Source: a virus
DNA length: 64,000 nt
Virus record (IMG/VR): IMGVR_UViG_3300026097_001200
Coordinates: 1 to 64,000 of that record
Reading direction: 5' to 3' (one strand)
The translations under genes and the position numbers were made by a program. Below are positions 1 to 64,000 of the stretch, one piece after another. Within the stretch, counting starts at the first letter, position 1. Each line of letters starts with the position of its first letter. Under the pieces are notes generated by a model, which searched no databases, was not told where the DNA came from, and saw only the letters and a list, made by a program, of their open reading frames with translations.

Positions 1-2
1 AA

Positions 3-125
3 GATGCTTGCTATCACAAAGTTAAAAGTCGCTACAAAGTGTGGCCCAGTGCCTATGCCAGTGGTGCATTGGTGCAATGCCGCAAAGTAGGCGCCGCCAA
101 CTGGGGCAACAAGAGCAAGAAGTAA
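3..125 (+). CDS. 3' end of a small basic phage protein (partial at window edge)
   Basis: Frame 3 reads DACYHKVKSRYKVWPSAYASGALVQCRKVGAANWGNKSKK*, a motif typical of T4-like phage small proteins; its TAA overlaps the next ATG (TAATG at 123-127). Not in the ORF track. Confidence 0.7.
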   Translation, partial: DACYHKVKSRYKVWPSAYASGALVQCRKVGAANWGNKSKK

Positions 126-532
126 TGAGAGATCTCATTTGCCTATTAGAAGCAGTTGAAAAGAATTGTCCTTTGCCCACACAGGATTTGGAGTTGAACA
201 CCAAGAATCGAGATGAGAGCATTCGTGCAGATCACATTCAGTACGGACCTTTAAACGTCAACAATCCAGGCGACTACTGGAAAGACATAGCAGACCACTG
301 GAACACCACAGAATCAGCCGCAAAAGACAGTTTGTGTGCAAACTGTGCAGCATTTGATATCTCGCCAAGAATGCTGGAGTGTATGCCAGGCAAATTGGAG
401 GACGAAGACGGCCACTTGGGCTACTGCTGGATGCACAAATTCAAGTGCCACAGTGCAAGAACCTGTCGTACATGGGCAGCCGGTGGTCCAATTACCACAG
501 ATGAAACCAGTTACAGTTGGGACAAAGACTGA
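125..532 (+). CDS. Cys/His-rich hypothetical protein, probable metal binder
   Basis: CANC...GYCWMHKFKCHSARTC; ATG at 125 is coupled to the upstream stop, so it is preferred over the track start at 41. Confidence 0.75.
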   Translation: MRDLICLLEAVEKNCPLPTQDLELNTKNRDESIRADHIQYGPLNVNNPGDYWKDIADHWNTTESAAKDSLCANCAAFDISPRMLECMPGKLEDEDGHLGYCWMHKFKCHSARTCRTWAAGGPITTDETSYSWDKD

Positions 533-665
533 TGCGTGCAGATGAAATTTCTGAAAGTTTACGAGATTGGTTCGGCAAAGGCAAAAAAGGCGGCGCTGGC
601 GGACCTATTACCACAGACGAAACCAGCTTTAGTTGGGACAAGGACTAGCATGCGAGCCGATGATT
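482..665 (+). repeat. Diverged direct repeat of about 65 bp (482-546 versus 598-664)
   Basis: ggtggtccaattaccacagatgaaaccagttacagttgggacaaagactgatgcgtgcagatga versus ggcggacctattaccacagacgaaaccagctttagttgggacaaggactagcatgcgagccgatga; differences are mostly synonymous. Confidence 0.9.
532..648 (+). pseudogene. 38-aa chimeric or truncated ORF (MRADEISESLRDWFGKGKKGGAGGPITTDETSFSWDKD)
   Basis: TGATG-coupled start; last 16 codons are a diverged copy of the C-terminus of 125..532. Confidence 0.65.
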
Positions 666-955
666 TTTTGCCAGAAAAATACCAGGGAGGACTGCGCAAG
701 TGGTTCAAACAAGACTGGGTAAACATTGGCAAAAAGAAAAAAGATGGTAGTCACCCTGAGTGCGGAACTTCGGGGGATAAAAAGGGTTATGCTAAATGTG
801 TGCCAAAAAGCAAAGCATCCAGCATGAGCAAAAAAGAAAAAGAATCTGCAACTCGTCGTAAACGTGCTGCACAAAATAAAGCAGGACGCGGTGGCAAAAG
901 TCAACCAGGACAAGGCAACAAGCCCGTAAGAGTAAGCACTGACGCTAAAAAATAA
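650..955 (+). CDS. Small basic phage protein (DUF5872-like)
   Basis: MRADDFLPE...GLRKWFKQDWVNIG...ECG...YAKCVP; ATG at 650 follows TAG at 648. Confidence 0.7.
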   Translation: MRADDFLPEKYQGGLRKWFKQDWVNIGKKKKDGSHPECGTSGDKKGYAKCVPKSKASSMSKKEKESATRRKRAAQNKAGRGGKSQPGQGNKPVRVSTDAKK

Positions 956-970
956 AAGCACAAAAGTTTA

Positions 971-1981
971 ATGAAACACTTGCAAAGCTTTTTTCCTTCT
1001 GATACATTTAACAATTATACAAATAATATTGCATTATTTCATTATCTCGGTCTAGACCAAAAAACTGATGCGTTATGGGACAGGACACGAATGACTAGTT
1101 TTTTGCCTTACAGACAAATGCTAAAAAAAATTTCAAATATACATGACTGGAAACACATAATAGTTTTAGATAGTGAGCTTATACCTTTTTTTTCCAAGCA
1201 TACTTTACGGCAGAACCCAAATGTGCACACTTTTGCACCTGTTTTTGATAGTTCAAGTCAAATACACCCATATCTTTACTGGTTTGATCGAGTAAGACTT
1301 GCTGAAAAATATAACTCATATATACAAAAATTAGAAGATAGGCCTAAACCATTTTTCTTTGATGCGTTACTGGGTAATCCAGGTAGATCGCACAAAAAAT
1401 TAGCTAGGACATTAATCTCAAATAGTGTTCACAGAGATAAATTTTTTTTAGGCAACCCGATGGTAATTACGCAGGCCTCAGATGACCAATTTGCAATCGG
1501 AGCAGAATTGCACAAGGGCATGGTAAAAGGAAATATGATTTATAAGCAACATATTAGTCAAATACCCTTGCCGCATTATTGTCCTATACTAGACGACATT
1601 CCTTACCTGATTTATAATAAATGCTGGTTTAGCTTTGTATGCGAAACAAATGCTGAATTTGGTCCTCCTTACATGACAGAAAAAACAGCTCGTCTTTTAG
1701 CAGGAAAACGTATGTTTGTGGCATTTGCTCCGCGGTACTATTTACAACGTTTAAAAGATATGGGATTCAGGACATTTGACACTGTAATAGATGAAAGCTA
1801 TGATTCTGAAAAACACTTTGAGACTAGAATGCATAAAGCCTGGCAACAGGCAGAGCTACTTTGTACATTAGACCCCGCAGATATTCACAAGAAAGTATCA
1901 TGTATCTTGGATCACAATCAAAAATTATTACTGGAAACAGATTGGTCTAATCTAGTGTATAATCAAATAAAGAGTATGTAG
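971..1981 (+). CDS. Hypothetical protein with glycosyltransferase-like C-terminus (ET...TEKT...LKxMGFxTF)
   Basis: Shares C-terminal motif set with 44529..45659; AT-rich. Confidence 0.55.
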   Translation: MKHLQSFFPSDTFNNYTNNIALFHYLGLDQKTDALWDRTRMTSFLPYRQMLKKISNIHDWKHIIVLDSELIPFFSKHTLRQNPNVHTFAPVFDSSSQIHPYLYWFDRVRLAEKYNSYIQKLEDRPKPFFFDALLGNPGRSHKKLARTLISNSVHRDKFFLGNPMVITQASDDQFAIGAELHKGMVKGNMIYKQHISQIPLPHYCPILDDIPYLIYNKCWFSFVCETNAEFGPPYMTEKTARLLAGKRMFVAFAPRYYLQRLKDMGFRTFDTVIDESYDSEKHFETRMHKAWQQAELLCTLDPADIHKKVSCILDHNQKLLLETDWSNLVYNQIKSM

Positions 1982-2000
1982 TAACAAACTAAATACTGCC

Positions 2001-2675
2001 ATGAGAGCAAGTGAGTTTGATCAAAGCCTAGAAGAAGGCATACACGATCCTAATATATTCAAGGCAGTGTTTCTTGCTGGAGGACCAGGAAGCGGCAAAA
2101 GCTATGTATACAAACAAATCATTGCAGGCAACGGCCTAAAGGTAGTGAACCCAGACCAAGCATATGAGTTTTTAATGCGCAAAGCCGGGCTTGAACTAAC
2201 CCCAACAGATATTGGCAGTGATCGTGGGCAAGAGATTCGCAGTCGAGCAAAAGAATTATCAGACAAGCAGGAAGAACTGTACAAAGCAGGCAGACTAGGA
2301 CTTGTGATCGATGGCACTGCTAAAGATGCTGATAAGATTGCTAAAATCAAAACAAGACTGGATGCACTAGGTTACGACACTATGATGGTGTTTGTAAACA
2401 CTGATCTAGAAACGAACCTAGCACAAAATCGCAAAAGAGAACGCAAGTTACCTGACGACATGGTCAAACAGTATTGGAACGCAGTGCAGAAAAACATGGG
2501 CCGTCTACAAGGCATGTTCGGAAAAAATAATTTTATTATCATTGACAACAGTTTTGATCAAAGAGATCGCAGTGCTGAACAGTTGGCCACAGTTGAAAAA
2601 ACAGTAGATCAATTCTTATCCGATCCGCCTGCAAAGCCACTGGCATTGCGTTGGTTGGAAGCGCACAGCGAGTAA
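2001..2675 (+). CDS. Zeta-toxin/AAA_33-like P-loop kinase
   Basis: Walker A GGPGSGKS, NPD, LVIDGT, RxR lid motif; CTAAATA late motif at 1989. Confidence 0.75.
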   Translation: MRASEFDQSLEEGIHDPNIFKAVFLAGGPGSGKSYVYKQIIAGNGLKVVNPDQAYEFLMRKAGLELTPTDIGSDRGQEIRSRAKELSDKQEELYKAGRLGLVIDGTAKDADKIAKIKTRLDALGYDTMMVFVNTDLETNLAQNRKRERKLPDDMVKQYWNAVQKNMGRLQGMFGKNNFIIIDNSFDQRDRSAEQLATVEKTVDQFLSDPPAKPLALRWLEAHSE

Positions 2676-2678
2676 AAC

Positions 2679-2879
2679 ATGGAACCAGTGGACCTCCAAC
2701 GCCTTGCTGGTATTCTAGATCAAAATTCATCTAGCATGGGCGAAGAAATTACACACACAGCCGCAGAAAAAGCAGAATATCAAAACAAACACAATGTACA
2801 ACCAGGCACAGATGAGTGGTTTAAACTCTGGTTTGCACAACCACATTTAACTGGCGAATCACCGTTTGGGAACAAATAA
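2679..2879 (+). CDS. Small hypothetical phage protein
   Basis: LQRLAGI and QPGTDEWFKLWF motifs; tightly packed with neighbours. Confidence 0.65.
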   Translation: MEPVDLQRLAGILDQNSSSMGEEITHTAAEKAEYQNKHNVQPGTDEWFKLWFAQPHLTGESPFGNK

Positions 2880-3439
2880 TGCGCGAAGTATGCATATATG
2901 GAGAGAATCAGTCTGCCAGATACACTGTGCATGTTAACAATCAACTTGCACAATCTTATAAATCTGATCTAATATACCGTTTTGAAACTGAATCCACTGT
3001 ACATGGCAGTTACAGTGTGCGAATTGCTGTTACAGAAGGTTCTTTAATCCTACAAAGTTCTCTAGCTAGATACCCTGCCTGGATAAACGGGAAACAATCA
3101 AAGATCAGTCTGCCGCAACCGTTTGACACTCCTTTATACACGTGGAAAAATCATAGACTGGTACCATTGTTGTTTCCGATAATAATTAAATCCGGCGAAG
3201 TGCTAGAGTTTGAACACGTTATGATGAACGGACCAGACTACTGGGAAATAGAAGTTGATGATTCTTGCAAGTTTTCTGATTGTTTATATATAGGAGATCT
3301 ATACAAGGAAGAGTATATTCCAGAACTGTTAAACAAGAAAGCTATTTACAACTATCAAAGACAACCGAATGATATACACAATCCTGCTCATCTCAACGAG
3401 CTGTTACAAGAAATAGAAGCAGTGCTTGGTAGGTCGTAA
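2879..3439 (+). CDS. Hypothetical protein
   Basis: 186-aa ORF, TAATG-coupled. Confidence 0.6.
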   Translation: MREVCIYGENQSARYTVHVNNQLAQSYKSDLIYRFETESTVHGSYSVRIAVTEGSLILQSSLARYPAWINGKQSKISLPQPFDTPLYTWKNHRLVPLLFPIIIKSGEVLEFEHVMMNGPDYWEIEVDDSCKFSDCLYIGDLYKEEYIPELLNKKAIYNYQRQPNDIHNPAHLNELLQEIEAVLGRS

Positions 3440-3506
3440 ACCCTATATAGCAACTTAATGCAGAAATGACAATGTGTTCGATCACCAACTGCACTGCTAA
3501 TTTTAT

Positions 3507-4271
3507 TTAGTCAGTGTGTTCATAATCATTGTCATATTTGTAAAAAACAATCTCCCAACTTCCGTCAATGTGTTCTACAAGAGCACTACAGGATTCTACC
3601 CAGTCACCGTCGTTCATATATTCAATGCCATTGATGTTCTTTATCTCTGCTGTGTGAATATGTCCGCATATAGCGCCGTCATAGCCTTTGTTGTAACAAT
3701 ACAGGGCCACATGTTCTTCAAAACTGTTGATGTAGTTCACAGCACTTTTGGTCTTTGATTTAAGGAACTTGCTCAAACTCCAGTAAGGCATATTCAACCA
3801 ACCACGCACAGTGTTGAGATGTGTGTTACACCATATTAAAAAGTTGTAGGCGGCATCGCCTAGATGCATAATCCACTTCTTGTTTGGCATCATCAAGCTG
3901 TCAAACATGTCACCGTGCACAACCAAATACTTCTTGCTGTTCACAGCAGTGTAATCATATCTGTTAAGGATCTTAATGCGCCCTATGGTGATGTCAAAGT
4001 TTAGAAACTTGCGAATGGCTTCATCGTGGTTGCCTAAAATATAATACACTTTGGTATCACGCTTGGCGGCTGTAAATATTCTACGTATAACGTTAGCATG
4101 GCTCTGTGGGAAGTACCAGCGGTTCTTTAAGCGCCATCCGTCTACTATGTCGCCAACTAGGAATAAGTTATCACAGGTGTGTTCTTTGAGGAAAGCACAG
4201 AGGGCGTCGGCTTGGCACCCTCTGGTACCTAAATGAATGTCTGAAATGAATATGCTTTTATAATGTGCCAA
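3507..4271 (-). CDS. Metallophosphoesterase, UDP-2,3-diacylglucosamine hydrolase (LpxH-like/YbbF) family
   Basis: SDIHLG, GDIVDGW, GNHD, HGD, CGHIH, NDGDWVES motifs. Confidence 0.85.
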   Translation of the reverse strand: MAHYKSIFISDIHLGTRGCQADALCAFLKEHTCDNLFLVGDIVDGWRLKNRWYFPQSHANVIRRIFTAAKRDTKVYYILGNHDEAIRKFLNFDITIGRIKILNRYDYTAVNSKKYLVVHGDMFDSLMMPNKKWIMHLGDAAYNFLIWCNTHLNTVRGWLNMPYWSLSKFLKSKTKSAVNYINSFEEHVALYCYNKGYDGAICGHIHTAEIKNINGIEYMNDGDWVESCSALVEHIDGSWEIVFYKYDNDYEHTD

Positions 4272-4346
4272 ATGTAATCCTAATCATGCTTTCTTATTTA
4301 CACATAATTATGCTACAACTGTATTACAAGGATTATAAATGCAGTA

Positions 4347-4511
4347 TCAATTCCAACTGCGTAATCTTAAGAGTTTTCTTTCTAACCTTGCCAGCTGGTA
4401 TTCTAGCACAGAAATATCACTGCGGTCCTGTTGGAACTCTTTGTTTAATATGTCCTGCCAAAGTTTTTTAGCACGACTTTGGTATTTCTGCTTTGATATA
4501 ATAGTAGCCAT
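4347..4511 (-). CDS. 54-aa basic coiled-coil protein (MATIISKQKYQSRAKKLWQDILNKEF...RLRSWN)
   Basis: Below track cutoff; AAGGA SD upstream and its own promoter (TTGACA-18-TATAAT plus CTAAATA on the minus strand). Confidence 0.7.
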   Translation of the reverse strand: MATIISKQKYQSRAKKLWQDILNKEFQQDRSDISVLEYQLARLERKLLRLRSWN

Positions 4512-4535
4512 ACTTTTTCCTTTTGTTGTATATGT

Positions 4536-4573
4536 TATTTAGCATTATACGCACAAAGTACATATTTTGTCAA
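4536..4573 (-). promoter_or_regulatory. sigma70-type promoter followed by a late motif
   Basis: Minus strand reads TTGACA aaatatgtactttgtgcg TATAAT g CTAAATA. Confidence 0.7.
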
Positions 4574-4614
4574 TGTATTTTCCATACACCTCGGGTATAT
4601 AGGTAAGTATTGAA

Positions 4615-5217
4615 ATGTCAAAATCAAATATTCTCATACTCGGTGACAGTTTTAGTGCCGATTGGCGTGGAGACTATCCCGATTGCCAGGGCTGGCCCGT
4701 CCTGCTTGAAAACACATTCACAGTTACCAACCTGTCACAGTGCGGGTGTAGCGAATATAGAATTGCACAACAGTTACACAGTGTAGATCCAGGCAACTTT
4801 GATTTTGTAATTGTAAGCCATACCAGTCCTTATAGATTGTACGCACCATATCACCCAGCATACAACAGCGACAGTCTTCACAGAGATTGTGACTTTTTGT
4901 ACAGTGATGTCGAAGCACACCACAAACTGTATCCCGAATTGCTCTGCGTAAAAGAATACTTCGAAACATTTTTCGATTTAGAACATGCAAAATTCAATCA
5001 TAGGTTGACAATAGAGCACATTGAACGTAAACTAGCAGAATATAGTGTGCCAGTGTTGCATATTGCACACATAGACTGGACAGGATTGTATACGCCCATG
5101 TGTTTTAGATCATACAATGATGTATGGAACAAAGAACGTGGCACAATCAATCACTATACAGACCGCGGCAATCAAATCATTGCTGACGATATTGTAGACT
5201 ACTTTAACAAACACTAG
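4615..5217 (+). CDS. SGNH/GDSL-like hydrolase or acyltransferase
   Basis: ILGDSFS block I, N-x-S-x-x-G, C-terminal NHY..GN. Confidence 0.65.
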   Translation: MSKSNILILGDSFSADWRGDYPDCQGWPVLLENTFTVTNLSQCGCSEYRIAQQLHSVDPGNFDFVIVSHTSPYRLYAPYHPAYNSDSLHRDCDFLYSDVEAHHKLYPELLCVKEYFETFFDLEHAKFNHRLTIEHIERKLAEYSVPVLHIAHIDWTGLYTPMCFRSYNDVWNKERGTINHYTDRGNQIIADDIVDYFNKH

Positions 5218-5225
5218 GAAGTAAA

Positions 5226-5486
5226 ATGGACGGACGAGTTTTTAATCCAGAAGAGCAGGCCAAGATTACGCAGATCATCAACGAAGGCATGCAGGTTATG
5301 ACAGAAGTTGCCAGCCTCAACGAAGGCTTAACTGATACTGTAAAGGCTGTCGCCGAAGAACTAGACATCAAGCCAAGCGTTCTCAAAAAAGCCATTCGTG
5401 TTGCTCACAAATGCGAACTGCAAAAAACACAAGAAGAACAAGACCTGCTGGAAACCTTGCTGGAAACTGCAGGACGTACACTGTAA
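5226..5486 (+). CDS. T4 DsbA-like double-stranded DNA-binding protein
   Basis: Size and helical pattern (DTVKAVAEELDIKPSVLKKAIRVAHK). Confidence 0.6.
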   Translation: MDGRVFNPEEQAKITQIINEGMQVMTEVASLNEGLTDTVKAVAEELDIKPSVLKKAIRVAHKCELQKTQEEQDLLETLLETAGRTL

Positions 5487-5489
5487 TAC

Positions 5490-6125
5490 ATGTTCAAGAT
5501 CATACACGATCGCCATAAACCAATTGTGTTTGTTGGAAACACAGGGCTTAATCAGCAACTGTGTTCCAATCTTGCAAGGCCAAGTCGTGTCTGCAGCTTT
5601 GAGCAAGTACAGAACATGGATGAACAATGGTTTTCAAGACATCAATTCATGTGTGTCACAGGCGACTACGATCTCAAAAAAAGGATTGTGGACTTTTTGG
5701 AAAGCAAGCATGCAGCCTTTTTTAGCATTGTTGGCGAACAAAACCTCATTGATCCAGCGGTGACTATTGGTGTTAACACATTTATAAACAGCTACAATGA
5801 TTTACTAGGATCGCCTATCAGCATTGGGCATCATGTGATACTGAGCTGTTTTTGTCAACTGGGCAGAGATGTTAAAATCAATAACTTCTGTCACGTAAGC
5901 AGTTATGTGTACATCAATAATTGTCATGTAGGCGAAGGCACTGCACTGGGCACTAGAAGCAGTGTACTAGGCCCAAAGCTCACAGATGACGATACCAAAT
6001 ATATTGCGCCTATGTGCAATTTTTTGGCAAACAGTGTGATCACAAAAAACATCACCGAAACAGGAACCTATTTTGGCAATCGCAAGTCAAACAGCCTATC
6101 CAGACAGCAGTACAGAATTATCTAA
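5490..6125 (+). CDS. Hexapeptide-repeat sugar acetyltransferase (PglD/NeuD-like)
   Basis: N-terminal Rossmann-like part, then IGxxxx left-handed beta-helix repeats, ending GTYFG. Confidence 0.7.
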   Translation: MFKIIHDRHKPIVFVGNTGLNQQLCSNLARPSRVCSFEQVQNMDEQWFSRHQFMCVTGDYDLKKRIVDFLESKHAAFFSIVGEQNLIDPAVTIGVNTFINSYNDLLGSPISIGHHVILSCFCQLGRDVKINNFCHVSSYVYINNCHVGEGTALGTRSSVLGPKLTDDDTKYIAPMCNFLANSVITKNITETGTYFGNRKSNSLSRQQYRII

Positions 6126-7062
6126 ATTCTTACAGTCGTTGCAGGCTGCCGCTGAGATGCACACTGTAAGCGATCAGGCTGTGTGCGATCAACAGCACTT
6201 GAACTTTTGTTTACTGCGTGACAGTCTCACCGAAGCTCAGTATACCTGGGCGTTTGGTAACAATGACCCTGTGTGGATAGATCAACTGTTGGATCATGTT
6301 CCTGCTCATGCGCCCGAAGAATTATACGATCTGCAACGAGAGCATCCGCCGTATGGCATGTTTGAATCCGGACCTATCCTAGTAGAGAATTCCGGCAGTA
6401 CCAGTGCCAAGCGAAGACTGCCATTTAGTCTGCATCGATGGTTGAAGTACGTAACACCGGCCAGTAGAGGATTAACCTACTATGGAGTCGACAGCAGTGA
6501 CTTGATTTTGACTACCGATCCAGGCGGCACTCAAGCAGGGTATCGAACCATAGAGGAAGCTGGCAGTTGGTTGTGCGGTAGCACAGTGATTCCCGAACGC
6601 AGTAGCAGCTTAACACGCAAGCTAGAAACCATTCGAGACTATGGTATCACAGTGTTTGTAACCAATGGACAGAAGATAGAAAGACTACTGAGACAAAACG
6701 TATCCAAATATATTCAACACTCCATGAAACTGATTGTGATTACTGGTACTCCCACTGATCGTATTCGAGCTATAGAAGATCGCTTTCAGTGCCCAGTTAC
6801 AGAATACTATGGCAGCAGCGAAATGGGTCATACATACTTTACCTGTAATCAAGGTCGGAGACATTTACACATTGACTTTGTGTATCCTGGACATAAGAAA
6901 GGAAAAACAGTGTTTAACAATGTTGCAACACTGCCAATTTTCAACTACGACCTGGGAGACGAACTTGAGTATGAATGGAACGGACAGTGTGATTGTGGGT
7001 CGTATCTACCAGTGGTAACGCACTTTAAAACAAAAAACTTTTCACAAATAATCAAGGAGTAA
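6073..7062 (+). CDS. Phenylacetate-CoA ligase (PaaK)-like adenylate-forming protein
   Basis: NSGST, ITGTP, YYGSSEMG, FNYDLGD, CDCGS motifs; start uncertain (ATG at 6157 possible). Confidence 0.75.
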   Translation: MAIASQTAYPDSSTELSKFLQSLQAAAEMHTVSDQAVCDQQHLNFCLLRDSLTEAQYTWAFGNNDPVWIDQLLDHVPAHAPEELYDLQREHPPYGMFESGPILVENSGSTSAKRRLPFSLHRWLKYVTPASRGLTYYGVDSSDLILTTDPGGTQAGYRTIEEAGSWLCGSTVIPERSSSLTRKLETIRDYGITVFVTNGQKIERLLRQNVSKYIQHSMKLIVITGTPTDRIRAIEDRFQCPVTEYYGSSEMGHTYFTCNQGRRHLHIDFVYPGHKKGKTVFNNVATLPIFNYDLGDELEYEWNGQCDCGSYLPVVTHFKTKNFSQIIKE

Positions 7063-7070
7063 TTTTTATT

Positions 7071-7976
7071 ATGAAATTTTTAGCAGTTATTTTTACAACT
7101 CTCTTGGCTACTAGTGCAATGGCAAAAACACAGGTTCCTGTGTATTGGCCTTTCAGTATTGGTAACGTACAAGCACAAGCAGTACGTGTTTTATTGGACG
7201 CTGTAAACACAGCAGATGTTGACCCAGACTATCGCTATGTACAAGCACACAAGCCAGGTGCTGGCAGTGCCATTGCCGCTCGTCGAGTAGCACAACAAAA
7301 CGGAGCTGAGCTTTTATCTGTTAGCAGCAGTTATTTCATTCGTCCTCTGTTTTATCCTGAAGACAGCCATGCAGTAGCAGATCTTCAGCCAGTGGTGCGT
7401 ATCAGCACCAATCAACCGGTGTTGATTGTGGGCAAACCAGAATATCAATCGCTTGCTGACTTACAAGACAAAGAAAGTGTAACAATTGGCATGATCAACG
7501 GATCAGTGACCAACTTGATTGCCGCTACAGTTCAAACTGGGCTTCCGAACACTGACTTGATCATGGTACCCTACAAAGGCACAGTTGAGCCAATGCTGGA
7601 TGTAATTGGCGGTAGCTTGGATTTAAATGTTGGGTTTATCGACGAAGCTGAAAAGCATCAAAAAGCAGGCAAGGTAAGCATTGTGGGTGCCACTGGCACA
7701 GAGTCTGTTCGTGGTAATGCAACATTCGTAGAGCAAGGTGCTCCGAAATTTGCCGATATTAACCTTGAATACTGGATCATGACTGACGCTGACGTTCCTG
7801 AGGCTAGAGTGCGCGAACTGCATGCAATGTTTACAGAACATCTACAAGCAGGCGCTCCATATTGGGCACAAGACGAAGCACAGGTAGTGCCGCTTTCATA
7901 CGAGGAAACAGTGGACCATTTCTGGGCACAAGAAAAGTTTTGGCGTGAACTCAAAGCAGAGCTTCTTCCAGAATAA
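7071..7976 (+). CDS. Tripartite tricarboxylate transporter substrate-binding protein (TctC/Bug family)
   Basis: Signal peptide ending AMA, PF..G, KPGAGSAIA, VPYKG...DVIGGSLD. Confidence 0.85.
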   Translation: MKFLAVIFTTLLATSAMAKTQVPVYWPFSIGNVQAQAVRVLLDAVNTADVDPDYRYVQAHKPGAGSAIAARRVAQQNGAELLSVSSSYFIRPLFYPEDSHAVADLQPVVRISTNQPVLIVGKPEYQSLADLQDKESVTIGMINGSVTNLIAATVQTGLPNTDLIMVPYKGTVEPMLDVIGGSLDLNVGFIDEAEKHQKAGKVSIVGATGTESVRGNATFVEQGAPKFADINLEYWIMTDADVPEARVRELHAMFTEHLQAGAPYWAQDEAQVVPLSYEETVDHFWAQEKFWRELKAELLPE

Positions 7977-8023
7977 TCCTACAGTAGACATAGAGTCACT
8001 CCCCGTGATTGGCTCTATGGATA

Positions 8024-8052
8024 TTGCTAAATACTCTACAACATGTTATAAT
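8024..8052 (+). promoter_or_regulatory. sigma70-type promoter with nested late motif for polB
   Basis: TTGCTA-N17-TATAAT with extended TG; CTAAATA at 8027-8033. Confidence 0.65.
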
Positions 8053-8113
8053 ACGAGTCGTAACCGTAAGTTACATGAACCAAGGTCAGTGAGCCACAAT
8101 TCACAGGAGAACA

Positions 8114-10768
8114 ATGAGCTACGTAGACGCACTATTTGATCGCAATCAAGATCGCATACACATTGTGGAAAGACTCAACGGCGAGCGGGTTTATCAAGAA
8201 TATCCTGCTAACTATGTGTTTTACTATGATGATCCAAAAGGCAAGTTTCGAAGCATATACGGAACACCTGTCAGCAGATTTGCTACAAAAAACAGCAAAG
8301 AGTTTCACAAAGAAGTCAAAATCAACAGTGGAAAAAACATCTACGAAAGCGATATTAATCCTGTCTTTCGCTGTTTAGCAGACAACTATCAAGGAGTAGA
8401 CGCTCCGCGACTGCACACAGCATTTTTTGATATTGAGGTAGACTTTGACAAAGAACGTGGGTACAGCTCGCCTGATGATCCATTTAATCCTATTACATCA
8501 ATAACAGTTTACCTCGATTGGTTGGATCAGCTGATAACACTGGCAGTTCCCCCTAAGCACATGAGCAAAGAAACTGCGCAGGAACAGGTAGAAGAGTTTG
8601 ACAACACCTTCCTATTCTGGGACGAAGGCGAAATGATCAGCACATTCCTGGACATCATCGAAGACGCTGACGTGCTCACAGGATGGAACAGTGAAGGCTA
8701 TGATATTCCATACACTGTGCAACGCTGTACCCGAGTGCTCAGCAAGGATGACACAAGACGTTTTTGTTTATGGGGTCAACTGCCCAAACAGAGAACCTTT
8801 GAACGCTATGGTGCGGAGAATTTAACATTTGATTTGATCGGTCGGGTGCACATGGATTATATGCAACTGTATCGCAAGTACACCTATGAAGAGCGACACA
8901 GCTATAGTTTGGATGCTATCGGCGATTATGAAAACCTTGGCAGTAAAACAGTGTACGAAGGCACACTGGATCAACTGTACAATCAAGACTTTAAAACTTT
9001 TATTGAATATAATCGGCAAGATGTTGTGCTACTGGCTAACATTGACAAGAAGTTGAGATTCCTGGACCTTGCAAATACACTGGCACATGAGAACACTGTG
9101 CTATTACCTACAACAATGGGTGCAGTAGCTGTCACCGAGCAGGCTATTATCAACGAAGCTCACGCTCGTGACATGGTTGTGCCGAATCGCAAGCAAAGAC
9201 TTACCGATGAAGACACACAGGCCGCAGGTGCGTATGTTGCATTTCCTAAGAAAGGCGTGCATGAATGGGTAGGCTCAATTGATATTAACAGTCTGTATCC
9301 AAGTACAATTCGAGCATTAAACATGGGCCCAGAGACCATTGTTGGGCAACTGGTGCCTTACATGACTGACAATCATATTTCTGAACGCATGCGCAACGGA
9401 GCCAGCTTTGCTGGTGCATGGGAGGGCTTGTTTGCCAGTTTGGAATACACTGCTGTAATGGAACAACAGCGTGGCACAGAAATTACCATTCGCTGGGTCA
9501 ACGGCGAAGAAAGCATACACAGTGCCGCTGAAATATGGAAAATGATCTTTGATAGTCACAGCAACTGGATGCTCAGTGCCAACGGAACTATTTTCACTGG
9601 CGAAGTCGAAGCAGTAATTCCTGGCTTGCTAGAACGCTGGTATGCAGAACGTAAAGAAATGCAAGCCAAGCTTAAACAAACCACAACAAAAGCAGAAGAA
9701 GAATACTGGGACAAGCGACAGTTGGTCAAGAAGATTAACTTGAACAGTTTGTATGGTGCTATTCTCAATCCGGGTTGTAGATTTTTCGATAAACGCATTG
9801 GACAGTCAACTACGCTTACAGGTAGAAGCATTGCCAAACACATGGATGCGCACGTGAATCAGTGTATCACCGGCGAATATGACCACACAGGCAAGGCCAT
9901 TATATATGGCGACACTGACTCCTGTTACTTTAGTGCATGGCCCGAAATCAAGGATCAAGACATTGAATGGAACAAAGAAATTGCCGTACAACTGTATGAA
10001 AGTATTTCAGACGAAGTAAACGACAGCTTTCCTGGATTCATGGAACGAGCATTTCATTGTCCACGAAAACGCGGCAGTGTAATACGAGGTGGCAGAGAAA
10101 TCACAGGCACCAAAGGCTTGTTTATCACTAAAAAAAGATATGCTGTAATGGTGTATGATCAAGAGGGCAAGCGACTGGATGTAGAAGGCAAACCTGGTAA
10201 AGTCAAAGCAATGGGCTTGGATCTCAAACGCAGTGATACGCCAGTGGTTATCCAGGACTTTCTCAAAGAAATTTTGGATATGGTTCTGCAAGGCTTCAGC
10301 AGAGACAGTGTGATTGAACGTATTAGAGAATTCAAATATGAGTTTGCTGAAAGACCAGGCTGGGAAAAAGGCTCGCCCAAGCGTGTTAACAACTTGACCA
10401 AGTATGTAAAAAAAGAAAAACGCGAAGGCAAAACCAACATGCCCGGGCATGTACGAGCAGGCATGAACTGGAATACACTCAAAGAAATGAACAACGATAA
10501 CTACAGCATGACAGTTATTGATGGCATGAAAGTGATTGTATGCAAGCTTAAAAAGAATCCACTAGGATGGACCAGTATTGCATACCCTACAGACGAAATG
10601 CATATACCACAGTGGTTTAGAGATATGCCGTTCGACGACGGCGAAATGGAAACTGTGCTTATTGACGGTAAAATTGACAACCTCCTGGGTGTACTGGATT
10701 GGGACTTGTCAAGTGCAACAAACACCCAGAATACATTCGAGGACTTGTTCGATTTCGGCGATGCTTAG
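8114..10768 (+). CDS. 43: Family B DNA polymerase (T4 gp43-like)
   Basis: Exo motifs FDIEV, GWNSEGYD, YNRQD; Pol motifs DINSLYPS, KINLNSLYG, YGDTDS, KKRYA; AGGAG SD. No intein or intron visible. Confidence 0.97.
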   Translation: MSYVDALFDRNQDRIHIVERLNGERVYQEYPANYVFYYDDPKGKFRSIYGTPVSRFATKNSKEFHKEVKINSGKNIYESDINPVFRCLADNYQGVDAPRLHTAFFDIEVDFDKERGYSSPDDPFNPITSITVYLDWLDQLITLAVPPKHMSKETAQEQVEEFDNTFLFWDEGEMISTFLDIIEDADVLTGWNSEGYDIPYTVQRCTRVLSKDDTRRFCLWGQLPKQRTFERYGAENLTFDLIGRVHMDYMQLYRKYTYEERHSYSLDAIGDYENLGSKTVYEGTLDQLYNQDFKTFIEYNRQDVVLLANIDKKLRFLDLANTLAHENTVLLPTTMGAVAVTEQAIINEAHARDMVVPNRKQRLTDEDTQAAGAYVAFPKKGVHEWVGSIDINSLYPSTIRALNMGPETIVGQLVPYMTDNHISERMRNGASFAGAWEGLFASLEYTAVMEQQRGTEITIRWVNGEESIHSAAEIWKMIFDSHSNWMLSANGTIFTGEVEAVIPGLLERWYAERKEMQAKLKQTTTKAEEEYWDKRQLVKKINLNSLYGAILNPGCRFFDKRIGQSTTLTGRSIAKHMDAHVNQCITGEYDHTGKAIIYGDTDSCYFSAWPEIKDQDIEWNKEIAVQLYESISDEVNDSFPGFMERAFHCPRKRGSVIRGGREITGTKGLFITKKRYAVMVYDQEGKRLDVEGKPGKVKAMGLDLKRSDTPVVIQDFLKEILDMVLQGFSRDSVIERIREFKYEFAERPGWEKGSPKRVNNLTKYVKKEKREGKTNMPGHVRAGMNWNTLKEMNNDNYSMTVIDGMKVIVCKLKKNPLGWTSIAYPTDEMHIPQWFRDMPFDDGEMETVLIDGKIDNLLGVLDWDLSSATNTQNTFEDLFDFGDA

Positions 10769-11708
10769 TGACAGAATACGTGCCAGACAGAGTTTAAGTA
10801 AACTTGTTGCCTATCTAAATCTCATAGACAGCATTGAGTCTGATGACCGTGTTCGAGAAATTGTATACCTCATTGAGAGTGTTGCCGAAGAACACAAGAT
10901 GGACGACATTGAATGGGAGAATTATCAACCAATAGACCAGGATTACACCACTGCTATTAAACACGCAAAACGCTTACCGTTGCATTTTAGAGCACTGCGC
11001 GAAGAAGTGTTTAAGGAAGTTTTAGAGCACGAACACAGTTACTATTCAGCAAGTACAAACTTTTACCAATACAACAAAGACAGCGTGGAAGGCCTAGACA
11101 GTTTAGACACAGATCCTGAGTTTGCTGAACTTGTACGTAATCGTATCAACATTATCACAGACTGGCAGTTTCCGGGTGTGGTGTTCCGTCCACAAGCCTG
11201 TGATTTCATGCGAGAAATGGTAGCTTGTGATCCCCTTTATTTAGTGGACACCGACCATGACAGCATGTTGCCCGGCATAGAACAATTTGGCAAACGATAT
11301 CAACGTAGATTGTGTTTTTCAGAAACCATTGAGTACATTGACTCAATGATGGAAGACCTTCCTGCAAAACAGATTGGTTTGATATTTGTCACAAACTTTT
11401 TTGAACTACGTCCGATAGAACTACTGGAAAAATACTTTAGAGAATTTCTTACACTGTTGCGAAGTGGCGGCAAACTTGCTTTTACATTCAACGATTGCGA
11501 TGACAGTACTGCGGTAAAATTTGTAGAAGCACGACAACGCTGTTACACACCAGGTAGAGAAGTAACACGAGTTCTCGAAGAGCTAGGATATACTGTAGTA
11601 TATAAAACTGTACACAACAGCGGACTTGGATACATCGAATGCACTGCGCCCGGAGAACTAACCACGCTTCGCGGAGGGCAAACTCTTGCTAAACCAGTCC
11701 CTTTATAA
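10761..11708 (+). CDS. Coiled-coil plus class I SAM-methyltransferase-like domain
   Basis: LYLVD, LPAKQIGLIF..NFFE, LLRSGGKLAFTF; glycine-rich motif I degenerate. Confidence 0.55.
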   Translation: MLSDRIRARQSLSKLVAYLNLIDSIESDDRVREIVYLIESVAEEHKMDDIEWENYQPIDQDYTTAIKHAKRLPLHFRALREEVFKEVLEHEHSYYSASTNFYQYNKDSVEGLDSLDTDPEFAELVRNRINIITDWQFPGVVFRPQACDFMREMVACDPLYLVDTDHDSMLPGIEQFGKRYQRRLCFSETIEYIDSMMEDLPAKQIGLIFVTNFFELRPIELLEKYFREFLTLLRSGGKLAFTFNDCDDSTAVKFVEARQRCYTPGREVTRVLEELGYTVVYKTVHNSGLGYIECTAPGELTTLRGGQTLAKPVPL

Positions 11709-12381
11709 CAGTGTAGCTTGTGACCGAGACATTGCATTTATGACTGTGGGTAGCTATGCTATGGATACTGTAGTTGCCCGTCCTGATTATGACATTTTAA
11801 TTATAACAAAAGACAAAAAAACAAGGTTTAAGAAAGAAAAAAAATGGACAGAACTTAACAAAAATAGCGCATACTTGGTAGATTTTTTTTATATAGATTC
11901 AAATCTAATCACTAAAGTTTTATCCAGATCATCAGATTCTCTCTTTTTAGATAAATTATGGCTTGGTCCTTTTGAGATGCTAATGCAGTTTGTTTTATAT
12001 TATAACAGTATCAATTGGAAAACCCCCAATTACAAAAATGTTATAGAGCAAGCAGTCGAAGGAAAAAAAAGTTTTTTCTGGAAAAACTATGTGTACCAAC
12101 TATGCGGTCCGCCGATGCAACAAAATATCAAAAACGACCAAAAAGTTTATACAAAAGTTTTGTTACAGTCGGCACCGTTAATTATAAACTACTTTCAACA
12201 TGGAATAGCATTCCACACGGTGGAACAACGTAATATTATTAAAATGTATAAAACACTGTATTATCAGCATCGAAACGGCAATAATAAAGACCTTAGCATC
12301 AACTGTTATACAGAAATTGCATTAAAATACGCAGATACTTTACAAGCTATTCAGGCGCCAGATTATATTCAATTGTCTTGA
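11686..12381 (+). CDS. Putative Pol-beta superfamily nucleotidyltransferase
   Basis: VGSYAMDTVVARPDYDILI fits hGS-x10-DhD; later VDFF third acid; AT-rich. Confidence 0.5.
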   Translation: MLNQSLYNSVACDRDIAFMTVGSYAMDTVVARPDYDILIITKDKKTRFKKEKKWTELNKNSAYLVDFFYIDSNLITKVLSRSSDSLFLDKLWLGPFEMLMQFVLYYNSINWKTPNYKNVIEQAVEGKKSFFWKNYVYQLCGPPMQQNIKNDQKVYTKVLLQSAPLIINYFQHGIAFHTVEQRNIIKMYKTLYYQHRNGNNKDLSINCYTEIALKYADTLQAIQAPDYIQLS

Positions 12382-12406
12382 CTTTTTTCTAAATACCCCA
12401 TATACT
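12378..12406 (+). promoter_or_regulatory. sigma70 promoter with nested late motif
   Basis: TTGACT-N17-TATACT; CTAAATA at 12389-12395. Confidence 0.75.
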
Positions 12407-12431
12407 AATCTACATACACAAGGAGAATACT

Positions 12432-13163
12432 GTGAGAGACTACTTACTAGATCTAGTTGAACATACCTTTGATCTTGGCTGTATCGAGCTGTTAAAGATC
12501 ACTGGCGACGATAAAGAAACTGCAATTGTTGGCATGGCTGATGATCGCAGTGTGGTTGTACAGGGCCGTTATCTTACGCCTGTTGCCGAATTTATTGGTA
12601 CATTCGGGTTGCCTAATCTCAGCAAGCTCAAGGTACTGTTGAATCTAGGCGAATACCGGGAAAATGCAGAAATCACTGTAAACAAGCAGGATCGCAATGG
12701 TGAAACCATGCCGGTGGGCTTGCATTTTGAAAATGCCACAGGTGACTTTAAAAATGATTATCGTTTTATGAGCAGTGAAATTGTTACGCAAAAGCTCAAG
12801 GACTTCAAGTTTAAAGGTGCTAACTGGCATGTGGAATTTGAACCCACTGTGGCAGGTATTCAGCGTCTTAAAATGCAGATATCAGCAAACTCAGAAGAGC
12901 CTAACTTTGTAGCAAAAACTGAAGATGGCGATCTTAAGTTTTACTTTGGAGATCACAGCACACACGCTGGAGATTTTGTATTCCAGCCAGCAGTCAGCGG
13001 TGCACTCACAAGAGGCTGGGCATGGCCTGTCAAACACTTTGCTGGAATCATGGATCTCACTGGAGACAAAACAGTGCGTATTTCAGACGATGGCGCGGCA
13101 CAGATCACTGTTAACAGTGGTATTGCCGAATACAACTATATCCTTCCAGCTCAGAGCAAATAA
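12432..13163 (+). CDS. DNA polymerase sliding clamp (gp45/PCNA-like)
   Basis: 243 aa, beta-rich two-domain pattern ending ISDDGAAQITV...YNYILPA; near polB; AGGAG SD with GTG start. Confidence 0.7.
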   Translation: MRDYLLDLVEHTFDLGCIELLKITGDDKETAIVGMADDRSVVVQGRYLTPVAEFIGTFGLPNLSKLKVLLNLGEYRENAEITVNKQDRNGETMPVGLHFENATGDFKNDYRFMSSEIVTQKLKDFKFKGANWHVEFEPTVAGIQRLKMQISANSEEPNFVAKTEDGDLKFYFGDHSTHAGDFVFQPAVSGALTRGWAWPVKHFAGIMDLTGDKTVRISDDGAAQITVNSGIAEYNYILPAQSK

Positions 13164-13166
13164 TAG

Positions 13167-13787
13167 ATGTTAACAGACTGTTACAGAGATACCAAGCCCA
13201 ACATCCGCGGAGTTATCTTCATTGATGTTTGGGATGAGCCCTATCTAGATCGCTGGGTAGACAAGATGATGCACAATCTAGAAAAGTACTATCTAGACAG
13301 TGTGATTTCTGCAAACTACGAGGTGGCACTGGATGTACGATATGATACCAGTTTGCTAAACACCATCAGTGAATACAGTCTAAACAACTTCTCACCTGAG
13401 TTCATCCTGCCGTTAATGCAGTATACCGGTACCAGAGAAGCACATCGAGACCTGCAGGACATTGTGTATAACAAACACAGCTTTGCACTGCTAACACCAG
13501 ATGCAATAGAATACCATATGCAAAACATGGTTCCGCATGTAAAGGATTGGTTGGTTGTAGGAGGTGCTTGGGGAGCTTGTACTCATTGTAGGCCTTTTAA
13601 TCTTTATCATATGAGCAACATGGATCAGCGATTCTTTGTAGCAGACTGGAGCATGTACACCGAAAATGGTACTACATTTACTCCTGAATTGCTTGAACAG
13701 GATCAGTTAGCCTGGAGTGCCACCGATAGCGAACTTTACCAACTTGTACCAAAAGATGTTGCCAGTACCCTCGTATCATCAACATAA
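13167..13787 (+). CDS. Hypothetical protein, possibly isochorismatase/cysteine hydrolase fold
   Basis: VIFIDVW and LVVGGAWGAC motifs. Confidence 0.4.
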   Translation: MLTDCYRDTKPNIRGVIFIDVWDEPYLDRWVDKMMHNLEKYYLDSVISANYEVALDVRYDTSLLNTISEYSLNNFSPEFILPLMQYTGTREAHRDLQDIVYNKHSFALLTPDAIEYHMQNMVPHVKDWLVVGGAWGACTHCRPFNLYHMSNMDQRFFVADWSMYTENGTTFTPELLEQDQLAWSATDSELYQLVPKDVASTLVSST

Positions 13788-14772
13788 TTACGACAGTATA
13801 CCTCGTAATAAACAGCTAGGATATTCTACAGCCAACAGATGTAATAGCCCTAGTCGAGACCTTGTGGTAGATTGGCAGGGCAACTGTTTTGTGTGTCCAT
13901 GTGAAGCATGGCTGCCAGTCAGTGTTGGGCATATTACAGAGTTTGATCAATTGCAAGACGTCTGGCGTAGCACTACTGCACAAGAGTTGCAGGAAGATAT
14001 AAACAGTGGAAATTTTTCTCATTGTGCAGTTGACAGATGCGGTGTGCTACATCATAGTTTGATAAAAAACAATCACATTGTGAGCATCAACGTAGACGAA
14101 AGTTGTAATCTAGCATGCCCTAGTTGCAGGCCAGAAGCTAGAATGATTCAACCCAAAGACGCTGAGTTTGACGAGAAAATTCAGCAGGTGCGACATTTAA
14201 TTGGATTGTTAGAAACATTCGACGAACCGTGTCACATTGTGATGAGTGGTAATGGCGATCCGCTGGCAAGTCATGTGATGCGGCCGTTGATTCGTGAATT
14301 TGTGCCGCGAGAAAATCAAACAATTAGGTTGTTTACCAACGGATTGTTAATGAAAAAACTGTTGCCTAATACAGCCGTTCTAAATAGTATTACACAGTAT
14401 TTTATCAGCATCGATGCAGGCAGTGCAGCAGTATACGAACAGGTAAGACAGCCAGGTCGCTGGGAGAATCTCACTGAAAATTTAAAGTGGTTACAGGGCA
14501 CAGATGCAGAAGTGCTGTTAAAATTTGTATTACAAGCAGACAACTGGCACGATATAGATAATTTTGTTGACCTGTGCGAGCACTACAACTTTCGAGGTGT
14601 GGTACATAGACTGGAAGACTGGGGCACTTGGAGAGACTTTGCCAGCCAAGATGTTGTAGGTAATCTAGCTCACCCCGACCATGAAACTGCACTTGATGCT
14701 TTATCATCTGCTGTAAACAGACATAGCCCATTGGTAGACTTTGGCGCAAGTTTAAGAGACATTGTACAATAA
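13756..14772 (+). CDS. Radical SAM protein with N-terminal twitch/SPASM-like domain
   Basis: CNLACPSC, GNGDPL, TNG, ISIDA; N-terminal C...CFVCPC...C..C. Confidence 0.85.
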   Translation: MLPVPSYHQHNYDSIPRNKQLGYSTANRCNSPSRDLVVDWQGNCFVCPCEAWLPVSVGHITEFDQLQDVWRSTTAQELQEDINSGNFSHCAVDRCGVLHHSLIKNNHIVSINVDESCNLACPSCRPEARMIQPKDAEFDEKIQQVRHLIGLLETFDEPCHIVMSGNGDPLASHVMRPLIREFVPRENQTIRLFTNGLLMKKLLPNTAVLNSITQYFISIDAGSAAVYEQVRQPGRWENLTENLKWLQGTDAEVLLKFVLQADNWHDIDNFVDLCEHYNFRGVVHRLEDWGTWRDFASQDVVGNLAHPDHETALDALSSAVNRHSPLVDFGASLRDIVQ

Positions 14773-16229
14773 TGGAATACACTCAAGATAATTTAACAGA
14801 AAAGCAAAAAGACTATGCTGTGTTTTTGCCTGCAATCAGCAGTTTCTATGCAAACTACATTGGAAAACAACAGTACAGTGAATATGTAGAGCAGAGCCGT
14901 ATGCCGCAGGGCATACAAGACATGGAAATGATGAACTTTTTTAATGATCAAAAAGGTTTGTTCGCATATCGCTATGGGTTATACAGTGCTGGACACGCTA
15001 ACTTGGATTTAAATAAACATGATCCAAAAGAAGCAATGATCCGTGAACGCGGTAATCACACCACACTGTTAGCAGATTCTGGAGGCTTCCAGATAGCAAA
15101 AGGTGTATGGGAAGGAGAATGGGCTAACCCTAATTGCAAACGAGCAGAAAAGTATCGTTCAACAGTGCTGAAATGGTTAGACAATGTAGCAGACTACTCC
15201 ATGACATTGGATATTCCAACCTGGACCTACACTGTGCCAGAGTGTGCAGAAAAGTCAGGAATTCACAGTTATCAAGATGCTGTTAACGCTACCAAGTACA
15301 ACCACGAATACTTTATGAAACATTCGTCAGGCAAAGCCAAGTTTTTGAATGTACTTCAAGGCGGTAACCATCAAGAAGCTGATGACTGGTATGATCTCAT
15401 GAAGCACTACAGTGATCCAAATCGCCACGAAAAATTCTTCCGCGGCTGGAGTATGGGCGGTGCCAACATGGCTGATCCGCATCTTGCACTGAGACGTGTT
15501 GTAACACTTATACATGATGGATTGCTAGAGCAAGGGCAACATGATTGGATGCACTTTCTTGGTACCAGTAAGCTGGAGTGGGCAGTGCTGTTAACTGACA
15601 TACAGCGAGCAGTTCGTCGACATCATAATCCAAACTTTACTATCTCATTTGATTGTGCATCGCCGTTTCTTGCCACAGCAAATGGACAGATTTATACCAA
15701 TACTGTAACTGAACATCATAAAAAGTGGAGTTACAAAATGGAAGCTACTGTGGACAATAAAGCTCTAGCCAGTGACACAAGAAGCTTTAGAGATGCTGTA
15801 ATAGCAGAAGGTGTTCACAGTGTGTTTGACGACAGTCCTGTTAGTGCAAATCTCATGGTAAAAGATGTTTGCAAGTATGCACCAGGAGACGTTAATAAAA
15901 TTGGCAAAGAAGGAAAAACATCTTGGGACAGCTTCAGCTATGCATTAATGATGGGGCATAATGTATGGCATCACATCAACGCTGTACAAGAAGCAAACAG
16001 AAAGTTTGATGCAGGTGTGCATCCTAGCATGCTGGTAGACAATCTCACCGGAACCACATCCAGAGACATTATCGATCAAGTGTTTGCCACGCCCGATTAT
16101 CAAGAACGCTTGGATATTCTAGATCACTACAGCAAGTTCTGGATGGGCATATCAGGAGCAAGGGGAATGGGCGGAAAGAAAGCAGTAAATGCTCAGCGTC
16201 AGTTCAATAATTTATTTGATTTTGAATAA
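14772..16229 (+). CDS. dpdA: DpdA/TGT-like 7-deazaguanine DNA transglycosylase
   Basis: ADSGGFQ, MTLDIP, NVLQG, HFLG, SFDCAS, HN motifs of the TGT fold, in a folE/queD/queE neighbourhood. Confidence 0.8.
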   Translation: MEYTQDNLTEKQKDYAVFLPAISSFYANYIGKQQYSEYVEQSRMPQGIQDMEMMNFFNDQKGLFAYRYGLYSAGHANLDLNKHDPKEAMIRERGNHTTLLADSGGFQIAKGVWEGEWANPNCKRAEKYRSTVLKWLDNVADYSMTLDIPTWTYTVPECAEKSGIHSYQDAVNATKYNHEYFMKHSSGKAKFLNVLQGGNHQEADDWYDLMKHYSDPNRHEKFFRGWSMGGANMADPHLALRRVVTLIHDGLLEQGQHDWMHFLGTSKLEWAVLLTDIQRAVRRHHNPNFTISFDCASPFLATANGQIYTNTVTEHHKKWSYKMEATVDNKALASDTRSFRDAVIAEGVHSVFDDSPVSANLMVKDVCKYAPGDVNKIGKEGKTSWDSFSYALMMGHNVWHHINAVQEANRKFDAGVHPSMLVDNLTGTTSRDIIDQVFATPDYQERLDILDHYSKFWMGISGARGMGGKKAVNAQRQFNNLFDFE

Positions 16230-16259
16230 TAAATTTGTTATACTAGTGGAGAACTAACA

Positions 16260-16466
16260 ATGTATCATAGTCGAATTGAACAACTGGAAAAATTACATCA
16301 GCAGCTGGATAAAAAGATCCGCGGCAAAGAAAGCACAGGTGTATATGATGATTACGAACTGCATCAGCTTAAAAAAGAAAAACTTCAACTGCGGGACGAA
16401 ATTGAAATGTGGAAGCGTAAACAATTTGAACACGATCACGAAATGGTGGATTTAGATGACTACTAA
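16260..16466 (+). CDS. DUF465/YdcH-like coiled-coil protein
   Basis: HQQLDKKI...LKKEKLQLRDEI. Confidence 0.7.
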   Translation: MYHSRIEQLEKLHQQLDKKIRGKESTGVYDDYELHQLKKEKLQLRDEIEMWKRKQFEHDHEMVDLDDY

Positions 16467-16968
16467 CAACCGAGAAACACATTATCAGGTTAACTACTTT
16501 ACAGGCAAGGAAGTAGAACATACTCCTGTGTATGGCAAGAATACACTGTTTGTGGTTGGATGCAGACCATTTGGCGAAGTACTAGATCAAATTGAGTTTC
16601 ATCATGTTCGTCATGTTTATCTCGGTGCCAATGGCAGTTTCACTCCTGACGAAAAATGGTATGCTTTGGTAGACAATCTATTGGGTCTTGGACTATGGGT
16701 CACGTTGGACTTTGATATTTCTCACGTTGAATGGATACTGGATGCAGGATTCACAGAACAACATAAATTTATACCAATGATTTCTGCAAAGCTTCCTTAT
16801 ATCAATCAGCTGGGCTATAATGCTTGTCTGAAACTGGACGATAAAGAATTCGAAGGATCAAATCCAGGCGTGTGGGTACACAGTGTACACAAGTTAATGG
16901 ATCGAAGTGTGTTCACAGATTGGGAACAATACAACAACGACACTGTGGTAGTAAATGAAGGATCATGA
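16456..16968 (+). CDS. Conserved hypothetical protein in the dpdA locus
   Basis: HVYLGANGSF, LKLDD, NPGVWVH, FTDWEQY motifs. Confidence 0.7.
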   Translation: MTTNNRETHYQVNYFTGKEVEHTPVYGKNTLFVVGCRPFGEVLDQIEFHHVRHVYLGANGSFTPDEKWYALVDNLLGLGLWVTLDFDISHVEWILDAGFTEQHKFIPMISAKLPYINQLGYNACLKLDDKEFEGSNPGVWVHSVHKLMDRSVFTDWEQYNNDTVVVNEGS

Positions 16969-18319
16969 ATACTGGCACAACCAAGGATTTTGCCCAGCTC
17001 CATGGGTAAGTCTGTATGTTGATCCATCTGGCCGAATTGATCATTGCTGTATTAGCCATACCAATCTTGGGTATACTCCACAAGAGAATATTCAAAATAT
17101 TCTTGCCAGTGACCGCAATAGAGAAATCAAACATGACATGCGCTACAACAACAAGCTAGCATTTGGTTGTAGTAACTGCGCTGTAACAGAGGACGTTACT
17201 ACATTGCGAAAGATGATGCTGGATTGGTTCAAAGACACTGATAAAGAATTATACGACAATCCAGATAATTTTCAGCTAAAATATTTAGATTTACGATGGA
17301 GAAATACCTGTAATCTTGCATGTGTTTACTGCGGCCCTGAATGTAGCAGTACCTGGGCACAGGAACTAGATCAGCAAAATCGCATAGACACAGTTCAACT
17401 AGACACTCTAAAAAGCTATATCAATGATCAAATTGAAAATCTTGAACGAGTATACCTGGCAGGCGGTGAGCCATTGATGGTCAAAGACAACGAATGGTTA
17501 TTGCAACAGCTGCTTGAACGAAATAGCAATGTTGAAGTTTGGGTGAATACCAACTTAACTAATATTGACAATAAAATATTTCGCTTGCTTATGAAGCTGG
17601 ATCGTGTTAAATTTATTATTAGTGCAGAAGCTGTTGGAGAACAATTTGATTATATTCGCTATCACGGCAACTGGACCGAGTTTGAAGAAAACTTTAATTG
17701 GTTGCAACAAAATCGGCCACTCAGTATTAACAACTTTCAATGTGTATACAACACACTTACGATGTTTAACTTAGACAAATTTCTGGAGTGGGCTGAAAGT
17801 AAGTTAAATTTACACACTCGTCCTCATCTTGCTGGCATGATTAATATTGTTTATGTTAACAGTGGCACAGGTAGTTGGCTTGATCCTAGACAGTTGACAC
17901 CTGAATTGCTTGAAAAAGCCAAAGAAAAAATCACCTGGTGGAAAAATAGATTTAAATATGATGGTATTATTAAGAAACTTGAAGAAGTTGAATCTATATT
18001 GAATATTCCATACCCAGTGAACAATCTCTATCTTGGGTTTTACTCGCAAATTACTGAACTAGACAACCGCCGCGGTACAAACGCCGCACGAGTTTTTCCT
18101 GAATTATTTCAAAACAGTTGGGAAGAAAATACAAGTGCATTTATACAAAAAACTGAACTTGACAAAATAATAAAATCCCTAGAAACTTGTAATAGTGTAA
18201 AAGATGTGTACAATGTTTATAGACCAGACGAAATTGGCAGTATTATAGAAAAATATCATACTCATCCAACTTTTATACAATTTTTAAAACAAAAGGGATT
18301 TCCTGTAAATGACAGATAA
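16955..18319 (+). CDS. Twitch-domain radical SAM protein
   Basis: CPAPW...CC...CSNC, then CNLACVYC, AGGEP, NTN, YIRY. Confidence 0.85.
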   Translation: MKDHEYWHNQGFCPAPWVSLYVDPSGRIDHCCISHTNLGYTPQENIQNILASDRNREIKHDMRYNNKLAFGCSNCAVTEDVTTLRKMMLDWFKDTDKELYDNPDNFQLKYLDLRWRNTCNLACVYCGPECSSTWAQELDQQNRIDTVQLDTLKSYINDQIENLERVYLAGGEPLMVKDNEWLLQQLLERNSNVEVWVNTNLTNIDNKIFRLLMKLDRVKFIISAEAVGEQFDYIRYHGNWTEFEENFNWLQQNRPLSINNFQCVYNTLTMFNLDKFLEWAESKLNLHTRPHLAGMINIVYVNSGTGSWLDPRQLTPELLEKAKEKITWWKNRFKYDGIIKKLEEVESILNIPYPVNNLYLGFYSQITELDNRRGTNAARVFPELFQNSWEENTSAFIQKTELDKIIKSLETCNSVKDVYNVYRPDEIGSIIEKYHTHPTFIQFLKQKGFPVNDR

Positions 18320-18725
18320 TAGAATGATTTGGGTAACCTTTCAGAAAGAAGGTGTACATAGATACCCAGGTGCTGACACTGATCCAAAGCTGGCAACAGG
18401 CGACTGGGACGATGTTAGTTTCTTAGGATATCCGCATCGACATATTTTTCACTTCAGGGTGTGGATAGAAGTTTTTCATAATGATCGAGACATTGAGTTT
18501 ATTCAATTTAAACGCTGGTGTCAACGTCTATATGAGGAAGTAGAAAGCAGCACAGCAGTGCTAGAATTAGACTATAAAAGCTGCGAAATGATGGCTGACG
18601 ATCTTTATAAGCAGATTGCAAGTGAGTATCCAGGCCGAATTGTATGGATCGAAGTATCTGAGGATAACGAAAATGGTTGCTTTATTAAATATCAACAAAA
18701 ACAAGGAGACCAAGATCATGGCTAA
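18309..18725 (+). CDS. dpdL: QueD-paralogous T-fold protein, DpdL-type (putative CDG decarboxylase)
   Basis: LGYPHRHIF (LxxxHRHxF in place of QueD CxxxHGH), SCEMMA and VSEDNENG T-fold motifs. Confidence 0.7.
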   Translation: MTDNRMIWVTFQKEGVHRYPGADTDPKLATGDWDDVSFLGYPHRHIFHFRVWIEVFHNDRDIEFIQFKRWCQRLYEEVESSTAVLELDYKSCEMMADDLYKQIASEYPGRIVWIEVSEDNENGCFIKYQQKQGDQDHG

Positions 18726-18918
18726 AAGGTCACGAGCTCCGGCGATTCGAGACGTCTGGGAAGATCTCGACCGCTACTTAAATTTCTGTCGTACATTTGG
18801 CTATCGCTACGACGAAGCTGACCTGTATAACTGGAAAAGTTATGCATGGCAGCAGTACAACAAACACATCAATGGAAAACGTTGCAAGGACATGTGGTTC
18901 CTTGATACACCGAGGTAA
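18718..18918 (+). CDS. Small hypothetical protein
   Basis: AGGAG SD; DLDRYLNFCRTFGYRYDEADLY. Confidence 0.65.
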   Translation: MAKRSRAPAIRDVWEDLDRYLNFCRTFGYRYDEADLYNWKSYAWQQYNKHINGKRCKDMWFLDTPR

Positions 18919-18921
18919 CCA

Positions 18922-20124
18922 ATGCGCAAATTGTTCTACATGGGCCTTGAAAGCTATGAGGCCCGTTATACCCTACAACTAACCGAATGGAATCGCAGAG
19001 TATTCGAGCAACGTGGATTAGACGTTGTTTACGTATCAGGTGAAACCATTGACAACAGTCAAGCAATCAGTGTAGGGCAGGTGCTTGACGCACACGGACG
19101 CAGTTACTATTCAATGAGTCAGATGATGAATCTGGTGCAGATGATGCGCAACGGCGAGTGCGGTGGTGAAGATGTGATCTACTTTGAAGACATGTTTACA
19201 CCGGGTATCGAAAGCCTGCCTTATATTATTAATCAAATTCCCGAACAGGATCGACCACGTATATACGTGCGCTGTTTAGCACAAGCAATTGACCCAGATG
19301 ATTTTGTACATGTATGGGGCAATATGGCAGAATGGATGAGCACATACGAACGCATGGTCAATCAAATTCCTGGCATGCATGTTCTAGCAACAAACGAAGA
19401 AATGGTTGCACACATGCGGATTGCAGGATACACTGCACCCATCTACAACATATCAGGACTGGCGTTTGGCAAAGCAGAAGTGCAAGAACGCCTAGGCAAC
19501 CCTGTTGCAAAATTTGATCAGCGCAAAAAGCGTGTGGTATTTGCTGCACGGTTTGATCAAGAAAAGCAACCAGATTTCTACATGGATCTCATTGAGATGT
19601 TCTACAGTCAAGGTCCACGTGATGTAGAGTTTGCGGTGTTACAAGGTGGAGAGCTGCGAAGCAATAATCCACGGTACGTTGAACGTGCTCGTCAGTTAGA
19701 AGCAGAAGGCAAGTTAACAATTTATGAGAATCTCAAGAAAGATGAATACTATGATATTCTCAATGATTCTCGTGTGTTGTTCAACTGTGCACTTCAGGAC
19801 TGGGTAAGCAACACAGTAAGCGAAGCAGATGCACTTGGCTGTAATGTGGTTTATCCGGCATATCGCAGTTTCCCAGAAACGTTTGCAAATGACCCAGAGC
19901 GATTGTACGTGCCCTGGAGTATCGACGATGCATATCATAAAGTGCAAAACATGTTGTTTGCGCCGCATCATAACATGGGCTTGATATCGGATTGGAACAA
20001 TGGAACTATTGATCGTGTTATTGACATTATTACAGGCAACGGTGAACAGTGGAATCGTGCAGGGAACAGATACCGCGATCATGTTGCTAGATCAAAATAC
20101 CAAGTTGTAAAAGTTGAGGACTAG
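18922..20124 (+). CDS. GT-B (GT4-like) glycosyltransferase
   Basis: VFAARFDQEKQP and QDWVSNTVSEADALGC (D/E-x7-E) motifs, YRSFPE. Confidence 0.8.
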   Translation: MRKLFYMGLESYEARYTLQLTEWNRRVFEQRGLDVVYVSGETIDNSQAISVGQVLDAHGRSYYSMSQMMNLVQMMRNGECGGEDVIYFEDMFTPGIESLPYIINQIPEQDRPRIYVRCLAQAIDPDDFVHVWGNMAEWMSTYERMVNQIPGMHVLATNEEMVAHMRIAGYTAPIYNISGLAFGKAEVQERLGNPVAKFDQRKKRVVFAARFDQEKQPDFYMDLIEMFYSQGPRDVEFAVLQGGELRSNNPRYVERARQLEAEGKLTIYENLKKDEYYDILNDSRVLFNCALQDWVSNTVSEADALGCNVVYPAYRSFPETFANDPERLYVPWSIDDAYHKVQNMLFAPHHNMGLISDWNNGTIDRVIDIITGNGEQWNRAGNRYRDHVARSKYQVVKVED

Positions 20125-20125
20125 T

Positions 20126-21052
20126 ATGTCTAAAACAGTGTTAATAACAGGCGCTGGTGGCTATATTGGCGGACAGTGCATGCTAGAGTTTGAAGACGCA
20201 GGTTACCGTGTGCTTGGCTTGGACACAACGGGCAAAAACGGTTACAAATTAGACTATGGCGCACCGGAAGTAGCAGACTTCTTACTTAGCAATAAACCAG
20301 ATATAATTGTACACTGTGCCGCAACCAGCTTGGTTGGCCCTAGCATGCAGGATCCTGGTTCCTATTACAACAATAATGTGGCAAAAACCATCCAGTTTTT
20401 AGAGCAGATTCGCAACACTGTGCCCGACGCACACTTTGTGTTTGCCAGCAGTGCTGCTGTATACGGTGAACCAATGGACACTGAGTGGCTCTCTGAGAAA
20501 AGTGATGCAGTGCCAATAAGTCCGTACGGACGCAGTAAACAGATGATCGAGCAAGTACTCAAGGACTATGCTGACATTTATGGTATGAAGTCTACTTGTT
20601 TGCGATTCTTTAATGTATGCGGCGCTGATTTAAAACAACGGCACGGACAGACTGATGATGCAACACATATTATTCCTAGCATTATCAGAGCACTTAAACA
20701 AGGTAAGCCTGTGCAGATTAACGGCAACGATTATCGTGGCAAAGATGGTACCTGCACTAGAGATTACGTACATGTATGCGATGTTGCTTCAGCAGTAAGA
20801 AAGTGTACAGAAAACAAAGCATTTGGTATATACAACGTTGGCGGACCGCATGCATACACTGTGTTAGATATCGTACATGCGTTTGAAACAGTGCTAGGCA
20901 GATCTATAGAAATCAATTACGGGCCGCGCCGATCGGGCGATCCCGATGTGTTAAAAGCTGACACCGCTCTATTAGAGTCTTCGACAGAATGGACACCTAT
21001 ACATGACCTCAAAACTATGGCTGAAACCGCTTGGAGCTGGCATTCAAAGTAG
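20126..21052 (+). CDS. galE: UDP-glucose 4-epimerase-like SDR
   Basis: GAGGYIG, SSAAVYG, YGRSK, RFFNVCGA, DGTCTRDYVHV, RRSGD. Confidence 0.85.
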   Translation: MSKTVLITGAGGYIGGQCMLEFEDAGYRVLGLDTTGKNGYKLDYGAPEVADFLLSNKPDIIVHCAATSLVGPSMQDPGSYYNNNVAKTIQFLEQIRNTVPDAHFVFASSAAVYGEPMDTEWLSEKSDAVPISPYGRSKQMIEQVLKDYADIYGMKSTCLRFFNVCGADLKQRHGQTDDATHIIPSIIRALKQGKPVQINGNDYRGKDGTCTRDYVHVCDVASAVRKCTENKAFGIYNVGGPHAYTVLDIVHAFETVLGRSIEINYGPRRSGDPDVLKADTALLESSTEWTPIHDLKTMAETAWSWHSK

Positions 21053-21662
21053 ACCGCCTGCCACTATTAGCAATGCCAGTTTCGACAGTATACTTGCGTT
21101 TGAACAGCAATTAGCCAAATACACAGGTGCGCCATATGCTATAATGACTGATTGCTGCACACATGCTATTGAACTGTGCATGCGTTATGACAGTGTTGTG
21201 CAAACTGAATTTTCACCTTACACCTACATCAGTGTGCCAATGACCATGCACAAGCTTGGCATTAACTACACATATAACAATGAACAATGGACTGGCGAAT
21301 ATCAGTTTCATGGCACAAGAATTTGGGACAGTGCCAGGCTGTGTAAACGGTCTATGTATCGCCCAGGGATGATGCAGTGTTTGAGCTTCGGAAACGGCAA
21401 GCCGTTAGAGGCAGGGCACGGTGGTGCAATATTGCTAGACGATCAAACAGCATACAAAACCATGCTGAAACAACGATACGATGGCAGAGATCTCGATCAG
21501 CCATGGGGATCGCAAAAAACCATCTCAGTTGGTTATCATTATAAACCCAGTATAGAAGATGCTGTACATGCAAGCCATTTGCTGTCAGCAAACAATTTAC
21601 CACACGGCCAAGACGACTGGAAAAAATATCCAGATTGCAGACAAATAACTATAGAAGAGTGA
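21003..21662 (+). CDS. Short DegT/DnrJ/EryC1/StrS-family PLP aminotransferase
   Basis: FEQQLAKYTG, TDCCTHAI, DSA, SFGNGKPL..GHGGAIL; C-terminal domain absent; start uncertain. Confidence 0.75.
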   Translation: MTSKLWLKPLGAGIQSRPPATISNASFDSILAFEQQLAKYTGAPYAIMTDCCTHAIELCMRYDSVVQTEFSPYTYISVPMTMHKLGINYTYNNEQWTGEYQFHGTRIWDSARLCKRSMYRPGMMQCLSFGNGKPLEAGHGGAILLDDQTAYKTMLKQRYDGRDLDQPWGSQKTISVGYHYKPSIEDAVHASHLLSANNLPHGQDDWKKYPDCRQITIEE

Positions 21663-21663
21663 T

Positions 21664-22578
21664 ATGAAAATACTAGTAACAGGACATTCAGGATTTATCG
21701 GGTCGCACATTTGCCCACAACTAGAAGCACAAGGGCACACTGTGTATAAACTCAAAAATGATCTACTTGACTATGCAGACGTTAGCGACGAAGTATACAC
21801 GCTAGACCCAGATGTAATTGTGCATCTTGGAGCACGAACAGAAGTAGGCAAAAGTTTTTATGAGCCAATTGCATTTAGTCAAGTAAATTACGTTGGCACA
21901 GTAAATCTGGTAAATGCCGCAGTCAAACTGAAAAATTTAAAATGTTTTATCTTTGCTAGCACAATGGAAGTATACGGATGGCAGCCGGTTAGTGATGAAA
22001 TACGAAACGGACATATGCCTAACACAATGCCGGTGTTCACCGAAGACACTGTGCCACATCCAAATGCACCTTATGCTGTAGCAAAACATGCATGCGAAAA
22101 GTACATAGAATATGCACATCGAAGTTTTGGATTGCCCAGTGCTATGGTAAGACAGACCAATACCTATGGTCGCAAAGACAATGACTTTTTTGTTGTAGAG
22201 CAGATTATTACACAGATGCTGAACAATCCACAAGAAATCAAACTAGGATACCAGCACCCATGGCGCAACTTTTTATACATCGACGATATGATCAACATGT
22301 GGATCAGCCTGATAAACAATGTCGACAGCATAGACGACGCAGAGTTGTTCACAATTGGTCCGGCAAATGCACTTAGCATCGAGTCTCTTGCAGAGACTAT
22401 AGCAGATAAATTAAACTGGCAAGGTACTATTAAATGGAACGAAAAACCACCAAGGCCGGGCGAAATTTTCTTGCTTAACAGCGGTTATGAAAAAATAGAG
22501 CGTTTTACTGGTTGGAAACCAGAAGTAGACTTAGACAAAGGATTAGACTTGACCATAAATATTTGGGACAACAAATAA
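21664..22578 (+). CDS. NAD-dependent nucleotide-sugar epimerase/dehydratase
   Basis: GHSGFIG, STMEVYG, YAVAK, NTYG, RNFLYIDD, RPGE. Confidence 0.85.
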   Translation: MKILVTGHSGFIGSHICPQLEAQGHTVYKLKNDLLDYADVSDEVYTLDPDVIVHLGARTEVGKSFYEPIAFSQVNYVGTVNLVNAAVKLKNLKCFIFASTMEVYGWQPVSDEIRNGHMPNTMPVFTEDTVPHPNAPYAVAKHACEKYIEYAHRSFGLPSAMVRQTNTYGRKDNDFFVVEQIITQMLNNPQEIKLGYQHPWRNFLYIDDMINMWISLINNVDSIDDAELFTIGPANALSIESLAETIADKLNWQGTIKWNEKPPRPGEIFLLNSGYEKIERFTGWKPEVDLDKGLDLTINIWDNK

Positions 22579-22586
22579 GGTCAAAA

Positions 22587-24545
22587 ATGAAACATAACAT
22601 TTATCTGTTCCAAGCACAATACAGTATATCAATCAAAGGCAACCCAGCATATTGGCTGCCTTACAGTGTAGGATGTATTTGGTCATATGCGCAACAGTTT
22701 GAAACTGTTACAGATAATTATAATCTTGCAGGATTAGGTTTTAGAAGAGAACCGCCAGAGCAAGTTGTTGCAAAAATGGACAATCCTGTTATTGCCTGTT
22801 TCAGTTGTTATGTATGGAATGAAAAGTGGAGTTTAGCAACAGCCAAGGCTGTTAAAGATGCTTATCCTGATTGCAAGATCATTTTTGGTGGACCGCAAAC
22901 AACTATTAATATGCCACTTCAATATCCTTTTATTGATTCTGTAATAGTTAGCGAAGGCGAACTAAGTTTTGTACAACTGCTAGACGACTATCGTCTAACT
23001 GGTCGAATTGAGCCAGTGTATAAATCGGAACGAGTAAAAGACCTCGACTTTCCAAGTCCTTATACAATCAAACTGTTTGATCAGTTAATTGAAGATAACC
23101 CTGGCGCAGAATGGAATATGACATTTGAAACCAATAGAGGTTGCCCTTATTCATGTACATTCTGCGACTGGGGCGGTCTAACCATGAGTAAAATCAAAGT
23201 ATTTTCAATGGAAAGGGTAAAAGCTGATCTTAATTGGGCAATTGATAAACCAGTCACCTATTTGATTTGCGCAGATGCAAACTTTGGCATCTTTAAAGAT
23301 AGAGATGTAGAGATTGCCGAGCATATTGTAAAAGTTGCCGATCAAGGAATGTTAGGAGCTGTGAATTTACAATACGCAAAAAATAGCACAGATGTAGTAT
23401 ACGATATAGGTAAAAAACTAGGCAAACTAGGTCGTGGTATTACTATGAGCATGCAAAGCATGAATCCTGATACCCTTAAAGCTATTAAACGTGATAACAT
23501 GCGTATCAATCAGATGACCGACATTATGAAACACAGTGACAGAACTGGTGTGATTACCTATACCGAAGTAATTTTAGGGTTGCCACTGGAAACACTTGAA
23601 AGCTGGAAGCAGGGTTTAGCAGATATATTAGAAATGGGACAACACAATGCTATTGATATGTGGTTTGCCCAAACACTCAAGGGTGCAGCATTAGGCACAG
23701 AAGAAGATCGTCAAAAATATGGCATTGAGACTCAGGTGGTTAAAGATTACTATCCATTGTATCACCCTGATGATTGGAGAGAAATTGAAGAAGAGATCGA
23801 AATCGTTGTTGCTACAAACACAATGTCTAGAAACGATTTAATCGAAGCATATATGTATGCCTGGATGATTATACAACTTCATGCAGCCGGGTATACACAA
23901 GTCATCGCTCGCTATTGCCGTGAAATACACGGTGTAGATTTTAGAACTTTTTACGACGATATCTGGAATAAACTACAGTCAGAAGAATGGGTTGGACCAC
24001 ATTTTGTCAAACTGAAAAATGTAGTAGATCATTATATGAAAACCGGAGAGCTACTAGAAGACGAAACGTTAAAAGGCGGCGCTAAAGGTCACGGAATTCA
24101 CAGCATGAGCTATTACTTTATATATCATAATAAAGATAAGTTTTTTGAACTGGCTATTGACACAGCTAGAAAATTTGCTCCTAGATTAGATCCTAATTTA
24201 CTGGACCTCCAAAAAGCAAAGATTTTTGATCCTACATACTCGTACCCGCTAACAATAGATGCAGAGTTTGATTTAACTACTTACACACCTGTGCATAGTG
24301 TTGTTAGTGTAATGCCAAAAGTTAACGAAAATAAACTGTCTGATATAAAGGAAAAGCTAGATGCTAACGAAAGAGGGGAAAATTTACAAGAAAAAATATC
24401 TTTAGACATGTATTATTTACGCAGGCAAGGTCTAATTAAAACTGATATTTCTTCCCAACCTCGTATAGAAGATGGCTACGCTACCCAAACTGATCATTGG
24501 CCCAATGACAACAAAAAAAATTATCTACTTGACAACGCTGTCTAA
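22587..24545 (+). CDS. Cobalamin-binding (class B) radical SAM enzyme
   Basis: FSCYVWN, IIFGGP, SEGE, RGCPYSCTFC, DANFG, ILGLP.ET. Confidence 0.85.
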   Translation: MKHNIYLFQAQYSISIKGNPAYWLPYSVGCIWSYAQQFETVTDNYNLAGLGFRREPPEQVVAKMDNPVIACFSCYVWNEKWSLATAKAVKDAYPDCKIIFGGPQTTINMPLQYPFIDSVIVSEGELSFVQLLDDYRLTGRIEPVYKSERVKDLDFPSPYTIKLFDQLIEDNPGAEWNMTFETNRGCPYSCTFCDWGGLTMSKIKVFSMERVKADLNWAIDKPVTYLICADANFGIFKDRDVEIAEHIVKVADQGMLGAVNLQYAKNSTDVVYDIGKKLGKLGRGITMSMQSMNPDTLKAIKRDNMRINQMTDIMKHSDRTGVITYTEVILGLPLETLESWKQGLADILEMGQHNAIDMWFAQTLKGAALGTEEDRQKYGIETQVVKDYYPLYHPDDWREIEEEIEIVVATNTMSRNDLIEAYMYAWMIIQLHAAGYTQVIARYCREIHGVDFRTFYDDIWNKLQSEEWVGPHFVKLKNVVDHYMKTGELLEDETLKGGAKGHGIHSMSYYFIYHNKDKFFELAIDTARKFAPRLDPNLLDLQKAKIFDPTYSYPLTIDAEFDLTTYTPVHSVVSVMPKVNENKLSDIKEKLDANERGENLQEKISLDMYYLRRQGLIKTDISSQPRIEDGYATQTDHWPNDNKKNYLLDNAV

Positions 24546-24557
24546 ATACCATACTAT
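24529..24557 (+). promoter_or_regulatory. sigma70 promoter with nested late motif for folE
   Basis: TTGACA-N17-TACTAT; CTAAATA at 24542-24548. Confidence 0.7.
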
Positions 24558-24606
24558 ATTAACTTAATATAGTTCGAGACATCCTCGTCTATAACTCGGA
24601 GAAACA

Positions 24607-25302
24607 ATGAAGAAATACGAAGAAATTATCGAACGCTGTAAGAACGCAGACAAGCGTTACTGGGCTAGCGACAACATTGCTCGCTTGCTACAGAGCGGCG
24701 ACAAAGAACAACTAATTGATGAAGCTACAGAGGCTTTTGAAACTGTGCTAGACACACTAGTGATTGATCGACATACTGATCCTAATTCAAAAGGTACAGC
24801 ACGTCGACTGGCTAAGATGTACTTTAATGAATTGCTTGCCGGCCGCTATGACTATCGTCCTAATGCCACAGCATTTCCTAACGAGGCTGATCACATCACA
24901 AATGACAAATATGACGGCATGCTTGTGGTACGTAGTGAACTTAAGAGTGTGTGTTCACATCATCATCAGCCTGTTACAGGTGTTGCATATATTGGTATTA
25001 TTGCCGCTGATACACTTATTGGCCTTTCTAAATACACACGTATTGCACAATGGTGCGCTCGTCGCGGTACATTGCAAGAAGAACTTGCTATGGACATTGC
25101 CCGTGAGATTATTAGTGCAACAGGAAGCACTGATGTAGGTGTTTATATTCAAGCAACACACGGCTGTTGCGAAAACCGAGGCATCATGGCGCACAGCAGT
25201 CTAACACAGACAACTGTGTTAAAAGGTGCGTTCAAGGACGATCCTGCTACCAAGAAAGAGTTCATGGATAATATCAAACTACAACAGGAGTTTGCTTGCT
25301 AA
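24607..25302 (+). CDS. folE: GTP cyclohydrolase I
   Basis: SVCSHHHQP, GLSKYTR, LQEE, ATHGCCENRG. Confidence 0.95.
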   Translation: MKKYEEIIERCKNADKRYWASDNIARLLQSGDKEQLIDEATEAFETVLDTLVIDRHTDPNSKGTARRLAKMYFNELLAGRYDYRPNATAFPNEADHITNDKYDGMLVVRSELKSVCSHHHQPVTGVAYIGIIAADTLIGLSKYTRIAQWCARRGTLQEELAMDIAREIISATGSTDVGVYIQATHGCCENRGIMAHSSLTQTTVLKGAFKDDPATKKEFMDNIKLQQEFAC

Positions 25303-25403
25303 TGAATGATTTAGATGCCGTTGCTGTTTACATGGCAAAAGGGTTAATTGTTTGTGCACTGGCGTTAGGAATGATAGGGCTTGTGCAGGATTTTATGCTA
25401 TAA
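25302..25403 (+). CDS. 33-aa hydrophobic peptide (MNDLDAVAVYMAKGLIVCALALGMIGLVQDFML)
   Basis: TAATG-coupled to folE; fills the gap; single TM-like stretch. Confidence 0.5.
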   Translation: MNDLDAVAVYMAKGLIVCALALGMIGLVQDFML

Positions 25404-25426
25404 GTTTTACCTGAGAGAATACAAGA

Positions 25427-25744
25427 ATGAAATATGCAGTAAAAGTTCCAATGCCAGAAGATGATTGGCTATTTGTCACTCGTGAGGGACCCGACGGTCC
25501 GGAAATGGTTTTATATGATTCTAGAGAAGAAGCAGAGGAACAGGCAAAAATTTGGAACGGCAATGCAGAAGTTGTTGAATACACTTCTCATAGCACAGTT
25601 GCACTAGAAGAAGATGAAAACGGAGATTTGATTCTTCCTTTACCAGAGCATTTATTATCACAACTAGGATGGACCGAAGGTACACAGTTAGAGTGGATTG
25701 ACAACGAAAATGGTACCTTTTCCTTATCAAAAAAAGATGACTGA
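25427..25744 (+). CDS. Protein with C-terminal AbrB/MazE-like domain
   Basis: DLILPLPEHLLSQLGWTEGTQLEW. Confidence 0.6.
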   Translation: MKYAVKVPMPEDDWLFVTREGPDGPEMVLYDSREEAEEQAKIWNGNAEVVEYTSHSTVALEEDENGDLILPLPEHLLSQLGWTEGTQLEWIDNENGTFSLSKKDD

Positions 25745-25961
25745 CATTTTTATATTTTATACCAAAGGCCGGCGGCCACAAAAAATTACTGCAAACAATC
25801 ACATCGAAGCATGCGAAAAGTTTTACCAGAAAAACCCAGACTTTCATTTAAGTGAATTAAAAAACATCGAAAATGTACCTGCAAAAAAGGAAAGCAAATG
25901 GCTGACACATTACAAACCGCACAAGAAGACGGAAGAGCACCTTGGCAAGACGAAGTCCTAG
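25737..25961 (+). CDS. Small hypothetical protein
   Basis: Overlap-coupled ORF; ATG at 25737. Confidence 0.45.
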   Translation: MTDIFIFYTKGRRPQKITANNHIEACEKFYQKNPDFHLSELKNIENVPAKKESKWLTHYKPHKKTEEHLGKTKS

Positions 25962-26311
25962 ATACCAAGGATTTTGTTGTATACAATGACGGCTTTCCGG
26001 TAACTCCGGGGCATACACTGATTGTGCCAAAATCAGCTGACCTTGCATCTATTAACAAATGTTTTAGGTACGCACTGGAAATGGGCAATAAAAATGTGGA
26101 CAGCGATGCAAACAATGTCACTGGATACAATGTAGGTATTAACATGGGCGAAAGTGCAGGGCAAACCTGCATGTACCCGCATGTGCATCTTATTTTACGC
26201 AGGGACGGTGATGTGGAAAACCCTCGTGGAGGGATCCGACATTGTGTACCAGGCCAAGGCGATTATACAAAAACACCGGAAGATATCGAAGTTGACCCAG
26301 CCGGGTGCTAA
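25898..26311 (+). CDS. HIT family nucleotide hydrolase
   Basis: FPVTPGHTLIVPK, GINMGESAGQT, YPHVHLI. Confidence 0.9.
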   Translation: MADTLQTAQEDGRAPWQDEVLDTKDFVVYNDGFPVTPGHTLIVPKSADLASINKCFRYALEMGNKNVDSDANNVTGYNVGINMGESAGQTCMYPHVHLILRRDGDVENPRGGIRHCVPGQGDYTKTPEDIEVDPAGC

Positions 26312-26330
26312 ATATCTCCACATCAAATGC

Positions 26331-26394
26331 AGTGGCCTTGGCGTCATCCCACTTTAAAGATTCTGCTGCCATCAAACTTACTCATAAGGAGGCA
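26331..26394 (+). ncRNA. Candidate preQ1-I-like riboswitch variant upstream of queD
   Basis: AGUGG/CCACU 5-bp P1, 13-nt loop CCUUGGCGUCAUC, UUAAA tail; loop complementary to GCCA (26368-71) and to SD AAGG (26386-89); CTAAATA at 26308. Confidence 0.55.
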
Positions 26395-26398
26395 AGAG

Positions 26399-26983
26399 AT
26401 GGGTATTAAAATTAAATCAACAAAAGTATACAAGTATCTACCATGCGGTCACGCACAGTATTTTGATCGCGAAGCAGATGGATCGCCTGGCGAATGTGCC
26501 AGCGTTCACGGATATGATCGCAGTGTGGAATTTACATTCGCAGGAGATATTGACGAAATGGGGTGGATTGTGCCTTTTGGCGAATTAAAAGACGTCAAAA
26601 CATTTTTAGAATACTATTTCGATCATGTCACAGTTCTTCCTGCAAACGATCCAAGACTAGATCAAATCACAGAAGAACTCACAGTGCCAGGCGGACTGTT
26701 GGGTACACTCCGTGTGTTGCCAAGCGGTGTAAGCATGGAGATGAGCAGTGTGTTTATCTGGGAGCATGTTAATCACTATATCTATAAAATAACGAATGGT
26801 CGTTGTTATGTAGAGCAGGTGCGTGTTTACGAACATGATCGCAATGACGCTATGTGCGAAGTAGACGAAGCAACAGCACGAGCAGATGCACAGCGTAAAA
26901 TGTCTTTAGGTGGGACACTGCCTATGAAATCCCATTGGGATTGGGAAGCACCTCAAGACCTAATAAACAGACTTAACACGTAA
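26399..26983 (+). CDS. queD: 6-carboxy-5,6,7,8-tetrahydropterin synthase
   Basis: CGHAQ, CASVHGY, FDH, SMEM, VRVYEHDRN; AAGGAGG SD before ATG at 26399. Confidence 0.85.
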   Translation: MGIKIKSTKVYKYLPCGHAQYFDREADGSPGECASVHGYDRSVEFTFAGDIDEMGWIVPFGELKDVKTFLEYYFDHVTVLPANDPRLDQITEELTVPGGLLGTLRVLPSGVSMEMSSVFIWEHVNHYIYKITNGRCYVEQVRVYEHDRNDAMCEVDEATARADAQRKMSLGGTLPMKSHWDWEAPQDLINRLNT

Positions 26984-26997
26984 TTGACAAGGACAAT

Positions 26998-27840
26998 ATG
27001 ACTGAGAAAAAAACAATCAACACCTGGTGGGCACCATTACCATATGATGTTGCTGTGGTACTGCCCACAAGGGGACGAACTGAGGCACTGCGAACCAGTT
27101 TGCTCAGTTTAATGGAAAACGCCGAAGAACCGTTGAAAGTACAGTATCTACTGGGCATGGACGACGATGACGTTGATACCATTAAATGGTGCGAAGAACA
27201 TCTGTTTCCAGATCTAGAAGCACAAAAATCACCTGTTCATATTTTTCAATTTCAGCGACTAGGCTACGAGCGACTTAACGAATACGTAAGCGGACTAGCA
27301 CAACGTAGCAGTGCAAATTGGATCATGTTCTGGAACGACGATGCCATCATGCATACCAAAGGATGGGATCGACGTATAGCCGCCGAAACAGGTGAATTCA
27401 ATATTCTACGCATGCCTACACACAATGAGCACCCATATGCCATCTTTCCTATTGTGCCAAGAGAATGGCTGTTGTTGTTCGGCAGATTGAGCCCGCATCA
27501 AATCAATGATGCATGGATCAGTCAAGTGGCATTTATGTTGGATATAATGAAAAACATTGATGTAGATGTAACACACGATCGTCATGATCTCACTGGCAAC
27601 AACGGCGATGAAACATTTGAAAAACGTGTAATGTTAGAAGGCAATCCGCAGGATCCTAGAGATTTTAATCATCCTACATGGCATGCTCGCCGTCAAGAAG
27701 ATGCACAGAAAATTGCCTGGCTTCTTCACAGTCAAGGCAGAGATATGAGTTGGTGGGAACGTGTGTGTTCAGGAGAACAAGACCCCTGGGAGCGTATGGA
27801 TCGCGAATTCGACCCAAACAAGCAGGTGTGCAGGAAGTAG
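26998..27840 (+). CDS. GT-A (GT2-like) glycosyltransferase
   Basis: VVLPTRGR, GMDDDD, FWNDD, FPIVP, NDAW, HDRHD. Confidence 0.75.
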   Translation: MTEKKTINTWWAPLPYDVAVVLPTRGRTEALRTSLLSLMENAEEPLKVQYLLGMDDDDVDTIKWCEEHLFPDLEAQKSPVHIFQFQRLGYERLNEYVSGLAQRSSANWIMFWNDDAIMHTKGWDRRIAAETGEFNILRMPTHNEHPYAIFPIVPREWLLLFGRLSPHQINDAWISQVAFMLDIMKNIDVDVTHDRHDLTGNNGDETFEKRVMLEGNPQDPRDFNHPTWHARRQEDAQKIAWLLHSQGRDMSWWERVCSGEQDPWERMDREFDPNKQVCRK

Positions 27841-27841
27841 A

Positions 27842-28609
27842 ATGATAGAACAAAAGATTCGTGATTATTGGAATGCCCAGCCGTGTAATGTAAATCACAG
27901 CAAACAACCAGTGGGCACAGAAGATTACTTTAACGAAGTAACTGCAAAACGCTACAAAGCAGAGCCGCATATTTTAGATTTTGCTGGGTTTCATCAATGG
28001 CGAGGCAAGCGTGTACTGGAAGTAGGATGTGGTATTGGCACTGACGCAGAACAGTTTACAAGACACGGTGCAGAGTACACAGGCATTGACATCAGCGATC
28101 AGAGTCTTGAGATTTGTCGCCAGAGATTTGATGTGCTAGGACTAGAAGGTACATTTATAAATCGCAGTGCCACTGACGAGTTAACCGATCTTGGAGAGTT
28201 TGACCTTGTGTACAGCTATGGGGTTATTCATCATTATCCTGACATTGATCAAGCCATTGACAATATCTACAATGCAACCAAGGCCGAAGGCGAGTTCCGT
28301 TTCATGGTGTATGCAAAAAATTCCTGGAAGTATGCTATGATTCGTAAAGGATTGGATCAATTTGAAGCACAGGCAGATTGTCCTTACGCCGAAGCATTTA
28401 CACACGATGAAATTGAACAGATGATGGAACCAGACAAATGGAGCATTGAAAGGTTGCGACAAGCACACTGTTTCATGTATAATGTAAGCAAGTACAAGGC
28501 AGGAGAGTTTGAACTTGAACCATGGTTCGAAGCCATGCCTGATATCATGCGAGATGCTGTAAGAGAGTATCTTGGTTGGCACTTATTGGTCAAAGCGAGG
28601 AAAGTATGA
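27842..28609 (+). CDS. Class I SAM-dependent methyltransferase
   Basis: VLEVGCGIG, GIDIS, FDLVYSYGVIHH. Confidence 0.9.
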   Translation: MIEQKIRDYWNAQPCNVNHSKQPVGTEDYFNEVTAKRYKAEPHILDFAGFHQWRGKRVLEVGCGIGTDAEQFTRHGAEYTGIDISDQSLEICRQRFDVLGLEGTFINRSATDELTDLGEFDLVYSYGVIHHYPDIDQAIDNIYNATKAEGEFRFMVYAKNSWKYAMIRKGLDQFEAQADCPYAEAFTHDEIEQMMEPDKWSIERLRQAHCFMYNVSKYKAGEFELEPWFEAMPDIMRDAVREYLGWHLLVKARKV

Positions 28610-29160
28610 AAAAACTTCATACCACGTTCAAAGACATTTCCGGACAATGTTTGGAAATTGCACGAAAAATACAATCGGATGGCTGGCAACCTGACTACAT
28701 TGTGGGTATTACCAGAGGCGGGCTAGTTCCAGCAACACTGCTGAGTCACTATCTAGATGTACCAATGCAAACACTGAAAGTCAGCTTGAGAGACAGCGGC
28801 GAATGTGAAACCAACTGTTGGATGAGTGAAGATGCATTTGGATATGTCCCCGACGGAGAACAAGCCACAATCGGATCTCGTTGGGATCCGCACTATAGAA
28901 AAAACATTCTAATTGTGGACGATATCAATGACTCAGGCGATACACTGACCTGGATCAAACAAGACTGGCAGAGCACGTGTTTACCAGGCGAAACAGACGC
29001 ATGGAATGCAGTATGGAACCGCAATGTTCGTGTTGCTGTGTTGTACAACAACGAAGCAAGTTCGAGCACACTAGAGCCAGATTATGTCGCGGAATCGATT
29101 AACAAAGTGGAAGAAGATATATGGATTGTTTTTCCTTGGGAAAATTGGTGGAGACTATGA
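28606..29160 (+). CDS. Type I purine phosphoribosyltransferase (Gpt/XGPRT-like)
   Basis: IVGITRGGLVPA, ILIVDDINDSGDT PRPP motif, WIVFPWE. Confidence 0.9.
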   Translation: MKKLHTTFKDISGQCLEIARKIQSDGWQPDYIVGITRGGLVPATLLSHYLDVPMQTLKVSLRDSGECETNCWMSEDAFGYVPDGEQATIGSRWDPHYRKNILIVDDINDSGDTLTWIKQDWQSTCLPGETDAWNAVWNRNVRVAVLYNNEASSSTLEPDYVAESINKVEEDIWIVFPWENWWRL

Positions 29161-29591
29161 AGTTTAAAGAATTGTATTTTCACACTGCGGTTATTGCGGT
29201 TGGAGCAAGTTTGTTGAGCAGTGTTGCATTTGCAGAAAATGTAAGAGGTGTAACACAAGATCACTACAAGACTGTGATCAAACAGCGTCCTTACTCAGTG
29301 GAAGTTTGTAAAGAAGTTACTGTTTCTGGTGATCGCACAGGTGATACACTGAAAGGAGCAATCCTAGGCGGGATAATTGGCCATCAGATTGATCATGACA
29401 AAGGATCTGAAATTGGTGCTATTCTCGGCGGAGCTATTGGTCACAACAACTCTACTGCTACCGGTAGCACAAGAACACAATGCCAGACTGAAACACGCTA
29501 CGAAGAAGAACAGCTAGAGGTTTATAACTATTCTACTATTACATTTTGGTCTAATGGTCAGAAACATACAGTGAAGTATACCAGGAAATGA
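29157..29591 (+). CDS. Secreted glycine-zipper 2TM protein (YcfJ-like)
   Basis: Signal peptide; GAILGGIIGHQI...GAILGGAIG. Confidence 0.75.
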   Translation: MKFKELYFHTAVIAVGASLLSSVAFAENVRGVTQDHYKTVIKQRPYSVEVCKEVTVSGDRTGDTLKGAILGGIIGHQIDHDKGSEIGAILGGAIGHNNSTATGSTRTQCQTETRYEEEQLEVYNYSTITFWSNGQKHTVKYTRK

Positions 29592-30457
29592 ATCTACGTT
29601 ACAGCGAAGCATTTTATTCAGTCCAGGGCGAAGGGCAATATGTAGGAGTGCCCAGTGTATTTCTACGAGCCTTTGGGTGCAACTTTAGATGTCAAGGGTT
29701 CGGACTAGATCGAGGGTGGGAACGACAGAAGTACAATCCAGAAGTGGAAAACTTGATTGCCACTGATGTACACAAACAAGACATTTTGTTTGAAGAATTA
29801 CCCATAGTGCACACTGGTTGTGATACATACGCTAGTATCTATCCTGAATTTAAAAAGTTCATGATGAACCGCAGTGTAGACGAAGTGGTAGATCATTTGC
29901 TAAGTCTTACACCAAACGGCTCTTGGACCATGGAAAATGGGCAGGATGTACACTTGATACTCACAGGTGGCGAGCCTATGCTTTGGCAGCGGTTCTGGCC
30001 TGCGCTGTTTGCGCATGAAAAAATGCAGGGCTTGAAAAATGTTACGATTGAGACAAATTGCACACAACCTCTTCAGAGAGAATTACTTGATTACCTGGAG
30101 ACAGAAAGAAGTTTTAAACTCACCTGGAGTTGCTCTCCCAAGCTCACAGTCAGCGGGGAGTCCTGGAATGATGCGATATGCCCTAAAATCGCTGAGTCTT
30201 ATGCTGGTGTTAGCAACAGTGACATTTATTTTAAGTTTGTGGTTGCTGATGCAGTGGATGTGGACGAAGTTGGCACTGCTGTGGCAGAGTACGCCACACT
30301 GGGTATCCAATGCCCGGTTTATGTTATGCCGTTGGGCGGGCGCAGTGAAGAATACAGTCTCAACACCGAACGAGTGGCGGAGCTCGCAATGGAGCGGGGA
30401 TGGAGATATTCGCCCCGGCTCCACGTCGACATCTTTGGCAATGCATGGGGAACTTGA
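29588..30457 (+). CDS. queE: 7-carboxy-7-deazaguanine synthase
   Basis: FYSVQGEG, VFLRAFGCNFRC...GCDT (long insert before third Cys), TGGEP, IETN, SPK, RLH. Confidence 0.9.
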   Translation: MNLRYSEAFYSVQGEGQYVGVPSVFLRAFGCNFRCQGFGLDRGWERQKYNPEVENLIATDVHKQDILFEELPIVHTGCDTYASIYPEFKKFMMNRSVDEVVDHLLSLTPNGSWTMENGQDVHLILTGGEPMLWQRFWPALFAHEKMQGLKNVTIETNCTQPLQRELLDYLETERSFKLTWSCSPKLTVSGESWNDAICPKIAESYAGVSNSDIYFKFVVADAVDVDEVGTAVAEYATLGIQCPVYVMPLGGRSEEYSLNTERVAELAMERGWRYSPRLHVDIFGNAWGT

Positions 30458-31830
30458 TGCACAACAGCGTAAGTGATTTTATTAGAAAAGATCTTACTTT
30501 CATTGATTTTTCTGGACGAGTGTACACGCAGGAACACTTGATCCTAGCACAGAATTATTACTATCAACAACTGCAAGATTTGCCAGTTGAGCCGCAGTGT
30601 GTTTTTATTAATTCTCATCACTTGTTTACTGTTATAGCAGCAATGAGTGCATGCTGGGCACATGGTATTCCGGTATACTACGGTTCATTGCCAGCCGAAG
30701 ACAGTTACTCTGCCGCAGACAAAGAGTTCTATAAATTTATCCAGTGTATAATTGGTTCGGAAGTGGACTTTGACTACATCTGTGATCAAAACATAGAAAC
30801 CAAGACCGACTTTGTAATCACACATGATGTTAAAATTGAATCAGTATTGCCTAATGTAAAAAACATAGAAGATACAGCATTTTTTACACTGCCGGACAAC
30901 AATGCTTGGCCCACTGGATTGGTTACACTTAGTCATAAAGACATTTTGGATCAGTGTTTGTATACAAATAAATCTATCGGATTTAACAACACCCATCGTC
31001 CGGTGCATCCAACACGAGCTTCGCTACGCAGTTTGATTTCTTATACCCTGCCTGCTCTGGTAAACTGCAACACGCATTATTATGACACTGACTCGCACAA
31101 AAGAGGCAGCCGGTCGAACTATCTTTACAAAAAATACAATTTTTGTAAAAAAATCAATGCAACTCATGTGTACATATCAAGTGTAAAAAATCTAGATATA
31201 CTGTTACCCGACAATTATCAAACTGATTTTGTGTTTGTTACCTGCGACAATGTGGATATTCCTGTAGCACAATCATTAATCTCAGACCACGGTGCAAGAT
31301 ACATTGTTGGCTTTTTGTACACCGAATCAACTGGGGTATATGCATCCAATGTTGTAAACAAAGACAATGTCGAATCCTATGTGCCTTTTGGCATGCAGGA
31401 CATTGATTCAGATATTGAATACACCAGCGTCGCTGATGGAACACTGTTGAAAAGAAATAACAAAACCAGTAAATTAAGATACAAAATCAGTAATACCTCC
31501 GCTGGCTATTACACCAGCAATCCAATTACAGTGTTTGAAAAACAAGAAAATCTACTGGACATAGATAATTTACAGAAATTTTTGAGCAACTATCTAGATG
31601 TTACTATTTCGGTAGTACCCGACTATGTTAGTAAAAAGATACATTTATTCGTTTTCGACGCAGATAAACTAGATATCAGCGTGATAAATAAACACATATA
31701 CAGCAAATTTATTGATATTGAAACCAATATCGAAAATTGCATAGATTCTATTCATTATATCTCTCTAGACCAAAATCATCCTAAACCAAACCAAAACTTG
31801 CTCCTATCTCTGGCAAGTAAAAATATCTAA
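30457..31830 (+). CDS. Degenerate ANL (adenylate-forming) fold protein
   Basis: Collinear with 32938..34356 (ACWAHG versus AAWRLG; FT...VTLSH versus HTSGTTGFPK...SH; C-terminal KP..LL) but lacks the SG(T/S)TG loop. Confidence 0.5.
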   Translation: MHNSVSDFIRKDLTFIDFSGRVYTQEHLILAQNYYYQQLQDLPVEPQCVFINSHHLFTVIAAMSACWAHGIPVYYGSLPAEDSYSAADKEFYKFIQCIIGSEVDFDYICDQNIETKTDFVITHDVKIESVLPNVKNIEDTAFFTLPDNNAWPTGLVTLSHKDILDQCLYTNKSIGFNNTHRPVHPTRASLRSLISYTLPALVNCNTHYYDTDSHKRGSRSNYLYKKYNFCKKINATHVYISSVKNLDILLPDNYQTDFVFVTCDNVDIPVAQSLISDHGARYIVGFLYTESTGVYASNVVNKDNVESYVPFGMQDIDSDIEYTSVADGTLLKRNNKTSKLRYKISNTSAGYYTSNPITVFEKQENLLDIDNLQKFLSNYLDVTISVVPDYVSKKIHLFVFDADKLDISVINKHIYSKFIDIETNIENCIDSIHYISLDQNHPKPNQNLLLSLASKNI

Positions 31831-31847
31831 AAACACAAAGGTAAACA

Positions 31848-32948
31848 ATGTATTATTTCACAAGCGAAAGCGTAAGCGAAGGACATCCTGACAAAATTGC
31901 GGATGCAGTCAGCGATACAGTGCTCGACTGCATCATGGATTATCAAGACGAAAGCATGCGATGTGCATGCGAAACAATGACAACTACAAACAGAGTTATC
32001 ATTGGCGGTGAATACAAATGTCCGGACCTTGATTGGAATTATGTCGAAGCCAAGATTCGTGATACAGTAAAAGAAATTGGCTACGAGCAGGAAGGATTTC
32101 ACTGGAGAAACTTTGAGTTCAGCAATCTCATGCACGATCAAAGTTCCGACATTGCACTAGGCACAGATACGTTCGGTGCCGGTGACCAAGGCTTGATGTT
32201 TGGATATGCCTGTGACGAAACCAAGGAATACATGCCAAGTGCTATTTACTGGAGTCATGTGATTACACAAGCTCTTACAGATTATCGCAAACAGATGAAA
32301 GGCTATGAATGGCTGGGACCAGACAATAAGAGCCAGGTCACAATGCAGTATGACAACAACGGAAAACCTGTTGGCATTGATCGCATTGTTTGCAGTACCC
32401 AGCACAGCGAAGATGCAGAGCAGGCATTTGTTAAACATGAAGTAGAAAAAATTATTCGCAGTGTTGTACCACCGCATTTGTTAGAAAACACCTGGTTTTA
32501 TATCAATCCAACTGGACGATTTGTGATTGGCGGACCGGACGGCGATGCAGGCGTTACTGGACGAAAGATCATTGTAGACACCTATGGCGGATACAGTCCA
32601 CACGGCGGCGGTGCATTCAGTGGCAAGGATCCGAGCAAGGTAGACCGTAGTGCAGCCTACATGGCCCGTTGGCTGGCAAAAAATATTGTAGCCAGTGGCG
32701 AAGCCACAGTGTGCACAGTGCAAATTGCTTATGCAATTGGAGAAGCAGAGCCAATGAGTGTGTACGTTAACAGTGACGGCGACAACGATAAACTTACACG
32801 TAATATTCGAGAATATGTGGATCTTACTCCTAAAGGAATCATCGATCAGTTTCAACTGTTTCGACCAATTTATCGTAATACAACCAACTACGGTCACTTC
32901 GGCAAATCAGATTTACCATGGGAGAAGTTAGATCTCTATGATTACTAA
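31848..32948 (+). CDS. metK: S-adenosylmethionine synthetase
   Basis: FTSESVSEGHPDK, GAGDQG, GRKIIVDTYGG, GGGAFSGKD, YGHFG. Confidence 0.97.
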   Translation: MYYFTSESVSEGHPDKIADAVSDTVLDCIMDYQDESMRCACETMTTTNRVIIGGEYKCPDLDWNYVEAKIRDTVKEIGYEQEGFHWRNFEFSNLMHDQSSDIALGTDTFGAGDQGLMFGYACDETKEYMPSAIYWSHVITQALTDYRKQMKGYEWLGPDNKSQVTMQYDNNGKPVGIDRIVCSTQHSEDAEQAFVKHEVEKIIRSVVPPHLLENTWFYINPTGRFVIGGPDGDAGVTGRKIIVDTYGGYSPHGGGAFSGKDPSKVDRSAAYMARWLAKNIVASGEATVCTVQIAYAIGEAEPMSVYVNSDGDNDKLTRNIREYVDLTPKGIIDQFQLFRPIYRNTTNYGHFGKSDLPWEKLDLYDY

Positions 32949-34356
32949 TACTGCGTATCTATGTAGAAAAGATATTACAATTCAACACAATGATCAAATA
33001 CTGTATCCCGAGCAGATCAATGATCTTATTGAATATTATATGGAGCAGTTCTATGATGCGTTCCACGGAGATACACTGGGCAAAAGTGTACTACTTAATC
33101 CTAACAATTTAGAAATTGTGTATCCAGTGGTTATGGCTGCATGGCGACTGGGCATGGCTACAGCACAGCATGAATTTAACATACTGCAAGCAAATCATCC
33201 AGCATGGCGAGATTTTTATGAATACATTGATTGCTATGTAACAGATGCTACTGACTATGAAATAAACAAGCTAGAGCTCAAGCGTCCTATAATTCATGCA
33301 CAGAGAATTATCACACCCAACGGCTTGCAACCTATACAAAAAGCCACACGTAGAATAGCAGATGTTGAAATAGAATCAACTACAGCAGCAGTGAAAACAC
33401 ACACCAGTGGTACCACTGGCTTTCCTAAAGTGTTAGAGATTTCGCATCACAGTGTGCAGGAAAATGCCCGTGCAATCATCAAAATGTATGATCACAACGA
33501 TCAGGATATCGTCTTGCATCACAAAACCATGCATCACGGTAGTTTGTTTTTAAATTTCGGATTACCCAGTTGGATGATGACCAACAAGCATCATTGTATA
33601 CAAAAAGACAGTAAAGACAGCGGTCGCGATGCATTTTTAACAAAAGCTGTAGAGTATTGTAATAAAAATAAAATCACAAAATGGATGGTTGTGTACAATT
33701 GGATTCGCAGACTGCCAGACCTGGATTTAGAATTTGGTCACGATATTGATCTAGTTACTATACTAGGTCCTACATCAGATGAAATGCATCGTTTACTGCA
33801 AAAAACAAAACCAAGGCGTGTGTATCACAACTTTGGTAACACCGAAGTTGGCAATTTATTTTTAAGTGTCACTGATCTCGGCAACGTCAAAGATTATAAT
33901 CCAAATAGATTTCCTATTCAAAACCCTAGCAGTGAAGTGGTAATACACGATCAAACGTTTGATTGCCGAACAACAGGAAGCGAACGCTGGTACAAAATTG
34001 GGGACAAGCTTGATATGATTAACGGTGTTATGTGGTGGCGCGGGCGCACTGATGCTGTGATCAAACACGATAAAAAAATTAAAGTGCTAGATGTACAAGG
34101 ATTTTTAGAAAAGCATTACAACAGCAGAGAATTTTATGTGGTTGGCAACTATCTAACCAATCAAATGTTTCTAGCATTGTTCGATGACTTGGACACAAGC
34201 AATCTTAACACTGTGTTAAAAGAAGAGTTTGGTATACCAGATCTCCTGGACGATATCAAGCAAGTTCCTTATACAGAATACCTACATGGACAAAAACCAA
34301 GTATGCCACTGTTGTTATACTTGTTTAAAATCGACGAGGATCCAGAATATGTTTGA
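32938..34356 (+). CDS. AMP-binding (ANL superfamily) enzyme
   Basis: HTSGTTGFPK, FGNTEVG, GD, GRTD motifs. Confidence 0.8.
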   Translation: MITNTAYLCRKDITIQHNDQILYPEQINDLIEYYMEQFYDAFHGDTLGKSVLLNPNNLEIVYPVVMAAWRLGMATAQHEFNILQANHPAWRDFYEYIDCYVTDATDYEINKLELKRPIIHAQRIITPNGLQPIQKATRRIADVEIESTTAAVKTHTSGTTGFPKVLEISHHSVQENARAIIKMYDHNDQDIVLHHKTMHHGSLFLNFGLPSWMMTNKHHCIQKDSKDSGRDAFLTKAVEYCNKNKITKWMVVYNWIRRLPDLDLEFGHDIDLVTILGPTSDEMHRLLQKTKPRRVYHNFGNTEVGNLFLSVTDLGNVKDYNPNRFPIQNPSSEVVIHDQTFDCRTTGSERWYKIGDKLDMINGVMWWRGRTDAVIKHDKKIKVLDVQGFLEKHYNSREFYVVGNYLTNQMFLALFDDLDTSNLNTVLKEEFGIPDLLDDIKQVPYTEYLHGQKPSMPLLLYLFKIDEDPEYV

Positions 34357-34717
34357 AAAATTGTTTGGTAACAAAAAACCTAAAAAACCTGCAGAGATTA
34401 AAGAAAAACCTAAAAAGGTAACAAAATCTGCTAAAGAAGTTGCAACAGAAAAAGGCGAACCGTATGTTGCAGTACTCGGGCTAGAACTAGATGAAATGGA
34501 TCCAAGTCAAGGTGCATTCGAACTAGACTGGAACGAAAAATTTGTTGCAAATTTAGTAAGAGCCGGATACCAAGGCAAGACAGATGCTGATATTGTAGAT
34601 CAGTGGTTTCAGAATGTATGTAGACATGTGGTTATGGAGACTTGGGAACAAGATCAAGCACAGCAAGGCACAGGAAACAAGCGAGACCTAGGCGACGGGT
34701 ATACAGAGGTAAGATAA
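34349..34717 (+). CDS. Conserved phage hypothetical protein
   Basis: ATEKGEPYV...GAFELDWN...IVDQWF. Confidence 0.7.
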   Translation: MFEKLFGNKKPKKPAEIKEKPKKVTKSAKEVATEKGEPYVAVLGLELDEMDPSQGAFELDWNEKFVANLVRAGYQGKTDADIVDQWFQNVCRHVVMETWEQDQAQQGTGNKRDLGDGYTEVR

Positions 34718-35391
34718 TGCATATATATTTCAACGGCGATAGCAACATGAGCGGTGCCGAACTAGAAAAAGACGCACCTACTATTGCTAGTACAATATCA
34801 CGCAGACTGCGAGCTACTGAATCTGTAAATCATGCCCGTGGAGGAGCCAGTAACGATTACATATATCGAACCACAGTAGAGTATTTACAAAATAATACGC
34901 CAGATTTTGTTGTTATTGGTGTTACAGAAATGGGACGCGGTGAATGGTTGGTTCCATGGTACGGCGAATTGCAGTATATGCAGGTAAACAATCTCGAAAT
35001 GGTAGATGACGCTATGATTGACGGCAGCGGACTACGTAATCGATACAATCATTGGAAGGAATTCCAGCAACAAACGAAACCATTCCACGAGAGTCAGGCC
35101 TGGTATTGGCACGAAAAATACTATAACCTGCATACCATGTTGCAATATATGAAAATTCCGCACATATTTTTTCATGCTTTTCACACATTTAGAATTTATT
35201 CAAAAGCGTACCAGTTAGATTGGCACGGAAGTTTTGTCGAGCCGTACACCATTGGCGAAACCTATATAAAATGGTGCGAAAAGCATGGATACGAAGAAAT
35301 TACCCCAGGCTGGCATCATTACAACAGCGATGCACAAAGAGCCTGGGCAGATAGATTGTTATCACACGCTACCAAAGAAGGCATACTATGA
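34717..35391 (+). CDS. SGNH-like protein
   Basis: NGDSN, NHARGGASN, HY...Q..WA. Confidence 0.65.
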   Translation: MHIYFNGDSNMSGAELEKDAPTIASTISRRLRATESVNHARGGASNDYIYRTTVEYLQNNTPDFVVIGVTEMGRGEWLVPWYGELQYMQVNNLEMVDDAMIDGSGLRNRYNHWKEFQQQTKPFHESQAWYWHEKYYNLHTMLQYMKIPHIFFHAFHTFRIYSKAYQLDWHGSFVEPYTIGETYIKWCEKHGYEEITPGWHHYNSDAQRAWADRLLSHATKEGIL

Positions 35392-36083
35392 TACTGTATG
35401 TCAACGGCGACAGTCACACAGCGGCAGCTGAAGCGGTACATCCTGCAGCATTTGCAGAAGACGATCCAGACTATGGACATCTATTGCGTAGACCGCATCC
35501 TGCTAATCTTGCTGTAAGCTGGGGCAGACAGTTAGCAACAATACTGAGTTGCAAATTTACCTGTGATGCCGAGAGTGCTAGCAGTAACGATAGAATCATT
35601 CGTACCACTCGATCTTGGATGCAGCGTAACCGAGACCGAGCTTTGATTATAATTCAGTGGAGTACCTGGGAACGTGAAGAATGGCTGATTGATGATGTAT
35701 ACTACCAGGTTAATGCCAGTGGTGTCGACGAAGTGCCCGAGAGCCATCAGGAGCAGTACAAACAGTTTGTAATAGACGTGGACTGGCAGAAAAAAACTGC
35801 CGAAGCCCATGACAAAATTTGGAACTTTCACTTGGATCTAGAGCAAGCGGGACTAGATCATATTTTCTTCAATGGCAATACCAGTTTTAGCAGTATCAAA
35901 CAAAGAAAAGACTGGGGCACTTGTTATATGGATCCTTACTCAGACCATGGCACATTTCACAATCAGTTGCAAAATGCCGGAGTTCGCACAGTGAATCCGC
36001 ATAGCTATCACTATGGCGAAGACGGCCATAGACAATGGGCAGATATTGTGTTACAGTATATTAGAACTAACAATCTATACTAG
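35388..36083 (+). CDS. SGNH-like protein
   Basis: NGDSH, SSNDRIIR, HYGEDGH. Confidence 0.65.
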   Translation: MILYVNGDSHTAAAEAVHPAAFAEDDPDYGHLLRRPHPANLAVSWGRQLATILSCKFTCDAESASSNDRIIRTTRSWMQRNRDRALIIIQWSTWEREEWLIDDVYYQVNASGVDEVPESHQEQYKQFVIDVDWQKKTAEAHDKIWNFHLDLEQAGLDHIFFNGNTSFSSIKQRKDWGTCYMDPYSDHGTFHNQLQNAGVRTVNPHSYHYGEDGHRQWADIVLQYIRTNNLY

Positions 36084-36090
36084 GTAGAAT

Positions 36091-37101
36091 ATGAAATATT
36101 TGCTTATTGACACTGCTAATATGTTTTTCCGTGCAAGACACACAGCATACAGAGCCGCCGACGCAGAAGAAAAAGTAGGATGGGCACTGCATGTTACTAT
36201 GAGCAGTGTAAACAAAGTAGTTCAACAGTTTGGTGCAGATCATGTGATATTTGCACTAGAAGGTCGTAGTTGGCGCAAGGATGTCTACGAACCTTATAAA
36301 AAGAATCGCAGTGTAGCAAGAGCCGCACTGTCAGACGCAGAACTTGAAGAAGACAAGATGTTTTGGGAAACTCTAGACGATCTTGTTGATTATCTGCGCA
36401 CACAAACCAATTGCAGTGTTATCCGGCAGCCGGAATCAGAAGCAGATGACATAATTGCAAGATGGATTGATCTGCATCCAGAAGACAAGCACGTTATTGT
36501 CAGCAGTGACACAGACTTTGTGCAACTGTTAAATGATCGTGTTACGCAGTACAATGGCATTGCAGATCAATTGATTTCCACAGAAGGTGTATTTGACGGC
36601 AAAGGCAAGCCTGTTATTGACAAGAAAACCAAAGCCCCAAAAGAAACACCTGATCCAGGTTGGTTGCTTTTCGAAAAATGTATGAGAGGCGACAGCAGTG
36701 ACAATATCTTTTCAGCATATCCTGGTGTACGCAAAAAAGGCACTAAAAACAAAGTGGGACTGTTAGAGGCATACGAAGATCGCGAAAAGCGAGGCTATGC
36801 CTGGAACAATCTCATGCTAAGTCGATGGACTGATCACAACGGCGATGAACATCGTGTGTTAGACGATTACGAACGCAATCGTGCACTCATTGACTTGCAA
36901 GCACAACCGCAACATATCAAGGACGCAGTTGATGTAGCTATTGTGCAAGAATTGGAACAAAAGGAAGTGCCACAAGTAGGCGTGAGATTTATGAAATTTT
37001 GCGGCAAGCACAACTTGGCAAAACTCAGCGAAAGTGCAGAACAGTATGCCAAATGGCTAACAGCCAAATACCAAGGAGATCTTTTAAATGTTAAAAGCTA
37101 A
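36091..37101 (+). CDS. rnh: T4-type RNase H / 5'-3' flap exonuclease
   Basis: LIDTAN, SWRK, YKKNR, EADDII, SSDTDF, GDSSDNI. Confidence 0.92.
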   Translation: MKYLLIDTANMFFRARHTAYRAADAEEKVGWALHVTMSSVNKVVQQFGADHVIFALEGRSWRKDVYEPYKKNRSVARAALSDAELEEDKMFWETLDDLVDYLRTQTNCSVIRQPESEADDIIARWIDLHPEDKHVIVSSDTDFVQLLNDRVTQYNGIADQLISTEGVFDGKGKPVIDKKTKAPKETPDPGWLLFEKCMRGDSSDNIFSAYPGVRKKGTKNKVGLLEAYEDREKRGYAWNNLMLSRWTDHNGDEHRVLDDYERNRALIDLQAQPQHIKDAVDVAIVQELEQKEVPQVGVRFMKFCGKHNLAKLSESAEQYAKWLTAKYQGDLLNVKS

Positions 37102-37552
37102 GACAGTGATAGCTGATCGTTATTGGATACTACAAAGCGATTCTAATAAAGTAGGTGAGATTGAACGCAACGACGAAGGCAGTTACAATCTAAAAGTACA
37201 AGGAAGGATAGAACAGTTTAAAACGCTGAACATGATCAATCAGCGACTGTCTACACCTATTAGTTTTGTTGACAGCAAACAAGAAAAACAAAATCAAGAA
37301 TATCAAGTTCACGGATATCCAACCAGTTGCAAACCTTATAATCCATTGTTTAACGTGGTTGACCAACTGCCGATCTTTACCAAAGGGGAACACAGCAAGA
37401 GCTGGTTTGCGGCAGGATGGTATCAGGTAAAGCAAAAAAGCAAATGGAAAACCATTCTTTGTCCTAAACTGATCATGCTAGATCGCTATGAGCACAGAGG
37501 TCCTTTTCGCAGCAAGGACGAAATCATCAGTTCTATCAAGGACAGACTATGA
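37088..37552 (+). CDS. Conserved phage hypothetical protein
   Basis: Coupled ORF with SD; SKSWFAAGWY, CPKL. Confidence 0.7.
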   Translation: MLKAKTVIADRYWILQSDSNKVGEIERNDEGSYNLKVQGRIEQFKTLNMINQRLSTPISFVDSKQEKQNQEYQVHGYPTSCKPYNPLFNVVDQLPIFTKGEHSKSWFAAGWYQVKQKSKWKTILCPKLIMLDRYEHRGPFRSKDEIISSIKDRL

Positions 37553-37752
37553 GTTTGTATATCAAGCGTTTTGCAGAGCGGGTGCAAACACTTGACAGCA
37601 GACAGGCCAAGGATTTTACTTGGCCTATCCGTGATGCAAAAAATCTGCAAACTGAGTTGTTAAAGTTACTCAGTGACTTAGATGAACTGCGTAACAGTGA
37701 AAAAGAGCAGATTGACACCATTGAAGTTCAAGTACAGGGCGGAAAGTGGTAA
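37549..37752 (+). CDS. Small hypothetical protein
   Basis: ATGA overlap; ends GGKW. Confidence 0.6.
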   Translation: MSLYIKRFAERVQTLDSRQAKDFTWPIRDAKNLQTELLKLLSDLDELRNSEKEQIDTIEVQVQGGKW

Positions 37753-37776
37753 TAAATATGCTTACAAGGTGATAAA

Positions 37777-38070
37777 GTGAGTAGACCAAAACCGCAGGTA
37801 CTGGCGGAAAAAGCCAACAAAGACAGCTATAAAAACGAGCAGGTTCTTGCCAGCGACGGTATCTGGGCAGTGTTCTACGACGGTACACCTATTAATCTCA
37901 AAACTAGTAATCTTCTCACACAGTACCCGGGTCCGAAATATAAAAAAGTTAGTTTTAGTAACCCAGGGCATGCTATTAACTTGGCTAAAAAACTCAACAG
38001 TCAGTTTGACACCGATCTATTTTCTGTATACCTGTTGCGTGATGGCGAAAAAATCTACCCTGAAAAATGA
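37777..38070 (+). CDS. Conserved phage hypothetical protein
   Basis: MSRPKP, YKKVSFSNPGHAINLAKKLN; ATAAATA motif at 37752. Confidence 0.7.
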   Translation: MSRPKPQVLAEKANKDSYKNEQVLASDGIWAVFYDGTPINLKTSNLLTQYPGPKYKKVSFSNPGHAINLAKKLNSQFDTDLFSVYLLRDGEKIYPEK

Positions 38071-38428
38071 AATCTTCTGGGAAGCATTCGACCAGTGGGA
38101 ACAGAAAGATTGCACGTGGACAGAAGCCTGGGCTCGATGGTGGCAGGACAAAAGAAGCAACGACAATCTTCACCTTGCTTGGCCTGGCATAAAAGCATTC
38201 ACTAAAGATCTTAAACGTCCGCATTGGTACATTCCGTTTAACACTGTTAACAAAACACCTAGAGATATGCTGGCAGTCAAACAGCATGTTCGAGGACCTT
38301 ACGGATTTGTGTCGCACGGCAATCCTAGAACCATGTGCCTAATAGTGTTTGACGCTAAAACTGCTAGCCTACTGAGTCTTTATGATTCTGCTGATAAATG
38401 GCTTGACAGCCTGCGAGATTCCAAGTAA
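38042..38428 (+). CDS. Hypothetical protein
   Basis: Likely ATG at 38042 within track ORF 37847..38428. Confidence 0.55.
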   Translation: MAKKSTLKNEIFWEAFDQWEQKDCTWTEAWARWWQDKRSNDNLHLAWPGIKAFTKDLKRPHWYIPFNTVNKTPRDMLAVKQHVRGPYGFVSHGNPRTMCLIVFDAKTASLLSLYDSADKWLDSLRDSK

Positions 38429-38431
38429 ACT
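38403..38431 (+). promoter_or_regulatory. sigma70-type promoter
   Basis: TTGACA-N17-TAAACT. Confidence 0.6.
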
Positions 38432-38463
38432 AAGTGTAAATTGGAAATACAGGACTAGACACC

Positions 38464-38664
38464 TTGACTTTATCCGAAGATAGATTGGCTGTTGCCGAAG
38501 CAGTGCTGTGCGGAGATATCAGTGCTGACTATTTGACCGACCGAGAAATTGTGTTGCTTGCAATGAGAGCACAGGAGTTGGCATTTGAACGACAGCTGGA
38601 AAAGCACTACAAACAAAATCCTGGTTTGACATTTTCTGGCACTGAAACGGAGCAAAGGCACTGA
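38464..38664 (+). CDS. Small hypothetical protein
   Basis: Follows promoter; TGATG-coupled to next gene. Confidence 0.55.
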   Translation: MTLSEDRLAVAEAVLCGDISADYLTDREIVLLAMRAQELAFERQLEKHYKQNPGLTFSGTETEQRH

Positions 38665-40421
38665 TGAAAACATTCAACTATCACAGCACCAACCTGCACT
38701 ACAGCGAACTGGCAAGTGATCCGCAGTACAGCAATGTGGAGTTTCAGTTTTCGCAGCAATATGTCATCCGTGATGACGTCAATGGTGACGGCTATCTGGA
38801 CATAGTGAATTTTCCAAACTTGGGCAATGAACCATTGATCGAAGAGCCACGACCAAAGCCCATTGCCTGGATCTGGGAGCCAACAACAGGCGAATACGTT
38901 GATCAAAGCGAAACCATCTTTGAGAATTGGGATGCAGTGGACTTGGCTTTTGTTCGAGACATTGCACAAGGTGACTTTGACGGCGATGGCGATCAGGACT
39001 ATGTGTTACTGGACCCTGGATTCGAAAACAGAATTCTATATCCGATCGCAAGAAATAAGCCCGGCGGCGAATTGCACTATATCGAAAATACAGAATCAGG
39101 ACTGCGATGGGCAGACGAAGTATTTGATCAGTCCAGTCGAAGCTTTAACCACATTGGCGATTCGGCTGATTTCGACGGTGATGGTGATATTGATATTGGC
39201 ATTGCAAAGTTTACTCATAAAACCACACATGCGCCTCATATTGCTATTAACAACGGCGATGGCAGTTGGACCGTAGAAAAAGACATGTTTTCTGGCAATC
39301 CAGCAAAACCAGTCAGTGGCATGGGGTTTGTGGAACTGGCCGATGGCAGAACAGCAGTGGCAGCCGGCTTTTACTTCAACGAAAATGCCAATACCGAAAA
39401 CCAATTGTGGGTTTATAACAGCAGCACTGAACAGTTTGAGTTCTACGATACATACAAGCAGATTCCAAATCGCGGCGCGGTGGATCACGTTAACATTGAC
39501 GTAAACAACGACGGTCTCAAAGACCTAGTGATTATGTACGAGGGATATATTGAAATTGACAATCAAACAAGCGATTACTACCAGATTCTACTCCAAAACG
39601 AAGACAGCGAATTTGTAGAGCACCAGGTAATTGCAAACGATGCAGGTAATCACGTCAGCGGGCACCTACAGTTCGATGACTTGAACAATGATGGCTATGT
39701 TGATTTCATTATTGATAAATGGCGTATTGAGTTTAACAACGACGCAGAGTGGCAACAGGCAAACCGTGTGTTCTATGTAAACAACGGAGACGGCAGTTTC
39801 TCACAGGCACCTGCTACAAACTTCAACTTCACTGATGTGTCCGGTGAGTTCGTCTACAGTGAAAACGGTGTGCAACTAACGGACGGCATCGAAGAGTACA
39901 ATTTCAACATGTACCACGATGTAAACCAGGATGGACTGGTGGACCTGATTCAGTTTGGAACCGAGACTCCGGTGGACACACACTGGGCAGAAAAACAGGT
40001 AGGAGAACGAGCCACAGTGTACCTAGGGTCACTGACCATGGAACAGCTGGTTGACGATGTGGAACATGAACCGCTCAGCAGTGATCAAGGCTGGGTGGTC
40101 AAGCTCATAGACACACTGTTCACAGACCAAGAACAGCAGCAGTTTGAGTTGGTGCAAACCGGTGTGGATTTTCTCAATCAAGGCATGAGCAAACAGGAGA
40201 TTGCTGCTGCCGCCGCATCTTTCACCAGCGGCGACGACAACAGTGTATTGATGGAAAAGATCTGGCTTGAACTGTTTGGAACAGAAATCAGCACTGGTGA
40301 CCTGGCATATTGGAGCAACGCCATTGACAGTGGCTTGTACTCACAGGGCGATATTGCATTGTTAGCTGTTGACTATTACAACCTTGGCACTGCAAGTCTC
40401 AGCGATTTGTTTTATTCATGA
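38664..40421 (+). CDS. FG-GAP/VCBS-repeat beta-propeller protein with C-terminal DUF4214-like helical domain
   Basis: Six DxNxDGxxD-type repeats (DVNGDGYLD, DFDGDGDQD, DFDGDGDID, DVNNDGLKD, DLNNDGYVD, DVNQDGLVD); C-terminal DLAYWSNAIDSG. Confidence 0.8.
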   Translation: MKTFNYHSTNLHYSELASDPQYSNVEFQFSQQYVIRDDVNGDGYLDIVNFPNLGNEPLIEEPRPKPIAWIWEPTTGEYVDQSETIFENWDAVDLAFVRDIAQGDFDGDGDQDYVLLDPGFENRILYPIARNKPGGELHYIENTESGLRWADEVFDQSSRSFNHIGDSADFDGDGDIDIGIAKFTHKTTHAPHIAINNGDGSWTVEKDMFSGNPAKPVSGMGFVELADGRTAVAAGFYFNENANTENQLWVYNSSTEQFEFYDTYKQIPNRGAVDHVNIDVNNDGLKDLVIMYEGYIEIDNQTSDYYQILLQNEDSEFVEHQVIANDAGNHVSGHLQFDDLNNDGYVDFIIDKWRIEFNNDAEWQQANRVFYVNNGDGSFSQAPATNFNFTDVSGEFVYSENGVQLTDGIEEYNFNMYHDVNQDGLVDLIQFGTETPVDTHWAEKQVGERATVYLGSLTMEQLVDDVEHEPLSSDQGWVVKLIDTLFTDQEQQQFELVQTGVDFLNQGMSKQEIAAAAASFTSGDDNSVLMEKIWLELFGTEISTGDLAYWSNAIDSGLYSQGDIALLAVDYYNLGTASLSDLFYS

Positions 40422-41127
40422 AATCTAGGATTTCAGCAGACAGTTGCTCATGTGCTTCTCGACCGGGATGTACACCGTCAGGAAATAACAAGCTTTCTTC
40501 CATGGCGGCAAAAATTTGTGCTACATTAGACAGTTCAGTATTTTTTGTTTCGGCACTGTCTAGATTTTTTCCGAACTCAAAAATATTAATGTTCAACAAA
40601 TTTTGAGTTTCAGGCAAATCTGGCATATTTAAAAGTTTGTTTCTCCAAGAGTTTACGGTATATACTGGATCTGGAATATATTCTGAGAATTCTGGTTGCA
40701 CAACAGGTGCTTGTCCTTCAATTAGCATAATATTGTTTATTTTATATTTTTCTATAATCTTTTTAATTTTGCCATATGATTCGTTTGCGGCTTCTTTTAT
40801 TGAAGATTGGAACATCCATTCTTTATTATTTTGCCATATATCTTGCATATTATTTTTATAGTCTCTGAGAATTTCAGCGTGGAACCATATGACTAAATCT
40901 GAATCATTGAAAATAGCTTCTTCGCTACCGTCGATAAAATTTTCCATGTATGTCCAAGACTTAAGATTGCCCTCTCCTATAAAGCCGAAATTATACACTC
41001 TGTAACCATGTTTTTCTAATATACCATGTATATGTCCGTTAACTAATGTGTCAGTGCCTTCTATTCGCCACATTGATTCTGCCCAGCTATCACCTAATAT
41101 AAAAATTGCAGGCTTACGTGTATTCAT
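40399..41127 (-). CDS. SGNH-like protein (paralogue of the next gene)
   Basis: ILGDSWAESMWR, FPDGVHPG. Confidence 0.7.
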   Translation of the reverse strand: MNTRKPAIFILGDSWAESMWRIEGTDTLVNGHIHGILEKHGYRVYNFGFIGEGNLKSWTYMENFIDGSEEAIFNDSDLVIWFHAEILRDYKNNMQDIWQNNKEWMFQSSIKEAANESYGKIKKIIEKYKINNIMLIEGQAPVVQPEFSEYIPDPVYTVNSWRNKLLNMPDLPETQNLLNINIFEFGKNLDSAETKNTELSNVAQIFAAMEESLLFPDGVHPGREAHEQLSAEILDFMNKTNR

Positions 41128-41857
41128 TATGTGTCATCCTATTTAAAAAATTAATAATTCTATCAGCTAATTGTTTATACGGCCTTGGCCCAGGATGTGC
41201 ATTATCTGGAAACATTGGACTATCGTTCATAGCTTTTAGTATTTGTATTTGATTTTCTAGTTCTTTTACCTTAGTTTCGTTACTATCCAAATTTAATCCC
41301 ATCTCGAACATGTCGCTTGGTAGTCCTAAAAATTTAGAATCAGGCAGGTTTGGCATATCGAGTATTTTATTTCTCCAGGATTTAACTGTATAAACTGGTT
41401 CTGGTATATATTTAGAAAATTCAGGCTCTACCACTGACGCCTGCCCTTCTACTAAAAAGATATTATCAATTTTAAATTCAGAAATAATATCACTTATTTC
41501 TCGATAAACTTTTTTAGCTGTAATATGTACTAGGTCATGTAATTTCCATTCCCAATTGTCAATTGGCCATCCATTTTTTTCCTGTGATGGATTAATTAGA
41601 AAACTATTTAAATCTCTGATTGGTGTAGTATGAAACCATACTATTAAATCAGGTTTTTCCAATTTTAAAATAAAATTTTTATATAAGTTCCATGAGTGAT
41701 AATTGGACATACCAATTGTACCAAAATTATAAACAGCGCATCCTTTTTTTTCTAATAAACCAGTTAAATGTCCATTTACCAAAGTGGTAGTTCCGGCACA
41801 GCGCCACATCGATTCTGCCCAACAATCACCTAGTATTACAATTTTTTTTTGATTCAC
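41114..41857 (-). CDS. SGNH-like protein (Cys at the nucleophile position)
   Basis: ILGDCWAESMWR, FPDNAHPG. Confidence 0.7.
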   Translation of the reverse strand: MNQKKIVILGDCWAESMWRCAGTTTLVNGHLTGLLEKKGCAVYNFGTIGMSNYHSWNLYKNFILKLEKPDLIVWFHTTPIRDLNSFLINPSQEKNGWPIDNWEWKLHDLVHITAKKVYREISDIISEFKIDNIFLVEGQASVVEPEFSKYIPEPVYTVKSWRNKILDMPNLPDSKFLGLPSDMFEMGLNLDSNETKVKELENQIQILKAMNDSPMFPDNAHPGPRPYKQLADRIINFLNRMTHNEYT

Positions 41858-41994
41858 CCTTGTCCTCGGTAGCGTTTTTTAACTGTGTTTTTACCTTTAT
41901 AACTGCTACGAGGACTATGTCCTATACTGGTACGTTTTTTTACACTGCGTTCACTGATTAATGTACTTTGCGTTGAAGATTTTTTTGTTGCCAT
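41854..41994 (-). CDS. 46-aa basic peptide ending KKRYRGQG
   Basis: MATKKSSTQSTLISERSVKKRTSIGHSPRSSYKGKNTVKKRYRGQG*; GTGA overlap with next gene; motif common in T4-like phages. Confidence 0.75.
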   Translation of the reverse strand: MATKKSSTQSTLISERSVKKRTSIGHSPRSSYKGKNTVKKRYRGQG

Positions 41995-41997
41995 AAT

Positions 41998-42672
41998 TTA
42001 CCTATTTTTTAATAATACTGTTAGACCTAATAGCATGCTGTATCTATCTTGTCTTGTACGATTCCACCCATCGTGCCATGTATTCCAGTCATTTGCATGA
42101 AACCACCCTTGGCCAAAATCACTAGGAACCTGTAGTGGGTTATTTCTTTGTGGGTCGTCGTAAAACATAGTACAATGATCTATGCTATCGTGATCTGTAA
42201 AATATACCATGCCGGTGCCAATTAGCAATCGATAATCACAGTGAATACCATTTTCAAATCCTGGTTTGTCCAGTGTAAACTCGGCGTGTAGTTCACTGTT
42301 TTCCATCATCATATCAGATGTCATGCCCCAGCGACTGGTAAATTCTTCTTTTTGAGAGTATAGTGCATCAATTACTTTGCGTTTTGCTATATCTGTGCCA
42401 AAATAACGAATAACCTGTTGTAGCATTGGGCTATCAGGGCGATGTACTTTGTAGCGATACCCTCCCCACATGTCATGGTCGATTTTAGTTTCCACGCCAT
42501 ATGGATTCCATGATTCTTTTTTAAGCTCATCGACTATATCGGGCTGGGTGTGACCGTTACTAAAAGATATCTGTAGAACCTTGCTATCAATAGGTTCTAA
42601 ATCAAAAAAGATGTTGTCTAATGTATTAAAATAATCGTACATGCTTCTACGTCCTTTGTAAGTGTGCTCCAA
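41998..42672 (-). CDS. 2OG-Fe(II) oxygenase-like protein
   Basis: DKPGFENGIHCD...WHDG..R..RYS. Confidence 0.7.
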   Translation of the reverse strand: MEHTYKGRRSMYDYFNTLDNIFFDLEPIDSKVLQISFSNGHTQPDIVDELKKESWNPYGVETKIDHDMWGGYRYKVHRPDSPMLQQVIRYFGTDIAKRKVIDALYSQKEEFTSRWGMTSDMMMENSELHAEFTLDKPGFENGIHCDYRLLIGTGMVYFTDHDSIDHCTMFYDDPQRNNPLQVPSDFGQGWFHANDWNTWHDGWNRTRQDRYSMLLGLTVLLKNR

Positions 42673-43264
42673 TGTTATTTTCTTCTTGACTTGAATTATA
42701 CAACCATATCAATATACTGTATCGATCGTCGTTGGTGTTATTTTTTCCAGCATGCCATATTTTTTCTGGGATTGCCCAACCTTTACTGAATTCAGTACTA
42801 CTAATATAAATTGGGATATTATCATGTTCATTGGCGTAAAACTCAGTAGCTCTGTTACTATCTAATTCTTGATTTAAATAGATCATAGCAGACAGCCATA
42901 CGCGATCAGGATCGTAGTGTTTGCCGACGTGATACCCAGGCTTGTCTTTTGTTAATGAAACATATAGTTTTCCGTACTCATTGATTTCATTTAAACTTAT
43001 ATCAAGATTATGTGATACTACAATCTCAGATAAAATCGCCTTTACAGTATCACTACCGAGATATTGTATTATTTGTTGTAATTTTGTGCAGGATATATCT
43101 GTACAACGCTGTCTGTAGCATGCAATATATGTATTCTGATCTAAGTCCTCCCATGATTCCGAACGCAACGAATCATGCAATTCTTCTTTGGTAAAAGGAC
43201 AGCAAAGAGATAGTTCTAACGGGAGGCCATTGCCGTTATCTATGCATGTTAAAGAAAAATCCAT
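42647..43264 (-). CDS. 2OG-Fe(II) oxygenase-like protein
   Basis: DKPGYHVGKHYD, MIYL, WHAG.N...RYS. Confidence 0.7.
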   Translation of the reverse strand: MDFSLTCIDNGNGLPLELSLCCPFTKEELHDSLRSESWEDLDQNTYIACYRQRCTDISCTKLQQIIQYLGSDTVKAILSEIVVSHNLDISLNEINEYGKLYVSLTKDKPGYHVGKHYDPDRVWLSAMIYLNQELDSNRATEFYANEHDNIPIYISSTEFSKGWAIPEKIWHAGKNNTNDDRYSILIWLYNSSQEENNIGAHLQRT

Positions 43265-44521
43265 TTACTCTTGTCTCCATTCACGATCCAGCCAAGGAAA
43301 TAAAGATCGCCAATCTGTGCCGCGTCTGCGGTCGATTTCATCTAGATATACCTGTAGATCTTGTATTCTCTCAACTCGTCGTATGCTGTTACTTATCTGC
43401 TGTTTAATGCCTTTCATGTGATCTTGTGCGTTGGTGTCTTTCATTTCGGCGATAATAGCATCTATGTCGTCCTCAAAAACTCCAGCTCCAAATATTGCTG
43501 GATCCATATGCGGCGGTGCCATTACTGTCATAAAACTGTAGTTGATTGGATTGTGAGGCGGTCTTTTTTGATTCCATTCGTTGATTTTTCTAACCAATTC
43601 GGGAGCAGTTTTTATTGTAAGAGGACTGATTGCAGCATTGACACACTGCACTACCCAGGGCTTTTCTAACAAATATGTAAAGTTATCTTCCCATTCTTGT
43701 AAATCCAATCCCCAGCGAACATACTCTTCCTGCGGTCCCCAGCTGTCTAGACTTCCGGTTATTTGCAGTCTTTTAAGAGCACCTTTTTCTACCATCTGCT
43801 CGAACCGATCTATATATGCACGAAACTTTTTAGTTGGCACCTTGAGATTGGTAATAATATTAAAAGTGAGTTCAGGATTTGGGTGGCTTTCCCAGAAGTC
43901 AATGCTGAGATCAAACTCCTTTTGAAAAAAGGGTTCACCTCCTAATATTTGATAGTAGCGTATCTTTTTGTATCTGTCTTTGTCATGTAGATACTGCCAA
44001 AAGTCTGCCAGCTGTTGCTCGTAGTTTTCGTTTTTTTGACTCCAGTTGGCTATGTGTACACTGCCGTGTTTGAAGTCTCCAAACCGTTTAGTTTCTTCTT
44101 CCCACTTGGTACTGAAGTGCCCGCCGCAGTAGAGACAGGCCATGTTACATACATTGTTAAAATAAACTTCTAGTATTGTAGGCACTACTTCGTTGGTTTC
44201 TGGGTCTTCAAACAGTTCTTCTGGCGTTCTGTCTTGGTCGTGTCCTGCTTGCAGTTGATACAGTCTGTCACTGACACCTCCTGCTTCTTCGATTTTTTGG
44301 CAGTACTGACAGCCCTCTTGCGGCCATTCACCGCGGCGCATTATTTCTCTGGCACGGACCTTGTTAGGAAGATTATGAAAACTTGCAAAGTCATCCAGTG
44401 GAATAGCTGCTTGATCAGTTCTGTGACAACTACTGCTAGTGCCTTGTCCTAGATATACTGTGCTCCATGCCCACTTTAACAAGCAAGCTGTATCACCTTT
44501 TACTGGAAATATTTTTGACAT
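43265..44521 (-). CDS. Twitch-domain radical SAM protein
   Basis: CLLKW...SCHR...CQYC, CNMACLYC, LGGEP, ITN, EYVRWG. Confidence 0.85.
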   Translation of the reverse strand: MSKIFPVKGDTACLLKWAWSTVYLGQGTSSSCHRTDQAAIPLDDFASFHNLPNKVRAREIMRRGEWPQEGCQYCQKIEEAGGVSDRLYQLQAGHDQDRTPEELFEDPETNEVVPTILEVYFNNVCNMACLYCGGHFSTKWEEETKRFGDFKHGSVHIANWSQKNENYEQQLADFWQYLHDKDRYKKIRYYQILGGEPFFQKEFDLSIDFWESHPNPELTFNIITNLKVPTKKFRAYIDRFEQMVEKGALKRLQITGSLDSWGPQEEYVRWGLDLQEWEDNFTYLLEKPWVVQCVNAAISPLTIKTAPELVRKINEWNQKRPPHNPINYSFMTVMAPPHMDPAIFGAGVFEDDIDAIIAEMKDTNAQDHMKGIKQQISNSIRRVERIQDLQVYLDEIDRRRGTDWRSLFPWLDREWRQE

Positions 44522-44528
44522 GTTGTAA

Positions 44529-45659
44529 TTATGAGCTTTCTATTTGATGAATAACTTCTTGTAACTGTTGATCAAAATTTAAAAACGCATTATGCAAAAT
44601 TTTGTTTCGATTAACAAGTAATTTTAAATTATGATAATGTATACGTTCTAACTCAGGTATCACCGACTCCCAGTCAAACTCTGATAAATGTTGCATCAGT
44701 TCAACAATAGCATCGGCTCTTTCTTGGTAGGTAGGCAGTGAGTCATAGTCTTCACTCCAAAGAGATTCATAAGTCATAAATCCCATTTTGCGCAGGTTTG
44801 TTATGAAGTGTTTTGCCCCATATATTACAAAAGGAATACCAGTAAAAAGTGCTTTTGTAGTTTTTTCTGTTATAGCAAAATTATCTACTTGGTCATCTGC
44901 AATCTGTGTTTCCACAACAAGGTACAGTCTAGCCTGATTATATAGATCAATTGGCGGCGACTCGCTAATGGCAATTGTATCTTGTAATTGCTGTCTATCG
45001 CTCCAGTTAAAATCGGGCGTCCTTTCAAATTGTATATCATGCTTAAATATAGTGACGTTACCTCGGAGATTATTACAAATACTCAAAGCAAAAGAATCTT
45101 CGGGTATCTTGTTTTTTATTTTCTTAACTAAGTAGGTTCGCTCTGGTCTCCCGGATCCTATCAACGAAACAAAATCAACAGTTTTTTCACTACGGAAATC
45201 GTAAAATTTATCATTGTTTTGATTAGGAAAATTGAAAACTGGATCGAAAAAATCTACGGTAGCCAGTTGATACAGAAGGAAAGGCCAGTAAATGTTTACG
45301 TAATGTATTTTTTCCCCGAGCCAATTGAATATCGGATGGTCGTCAGCAGAAAACTTATCACCAGTAACAAATATATAAACACAGTCTGATTTTAATTTAA
45401 ACAAGGTAGGCATGTGTTCAGCACTAAAACGACGAACTCCTTCAGACATGTTGAAAAAAAATTTTATCTTTGCAGGATCGTTATTAATTGTTTCAGCAGA
45501 ATCTTGTACAGAAAAAACTGGATAGTGTCTGTTGTTAAAAATCTCAGGCACTGAGTGTGTAGTTGAATATAAGTTAGAATATTTGTGCCACCTGGCATAA
45601 ACCTTTATAAACAGGTTAGCTAAATGCGAATCACTGACATTGTTTAACGGAAGTAACAT
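44529..45659 (-). CDS. Hypothetical glycosyltransferase-like protein (TEKT motif)
   Basis: VVET...TEKT.K...PF...LRKMGFMTY...WSEDYD; CTAAATA on the minus strand at 45666-72. Confidence 0.55.
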   Translation of the reverse strand: MLLPLNNVSDSHLANLFIKVYARWHKYSNLYSTTHSVPEIFNNRHYPVFSVQDSAETINNDPAKIKFFFNMSEGVRRFSAEHMPTLFKLKSDCVYIFVTGDKFSADDHPIFNWLGEKIHYVNIYWPFLLYQLATVDFFDPVFNFPNQNNDKFYDFRSEKTVDFVSLIGSGRPERTYLVKKIKNKIPEDSFALSICNNLRGNVTIFKHDIQFERTPDFNWSDRQQLQDTIAISESPPIDLYNQARLYLVVETQIADDQVDNFAITEKTTKALFTGIPFVIYGAKHFITNLRKMGFMTYESLWSEDYDSLPTYQERADAIVELMQHLSEFDWESVIPELERIHYHNLKLLVNRNKILHNAFLNFDQQLQEVIHQIESS

Positions 45660-45712
45660 GAAAAATATTTAGTGCTTTGTTTTTACTGTCTTAACAAACA
45701 AATAAGTACACT

Positions 45713-46315
45713 ATGCATACTATTTTTAAAAATAATCATCCTGCGCTGACGTTTTTTTATATTCCAAAAACTGCTAGTGTGTCATTGGGAGCAGCGTTGT
45801 ATACTGCGTTCTCGCCAGGATTAAAAAATATCAAATTGAAGAAAATTTCTGACGTACCTCATGCTAATATGCACAATCTGACTAGCAAAGACGATGTTGC
45901 AAACAATAGAGTATGTGTTCTGCGACACCCGTACGATCGAGCAAAAAGTCTATGGCAACATTCTTCTAGAAGAGTTGATACTGCGTGGGCAAGTGATTCA
46001 TTTGAACTATTCTTAATAAAACGATTTCACGAAACACACACATTGCTGCCAAACACTGAACTTGACTTAGATAATTTTAATTTTTTTGCACCTCAATGGC
46101 ACTGGGCACAACATTGCAATATACGTCTAGACTTTAACAATCTACATCACGACTTTAACAATATTTTAACTGAATATGTATCTCCAGGCACTTACAATTT
46201 ACCTAGGAAAAACGTGTTGAACAGCAAGGACAGTGTTGATCTAAAACGATATCATAAAACTCTAATACGAAAAATATACGCAGATGACTTTGAACATTTA
46301 GGCTTTATACCTTAA
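45713..46315 (+). CDS. Sulfotransferase family 2 protein
   Basis: YIPKTASVS (5'-PSB), RHPYDRAKS (3'-PB), PQ, YADDF..LG. Confidence 0.8.
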   Translation: MHTIFKNNHPALTFFYIPKTASVSLGAALYTAFSPGLKNIKLKKISDVPHANMHNLTSKDDVANNRVCVLRHPYDRAKSLWQHSSRRVDTAWASDSFELFLIKRFHETHTLLPNTELDLDNFNFFAPQWHWAQHCNIRLDFNNLHHDFNNILTEYVSPGTYNLPRKNVLNSKDSVDLKRYHKTLIRKIYADDFEHLGFIP

Positions 46316-46358
46316 CACACTAAATACGATTCGTATTGCAATATTAGAGAGAGATCTT

Positions 46359-47318
46359 ATGACAACTTATAACCTAAACTGGGTGATTGCCCATGAACCA
46401 AAATACCTCTTTTACAGAGTGGCAGAAGACTTTGCTAACCTGGTTAAAGAGTACGCCGGCGATGATCTTGACATCAATGTCAATGTACTAACCGACGAAG
46501 AATACAATGCCAAGTACGATCCTAAAGTACCAGTAAACAGACACAATCTCTGGAAGCTGTTACAAGACGGTGATGTGCAAATTGCACAGATGCAGACAAC
46601 CAGTCTTGCACGTCAGTTCAATCCAGAAATGCATGTGCTTGATCTGCCATATCTTTTCCGTGACCACGATCACGCTGCAAAAGTTCTGGAAGGTGATGTT
46701 GGTGTTGAACTGTTAAACAAGTTTGACGAAGACAGCAAGATCAAGGGTCTGGCTTACACCTACAGCGGAGGCTATAGACTGCTTCCGAGTACTCAGCGTG
46801 TAACCAGCCTAGGCGAACTGGCTGGACTGCCAATTCGTGCAGGACTCAGCCAACAGGCTAGAGAAGCTATTGAAATGCTAGGCGGTGAAGCTGTGCCAGC
46901 TGACACAGAACAAACCTGGGAACTGGCCAAAACCGGTAAAGTACAGGCTGCTGAATATGTTACACAGCGCATCTACCCAGATCGTTGTGACGAGTGGATC
47001 AAGAGCATTGTTCACACAGAGCACAGCTTGTTCCTTACCAGCATTGTTGTAAACCAAGATTGGTTCAACAGCCTGCCGCAAGCTGTTCAAGATGTGTTCA
47101 TGAAGGCCGCATTACAAGCAGCTCGCAACGAACGTGAACTAAGTTTAAAAGACGGCGAAACAAACCTACGCAAACTGGAAAGCGAAGGTGTAAACATTGT
47201 TTACCTTAGCGAAGAAGAAGAAGCAGAATTACATGCACGAGCGGCAGAAATCCGCAAAACTCATGCTGAAACTGTGTTCTCTCCAGGCTTGGTAGACAGT
47301 ATAGAAAATACCCATTGA
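46359..47318 (+). CDS. TRAP transporter solute-binding protein (DctP family) lacking a signal peptide
   Basis: LDLPYLFRDHDHA, GYR, LAGLPIR, VNQDWFNSLP; CTAAATA at 46320. Confidence 0.85.
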   Translation: MTTYNLNWVIAHEPKYLFYRVAEDFANLVKEYAGDDLDINVNVLTDEEYNAKYDPKVPVNRHNLWKLLQDGDVQIAQMQTTSLARQFNPEMHVLDLPYLFRDHDHAAKVLEGDVGVELLNKFDEDSKIKGLAYTYSGGYRLLPSTQRVTSLGELAGLPIRAGLSQQAREAIEMLGGEAVPADTEQTWELAKTGKVQAAEYVTQRIYPDRCDEWIKSIVHTEHSLFLTSIVVNQDWFNSLPQAVQDVFMKAALQAARNERELSLKDGETNLRKLESEGVNIVYLSEEEEAELHARAAEIRKTHAETVFSPGLVDSIENTH

Positions 47319-47343
47319 CAAAGACCAATCTCCCACGTATACT
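47315..47343 (+). promoter_or_regulatory. Early sigma70 promoter
   Basis: TTGACA-N17-TATACT. Confidence 0.75.
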
Positions 47344-47357
47344 ACATGTAATATGTT

Positions 47358-47579
47358 GTGTACTGGGAGATTACTATGAGTGCTATGAGTGCAACTATTT
47401 TCGAAATTCAAGAATATCTACGTGAAGGCAAGCTTGGTCACAAGCAAATTGCCGAAAAGCTGGGTGTATCATTGACCTGGGTAACAGACGAAGCAAATGC
47501 CATGTATGGTGCTACCAGCAGTGAACCAGACTTTGGTCCAGTGGAATACGTATATCCAGGATCAGATCCACAAATCTAA
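47358..47579 (+). CDS. Small HTH-like protein
   Basis: HKQIAEKLGVSLTWV; true start probably a downstream ATG. Confidence 0.55.
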   Translation: MYWEITMSAMSATIFEIQEYLREGKLGHKQIAEKLGVSLTWVTDEANAMYGATSSEPDFGPVEYVYPGSDPQI

Positions 47580-47591
47580 ATATCAAAAAGG

Positions 47592-47620
47592 TTGACCTTT
47601 TTCGTAACTGATCATATACT
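47592..47620 (+). promoter_or_regulatory. Early sigma70 promoter
   Basis: AAAAGG-TTGACC-N17-TATACT. Confidence 0.75.
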
Positions 47621-47629
47621 ATATGTATA

Positions 47630-48022
47630 GTGAAGTTACGAGGGTTAAGCATGTTGCAAGTAAAAGACACCACCGAATCCACAAACAAGCGTTTTTCTGT
47701 AATAGATATCAACAGTCGTGCTCGTGCAGCGTATCGCGCTAATCGCAGTTTTTTCGACAGTCAAGCACATCAAGCAAAAGTAAACGCTGTAGATAATATA
47801 CTTCGCAATTTGGTATTTGCCTATACCAATGCTTACCAAACAGCTCGTCCTCAAACACGCCGTAAACCAGCCCACACAGAAGTCAAATACGATCGTGTAG
47901 TGCAGTACAGCGTAAAAGAGCACAATACACGCAAACAAACTGCACTAGCTCAATTAGAGGAGCTAGGGTTAACACTTGTTTACAAACCACGCACCAACAG
48001 CTACAGTGTTCATGTAGCATAA
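47630..48022 (+). CDS. Hypothetical early protein
   Basis: Directly after promoter; likely ATG at 47651. Confidence 0.6.
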   Translation: MKLRGLSMLQVKDTTESTNKRFSVIDINSRARAAYRANRSFFDSQAHQAKVNAVDNILRNLVFAYTNAYQTARPQTRRKPAHTEVKYDRVVQYSVKEHNTRKQTALAQLEELGLTLVYKPRTNSYSVHVA

Positions 48023-48035
48023 CAGGAGCTAGTAA

Positions 48036-48224
48036 ATGTCATATCTATCAACAGATGAAATGATCAAAATCTTGATCGATCGCATTGGAGATCATCTGCA
48101 TGATCCAGAACCACAATCAGATCAGTGTTTGGAGGAACTCCCACAGCCAACCAAGTTGATGTTGTTGCGAGAACTGCGAAACACATACAATCAATATCGT
48201 GCAATCATGTCGGGTGATCAATGA
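48036..48224 (+). CDS. Small hypothetical protein
   Basis: AGGAG SD; ATGA overlap with next gene. Confidence 0.6.
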   Translation: MSYLSTDEMIKILIDRIGDHLHDPEPQSDQCLEELPQPTKLMLLRELRNTYNQYRAIMSGDQ

Positions 48225-48805
48225 AAGACAAGGTAATCTTAGTAGACTGCGACGGTGTGTTGCTGGACTGGGAATATGCGTTTGATCAATGGATGAAACG
48301 TCATGGATACTCAGTGAACTCCGTTGGGCATTACAAGATGCACTACAAATACGGTATTGATGGCCGTGAAGCTAAACGACTGATTCGCATGTTCAACGAA
48401 AGCGCACAGATTCGCAAACTACCGCCCCTGCGTGATGCTATCCATTATGTAAAACGATTGCACCAAGAACACGGCTATATTTTTCACGCTATCACAAGCC
48501 TCAGCAACGAAGTGTATGCACAGCATCTACGCACCAAGAATCTGCGTGAGATGTTTGGCGACAGCGTGTTTGAACGTTACGTGTATTTGGATACTGGTGC
48601 AGACAAAGACTCAGCACTGGCTGAGTATACTAACACTGGCTGTTGGTGGGTAGAAGACAAGCCTGAGAATGCAGTAGAAGGCGCCAGGTGCGGATTAGAA
48701 TCAGTGTTAATGCATCATGAGCATAATGCAGACTTTGACACAACCAATCTCAATATAACTCGAGTAAGAAACTGGAAGGGAATTTATGAACTTGTCACTG
48801 CTTGA
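48221..48805 (+). CDS. HAD-family 5'(3')-deoxyribonucleotidase-like protein
   Basis: DCDGVLLD, ITS, K, WVED...N motifs. Confidence 0.8.
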   Translation: MKDKVILVDCDGVLLDWEYAFDQWMKRHGYSVNSVGHYKMHYKYGIDGREAKRLIRMFNESAQIRKLPPLRDAIHYVKRLHQEHGYIFHAITSLSNEVYAQHLRTKNLREMFGDSVFERYVYLDTGADKDSALAEYTNTGCWWVEDKPENAVEGARCGLESVLMHHEHNADFDTTNLNITRVRNWKGIYELVTA

Positions 48806-49047
48806 TCGTGTAGTAGAAACTGGTGTACGACTGTATGCCGAAGGGGAAAACAGCTCAACTGTGTGGCAGTTTGTGGATCGAAAACTTCACCAGATCCAGG
48901 CCCAGCGACCAGCCTTTTGCTGAATTCAATCTAGCAAGAGATACTGCGTACACTCGCTTGATCAGCATGGGCGTAATGGATCAAGAGCCAACCTGGACAG
49001 AAATTTTAGACTCTATAAACAGCATGCTGGACCGCGAAAAAGTTTAA
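48786..49047 (+). pseudogene. ORF split by a +1 frameshift at 48915-48918
   Basis: ATG 48786 frame stops at TGA 48921-23; the +1 frame continues to 49047. Confidence 0.45.
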
Positions 49048-49065
49048 TTCTTTTTCTTAAAAAGG

Positions 49066-49094
49066 TTGACACACAGCCCGGGTTTTAGTATTAT
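49066..49094 (+). promoter_or_regulatory. Early sigma70 promoter
   Basis: AAAAGG-TTGACA-N17-TATTAT with A/T tract upstream. Confidence 0.75.
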
Positions 49095-49126
49095 GTATAT
49101 GTAGGGTTTGAAATAAGGTTTTTGAT

Positions 49127-49240
49127 ATGTCAGATTTAGCTTACACTCAAAATTTTATCGATGTTGCTATTTTAAGCAGTATCTTAATAGCTGGTGTTGT
49201 TTATCTTGCCAACAAAGGTGAGTTATTTAAAAAATGGTAA
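49127..49240 (+). CDS. 37-aa single-TM peptide
   Basis: MSDLAYTQNFIDVAILSSILIAGVVYLANKGELFKKW; AAGG SD; TAATG-coupled to next ORF. Confidence 0.6.
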   Translation: MSDLAYTQNFIDVAILSSILIAGVVYLANKGELFKKW

Positions 49241-49389
49241 TGCGTAAGATCAAGATAGCAAAAACATTTGTGTTTTTTGACGACAAGTTTTCATTGATTG
49301 TAAGCGCACCAAAAGACCAATTCAGCCTGCTTCCAACTTGGAAAGCCAGAGTGTTAGAAATTCGTGAGTATCAAGGAGAGTTAATATGA
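49240..49389 (+). CDS. 49-aa hypothetical protein
   Basis: Coupled at both ends (TAATG, ATGA). Confidence 0.55.
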   Translation: MRKIKIAKTFVFFDDKFSLIVSAPKDQFSLLPTWKARVLEIREYQGELI

Positions 49390-49790
49390 CCTTATTGCAG
49401 CACATCGAGTCACTGAATGCCAAAGCGGATCTGATGATGGAGCAGGAGCCTGGACTGTGGATGAGCAAGTACACTGATGACTTGAGTCATTGGGCTGAGA
49501 TGGGTGTCTACACTGTAGAGGACTTCAAACGTAATGAGCTGATCAATGGCATCAGTGATGCGTCGAAAGACCTCTATGGTTGCCGCATGCGTCTTGCTTG
49601 GGACGAAATGGATATTGAGGATCTGGAACAGACCTACGAGAATATCTGTTACCAGCTCCGTCTTCAGTTTGAGCAAGAGCAGGAGTGGGAGCGCGAGCAG
49701 GCTGAAGAAGCTCGGATCGCCGCACAAGGTTTACAGCCAGACTGCGAGCCATTGCCTTACGAAGAATATGCTGATTTGGAGACTGCATAA
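49386..49790 (+). CDS. Hypothetical protein
   Basis: AGGAG SD; SDASKDLYGCRMR motif. Confidence 0.7.
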   Translation: MTLLQHIESLNAKADLMMEQEPGLWMSKYTDDLSHWAEMGVYTVEDFKRNELINGISDASKDLYGCRMRLAWDEMDIEDLEQTYENICYQLRLQFEQEQEWEREQAEEARIAAQGLQPDCEPLPYEEYADLETA

Positions 49791-50223
49791 TGAAAAGCGA
49801 ACTTGAACTTGCAATTGATCGCATGATCGATGCACAAAAAAAACTGTACGGAGCAGATGCATACCTGTATGCCACAGCCAATCTACAAGGTGCGTTGGTA
49901 GGATCTGCCGCTGCACTCAGTGACTTTATGGTTGACAGCTTGATTGAAACATTTAACGATCGTGCAAAAAAAGTTGAACAAGAAGCAATCATCAAAGCAT
50001 TTAATCAAGAGGTTCCAATTGTATGAGTTATTTGCTCTTATCGGTTGCGCTAGGATTAGAAATTTCTTATACTAGCAAGAATGTTTGTCAAGAAGCACTT
50101 GAACAGGTGCGAGAGCAGGACAGCAAAGCAATTTGTATTCCTGCAGGCAAAGACAAAACCAGTGAACAGTTTGATCTATTTTTAAACATGATTGAACAGT
50201 TACAAAAAGTTGAACAGAAATAG
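49790..50223 (+). CDS. Two small hypothetical proteins (49790..50026, 50023..50223)
   Basis: Translationally coupled ORFs. Confidence 0.55.
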
Positions 50224-50296
50224 CCGAGTTGGTCTAATGGTATGACAGGGGTCTCCAAAACCCTTAGCGGAGGTTCGATTCCTTCACTCGGTGCCA
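50223..50296 (+). tRNA. trnW: tRNA-Trp (CCA)
   Basis: Acceptor GCCGAGT/ACTCGGT, anticodon loop CTCCAAA, GTTCGA T-loop, G73, encoded CCA. Confidence 0.9.
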
Positions 50297-50309
50297 GTTT
50301 TAAAAGTTT

Positions 50310-50385
50310 TGGGATATAGCTCAGTTGGTAGAGCAGCGGACTGTTAATCCGCTTGTCGCAGGTTCGAGCCCTGCTATCCCAGCCA
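50310..50385 (+). tRNA. trnN: tRNA-Asn (GTT)
   Basis: Acceptor TGGGATA/TATCCCA, loop CTGTTAA, G73, encoded CCA. Confidence 0.95.
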
Positions 50386-50390
50386 TTTTT

Positions 50391-50466
50391 GCTACGGTGG
50401 CTCGAATGGTTAGGCAGAGGACTGCAAATCCTTTTCACGCAGGTTCGAATCCTGTCCGTAGCTCCA
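50391..50466 (+). tRNA. trnC: tRNA-Cys (GCA)
   Basis: Acceptor GCTACGG/CCGTAGC, loop CTGCAAA, U73, encoded CCA. Confidence 0.93.
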
Positions 50467-50482
50467 ATTTACAAGGAAAAAT

Positions 50483-51103
50483 ATGTCACTAATTCCAATG
50501 GTAGTAGAAAGCACAGCAAAAGGCGAACGTGCTTATGATATCTACAGTAGACTGCTCAAAGAACGCATTGTCATGCTCAACGGTGTGGTAGAAGATCACA
50601 TGGCCAATACCGTGGTAGCCCAACTGTTGTTTTTAGAATCAGAAAATCCAAACAAAGAGATCAGTTTGTTTATCAACAGTCCAGGTGGCGGAGTCACAGC
50701 AGGTCTCAGTATCTATGATACCATGCAGTTTATTAAACCTGATGTAGCAACCTATGTGATGGGGCAGGCAGCCAGTATGGGATCGTTTCTAGCGCAAGCC
50801 GGTGCTCCGGGTAAACGCTATGTGTTGCCCGAATCACGTACAATGATTCACAGAGTCAGCTCAGGTACACGTGGCACATCAGGCAGTGTGCATGTGCAGG
50901 AACTGGAGTTTGAAGATCAAAAGCGACACCTAGACGAAAGCAAGAGAATCAATCAACGTTTGACTGAACTGTACGCACAGCACAACACCGCAGGAAAAAC
51001 CTACGAAGATCTCTATGAAGACATGAAGTTTGACACTTTCTTAAGTGCACAGGAAGCGGTAGACTACGGTTTGGCAGATCAATTGGTAGAAAAGAGAACG
51101 TGA
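50483..51103 (+). CDS. clpP: ATP-dependent Clp protease proteolytic subunit
   Basis: [24 protein letters not shown] (Ser), MIH (His), DTF (Asp). Confidence 0.95.
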
Positions 51104-51471
51104 AATTCACAGCCGTTCGTGGCAGGTATCTACCAAAAAATCCAGAAAAATACACAGGAAATGTAAACTGTATTACATACCGTAGTCTCTGGGAGAGAAG
51201 ATTCATGCTCTACTGCGACAGGTCTCCAAAAATACTGAAATGGAGTTCTGAAGAATTACACATACCTTACGTGGGCGTAGACGATCGGATACACAACTAT
51301 TATCCAGACTTTGTTGTCGAGACACATGACGATAGAACCATTGTAGTAGAAATAAAGCCTGGCTTTCAACGAGGCTGGAAGATAAACAAAGCAAAGTGGA
51401 AAAGTGCCAAAAGTTTTTGTAGTGCACTTGGGTATGAATTTAAAGTACTAACAGAAAAGGAGTTGTTCTAG
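51100..51471 (+). CDS. Head completion nuclease (T4 gp4-like, TnsA fold)
   Basis: PKNPEKY.G, YRSLWE, WSSE, YYPDF, VEIKP, NKAKW. Confidence 0.88.
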
Positions 51472-53536
51472 TGACCTTGCCAGTTGAACGAAAAAATGCA
51501 GTTTTAAATGTTGAACAGTTTTTAATGGACCTTCGAGATCCTAAAAAATATCCACGTGTGCCCGGAGCAGTGCGTGAACAGGCAAGCAGATTGCTCAAGC
51601 ATTATCCTAGCAAGTTTGATATGGAATCTGCGGCGGAATCCGCCCCTGATGTTTTTGGAGATAAACTTTGATTACCTACAGCACCAACTGGATGGGTCCG
51701 GTCAATATGCAATGGTTTGAAGAACGTGGGTTGGTTGAAAATAACAAAATCACCACATACTATTCAGCAGGTCGTATTGATATTCGTGACAGTAGTAAAG
51801 AAGGTTATGATGGCTGGAATGAATACAGTCTACCTCCTATGCACGGTGAAGACTGGAATGACTTCAGTAGTTGGTTAGAAAGTTTTCAAACACACGAACT
51901 GTGGGAGTTTGATGACATCATAAAGTTGTATGAAAGTGCAAGTGGTAGAAAGATCCGGTGGGCAGAGGACACTTGGTATAAGTGTTATGAATGTGGATTG
52001 GTCACAGACTTACGAAAAACTACAGTGCATATTCACAAGATGGGTTGTAGTAGGAACTGGGATGAATAAAAAAGAAATCAATCAGATGGAATCCAAACTC
52101 AGAGAGAAACTGATGAGGGAGCGGTGGGAGCTGACCGCCAAACAAGAAGCATATGACAAGGTGAAGATGGAAAGTTTCAAAGCGAGTTCTGCTCTGGAAG
52201 GTATTAACTACAGCGAAGAAGTGTCATGTAAAGATCATCCTGATGCACCACATGGATTTGATCGCGACTCAAGTCACGCACTGGGTCGCTATGTTTGCGA
52301 GTGTGAAGGCTGGGAGCCAGAAGATGAAAACGATCACTGACGAAGAATACGAGTTGTTTGAGAGACTCAAAAACATTTGGATGCACAGTGCTCCTAAACA
52401 GAGCGGACGGTATTTTGTCTGTGGTGAAGGTGGTGATCGAGATACGGTGGGATTGCCTGAGAAAATTCTAGTGTGTCCAGCCTATGGGTCAGATGGCTTC
52501 GCCATATACACCAAGACCACAGACTATTCAGCACCAGGATATTGAGGATTAGAAAATGATTGAGATCAATGAAAGAACAGCTAAATTCACAGAACTTAAA
52601 CCATACGACTTCACTGCCAAACCAGATGACTACATGGAAGTCTGTGAGTGGTCAAACGGCGAAGGGGTTGATGTTAACATTAACTCAAACGGTGACCAAC
52701 GATTCAGTTTAACTTGGGGTCAGTGGGAAGCGTTAAATGCATTGATAGCATACAAGGAGTAGAGCATGGAAATTGAATCAATGGAAGCAGAACAAGGCAT
52801 CACTCCTAACAGTTGGGTTATCCTAGAAATCAATCATGAAGGCAAGCAGTTTCAAAAGATTCTGAGTGGCTGGAGTGGTGGCTATCTCGATGGTGATACA
52901 TGGCGTCTGAGCAGCCCTATCAAGGAACTGAATATACAAATCGACAGTGAGTGGATAACAGCAATCACAGAAACTGGCAGCACATATAAATTGTTAAAAG
53001 AATCTCAAGGATTGCGTATGAGCAATGCTGGAATATACAACCGACTGAAAGAACGGTTCGGTGATATGGTAGAGATAGTGGAGTTATAATGTTTGAATCA
53101 GGAAAGACGTATACCAATCGATATGGAGACGAGTATTCGTGGATTGTGATCAATGATAATACCTATCGATTTGATATGACTAATAATGGTCCTAATTATG
53201 CTCGATGGGGTGGAAAAGAGGGACAAGAAAAGATGGACATGAATGATCTAGGAATGTATGACCCAAGTGGTGGCCCATATATCACGATCGGGATGGAAAT
53301 TGATGGACGTCCGATCAAAAGACTTTTTATTCTAAAAGGTGTATTTGTAGAGGTGAGTGATTAAACTTCCTAAACGTAAAATATTCCGCTTTCTGGTTAA
53401 TACTTTTGATCAAGTAAACTTTTTGATTCAAGATCGATTCAATCTCAATCCAAAGCGCACAATTCTAGAAGCACAGCAAGACCTTGTGACTCTCAATGAA
53501 CTTGAAAGGACCATTGGCAAAAGTCTTGGCCTATAA
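51471..53536 (+). CDS. Run of small hypothetical ORFs (51471..51671, 51668..52069, 52062..52340, 52324..52545, 52556..52762, 52766..53089, 53089..53364, 53357..53536)
   Basis: Tightly coupled short ORFs; 52766 has WSGGYLDGDTWRLSS; 52062 has C..HPDAPH...CEC. Confidence 0.6.
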
Positions 53537-53539
53537 ATA
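53532..53539 (+). promoter_or_regulatory. T4-type late promoter
   Basis: Exact TATAAATA 6 nt before ATG 53546. Confidence 0.7.
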
Positions 53540-53545
53540 CTGCTC

Positions 53546-54511
53546 ATGAAATTAGAAAGAGTAGTACTTGAAGTTTTCGGCGGTTGTAACTACACCTGCG
53601 ACATGTGTCCGCAAAGCACAGGACGTGGTCGCGACTTCACTCGCAAAATGCCGCTGGACCTGTTTGAATCTGTGCTTGATCAAATCACTCCACGCTACGG
53701 TACTCCTGTAATCAACCTTGAAGGTTCTGGTGAGCCTACGCTAGCACAGGACCTACCACTGTATGTAGAAGCTTGCACTCGCCGTGGATTGCCCAGCTTT
53801 ATGTACTGCAACGGCGCACTGCTAAAAGGCACATTCATGCAGGATGTGGTAGACGCTGGCATTGACTTTGTGAGATTCAGCTGCATTGGCTACAACAAAG
53901 AACTGTATGCCAAGTGGATGAGCACTGACAACTTTGACTTGGTTAAACAAAACGCTGTTGACGCACAAGCCTATATAAAACAAACCAACAGCAGTTGCGA
54001 AATCAGCAGCTATCATCTCATACTCGATCCTGACCGCATGGACTACGAAATTTCACAGTATCAAACCAACTTTATTGATCCTGTTGGCAGTGTGGGTTAT
54101 ATTTGGAAAATGCACAACTGGAGTGGCAACTACCAACCATTGTACTTTAGAAATCCCAAACAGAGAAAAACCTGCGGAAGACCATTTGCACCTGAACTCA
54201 CTGTGAGAGCAGGAGGACTAGATGGCAAGCAAGGAGCAGTTACACCCTGTTGTCAGACCATGGGCCCACCAAACGAAGCACTCAGTGTACTAGGACACTT
54301 TGAAGACCAAAGATTCGAAGATATCTACTGGGGAGATGCATACGAACAGCTGAGATCTGCTCACAGCGAAGGCAGATTTGACGACATTGAATATTGCAAA
54401 AACTGTGATTTTTTGTACGATGATCCCGAAGTACTGGTATGGAGCAATGATCCAAATGCCAGTGTCAACTACATGCTGGGCACTGACTTTAAACTCAGTG
54501 ACTATCAATGA
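53546..54511 (+). CDS. Radical SAM/SPASM protein
   Basis: CNYTCDMC, GSGEP; C-terminal CGRPF...PCC...CKNC. Confidence 0.88.
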   Translation: MKLERVVLEVFGGCNYTCDMCPQSTGRGRDFTRKMPLDLFESVLDQITPRYGTPVINLEGSGEPTLAQDLPLYVEACTRRGLPSFMYCNGALLKGTFMQDVVDAGIDFVRFSCIGYNKELYAKWMSTDNFDLVKQNAVDAQAYIKQTNSSCEISSYHLILDPDRMDYEISQYQTNFIDPVGSVGYIWKMHNWSGNYQPLYFRNPKQRKTCGRPFAPELTVRAGGLDGKQGAVTPCCQTMGPPNEALSVLGHFEDQRFEDIYWGDAYEQLRSAHSEGRFDDIEYCKNCDFLYDDPEVLVWSNDPNASVNYMLGTDFKLSDYQ

Positions 54512-55341
54512 CCGACGCAGACTTTGTATGGGCAGAACCAGAACGCATTAACACTCGTGTAGGCAGCACTCTTACTAGATCAAAAAATTCATTAAATGAA
54601 ATCTGGTGGTATAAAAAACCGGGTTATATAGATGAAACTGTGGCATATATTAAACAAGTTTGCGAGTTTACAGATTCAGACAGTTATGTTATTGAAACTA
54701 CTAGCGATGCACTAAAAAACTTAGTGGATACAGTAAACTACATGAGTGTTTACAGAATGTTCTCGGATACCATGTGGGGACTACTTGCAAATGATAAAAG
54801 GCCACGATGCTATAGATATGACTCAGACTACATGCCGCTTCACAACAAGTCAGACAAATCTTTTTTTTACAATCTAACTAAATTACACCAGTTTTACACC
54901 GATCCTCCGTTACTTTTTCGGACGCCTTTTAGTATTGGCGCCTTGCAGAAAAAACCTCCGTTTATGCTTGCTATTCATCCTGGGTCTTATAGACTTTTTT
55001 CTACTCTTTTTTTGCCTGAAAATATTTATTGTTGTTTGTTACTGCCAGTAGACGCACATGCATTAATCAATAATTTAAATATAGAATTCAATAAAACAAA
55101 AACTATTCTTTCAATAAACAACAAAGAATTAATTAAAACACTGAATATTAATCTTTACAGTAACTTGCATATTTCTTGGAGTTCTCAAACAGGAATACAA
55201 CTTGTCGAAAATCACTCCGAGTTAGCAGAATACGCAAAGCAATACGAAATCAAATGGACTGGTAGACAGTTTGTGGTAAATGATGTTATAATTGCAACAC
55301 TTAAAAATAATATTTTTATTCCACCTGGCCCAATAGGATAA
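54508..55341 (+). CDS. Hypothetical protein
   Basis: 277-aa AT-rich ORF. Confidence 0.55.
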   Translation: MTDADFVWAEPERINTRVGSTLTRSKNSLNEIWWYKKPGYIDETVAYIKQVCEFTDSDSYVIETTSDALKNLVDTVNYMSVYRMFSDTMWGLLANDKRPRCYRYDSDYMPLHNKSDKSFFYNLTKLHQFYTDPPLLFRTPFSIGALQKKPPFMLAIHPGSYRLFSTLFLPENIYCCLLLPVDAHALINNLNIEFNKTKTILSINNKELIKTLNINLYSNLHISWSSQTGIQLVENHSELAEYAKQYEIKWTGRQFVVNDVIIATLKNNIFIPPGPIG

Positions 55342-55345
55342 TAGC

Positions 55346-56056
55346 ATGGCAACAATTGAAGAGAAAGAAGAACTTGTAGATACACTCAAAGGACCAAAGT
55401 ACTATCGTATCCAGATATCTGGCTATGGCGGCGAGAGTTCCTACATGAAAATCAGCAAACAAGCACATGATTTTTGGCAACAGGTTACAGAAGAAAACGG
55501 CGAAGATGATCTTGTTCAGTACATGCTCAACGCTGAAGATGGCAATCTCGACGACCTAGAAGTAGTAGTGCCACCTGAGGCTATGTTTATGGTAGATGAA
55601 GACGGCGACGGTCGGCCATGGTACGAGCCGGTAGAAGAAATTGATCACTCGTTTGGTGCTAGTCTTCAATCCAGTTGGATCACAGTAGACGAAATTGACT
55701 CAGATGACTACAATGCAAATTATGTTGCTGAAGTCATCAACCGACAAGATATTTTAGAATTAAATGATCAACTGTGCGAAGATCACGAAATTGAGATCAT
55801 ATCCATGAGCTGTTGTGACGAACCCGAAGATGCACCTTATATTGCTCAAATGTATTCAATGGAAAAGGGCTGTTTTTGGGAAAGCATTATTGAAACAACA
55901 GGCAAATTTGATCCTAAAAAACTTGTAATTTATACTGTGGAATTTCTCAACGGCGAAGACACTATAACCGAAGTACACTACGACGGTATAGAAACAGAAA
56001 ATTTCGGAGGTGATACCAACGGAAAGGGATACACAGCCGCAGTTTGGAGTAGCTAG
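55346..56056 (+). CDS. Acidic conserved phage hypothetical protein
   Basis: GYGGE, SMEKG, FDPKKL, GGDTNGKG. Confidence 0.7.
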   Translation: MATIEEKEELVDTLKGPKYYRIQISGYGGESSYMKISKQAHDFWQQVTEENGEDDLVQYMLNAEDGNLDDLEVVVPPEAMFMVDEDGDGRPWYEPVEEIDHSFGASLQSSWITVDEIDSDDYNANYVAEVINRQDILELNDQLCEDHEIEIISMSCCDEPEDAPYIAQMYSMEKGCFWESIIETTGKFDPKKLVIYTVEFLNGEDTITEVHYDGIETENFGGDTNGKGYTAAVWSS

Positions 56057-56138
56057 TGTACTGACTCGCTAAATACTCTTGGCAACAGGAGTATACCATG
56101 TCCATTCAATTTGTTGTCCGGAGTCGGTGATCTGGACC

Positions 56139-56606
56139 ATGCGTGATATAAACTTAAATCAAGTTATTGAATATATCAATGCACAAGGTCCAGAAACCAG
56201 AATCTATCTCGGAGCCGATTCAGCTCGAATTAACAAAAACAGCACGTGGTACGCTGAATATACCGTAGCAGTGGTAGTACACATCAATGGATGCAACGGT
56301 TGTAAAATCTTTGGAGAAGTTTCTAGAGAACGAGACTTTGACAAACGAATAAATCGGCCCGCTCTGCGCTTGATGACCGAAGTATATAAGGTCAGCGACA
56401 TGTACCAACGATTAAATCCACACATTGCACAAGATATAGAAGTGCACTTAGATATCAATCCTTCTGATAAATATGCCAGTAGTGCAGTAATTCAGCAGGC
56501 AATTGGCTATATAAAAGGCACATGCAATACAACCCCTAAGGTTAAGCCGGATGCCTGGGCAGCATCCAGTGCTGCTGACAATCTCACATCAATTTTAGCA
56601 GCATAA
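56139..56606 (+). CDS. YkuK/DUF458 RNase H-like protein
   Basis: IYLGADS, VVH...GCKIF, RLMTEV, EVHLDIN, KPDAWAASSAAD. Confidence 0.8.
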   Translation: MRDINLNQVIEYINAQGPETRIYLGADSARINKNSTWYAEYTVAVVVHINGCNGCKIFGEVSRERDFDKRINRPALRLMTEVYKVSDMYQRLNPHIAQDIEVHLDINPSDKYASSAVIQQAIGYIKGTCNTTPKVKPDAWAASSAADNLTSILAA

Positions 56607-56610
56607 ATCT

Positions 56611-58137
56611 ATGAAAAATCATGCATTAATATTCCAAGTTTTTGGCAGGCCCGATGAGTGGTCAGGACGACCACTGGGCGGTCACCGTATTGCTAGCTAT
56701 CTTCGCAATGAACATGATTGGGACATAGAGGTTCTTGATTTTTTCAATCAGTGGACTATCGAAGAGCTACAACAATATGTAGACAGTAGGATAAACAGTC
56801 ATACCAAATTTATTGGATTCAGTTTACTGTTTAGTATATGGCCGGATACAGCAGAACAACTGTGTGCGTATGTTAAAACAAAACACCCTTACATTAAGAT
56901 TCTAACAGGCGGTGCAGTCCACCCGCAGTACAAAAGCAATCTCATTGATTTCTATGTAAAAGGCTTTGGCGAAAAAGCAGTTGAAATACTGTTACAATGG
57001 CTGTTTGGCAACGGGCCTCGGCCTGTGTTTATGTTACTCGATGCAGAAAATAGAAAAGTCATTGATGCCAACGACCAGTATCCAGCTTTTCCAATGCGCA
57101 GTTTGATGATTCAATACGAGGATAGAGACTTTATTACACCCGAGGACACCCTGGGTATTGAGTTCAGTAGAGGCTGCAAGTTTAGCTGTGCATTTTGTAA
57201 TTTTCCTGTGCTAGGAGTTAAAGGTGATTACAGTCGTGATGCAGAAGATGCATACAGACATCTCAAAGAAGCCTATGACAGATTTGGTGTGTGGCACTAT
57301 GCTATTGCAGACGAAACGTTCAATGACGATATTAACAAAATAAGAAAATTTGCTGATGTGGTAGAACGGTTACCGTTTACTCCATGGTTCGACGGCTTTG
57401 TGCGAGCAGATTTACTGTCAAGACCTCATGACAACGAAGAACTTGCACGAATGAATGTGCGAGGTCAATTCTATGGTATTGAATCTTTTAATCATGCATC
57501 TGCAAAAGCAGTTGGCAAGGGCATGCATCCAGACAAAGTCAAACAGATTCTGTTGGATACAAAAAAATACATGGAAAGTGTAGGCACTAAAAACTATAGA
57601 GGCACAATAAGCCTGATCATAGGGCTGCCGCACGAAAGTATTGACAGTGTGCTAGCAACAAAACAATGGTTGTTTGATAATTGGCAAACAGAAAGTTATC
57701 ACGGCTTTGCACTTGAATTAACAGCCGATCCAGGAATAAAGAAAAGTAAAATAAGTGCTGAATATGAACAGTACGGATATAAACTGGTGTCGGAGAATAC
57801 CAAGAACAGTTATCAAGGACGAGATGTTGCAAGAAATGGTGCTAAAATGTCTGACCATATCTTAGAGTGGGAAAATCCATACATGACCTACAATGATGCA
57901 GTGGCGCTAACAGACGAGTTTGCAAGACAAAATCTAACAAATGATTTTAGATGCACAAACTATCATTTATCAGCATTTGGTCATTTAAATGACATAAACA
58001 AAATATTGGCTGTTCCTCGTGGGGTAACAGTAGATCATCCTGATACCTATGGTGCTCACCTGCGTCCTAAGATACAGGAAGAAATGCTACGCCTCCTAAA
58101 TCAATACAAAAGTAAAAAACTTAACTGGATGTCATGA
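56611..58137 (+). CDS. Cobalamin-binding-type radical SAM enzyme
   Basis: IGFS, TGG, GFGE, RGCKFSCAFC, DETFND, GIES, IIGLPHE. Confidence 0.85.
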   Translation: MKNHALIFQVFGRPDEWSGRPLGGHRIASYLRNEHDWDIEVLDFFNQWTIEELQQYVDSRINSHTKFIGFSLLFSIWPDTAEQLCAYVKTKHPYIKILTGGAVHPQYKSNLIDFYVKGFGEKAVEILLQWLFGNGPRPVFMLLDAENRKVIDANDQYPAFPMRSLMIQYEDRDFITPEDTLGIEFSRGCKFSCAFCNFPVLGVKGDYSRDAEDAYRHLKEAYDRFGVWHYAIADETFNDDINKIRKFADVVERLPFTPWFDGFVRADLLSRPHDNEELARMNVRGQFYGIESFNHASAKAVGKGMHPDKVKQILLDTKKYMESVGTKNYRGTISLIIGLPHESIDSVLATKQWLFDNWQTESYHGFALELTADPGIKKSKISAEYEQYGYKLVSENTKNSYQGRDVARNGAKMSDHILEWENPYMTYNDAVALTDEFARQNLTNDFRCTNYHLSAFGHLNDINKILAVPRGVTVDHPDTYGAHLRPKIQEEMLRLLNQYKSKKLNWMS

Positions 58138-58841
58138 TAGTCAAACAACCTTATAATATTCAGCTTTGGAAACAGAACTGGCAACAGTTACCTCAAGCTA
58201 AACAAATAGAAGACAGTACAGATCATTACTGTTGGAGCTATAGAGATCTATCATTTCTCAAGGCCTGGCTCAACGACACTGTGTATATACATTCAAGAGA
58301 ATTTTGCATCAAGCACAATGTTACTGACATGCAAAGTTGGTACTATCTTAGTCACTTAGAAATACAAGATTCTGACACTGCTATAGATATTGGCTGCGGA
58401 TTGCACCCATGGAAGCAATATTTTCCTAACTTGATTGGCATGGACAGCTGGAAGGATATAAATCCCGACATAGTTGATGTCTTTGACAAAGAGTTTTGTT
58501 TAAACAGAACAGAATTATTTGATAAAATTGTTGCAGTTAACAGTATCCATTTTGCTAGTGCATTAGAAATGGCAGATAGAATACAGTGGATTTACAACAT
58601 GTTAAAACCAGGCGGACGAGCATGGATCGGCACCAATCTTGAAACATGGTTGATGTACACCAGCCCGGAAGATTTTCCTATTATGACTCTAGAATCTGCT
58701 GTTTCTTACATTCAATCTATACTTGGAATGTGGCAAGATCTAGCAATTGTAGTTGATTATCAATTGTCTGCAGATAAACACAGCAGTATACGCAACGATC
58801 TCAACGGCAACCTCCACTTGGTATTACAGAAGCCTGTCTAG
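58134..58841 (+). CDS. Class I SAM-dependent methyltransferase
   Basis: IDIGCG, NSIHF, LKPGGR. Confidence 0.75.
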   Translation: MIVKQPYNIQLWKQNWQQLPQAKQIEDSTDHYCWSYRDLSFLKAWLNDTVYIHSREFCIKHNVTDMQSWYYLSHLEIQDSDTAIDIGCGLHPWKQYFPNLIGMDSWKDINPDIVDVFDKEFCLNRTELFDKIVAVNSIHFASALEMADRIQWIYNMLKPGGRAWIGTNLETWLMYTSPEDFPIMTLESAVSYIQSILGMWQDLAIVVDYQLSADKHSSIRNDLNGNLHLVLQKPV

Positions 58842-58873
58842 CGTCTAGGCTAAATATGTAACAGGAGTCACGA

Positions 58874-61309
58874 ATGCCATATATCATTAATAACACTCGC
58901 GGAGAAATTGTTGCTGTCATCCCTGACGGTACTACCGACACAGAAGCTACTAGTTTAAGCCTTGTAGGCAAAAATGTTACACCCTACGGCGAAATTGAAA
59001 CTGAAAATCTTGTAAAACATCTAGAGAATTTTGCTGACACTAACAGCCCAGAAAATCCACTAGAAGGACAAATTTGGTACGACACTTCAGAAGGCTATAT
59101 CAAAACCTACACAGGTGTTCAATGGAAAAATGTCAGCGGATTATATGTAAGTTCTACCGCGCCGAGTGTTGAGCCAAAAGTAGGCGAGTTATGGCTTGAC
59201 ACTGTTAACTTTCAAGTAAAGGTATATGCAGAAACAGACAGAGGACTAGAGTGGATTACCAACAACCGGGTGCCGTTCGTGACCAGCGCACCTGACGCAG
59301 GGCTAGCCGGAGACTTTTACTTTAACGAAACATCGCAACAGCTTTTTATCAGCGACGGTGCCAGTTGGAGTCTTATTGGTCCGCCGGCTGCCACTGGTTT
59401 TCCAGGCACACTGTGGGAGAGTGCTAGTCTAAGAGATCTCAACGGTGATCCCGAGCCGGTTATTCTTGGCAAGGTTAATAACATTGTTGTAGCTGTGGCT
59501 GCCAAAAGAGACTTTATAATTCTACCAGATGATCGTCCCACAGGATTTACGGAATTGGTAAAAGGCATGACCTATGCCAGTGATGCTAGCATACTGGGCA
59601 CACTAGAGCACGGTCTCACTCCTGGCAGTTATATATCCGGCAACGTGTACAATGCCAACAGTGCACAAACTTGGAACATCAATGCAAGTACCAGTAGTGT
59701 AGCAAACACTGTGGTAGCTAGAGACAGCGCAGGAAGTTTCAGTGCAAACATTATTACAGGTAACCTTGCTGGCATTGCCAACAATGTGAACGGAATTGTT
59801 GCTGTTACAAACGGCGGAACAGGCGAAACAGTGTACGGCAACGGACAGTTACTGATCGGCGACGATGGCGGTCTTAGCAAAGGTACCATATCAGGGTCCG
59901 GCTCAATCACAGTAACAAACACCGCTGGTGCTATCTCTATTGGGTACAGTGGAGGTACAGGCAACGGCACTGTGAGCAGTGTGGGTATTAGTGCAGGGCC
60001 AGGCATTTCAGTGTCAGACTCGCCAGTTACTGGATCAGGCAACATCACTGTGAACAATACTGGAGTACTTGCTGTGTCGGCAGGCTCTGGCATTGATGTG
60101 TCCGAAAGCGGCGGTACTGTTACAATCAGTGCCACTGGCAGTGGAGTAACCAGTATTAATGCTGGGTCAGGCATAAGTGTATCACAGAGTACTGGCGACG
60201 TTACTATCAGTGCCACTGGAGGCGGTGGCGGTGGCGACGGTGACATGGTGCTAGCAGATGAACAGACTGTCACAGGACGCAAGACATTTACCGGTTATGA
60301 CAATATTGTAGCAGGTGCATATAGGTTTACCTATCCAGAGGACAATGGGTTTTGGTATGACACCAACAATGGCAACGCTTATATTGCAGTAGCATTTGAA
60401 AACGATACTTCAAGTATTAGATTTTACCGTGATGCTTTTCACACCGACGGGGACTCAGACCTTGGACCGCCTCCTGCACGTGGTAGTATTATCACTGCAG
60501 CAGATTTAGGGCCGGCTGTAAAAGGAGGATCTGCTATTCTTGGTGTTACCCACGCCAGTACGCCAGGATTTGGGGTAGGACTTCGCGGACAGGCAGTGAA
60601 TGCTAATTTTACAGGATGCATGGTACAAAGCGAAATCGGTGCTTTAAAAGGCAAACCATACTTGCATTTCCGCGGTTATAGTGATGCATTTAGTCCGACT
60701 GTAGATGCTGTGTTCACAGTGGACAGCGGCGGTAATGTACGTTTCGACGGTGTTGCAGCTACACCAGCAGGAGACTATGCAGAATTTTTCGAATGGTCTG
60801 ATGGTAACCCTGAAAACCAAGACAGAACGGGCATGTCAGTGGTACTGGAAGGCAACAAGGTTCGCATTGCACAGTCAGACGAAACTCCTGTTGGCATAGT
60901 AAGTGCTGTTCCAGGAGTGCTAGGCGACGCACCAGAACACAGTTGGCAAGGAAAATATCTCAAAGACGACTTTGGACGTCCTGTAATGCAGGAATATACA
61001 ATATATTCTTGGAAGGAAACAGTCAACGGTAGAACACTAGAGCAAACAGCAACCAGTTTAGATGATGTTGAAATTCCCGAAGATGCCGTAGCAACCACGC
61101 ACGACGAAGACGGACGTCCATTCAAGACACCAATGGTAAATCCCGACTACGATCCAGAAGCAGAATACAACCCCCGCAGTGAAAGACCAGAGTGGGCACC
61201 GATTGGCTTGCTGGGCAAATTAAGAATACTCAAGGATCAACCCGTGAACCCTCGCTGGATATACATGCGCAACATCAGTGACACTGTTGCAGAATATCTT
61301 TTGATATAG
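58874..61309 (+). CDS. Tail fibre/spike protein with C-terminal Peptidase_G2 intramolecular chaperone
   Basis: LENFA...P.EGQIWYDT baseplate/fibre repeats, Gly/Ser/Thr shaft repeats, DYAEFFEWSDGNP...RPEWAPIGLLGK; CTAAATA at 58850. Confidence 0.85.
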   Translation: MPYIINNTRGEIVAVIPDGTTDTEATSLSLVGKNVTPYGEIETENLVKHLENFADTNSPENPLEGQIWYDTSEGYIKTYTGVQWKNVSGLYVSSTAPSVEPKVGELWLDTVNFQVKVYAETDRGLEWITNNRVPFVTSAPDAGLAGDFYFNETSQQLFISDGASWSLIGPPAATGFPGTLWESASLRDLNGDPEPVILGKVNNIVVAVAAKRDFIILPDDRPTGFTELVKGMTYASDASILGTLEHGLTPGSYISGNVYNANSAQTWNINASTSSVANTVVARDSAGSFSANIITGNLAGIANNVNGIVAVTNGGTGETVYGNGQLLIGDDGGLSKGTISGSGSITVTNTAGAISIGYSGGTGNGTVSSVGISAGPGISVSDSPVTGSGNITVNNTGVLAVSAGSGIDVSESGGTVTISATGSGVTSINAGSGISVSQSTGDVTISATGGGGGGDGDMVLADEQTVTGRKTFTGYDNIVAGAYRFTYPEDNGFWYDTNNGNAYIAVAFENDTSSIRFYRDAFHTDGDSDLGPPPARGSIITAADLGPAVKGGSAILGVTHASTPGFGVGLRGQAVNANFTGCMVQSEIGALKGKPYLHFRGYSDAFSPTVDAVFTVDSGGNVRFDGVAATPAGDYAEFFEWSDGNPENQDRTGMSVVLEGNKVRIAQSDETPVGIVSAVPGVLGDAPEHSWQGKYLKDDFGRPVMQEYTIYSWKETVNGRTLEQTATSLDDVEIPEDAVATTHDEDGRPFKTPMVNPDYDPEAEYNPRSERPEWAPIGLLGKLRILKDQPVNPRWIYMRNISDTVAEYLLI
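59890..60235 (+). repeat. About 26-aa degenerate shaft repeats (V.S..AG.GI.VS...G.VTISATG)
   Basis: Three to four copies in translation; tacaatcagtgccactgg and tactatcagtgccactgg at DNA level. Confidence 0.7.
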
Positions 61310-61310
61310 G

Positions 61311-61339
61311 TTGACACGTCGGGCGTAATCAACTATTAT
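61311..61339 (+). promoter_or_regulatory. sigma70 promoter
   Basis: TTGACA-N17-TATTAT. Confidence 0.7.
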
Positions 61340-61371
61340 AATAAAACATTCACTAAAAAAGGATACGCCCT

Positions 61372-62472
61372 ATGTCCACTTCTACAGAACATCGCAGTGT
61401 TACCTCTGTAGGTGCACGTAAACTTATTAAAAAATGCTTTGCTAAAAAACGTCCAATCTTTCTCTGGGGTCCTCCAGGAATTGGCAAATCTGAACTTGTC
61501 GAAGGCATTGCCAAAGAATCAAATGGTCTACTATTAGACCTACGGTTAGGGTTAATGGACCCAACAGATGTACGTGGCATGCCCTATTACAACAAAGAAT
61601 CAGGTAAAATGGAGTGGGCTCCTCCTATTGACCTTCCAACTGAAGAACTTGCTAGTCAATATCCAGTGGTAGTGCTGTTCCTTGACGAGATGAACGTTGC
61701 GGCACCTAGTGTGCAAGCCGCGGCATATCAGTTGATTCTCAATCGTCGAATTGGACAGTATACGCTGCCAGACAATGTTGTAGTAGTTGCCGCAGGTAAC
61801 CGTGAAAGCGATAAAGGTGTTACATATCGCATGCCCACTCCGCTTGCCAACCGTTTTGTACACGTTGAAATGCGTGTGGATTATACCAGCTGGTTAGACT
61901 GGGCCACTGAGAAGGCTATTCACAAAGATGTTATTGGTTATATTTCGTTTGCCAAGCAGGATCTCTACGACTTTGATGCAAAAGCCGCTAGTAGAGCATT
62001 TGCTACACCACGGTCTTGGACCTTTGTAAGCGAGCTAATCGAAGACAACGATTTAGACGAGCAAAGCCTAACTGATCTTATTGCAGGCACGGTAGGCGAA
62101 GGACTTGCAGTCAAGTTCATGGCGCACCGTAAGGTTGCAAGTCAAATGCCTAACCCAACTGACATTCTAGCTGGTAAAGTTAAAAACCTGGAAATCAACG
62201 AAATTTCCGCAATGTACAGTTTGGTTATTGCCATGTGTTACGAACTGCGCGAGTCGCTCGACAACGACAAAGTTAACGATAAGCAGTTCCACAAGATGGC
62301 AGATCTTTTCTTCCGCTTTATGATGGATAACTTTGAAACTGAGTTGGTTGTAATGGGTGCACGAACTGCTCTCAACAACTATCAGTTGCCTGTTCAGCCC
62401 ACCAAGCTTAAAAACTTTGACGAGTTTCACGAGCGTTACGGCAAATACATTTTAGCCGCTAACGAATCGTAA
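61372..62472 (+). CDS. MoxR-family AAA+ ATPase
   Basis: GPPGIGKS, LFLDEMN, AAGN, PLANRF, TPRSW. Confidence 0.9.
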   Translation: MSTSTEHRSVTSVGARKLIKKCFAKKRPIFLWGPPGIGKSELVEGIAKESNGLLLDLRLGLMDPTDVRGMPYYNKESGKMEWAPPIDLPTEELASQYPVVVLFLDEMNVAAPSVQAAAYQLILNRRIGQYTLPDNVVVVAAGNRESDKGVTYRMPTPLANRFVHVEMRVDYTSWLDWATEKAIHKDVIGYISFAKQDLYDFDAKAASRAFATPRSWTFVSELIEDNDLDEQSLTDLIAGTVGEGLAVKFMAHRKVASQMPNPTDILAGKVKNLEINEISAMYSLVIAMCYELRESLDNDKVNDKQFHKMADLFFRFMMDNFETELVVMGARTALNNYQLPVQPTKLKNFDEFHERYGKYILAANES

Positions 62473-62478
62473 CCAGGT

Positions 62479-62533
62479 CAGGGCCGGTCTGTTAAATAAC
62501 ATAGGGCGAATGTTAGACCGGCCCTGTTTTTTT
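62479..62533 (+). terminator. Rho-independent terminator
   Basis: CAGGGCCGGTCT/AGACCGGCCCTG 12-bp stem followed by T7. Confidence 0.85.
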
Positions 62534-62543
62534 GGAATAAACA

Positions 62544-63671
62544 ATGATTTACGACATACCGCAAGATTTTGTTGGGACATACGATACCACACAAATAGAC
62601 TTTTCTGCTTGGGCACTAAAAACAATTCAGAAAAAATGGCCTCATGTAACTGATCTATCTACTATCCATGAAGTTTTATCTGTTAAAGAAATTGCACAAG
62701 TAACCAGATATGTACAAGACGAGACTAGTAAATGCACAGAATTTATGTCTATGCTGGATCAATTCTTCGCTGATAATGTTTCTCCTTTACTAGACAACAA
62801 TGACTATCTTGTACAACGCCAGCCTAATCTTAGATTGGTCATTCCGGATCAAGAAATACACGGACAACGCATTAATTTTCACTGCGATGCTATAGTAGGT
62901 GGCGGAAGAGGCAGCATGACTGCATGGATTCCTATCACTGATGCATACGACACCAATTCTCTGTGGATAGCAGACGTAGATATAAGCAGAGAATTGGTTA
63001 CAAATTTTATACAAAAGCAATGGACTGCTGAGAAATTTGATAGTGAATGTTTAAAAGCGGCAAAAAATATTTCGCTACAACCTGGAAAATTTTTATTGTT
63101 TGATCAAGAAAGAGTGCATGGATCTATCAATAACACTACCAATAAAACTCGTCTTAGTTTTGATGCTAGGTTTCTAGTTAAGGGGCAAGAAACTTATAAA
63201 AGAATACCTGGTGGTTATTTTCGTTTACCTGAGGATTATAAAAGAGATCAAACCACTTTACAGGATTATAACCTGCTGGTATATCTTAATCGCAACACTG
63301 AATTTACAAAACACATACCGTTTAACATGCAAAGAGCATTTATAGACTCTTATTCCAGAAAGAAAAATTTATCAAATGTAAGTGTAGATTTTTTGCCACA
63401 ACAGATACACGAAGGAATGTTTTTGCACTGGCTTCCGGGTTTAGAGAATTTTATTCCGTTAAAATTTGATGGAATAATGATGTTGAGTATTTTTGCACTG
63501 CCTGATGACAAGACTCGTAGAGAATTTTTATGTAATCTTGCTGTACAACACAATAAGAAATTATTTTTTGCCAACGAAGAATTATGCATCGAAACAGCAG
63601 AAGATATTGAAAAAATCAATGAATATTATGAATACGCAGTATGGCAAGATGGAGATTTTCCCTGGGAATGA
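62544..63671 (+). CDS. 2OG-Fe(II) dioxygenase fused to a LIC12192-like (sporadic carbohydrate cluster) domain
   Basis: FHCD, WIP.T, HGS..N...TRLSFDAR; C-terminal IPFNMQR...E...DGIMMLSIFALP...FANE. Confidence 0.7.
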   Translation: MIYDIPQDFVGTYDTTQIDFSAWALKTIQKKWPHVTDLSTIHEVLSVKEIAQVTRYVQDETSKCTEFMSMLDQFFADNVSPLLDNNDYLVQRQPNLRLVIPDQEIHGQRINFHCDAIVGGGRGSMTAWIPITDAYDTNSLWIADVDISRELVTNFIQKQWTAEKFDSECLKAAKNISLQPGKFLLFDQERVHGSINNTTNKTRLSFDARFLVKGQETYKRIPGGYFRLPEDYKRDQTTLQDYNLLVYLNRNTEFTKHIPFNMQRAFIDSYSRKKNLSNVSVDFLPQQIHEGMFLHWLPGLENFIPLKFDGIMMLSIFALPDDKTRREFLCNLAVQHNKKLFFANEELCIETAEDIEKINEYYEYAVWQDGDFPWE

Positions 63672-63931
63672 TACTTAATAGTCAAGTAATACACGTTCCC
63701 AAAGAATGGCAAGACTCTTCATTGCCTGCTGTTGAACGTTATTACAACAACAGTGATGATTTATTAAAACAAAATCTTTGGAAAATACGACAAGAGTTTG
63801 GCACCAAAGGCCAACGTTGGTGGTGGAAAACTGTTTTTGTAACCAACGATGAAACAAAGACTTTAGAATGGCATGTAAGGTATATCTTTAAGTGCGCACA
63901 TGATGCTGTGTTATTTCAGCTTAAATATTAA
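63668..63931 (+). CDS. Small hypothetical protein
   Basis: ATGA overlap; EFG..G.RWWW...FQLKY. Confidence 0.55.
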   Translation: MILNSQVIHVPKEWQDSSLPAVERYYNNSDDLLKQNLWKIRQEFGTKGQRWWWKTVFVTNDETKTLEWHVRYIFKCAHDAVLFQLKY

Positions 63932-64000
63932 ACAATATTTAAGAACTATAACAATGAAGTACACTGTGCAACGTCTTGACAAAAGATTCAACTATTTTGA

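Follow-up and report, generated by a model that had tools for sequence, protein, structure and literature searches.

The element described here lies upstream of a queD-like gene in an uncultured jumbo phage, within a window that comprises the whole stretch of DNA analysed, 64,000 nucleotides in length. As read from the sequence, the leader of this gene measures 87 nt, from the stop codon that ends a HIT-family ORF (25898-26311) to the ATG at 26399. This ATG is the queD start: it stands seven bases after the Shine-Dalgarno (SD) sequence AAGGAGG, and the tblastn alignments of relatives against the queD-like protein start at residue 1, the Met of this codon. The product belongs to the PTPS family and scores under the TIGR03367 equivalog cut-off. 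At the other end of the leader, a late-promoter-like CTAAATA covers the stop codon of the HIT-family ORF; this motif is mildly enriched in the window, with 17 copies versus 10.7 ± 3.0 expected. The leader sequence is as given in the initial annotation, with the strands AGUGG and CCACU of helix P1, a 13-nt loop CCUUGGCGUCAUC (26336-26348) and a tail beginning UUAAAG.

Further genes of the pathway are encoded in the window: FolE, a QueE-like protein and a DpdL-like T-fold protein, together with MetK (Table 1). The DpdL-like protein is 51% identical to its ACP17 homologue and 31% identical to CGPG_00067 of phiST, the DpdL prototype. Profiles of QueC (PF06508) and TGT (PF01702) have no match in this record, nor in any of five large genomes (two complete) that bear the motif, and 50 further contigs (three complete) gave partial QueC matches only, in three contigs and at 24-26 bits. 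The earlier statement that the phage has a DpdL-type gene and no detectable queC was thus correct, the former carrying LGYPHRHIF. FolE and QueE are both encoded in all five of the large motif-bearing genomes. A weak lead to DpdA is the ORF at 14772-16226, for which ESM Atlas gives 0.93 to a cluster with PF01702 in 17% of its members.

Table 1. Positions of the genes, RNA strands and sequence motifs in the window.
Feature	Position	Strand	Details
DpdL-like T-fold protein	18309-18725		FLGYPHRHIF fits DpdL signature LxxxHRHxF
FolE	24607-25302		encoded in window
CTAAATA, T4-type late-promoter-like motif	26308-26314	+	covers TAA stop 26309-26311 of upstream HIT-family ORF
P1 5' strand AGUGG	26331-26335	+	partner 26349-26353
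L1 CCU	26336-26338	+	C26337 and U26338 conserved; first base variable
P2 5' strand UGGCG	26339-26343	+	partner UGCCA 26367-26371
U26344 and P2a 5' strand C26345-A26346	26344-26346	+	U26344 conserved, opposite C26366
Junction bases U26347, C26348	26347-26348	+	C26348 at preQ1-I specificity-cytosine position
P1 3' strand CCACU	26349-26353	+	partner 26331-26335; CM alignment and distinct-sequence counts
L3 UUAAAGAUUC	26354-26363	+	A-rich start, then conserved A-Y-U-C
P2a 3' strand U26364-G26365, then C26366	26364-26366	+	covariation; C26366 opposite U26344
P2 3' strand UGCCA, switching sequence	26367-26371	+	pairs with 26339-26343, or via C26369-A26371 with start region
Hairpin hiding ribosome-binding site	26369-26402	+	CCAUC 26369-73/GAUGG 26398-402, CUU 26377-79/AAG 26394-96, CUC 26381-83/GAG 26389-91
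Shine-Dalgarno AAGGAGG	26386-26392	+	read from sequence; kept ahead of ATG in homologous leaders
queD-like gene	26399-26983	+	PTPS family, 194 aa; PF01242 8.4e-15; phrog_2389 (QueD-like) 3e-29
QueE-like	29588-30457		phrog_2076, 1.5e-50

Occurrence of the element in phages

A QueD protein search of IMG/VR, from which 79 loci were fetched, yielded leaders with 31 distinct versions of the element. CM matches were found in 40 of the 79 QueD-homolog loci, one in each and always directly 5' of queD. Aptamer-only patterns applied to IMG/VR recovered at least 119 stretches with the GUGG form and at least 120 with the GAGG form. Among the matches listed, the ORFs that follow belong to one QueD-like similarity group in 80 of 80 cases for the first pattern and in 117 of 118 for the second, the outlier being a 306-aa PTPS-like protein. 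The QueD subfamilies found downstream of the element are very different from each other, and all of them score as PF01242. Every complete downstream ORF among the matches listed is a PTPS/QueD-like gene, and the element is tied exclusively to such genes. Other genes are less constant companions: none is universally adjacent, and even the commonest neighbours are present in no more than 60-72 of 137 contexts.

By CheckV estimates, most motif-bearing contigs are pieces of jumbo phages that carry T4-like genes and measure ∼200-520 kb. When 185,579 prokaryote species genomes were scanned with the pattern, two matches came up; both are 5.5-6.3 kb contigs from metagenome bins, and on both the element has its customary phage neighbour genes. 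Searching 50,697 cultured-phage records by blastn with three leader types returned chance matches only, and the CM, run on eight cultured phages chosen as carriers of QueD or DpdL-like genes (PA5oct, Phosso, ACP17, phiST, X1, Ahp1, D479 and RHph_I1_18), gave none above 14 bits. No account of this RNA turned up in the literature searched.

Judging from upstream motifs, the element appears to lie at the transcript 5' end in many loci. A sigma-70-like promoter of the form TTGAY-N15-20-TANNNT ends 3-12 nt ahead of P1 in 51 of 117 leaders, and a YTAAATA/TATAAATA motif is found 2-12 nt ahead of P1 in nine of them.

Covarying helices of the pseudoknot

The segment 26331-26371 is an H-type pseudoknot with the helices P1, P2 and P2a, all of which are backed by covariation, with at least 223 distinct phage leaders. 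The helices were assessed in ungapped sub-alignments and CM alignments; whole-leader MAFFT alignment put parts of P2 and the 5' strand of P1 wrongly because the loop lengths vary. The energy of the leader is unremarkable (single-sequence MFE, z = +0.39), since the pseudoknot is invisible to single-sequence MFE.

P1 has the general form N-G-N-G-G with C-C-N-C-N and an invariant closing G-C pair. Across 97 distinct sequences aligned with the CM, 98.4% of its cells are paired and the middle pair undergoes compensatory swaps (U-A 88, A-U 7, C-G 2), which bears out the helix that the initial annotation had drawn for this leader. The pattern scans, whose conservation figures are in part forced by the patterns themselves, give 115 GUGG/CCAC, 105 GAGG/CCUC and 2 GCGG/CCGC forms among the matches listed (at least 223 distinct sequences).

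The loop had been proposed to pair either with GCCA at 26368-71 or with the SD. The first pairing is P2, formed by U26339-G26343 with U26367-A26371, and it covaries: its score in an ungapped alignment of 29 sequences is 0.561 versus 0.226 ± 0.037 after shuffling, with none of 500 shuffles as high, and all slid registers score 0.2 or less. In an anchored test, cognate loops and tails form 111 consecutive pairs versus 48 ± 7.9 with permuted tails, and none of 20,000 permutations was as high. There are at least 37 different versions of the P2 3' strand. An unrestricted best-helix search of loop against tail was noisy (own 10.8 versus cross 10.2). The second pairing, of CCUU with AAGG at 26386-89, has no covariation support and was required by no fold; it lies beyond the reach of covariation because the C and U of L1 never vary.

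P2 runs on across the conserved U26344/C26366 mismatch into P2a, a 2-bp extension (C26345-G26365 and A26346-U26364) that is newly resolved here, so that only U26347 and C26348 separate P2a from P1. Among the matches listed, with at least 223 distinct sequences, the A26346/U26364 pair is A-U in 159 and G-C in 64, with no exception. The same pair is A-U in 89 and G-C in 28 of 117 leaders, and the unbiased QueD-derived set has 25 AU and 4 GC, with the adjoining C-G in 29 of 29. The G-C form is found with three different platform types.

About 15 unpaired junction bases are near-invariant in phages and QueD subfamilies that differ greatly. The three positions of L1 read A73/C10/U34, C117 and U116/A1 in 117 leaders, and in the unbiased set, too, the C is invariant and the U nearly so. 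L3 has A at three to four invariant or near-invariant positions, then U and C; its length together with the P2a 3' strand and C26366 is 13 nt for 29 of the 31 unbiased leaders. The base adjoining the P1 3' strand on its 5' side is C in 222 of 223 distinct sequences among the matches listed, and the sole non-C is a U (L023/L024/L025). C26348 holds the place of the preQ1-I specificity cytosine, and by likeness to preQ1-I (PMC11625349) it may have a role in ligand specificity.

Complementarity of the P2 3' strand to the start-codon region

In the window, P1 together with the hairpin that hides the ribosome-binding site has an energy of -12.5 kcal/mol, and the hairpin alone -9.3 kcal/mol (MFE). 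With 26367-71 locked, a hairpin of -4.3 kcal/mol is left, in which UACUCAU 26379-85 pairs with AUGGGUA 26399-405 and the SD is in the loop; this residual hairpin can still cover the AUG with P2 formed.

The platforms of different leaders vary widely. Their common trait is complementarity of the P2 3' strand, and of the next bases, to the start-codon region or the SD. The P2 3' strand with the following 4 nt matches its own start region better than those of other leaders (z = 9.2, none of 5000 permutations), and at least two P2 bases lie inside the start-region helix in 92 of 117 leaders. In 64 leaders the register could be set by a CAUC-AAAC anchor, and there the helix reaches into P2 by 116 pairs versus 90.4 ± 4.9 by chance (0 of 10,000); an unanchored anti-start search picked wobble registers.

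Folding of the leaders with P1 enforced gave a start-codon accessibility of 0.27 for the native sequences versus 0.49 with shuffled P2 3' segments (96 of 117 leaders, p = 1.5e-15). The accessibility of the SD was the same as in the shuffles in these 117 leaders. An unconstrained shuffle test of ribosome-binding-site accessibility was null (0.440 versus 0.445, p = 0.51), because nested folding lets P2 form instead of P1.

In most leaders the AUG lies 14-38 nt from P2. Short platforms (e.g. L157 and L120), where the SD follows 3-8 nt past P2 and no clear sequestering helix is present, would fit steric OFF control instead. No terminator was found after the element. Since the start-codon region has its complement in the P2 3' strand, the ribosome-binding site should be released when the knot forms, and the element seems to be wired as a translational ON switch. 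The feedback repression put forward in the initial annotation would run the other way: the strand captured by the knot is an anti-start-codon sequence, and the knot should open the ribosome-binding site.

Relation to known riboswitches and a candidate mechanism

The element matches no catalogued RNA family. Searched at gathering scores, Rfam finds three tRNAs only in the whole window, and at E ≤ 10 there are zero matches in 26200-26500, including RF01054 and RF02680. Even at this relaxed threshold, the Rfam PreQ1 family (RF00522), which the initial annotation had named for such a search, leaves it unscored in six phage genomes, namely the 105-kb record and five other motif-bearing ones; the weak RF00522 matches (9-16 bits, with the Rfam gathering threshold at 39 bits) all lie away from the element.

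The resemblance to preQ1-I riboswitches is nevertheless extensive. Each is a small pseudoknot of the H type, in which a 5-bp P1 is topped by G-C and a short P2 covaries; both have a near-invariant C directly 5' of the P1 3' strand, above the G-C floor, and in both L3 starts A-rich (YUAAA). Both stand in leaders of 7-deazaguanine pathway genes. The element is not an RF00522 member because its L1, the end of its L3, its P2a and its logic differ from preQ1-I. Its P2 is longer, with 5 bp and the 2-bp P2a beyond a conserved U/C mismatch. Its L1 is N-C-U, whereas that of preQ1-I is U-U/U-C and opens with a conserved ligand-reading U (U6; UU in types I and III) (PMC11625349); the first L1 base of the element is A73/U34/C10. 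In preQ1-I, an A-tract of 6-8 nt ends in an A (A29/A30) that contacts the ligand directly ahead of the P2 3' strand (PMC11625349), whereas L3 and P2a of the element span 13 nt that open with YUAAAUA and end in YUC-YG-C, with C directly ahead of the P2 3' strand in 111 of 116. The base before C26348 is variable (U64/A34/C19), so that neither the 'UC' rule of type I nor the 'AC' rule of types II and III holds. The P2 3' strand of preQ1-I lies in the SD or a terminator (OFF), whereas that of the element is anti-start, which suggests ON. Finally, the element is known from phages only, unlike the preQ1-I members of types I-III, e.g. from B. subtilis queC, T. tengcongensis, C. antarcticum and E. coli.

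The preQ1-II (RF01054) and preQ1-III (RF02680) classes share the metabolic neighbourhood and read their ligand with a cytosine, but they fold as the HLout type (PMC11625349) and are both absent in the Rfam scans. The element may be a diverged relative of preQ1-I or a convergent fold, and the pocket may be similar. The description of the leader as a preQ1-I-like riboswitch variant thus holds in part: the leader RNA is conserved and structured, has the H-type fold and is tied to queD, whereas membership in RF00522 does not stand.

When ligand binds the aptamer of the Vibrio vulnificus add adenine riboswitch, the aptamer takes up a strand that is otherwise paired with the ribosome-binding site. 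This working principle, known there, would be shared by the proposed ON switch. The add aptamer is a three-way junction and not a pseudoknot, and we found no sequence or family relation between the two.

The element shows the generic features of riboswitches: a conserved structured aptamer, a platform that varies while its logic is conserved, and constant association with a single metabolic gene family. The most likely reading is a translational ON riboswitch whose design is related to preQ1-I. With somewhat better than even confidence, we regard the leader 26331-26402 as a member of an uncatalogued candidate riboswitch class that is so far phage-only and follows translational ON logic. We infer that the element binds a small molecule and that this molecule acts as an inducer.

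The proposed aptamer would consist of P1 with 5 bp and P2 with 5 bp, continued by P2a through the U/C mismatch, and the P2 3' strand would be the part that switches. The pocket, resembling that of class I preQ1 riboswitches, would lie at the helix junction and would be lined by C26337, U26338 and C26348 together with A26360-U26362-C26363 of L3. In the absence of ligand, CCAUC 26369-73, CUU and CUC would pair with GAUGG, AAG and GAG, masking part of the SD along with the start codon (OFF). With ligand bound, the knot would hold 26364-26371 and block the long hairpin, leaving the SD free and queD translated; the genes behind queD would probably be translated as well. Inducer logic is unusual for a biosynthetic gene and has no obvious rationale.

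The set of genes in the window resembles the phiST-type DpdL pathway, with FolE, QueD-like, QueE-like and DpdL-like (LxxxHRHxF) proteins and QueC undetected; it differs in that the published account of that pathway mentions no RNA regulator and that phiST, ACP17 and six other cultured phages are without the RNA motif. Judging from these genes, the pathway probably ends in 7-deazaguanine or CDG and not in preQ0 or preQ1. With no QueC and a DpdL-type gene, it is fair to infer that the ligand is other than preQ1, and such a ligand is plausible. The likeliest candidate would be a guanine-faced heterocycle of the route from GTP to 7-deazaguanine, i.e. 7-deazaguanine, CDG, a pterin intermediate or guanine. 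More tentatively, and as a possibility we would not put on an even footing, the element may be a virus-only riboswitch whose preQ1-I-like knot, with its P2a and altered pocket, binds one of these non-preQ1 compounds and turns queD ON. The ligand would then be 7-deazaguanine, CDG, a pterin intermediate or guanine freed by DNA base exchange, and the queD product would be the first committed enzyme of a guanine-replacing phage DNA pathway.

An unlikely alternative, which still deserves some weight, is that the knot works without a metabolite, either as a protein-binding operator (for QueD autoregulation or a phage repressor) or as a constitutive element of mRNA stability or folding. Protein-bound leader pseudoknots exist in phages, that of T4 gene 32 being an example, and the location at the transcript 5' end in many loci would suit such a role. 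A protein partner encoded next to the element is hard to name, however, with no gene universally adjacent, and the near-invariance of some 15 unpaired junction bases over very different QueD subfamilies and phages speaks against a knot of this kind. The competing start-codon helix is moreover retained on unrelated platforms, which favours a regulated switch.

Repression by a diverged preQ1-I riboswitch, in which the product-bound knot would shut off queD sterically or by pairing of the loop with the SD, appears improbable. It would account for the shared fold, G-C floor, C before the P1 3' strand and A-rich L3, for the link to a 7-deazaguanine gene and for the few short platforms with the SD close behind P2 and little alternative structure. 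It is at odds with the silence of RF00522 at the element, with a P2 3' strand that is anti-start, the opposite of an SD sequence, with the gap of 14-38 nt between P2 and AUG in most leaders and with the missing covariation support for loop-SD pairing. That queD starts at ATG 26327, so that the conservation would be that of an N-terminal extension, is extremely improbable: in the window this frame does run open from 26327 into queD, but an in-frame stop interrupts the stretch from P1 to AUG in 80 of 117 homologous leaders, contradicting this start and upholding the earlier assumption of a noncoding leader, and the loop and platform lengths change by non-multiples of three, the substitutions are compensatory in RNA pairs, and ATG 26399 has both the strong SD ahead of it and the tblastn matches starting at its Met.

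We know of no report of a phage-specific riboswitch. Riboswitches of any kind are rare in phages (PMC9004378). If the translational ON riboswitch proposed here is real, it would represent an abundant aptamer of ∼41 nt that governs a phage DNA-hypermodification pathway. It would also be a natural example of a rewired minimal pseudoknot aptamer, in which a preQ1-I-like fold is combined with inverted logic and an altered pocket. With at least 223 distinct members, the family is big enough for structure determination and ligand screening. The element may be a new sensor for 7-deazapurines or pterins, and it may give a handle on the timing of DNA modification in jumbo phages.

Genes of the biosynthetic island

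The queD gene lies in a long biosynthetic island whose genes are all on the same strand (table). Within its bounds lies the gene of a T-fold protein whose FLGYPHRHIF segment fits LxxxHRHxF, the signature of DpdL, a proposed CDG decarboxylase. This protein has zero matches in Pfam; its identities are 63% to a protein of Sinorhizobium phage Phosso, 59% to PA5oct, 51% to ACP17 and 31% to phiST CGPG_00067. The 485-aa ORF has no sequence match in Pfam, PHROG or PDB. In the ESM Atlas it is close to a viral cluster (score 0.93), 17% of whose members carry TGT (PF01702). This ORF may be a very divergent DpdA, which we regard as a lead only. The CTAAATA sequence, found at the ends of the ORFs preceding folE and queD, occurs 17 times in the window versus 10.7 expected, and may be the late-promoter motif of the phage group to which the window belongs.

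Features of the window and of one other phage genome
Feature	Position	Strand	Remark
Long biosynthetic island	13717-34356	+	all genes on same strand
SPASM radical SAM enzymes, two	within 13717-34356	+
GT-B glycosyltransferase	within 13717-34356	+
Epimerase/dehydratases, two	within 13717-34356	+
DegT-type aminotransferase	within 13717-34356	+	fragment
FolE, HIT protein, QueD, QueE, MetK	within 13717-34356	+
GT-like protein, methyltransferase, PRTase, AMP-binding enzyme	within 13717-34356	+
ORF, 485 aa	14772-16226	+	ESM Atlas neighbour only
T-fold protein, 138 aa, DpdL-like	18309-18725	+	carries FLGYPHRHIF
B12-radical SAM enzyme	22512-24545	+	in island
CTAAATA	24542-24548		end of ORF preceding folE
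CTAAATA	26308-26314		end of ORF preceding queD
tRNA genes, three adjacent	50223-50463	+	Rfam RF00005, 51-73 bits
Motif with QueD, QueE, FolE run	G001 153516-156551	-	locus L011

Variation in the aptamer and its platform

In three contigs from three metagenomes (L023, L024 and L025; position 2956 of each locus), the base immediately preceding the P1 3' strand is U, not the C that is invariant elsewhere, and L2 reads UCACU. Purine and preQ1-I aptamers are re-targeted by a change at the position equivalent to this base.

Downstream, a second possible hairpin, UACUCAU/AUGGGUA (26379-26385 with 26399-26405, -4.3 kcal/mol), covers the start codon and does not require P2. In relatives, the conserved block takes the form AAACUUACUC or AAACUUGCUA in step with codons 2-3 (GGU AUU/AGU UUA, or GCA AA). 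Given this independence from P2 and the tracking of the codons, the expression platform of the queD leader may possess a third state.

Occurrence in other genomes

A complete 208-kb phage genome (G001) has the motif at the front of a tight cluster consisting of QueD, QueE and FolE. In other genomes 50-65 kb separate the motif-bearing queD from folE and queE. Among the prokaryote species genomes scanned, the motif was found only in L204 (CAIJZG010000002.1) and L205 (JBDNIA010000411.1). These contigs, 5.5-6.3 kb in size, had been placed in metagenome-assembled genomes of Bacteroidota, one of them Crocinitomicaceae. Both carry the phage gene set comprising QueD, a UvdE-like protein and conserved phage ORFs; they represent either mis-binned phage DNA or a clue to the host.
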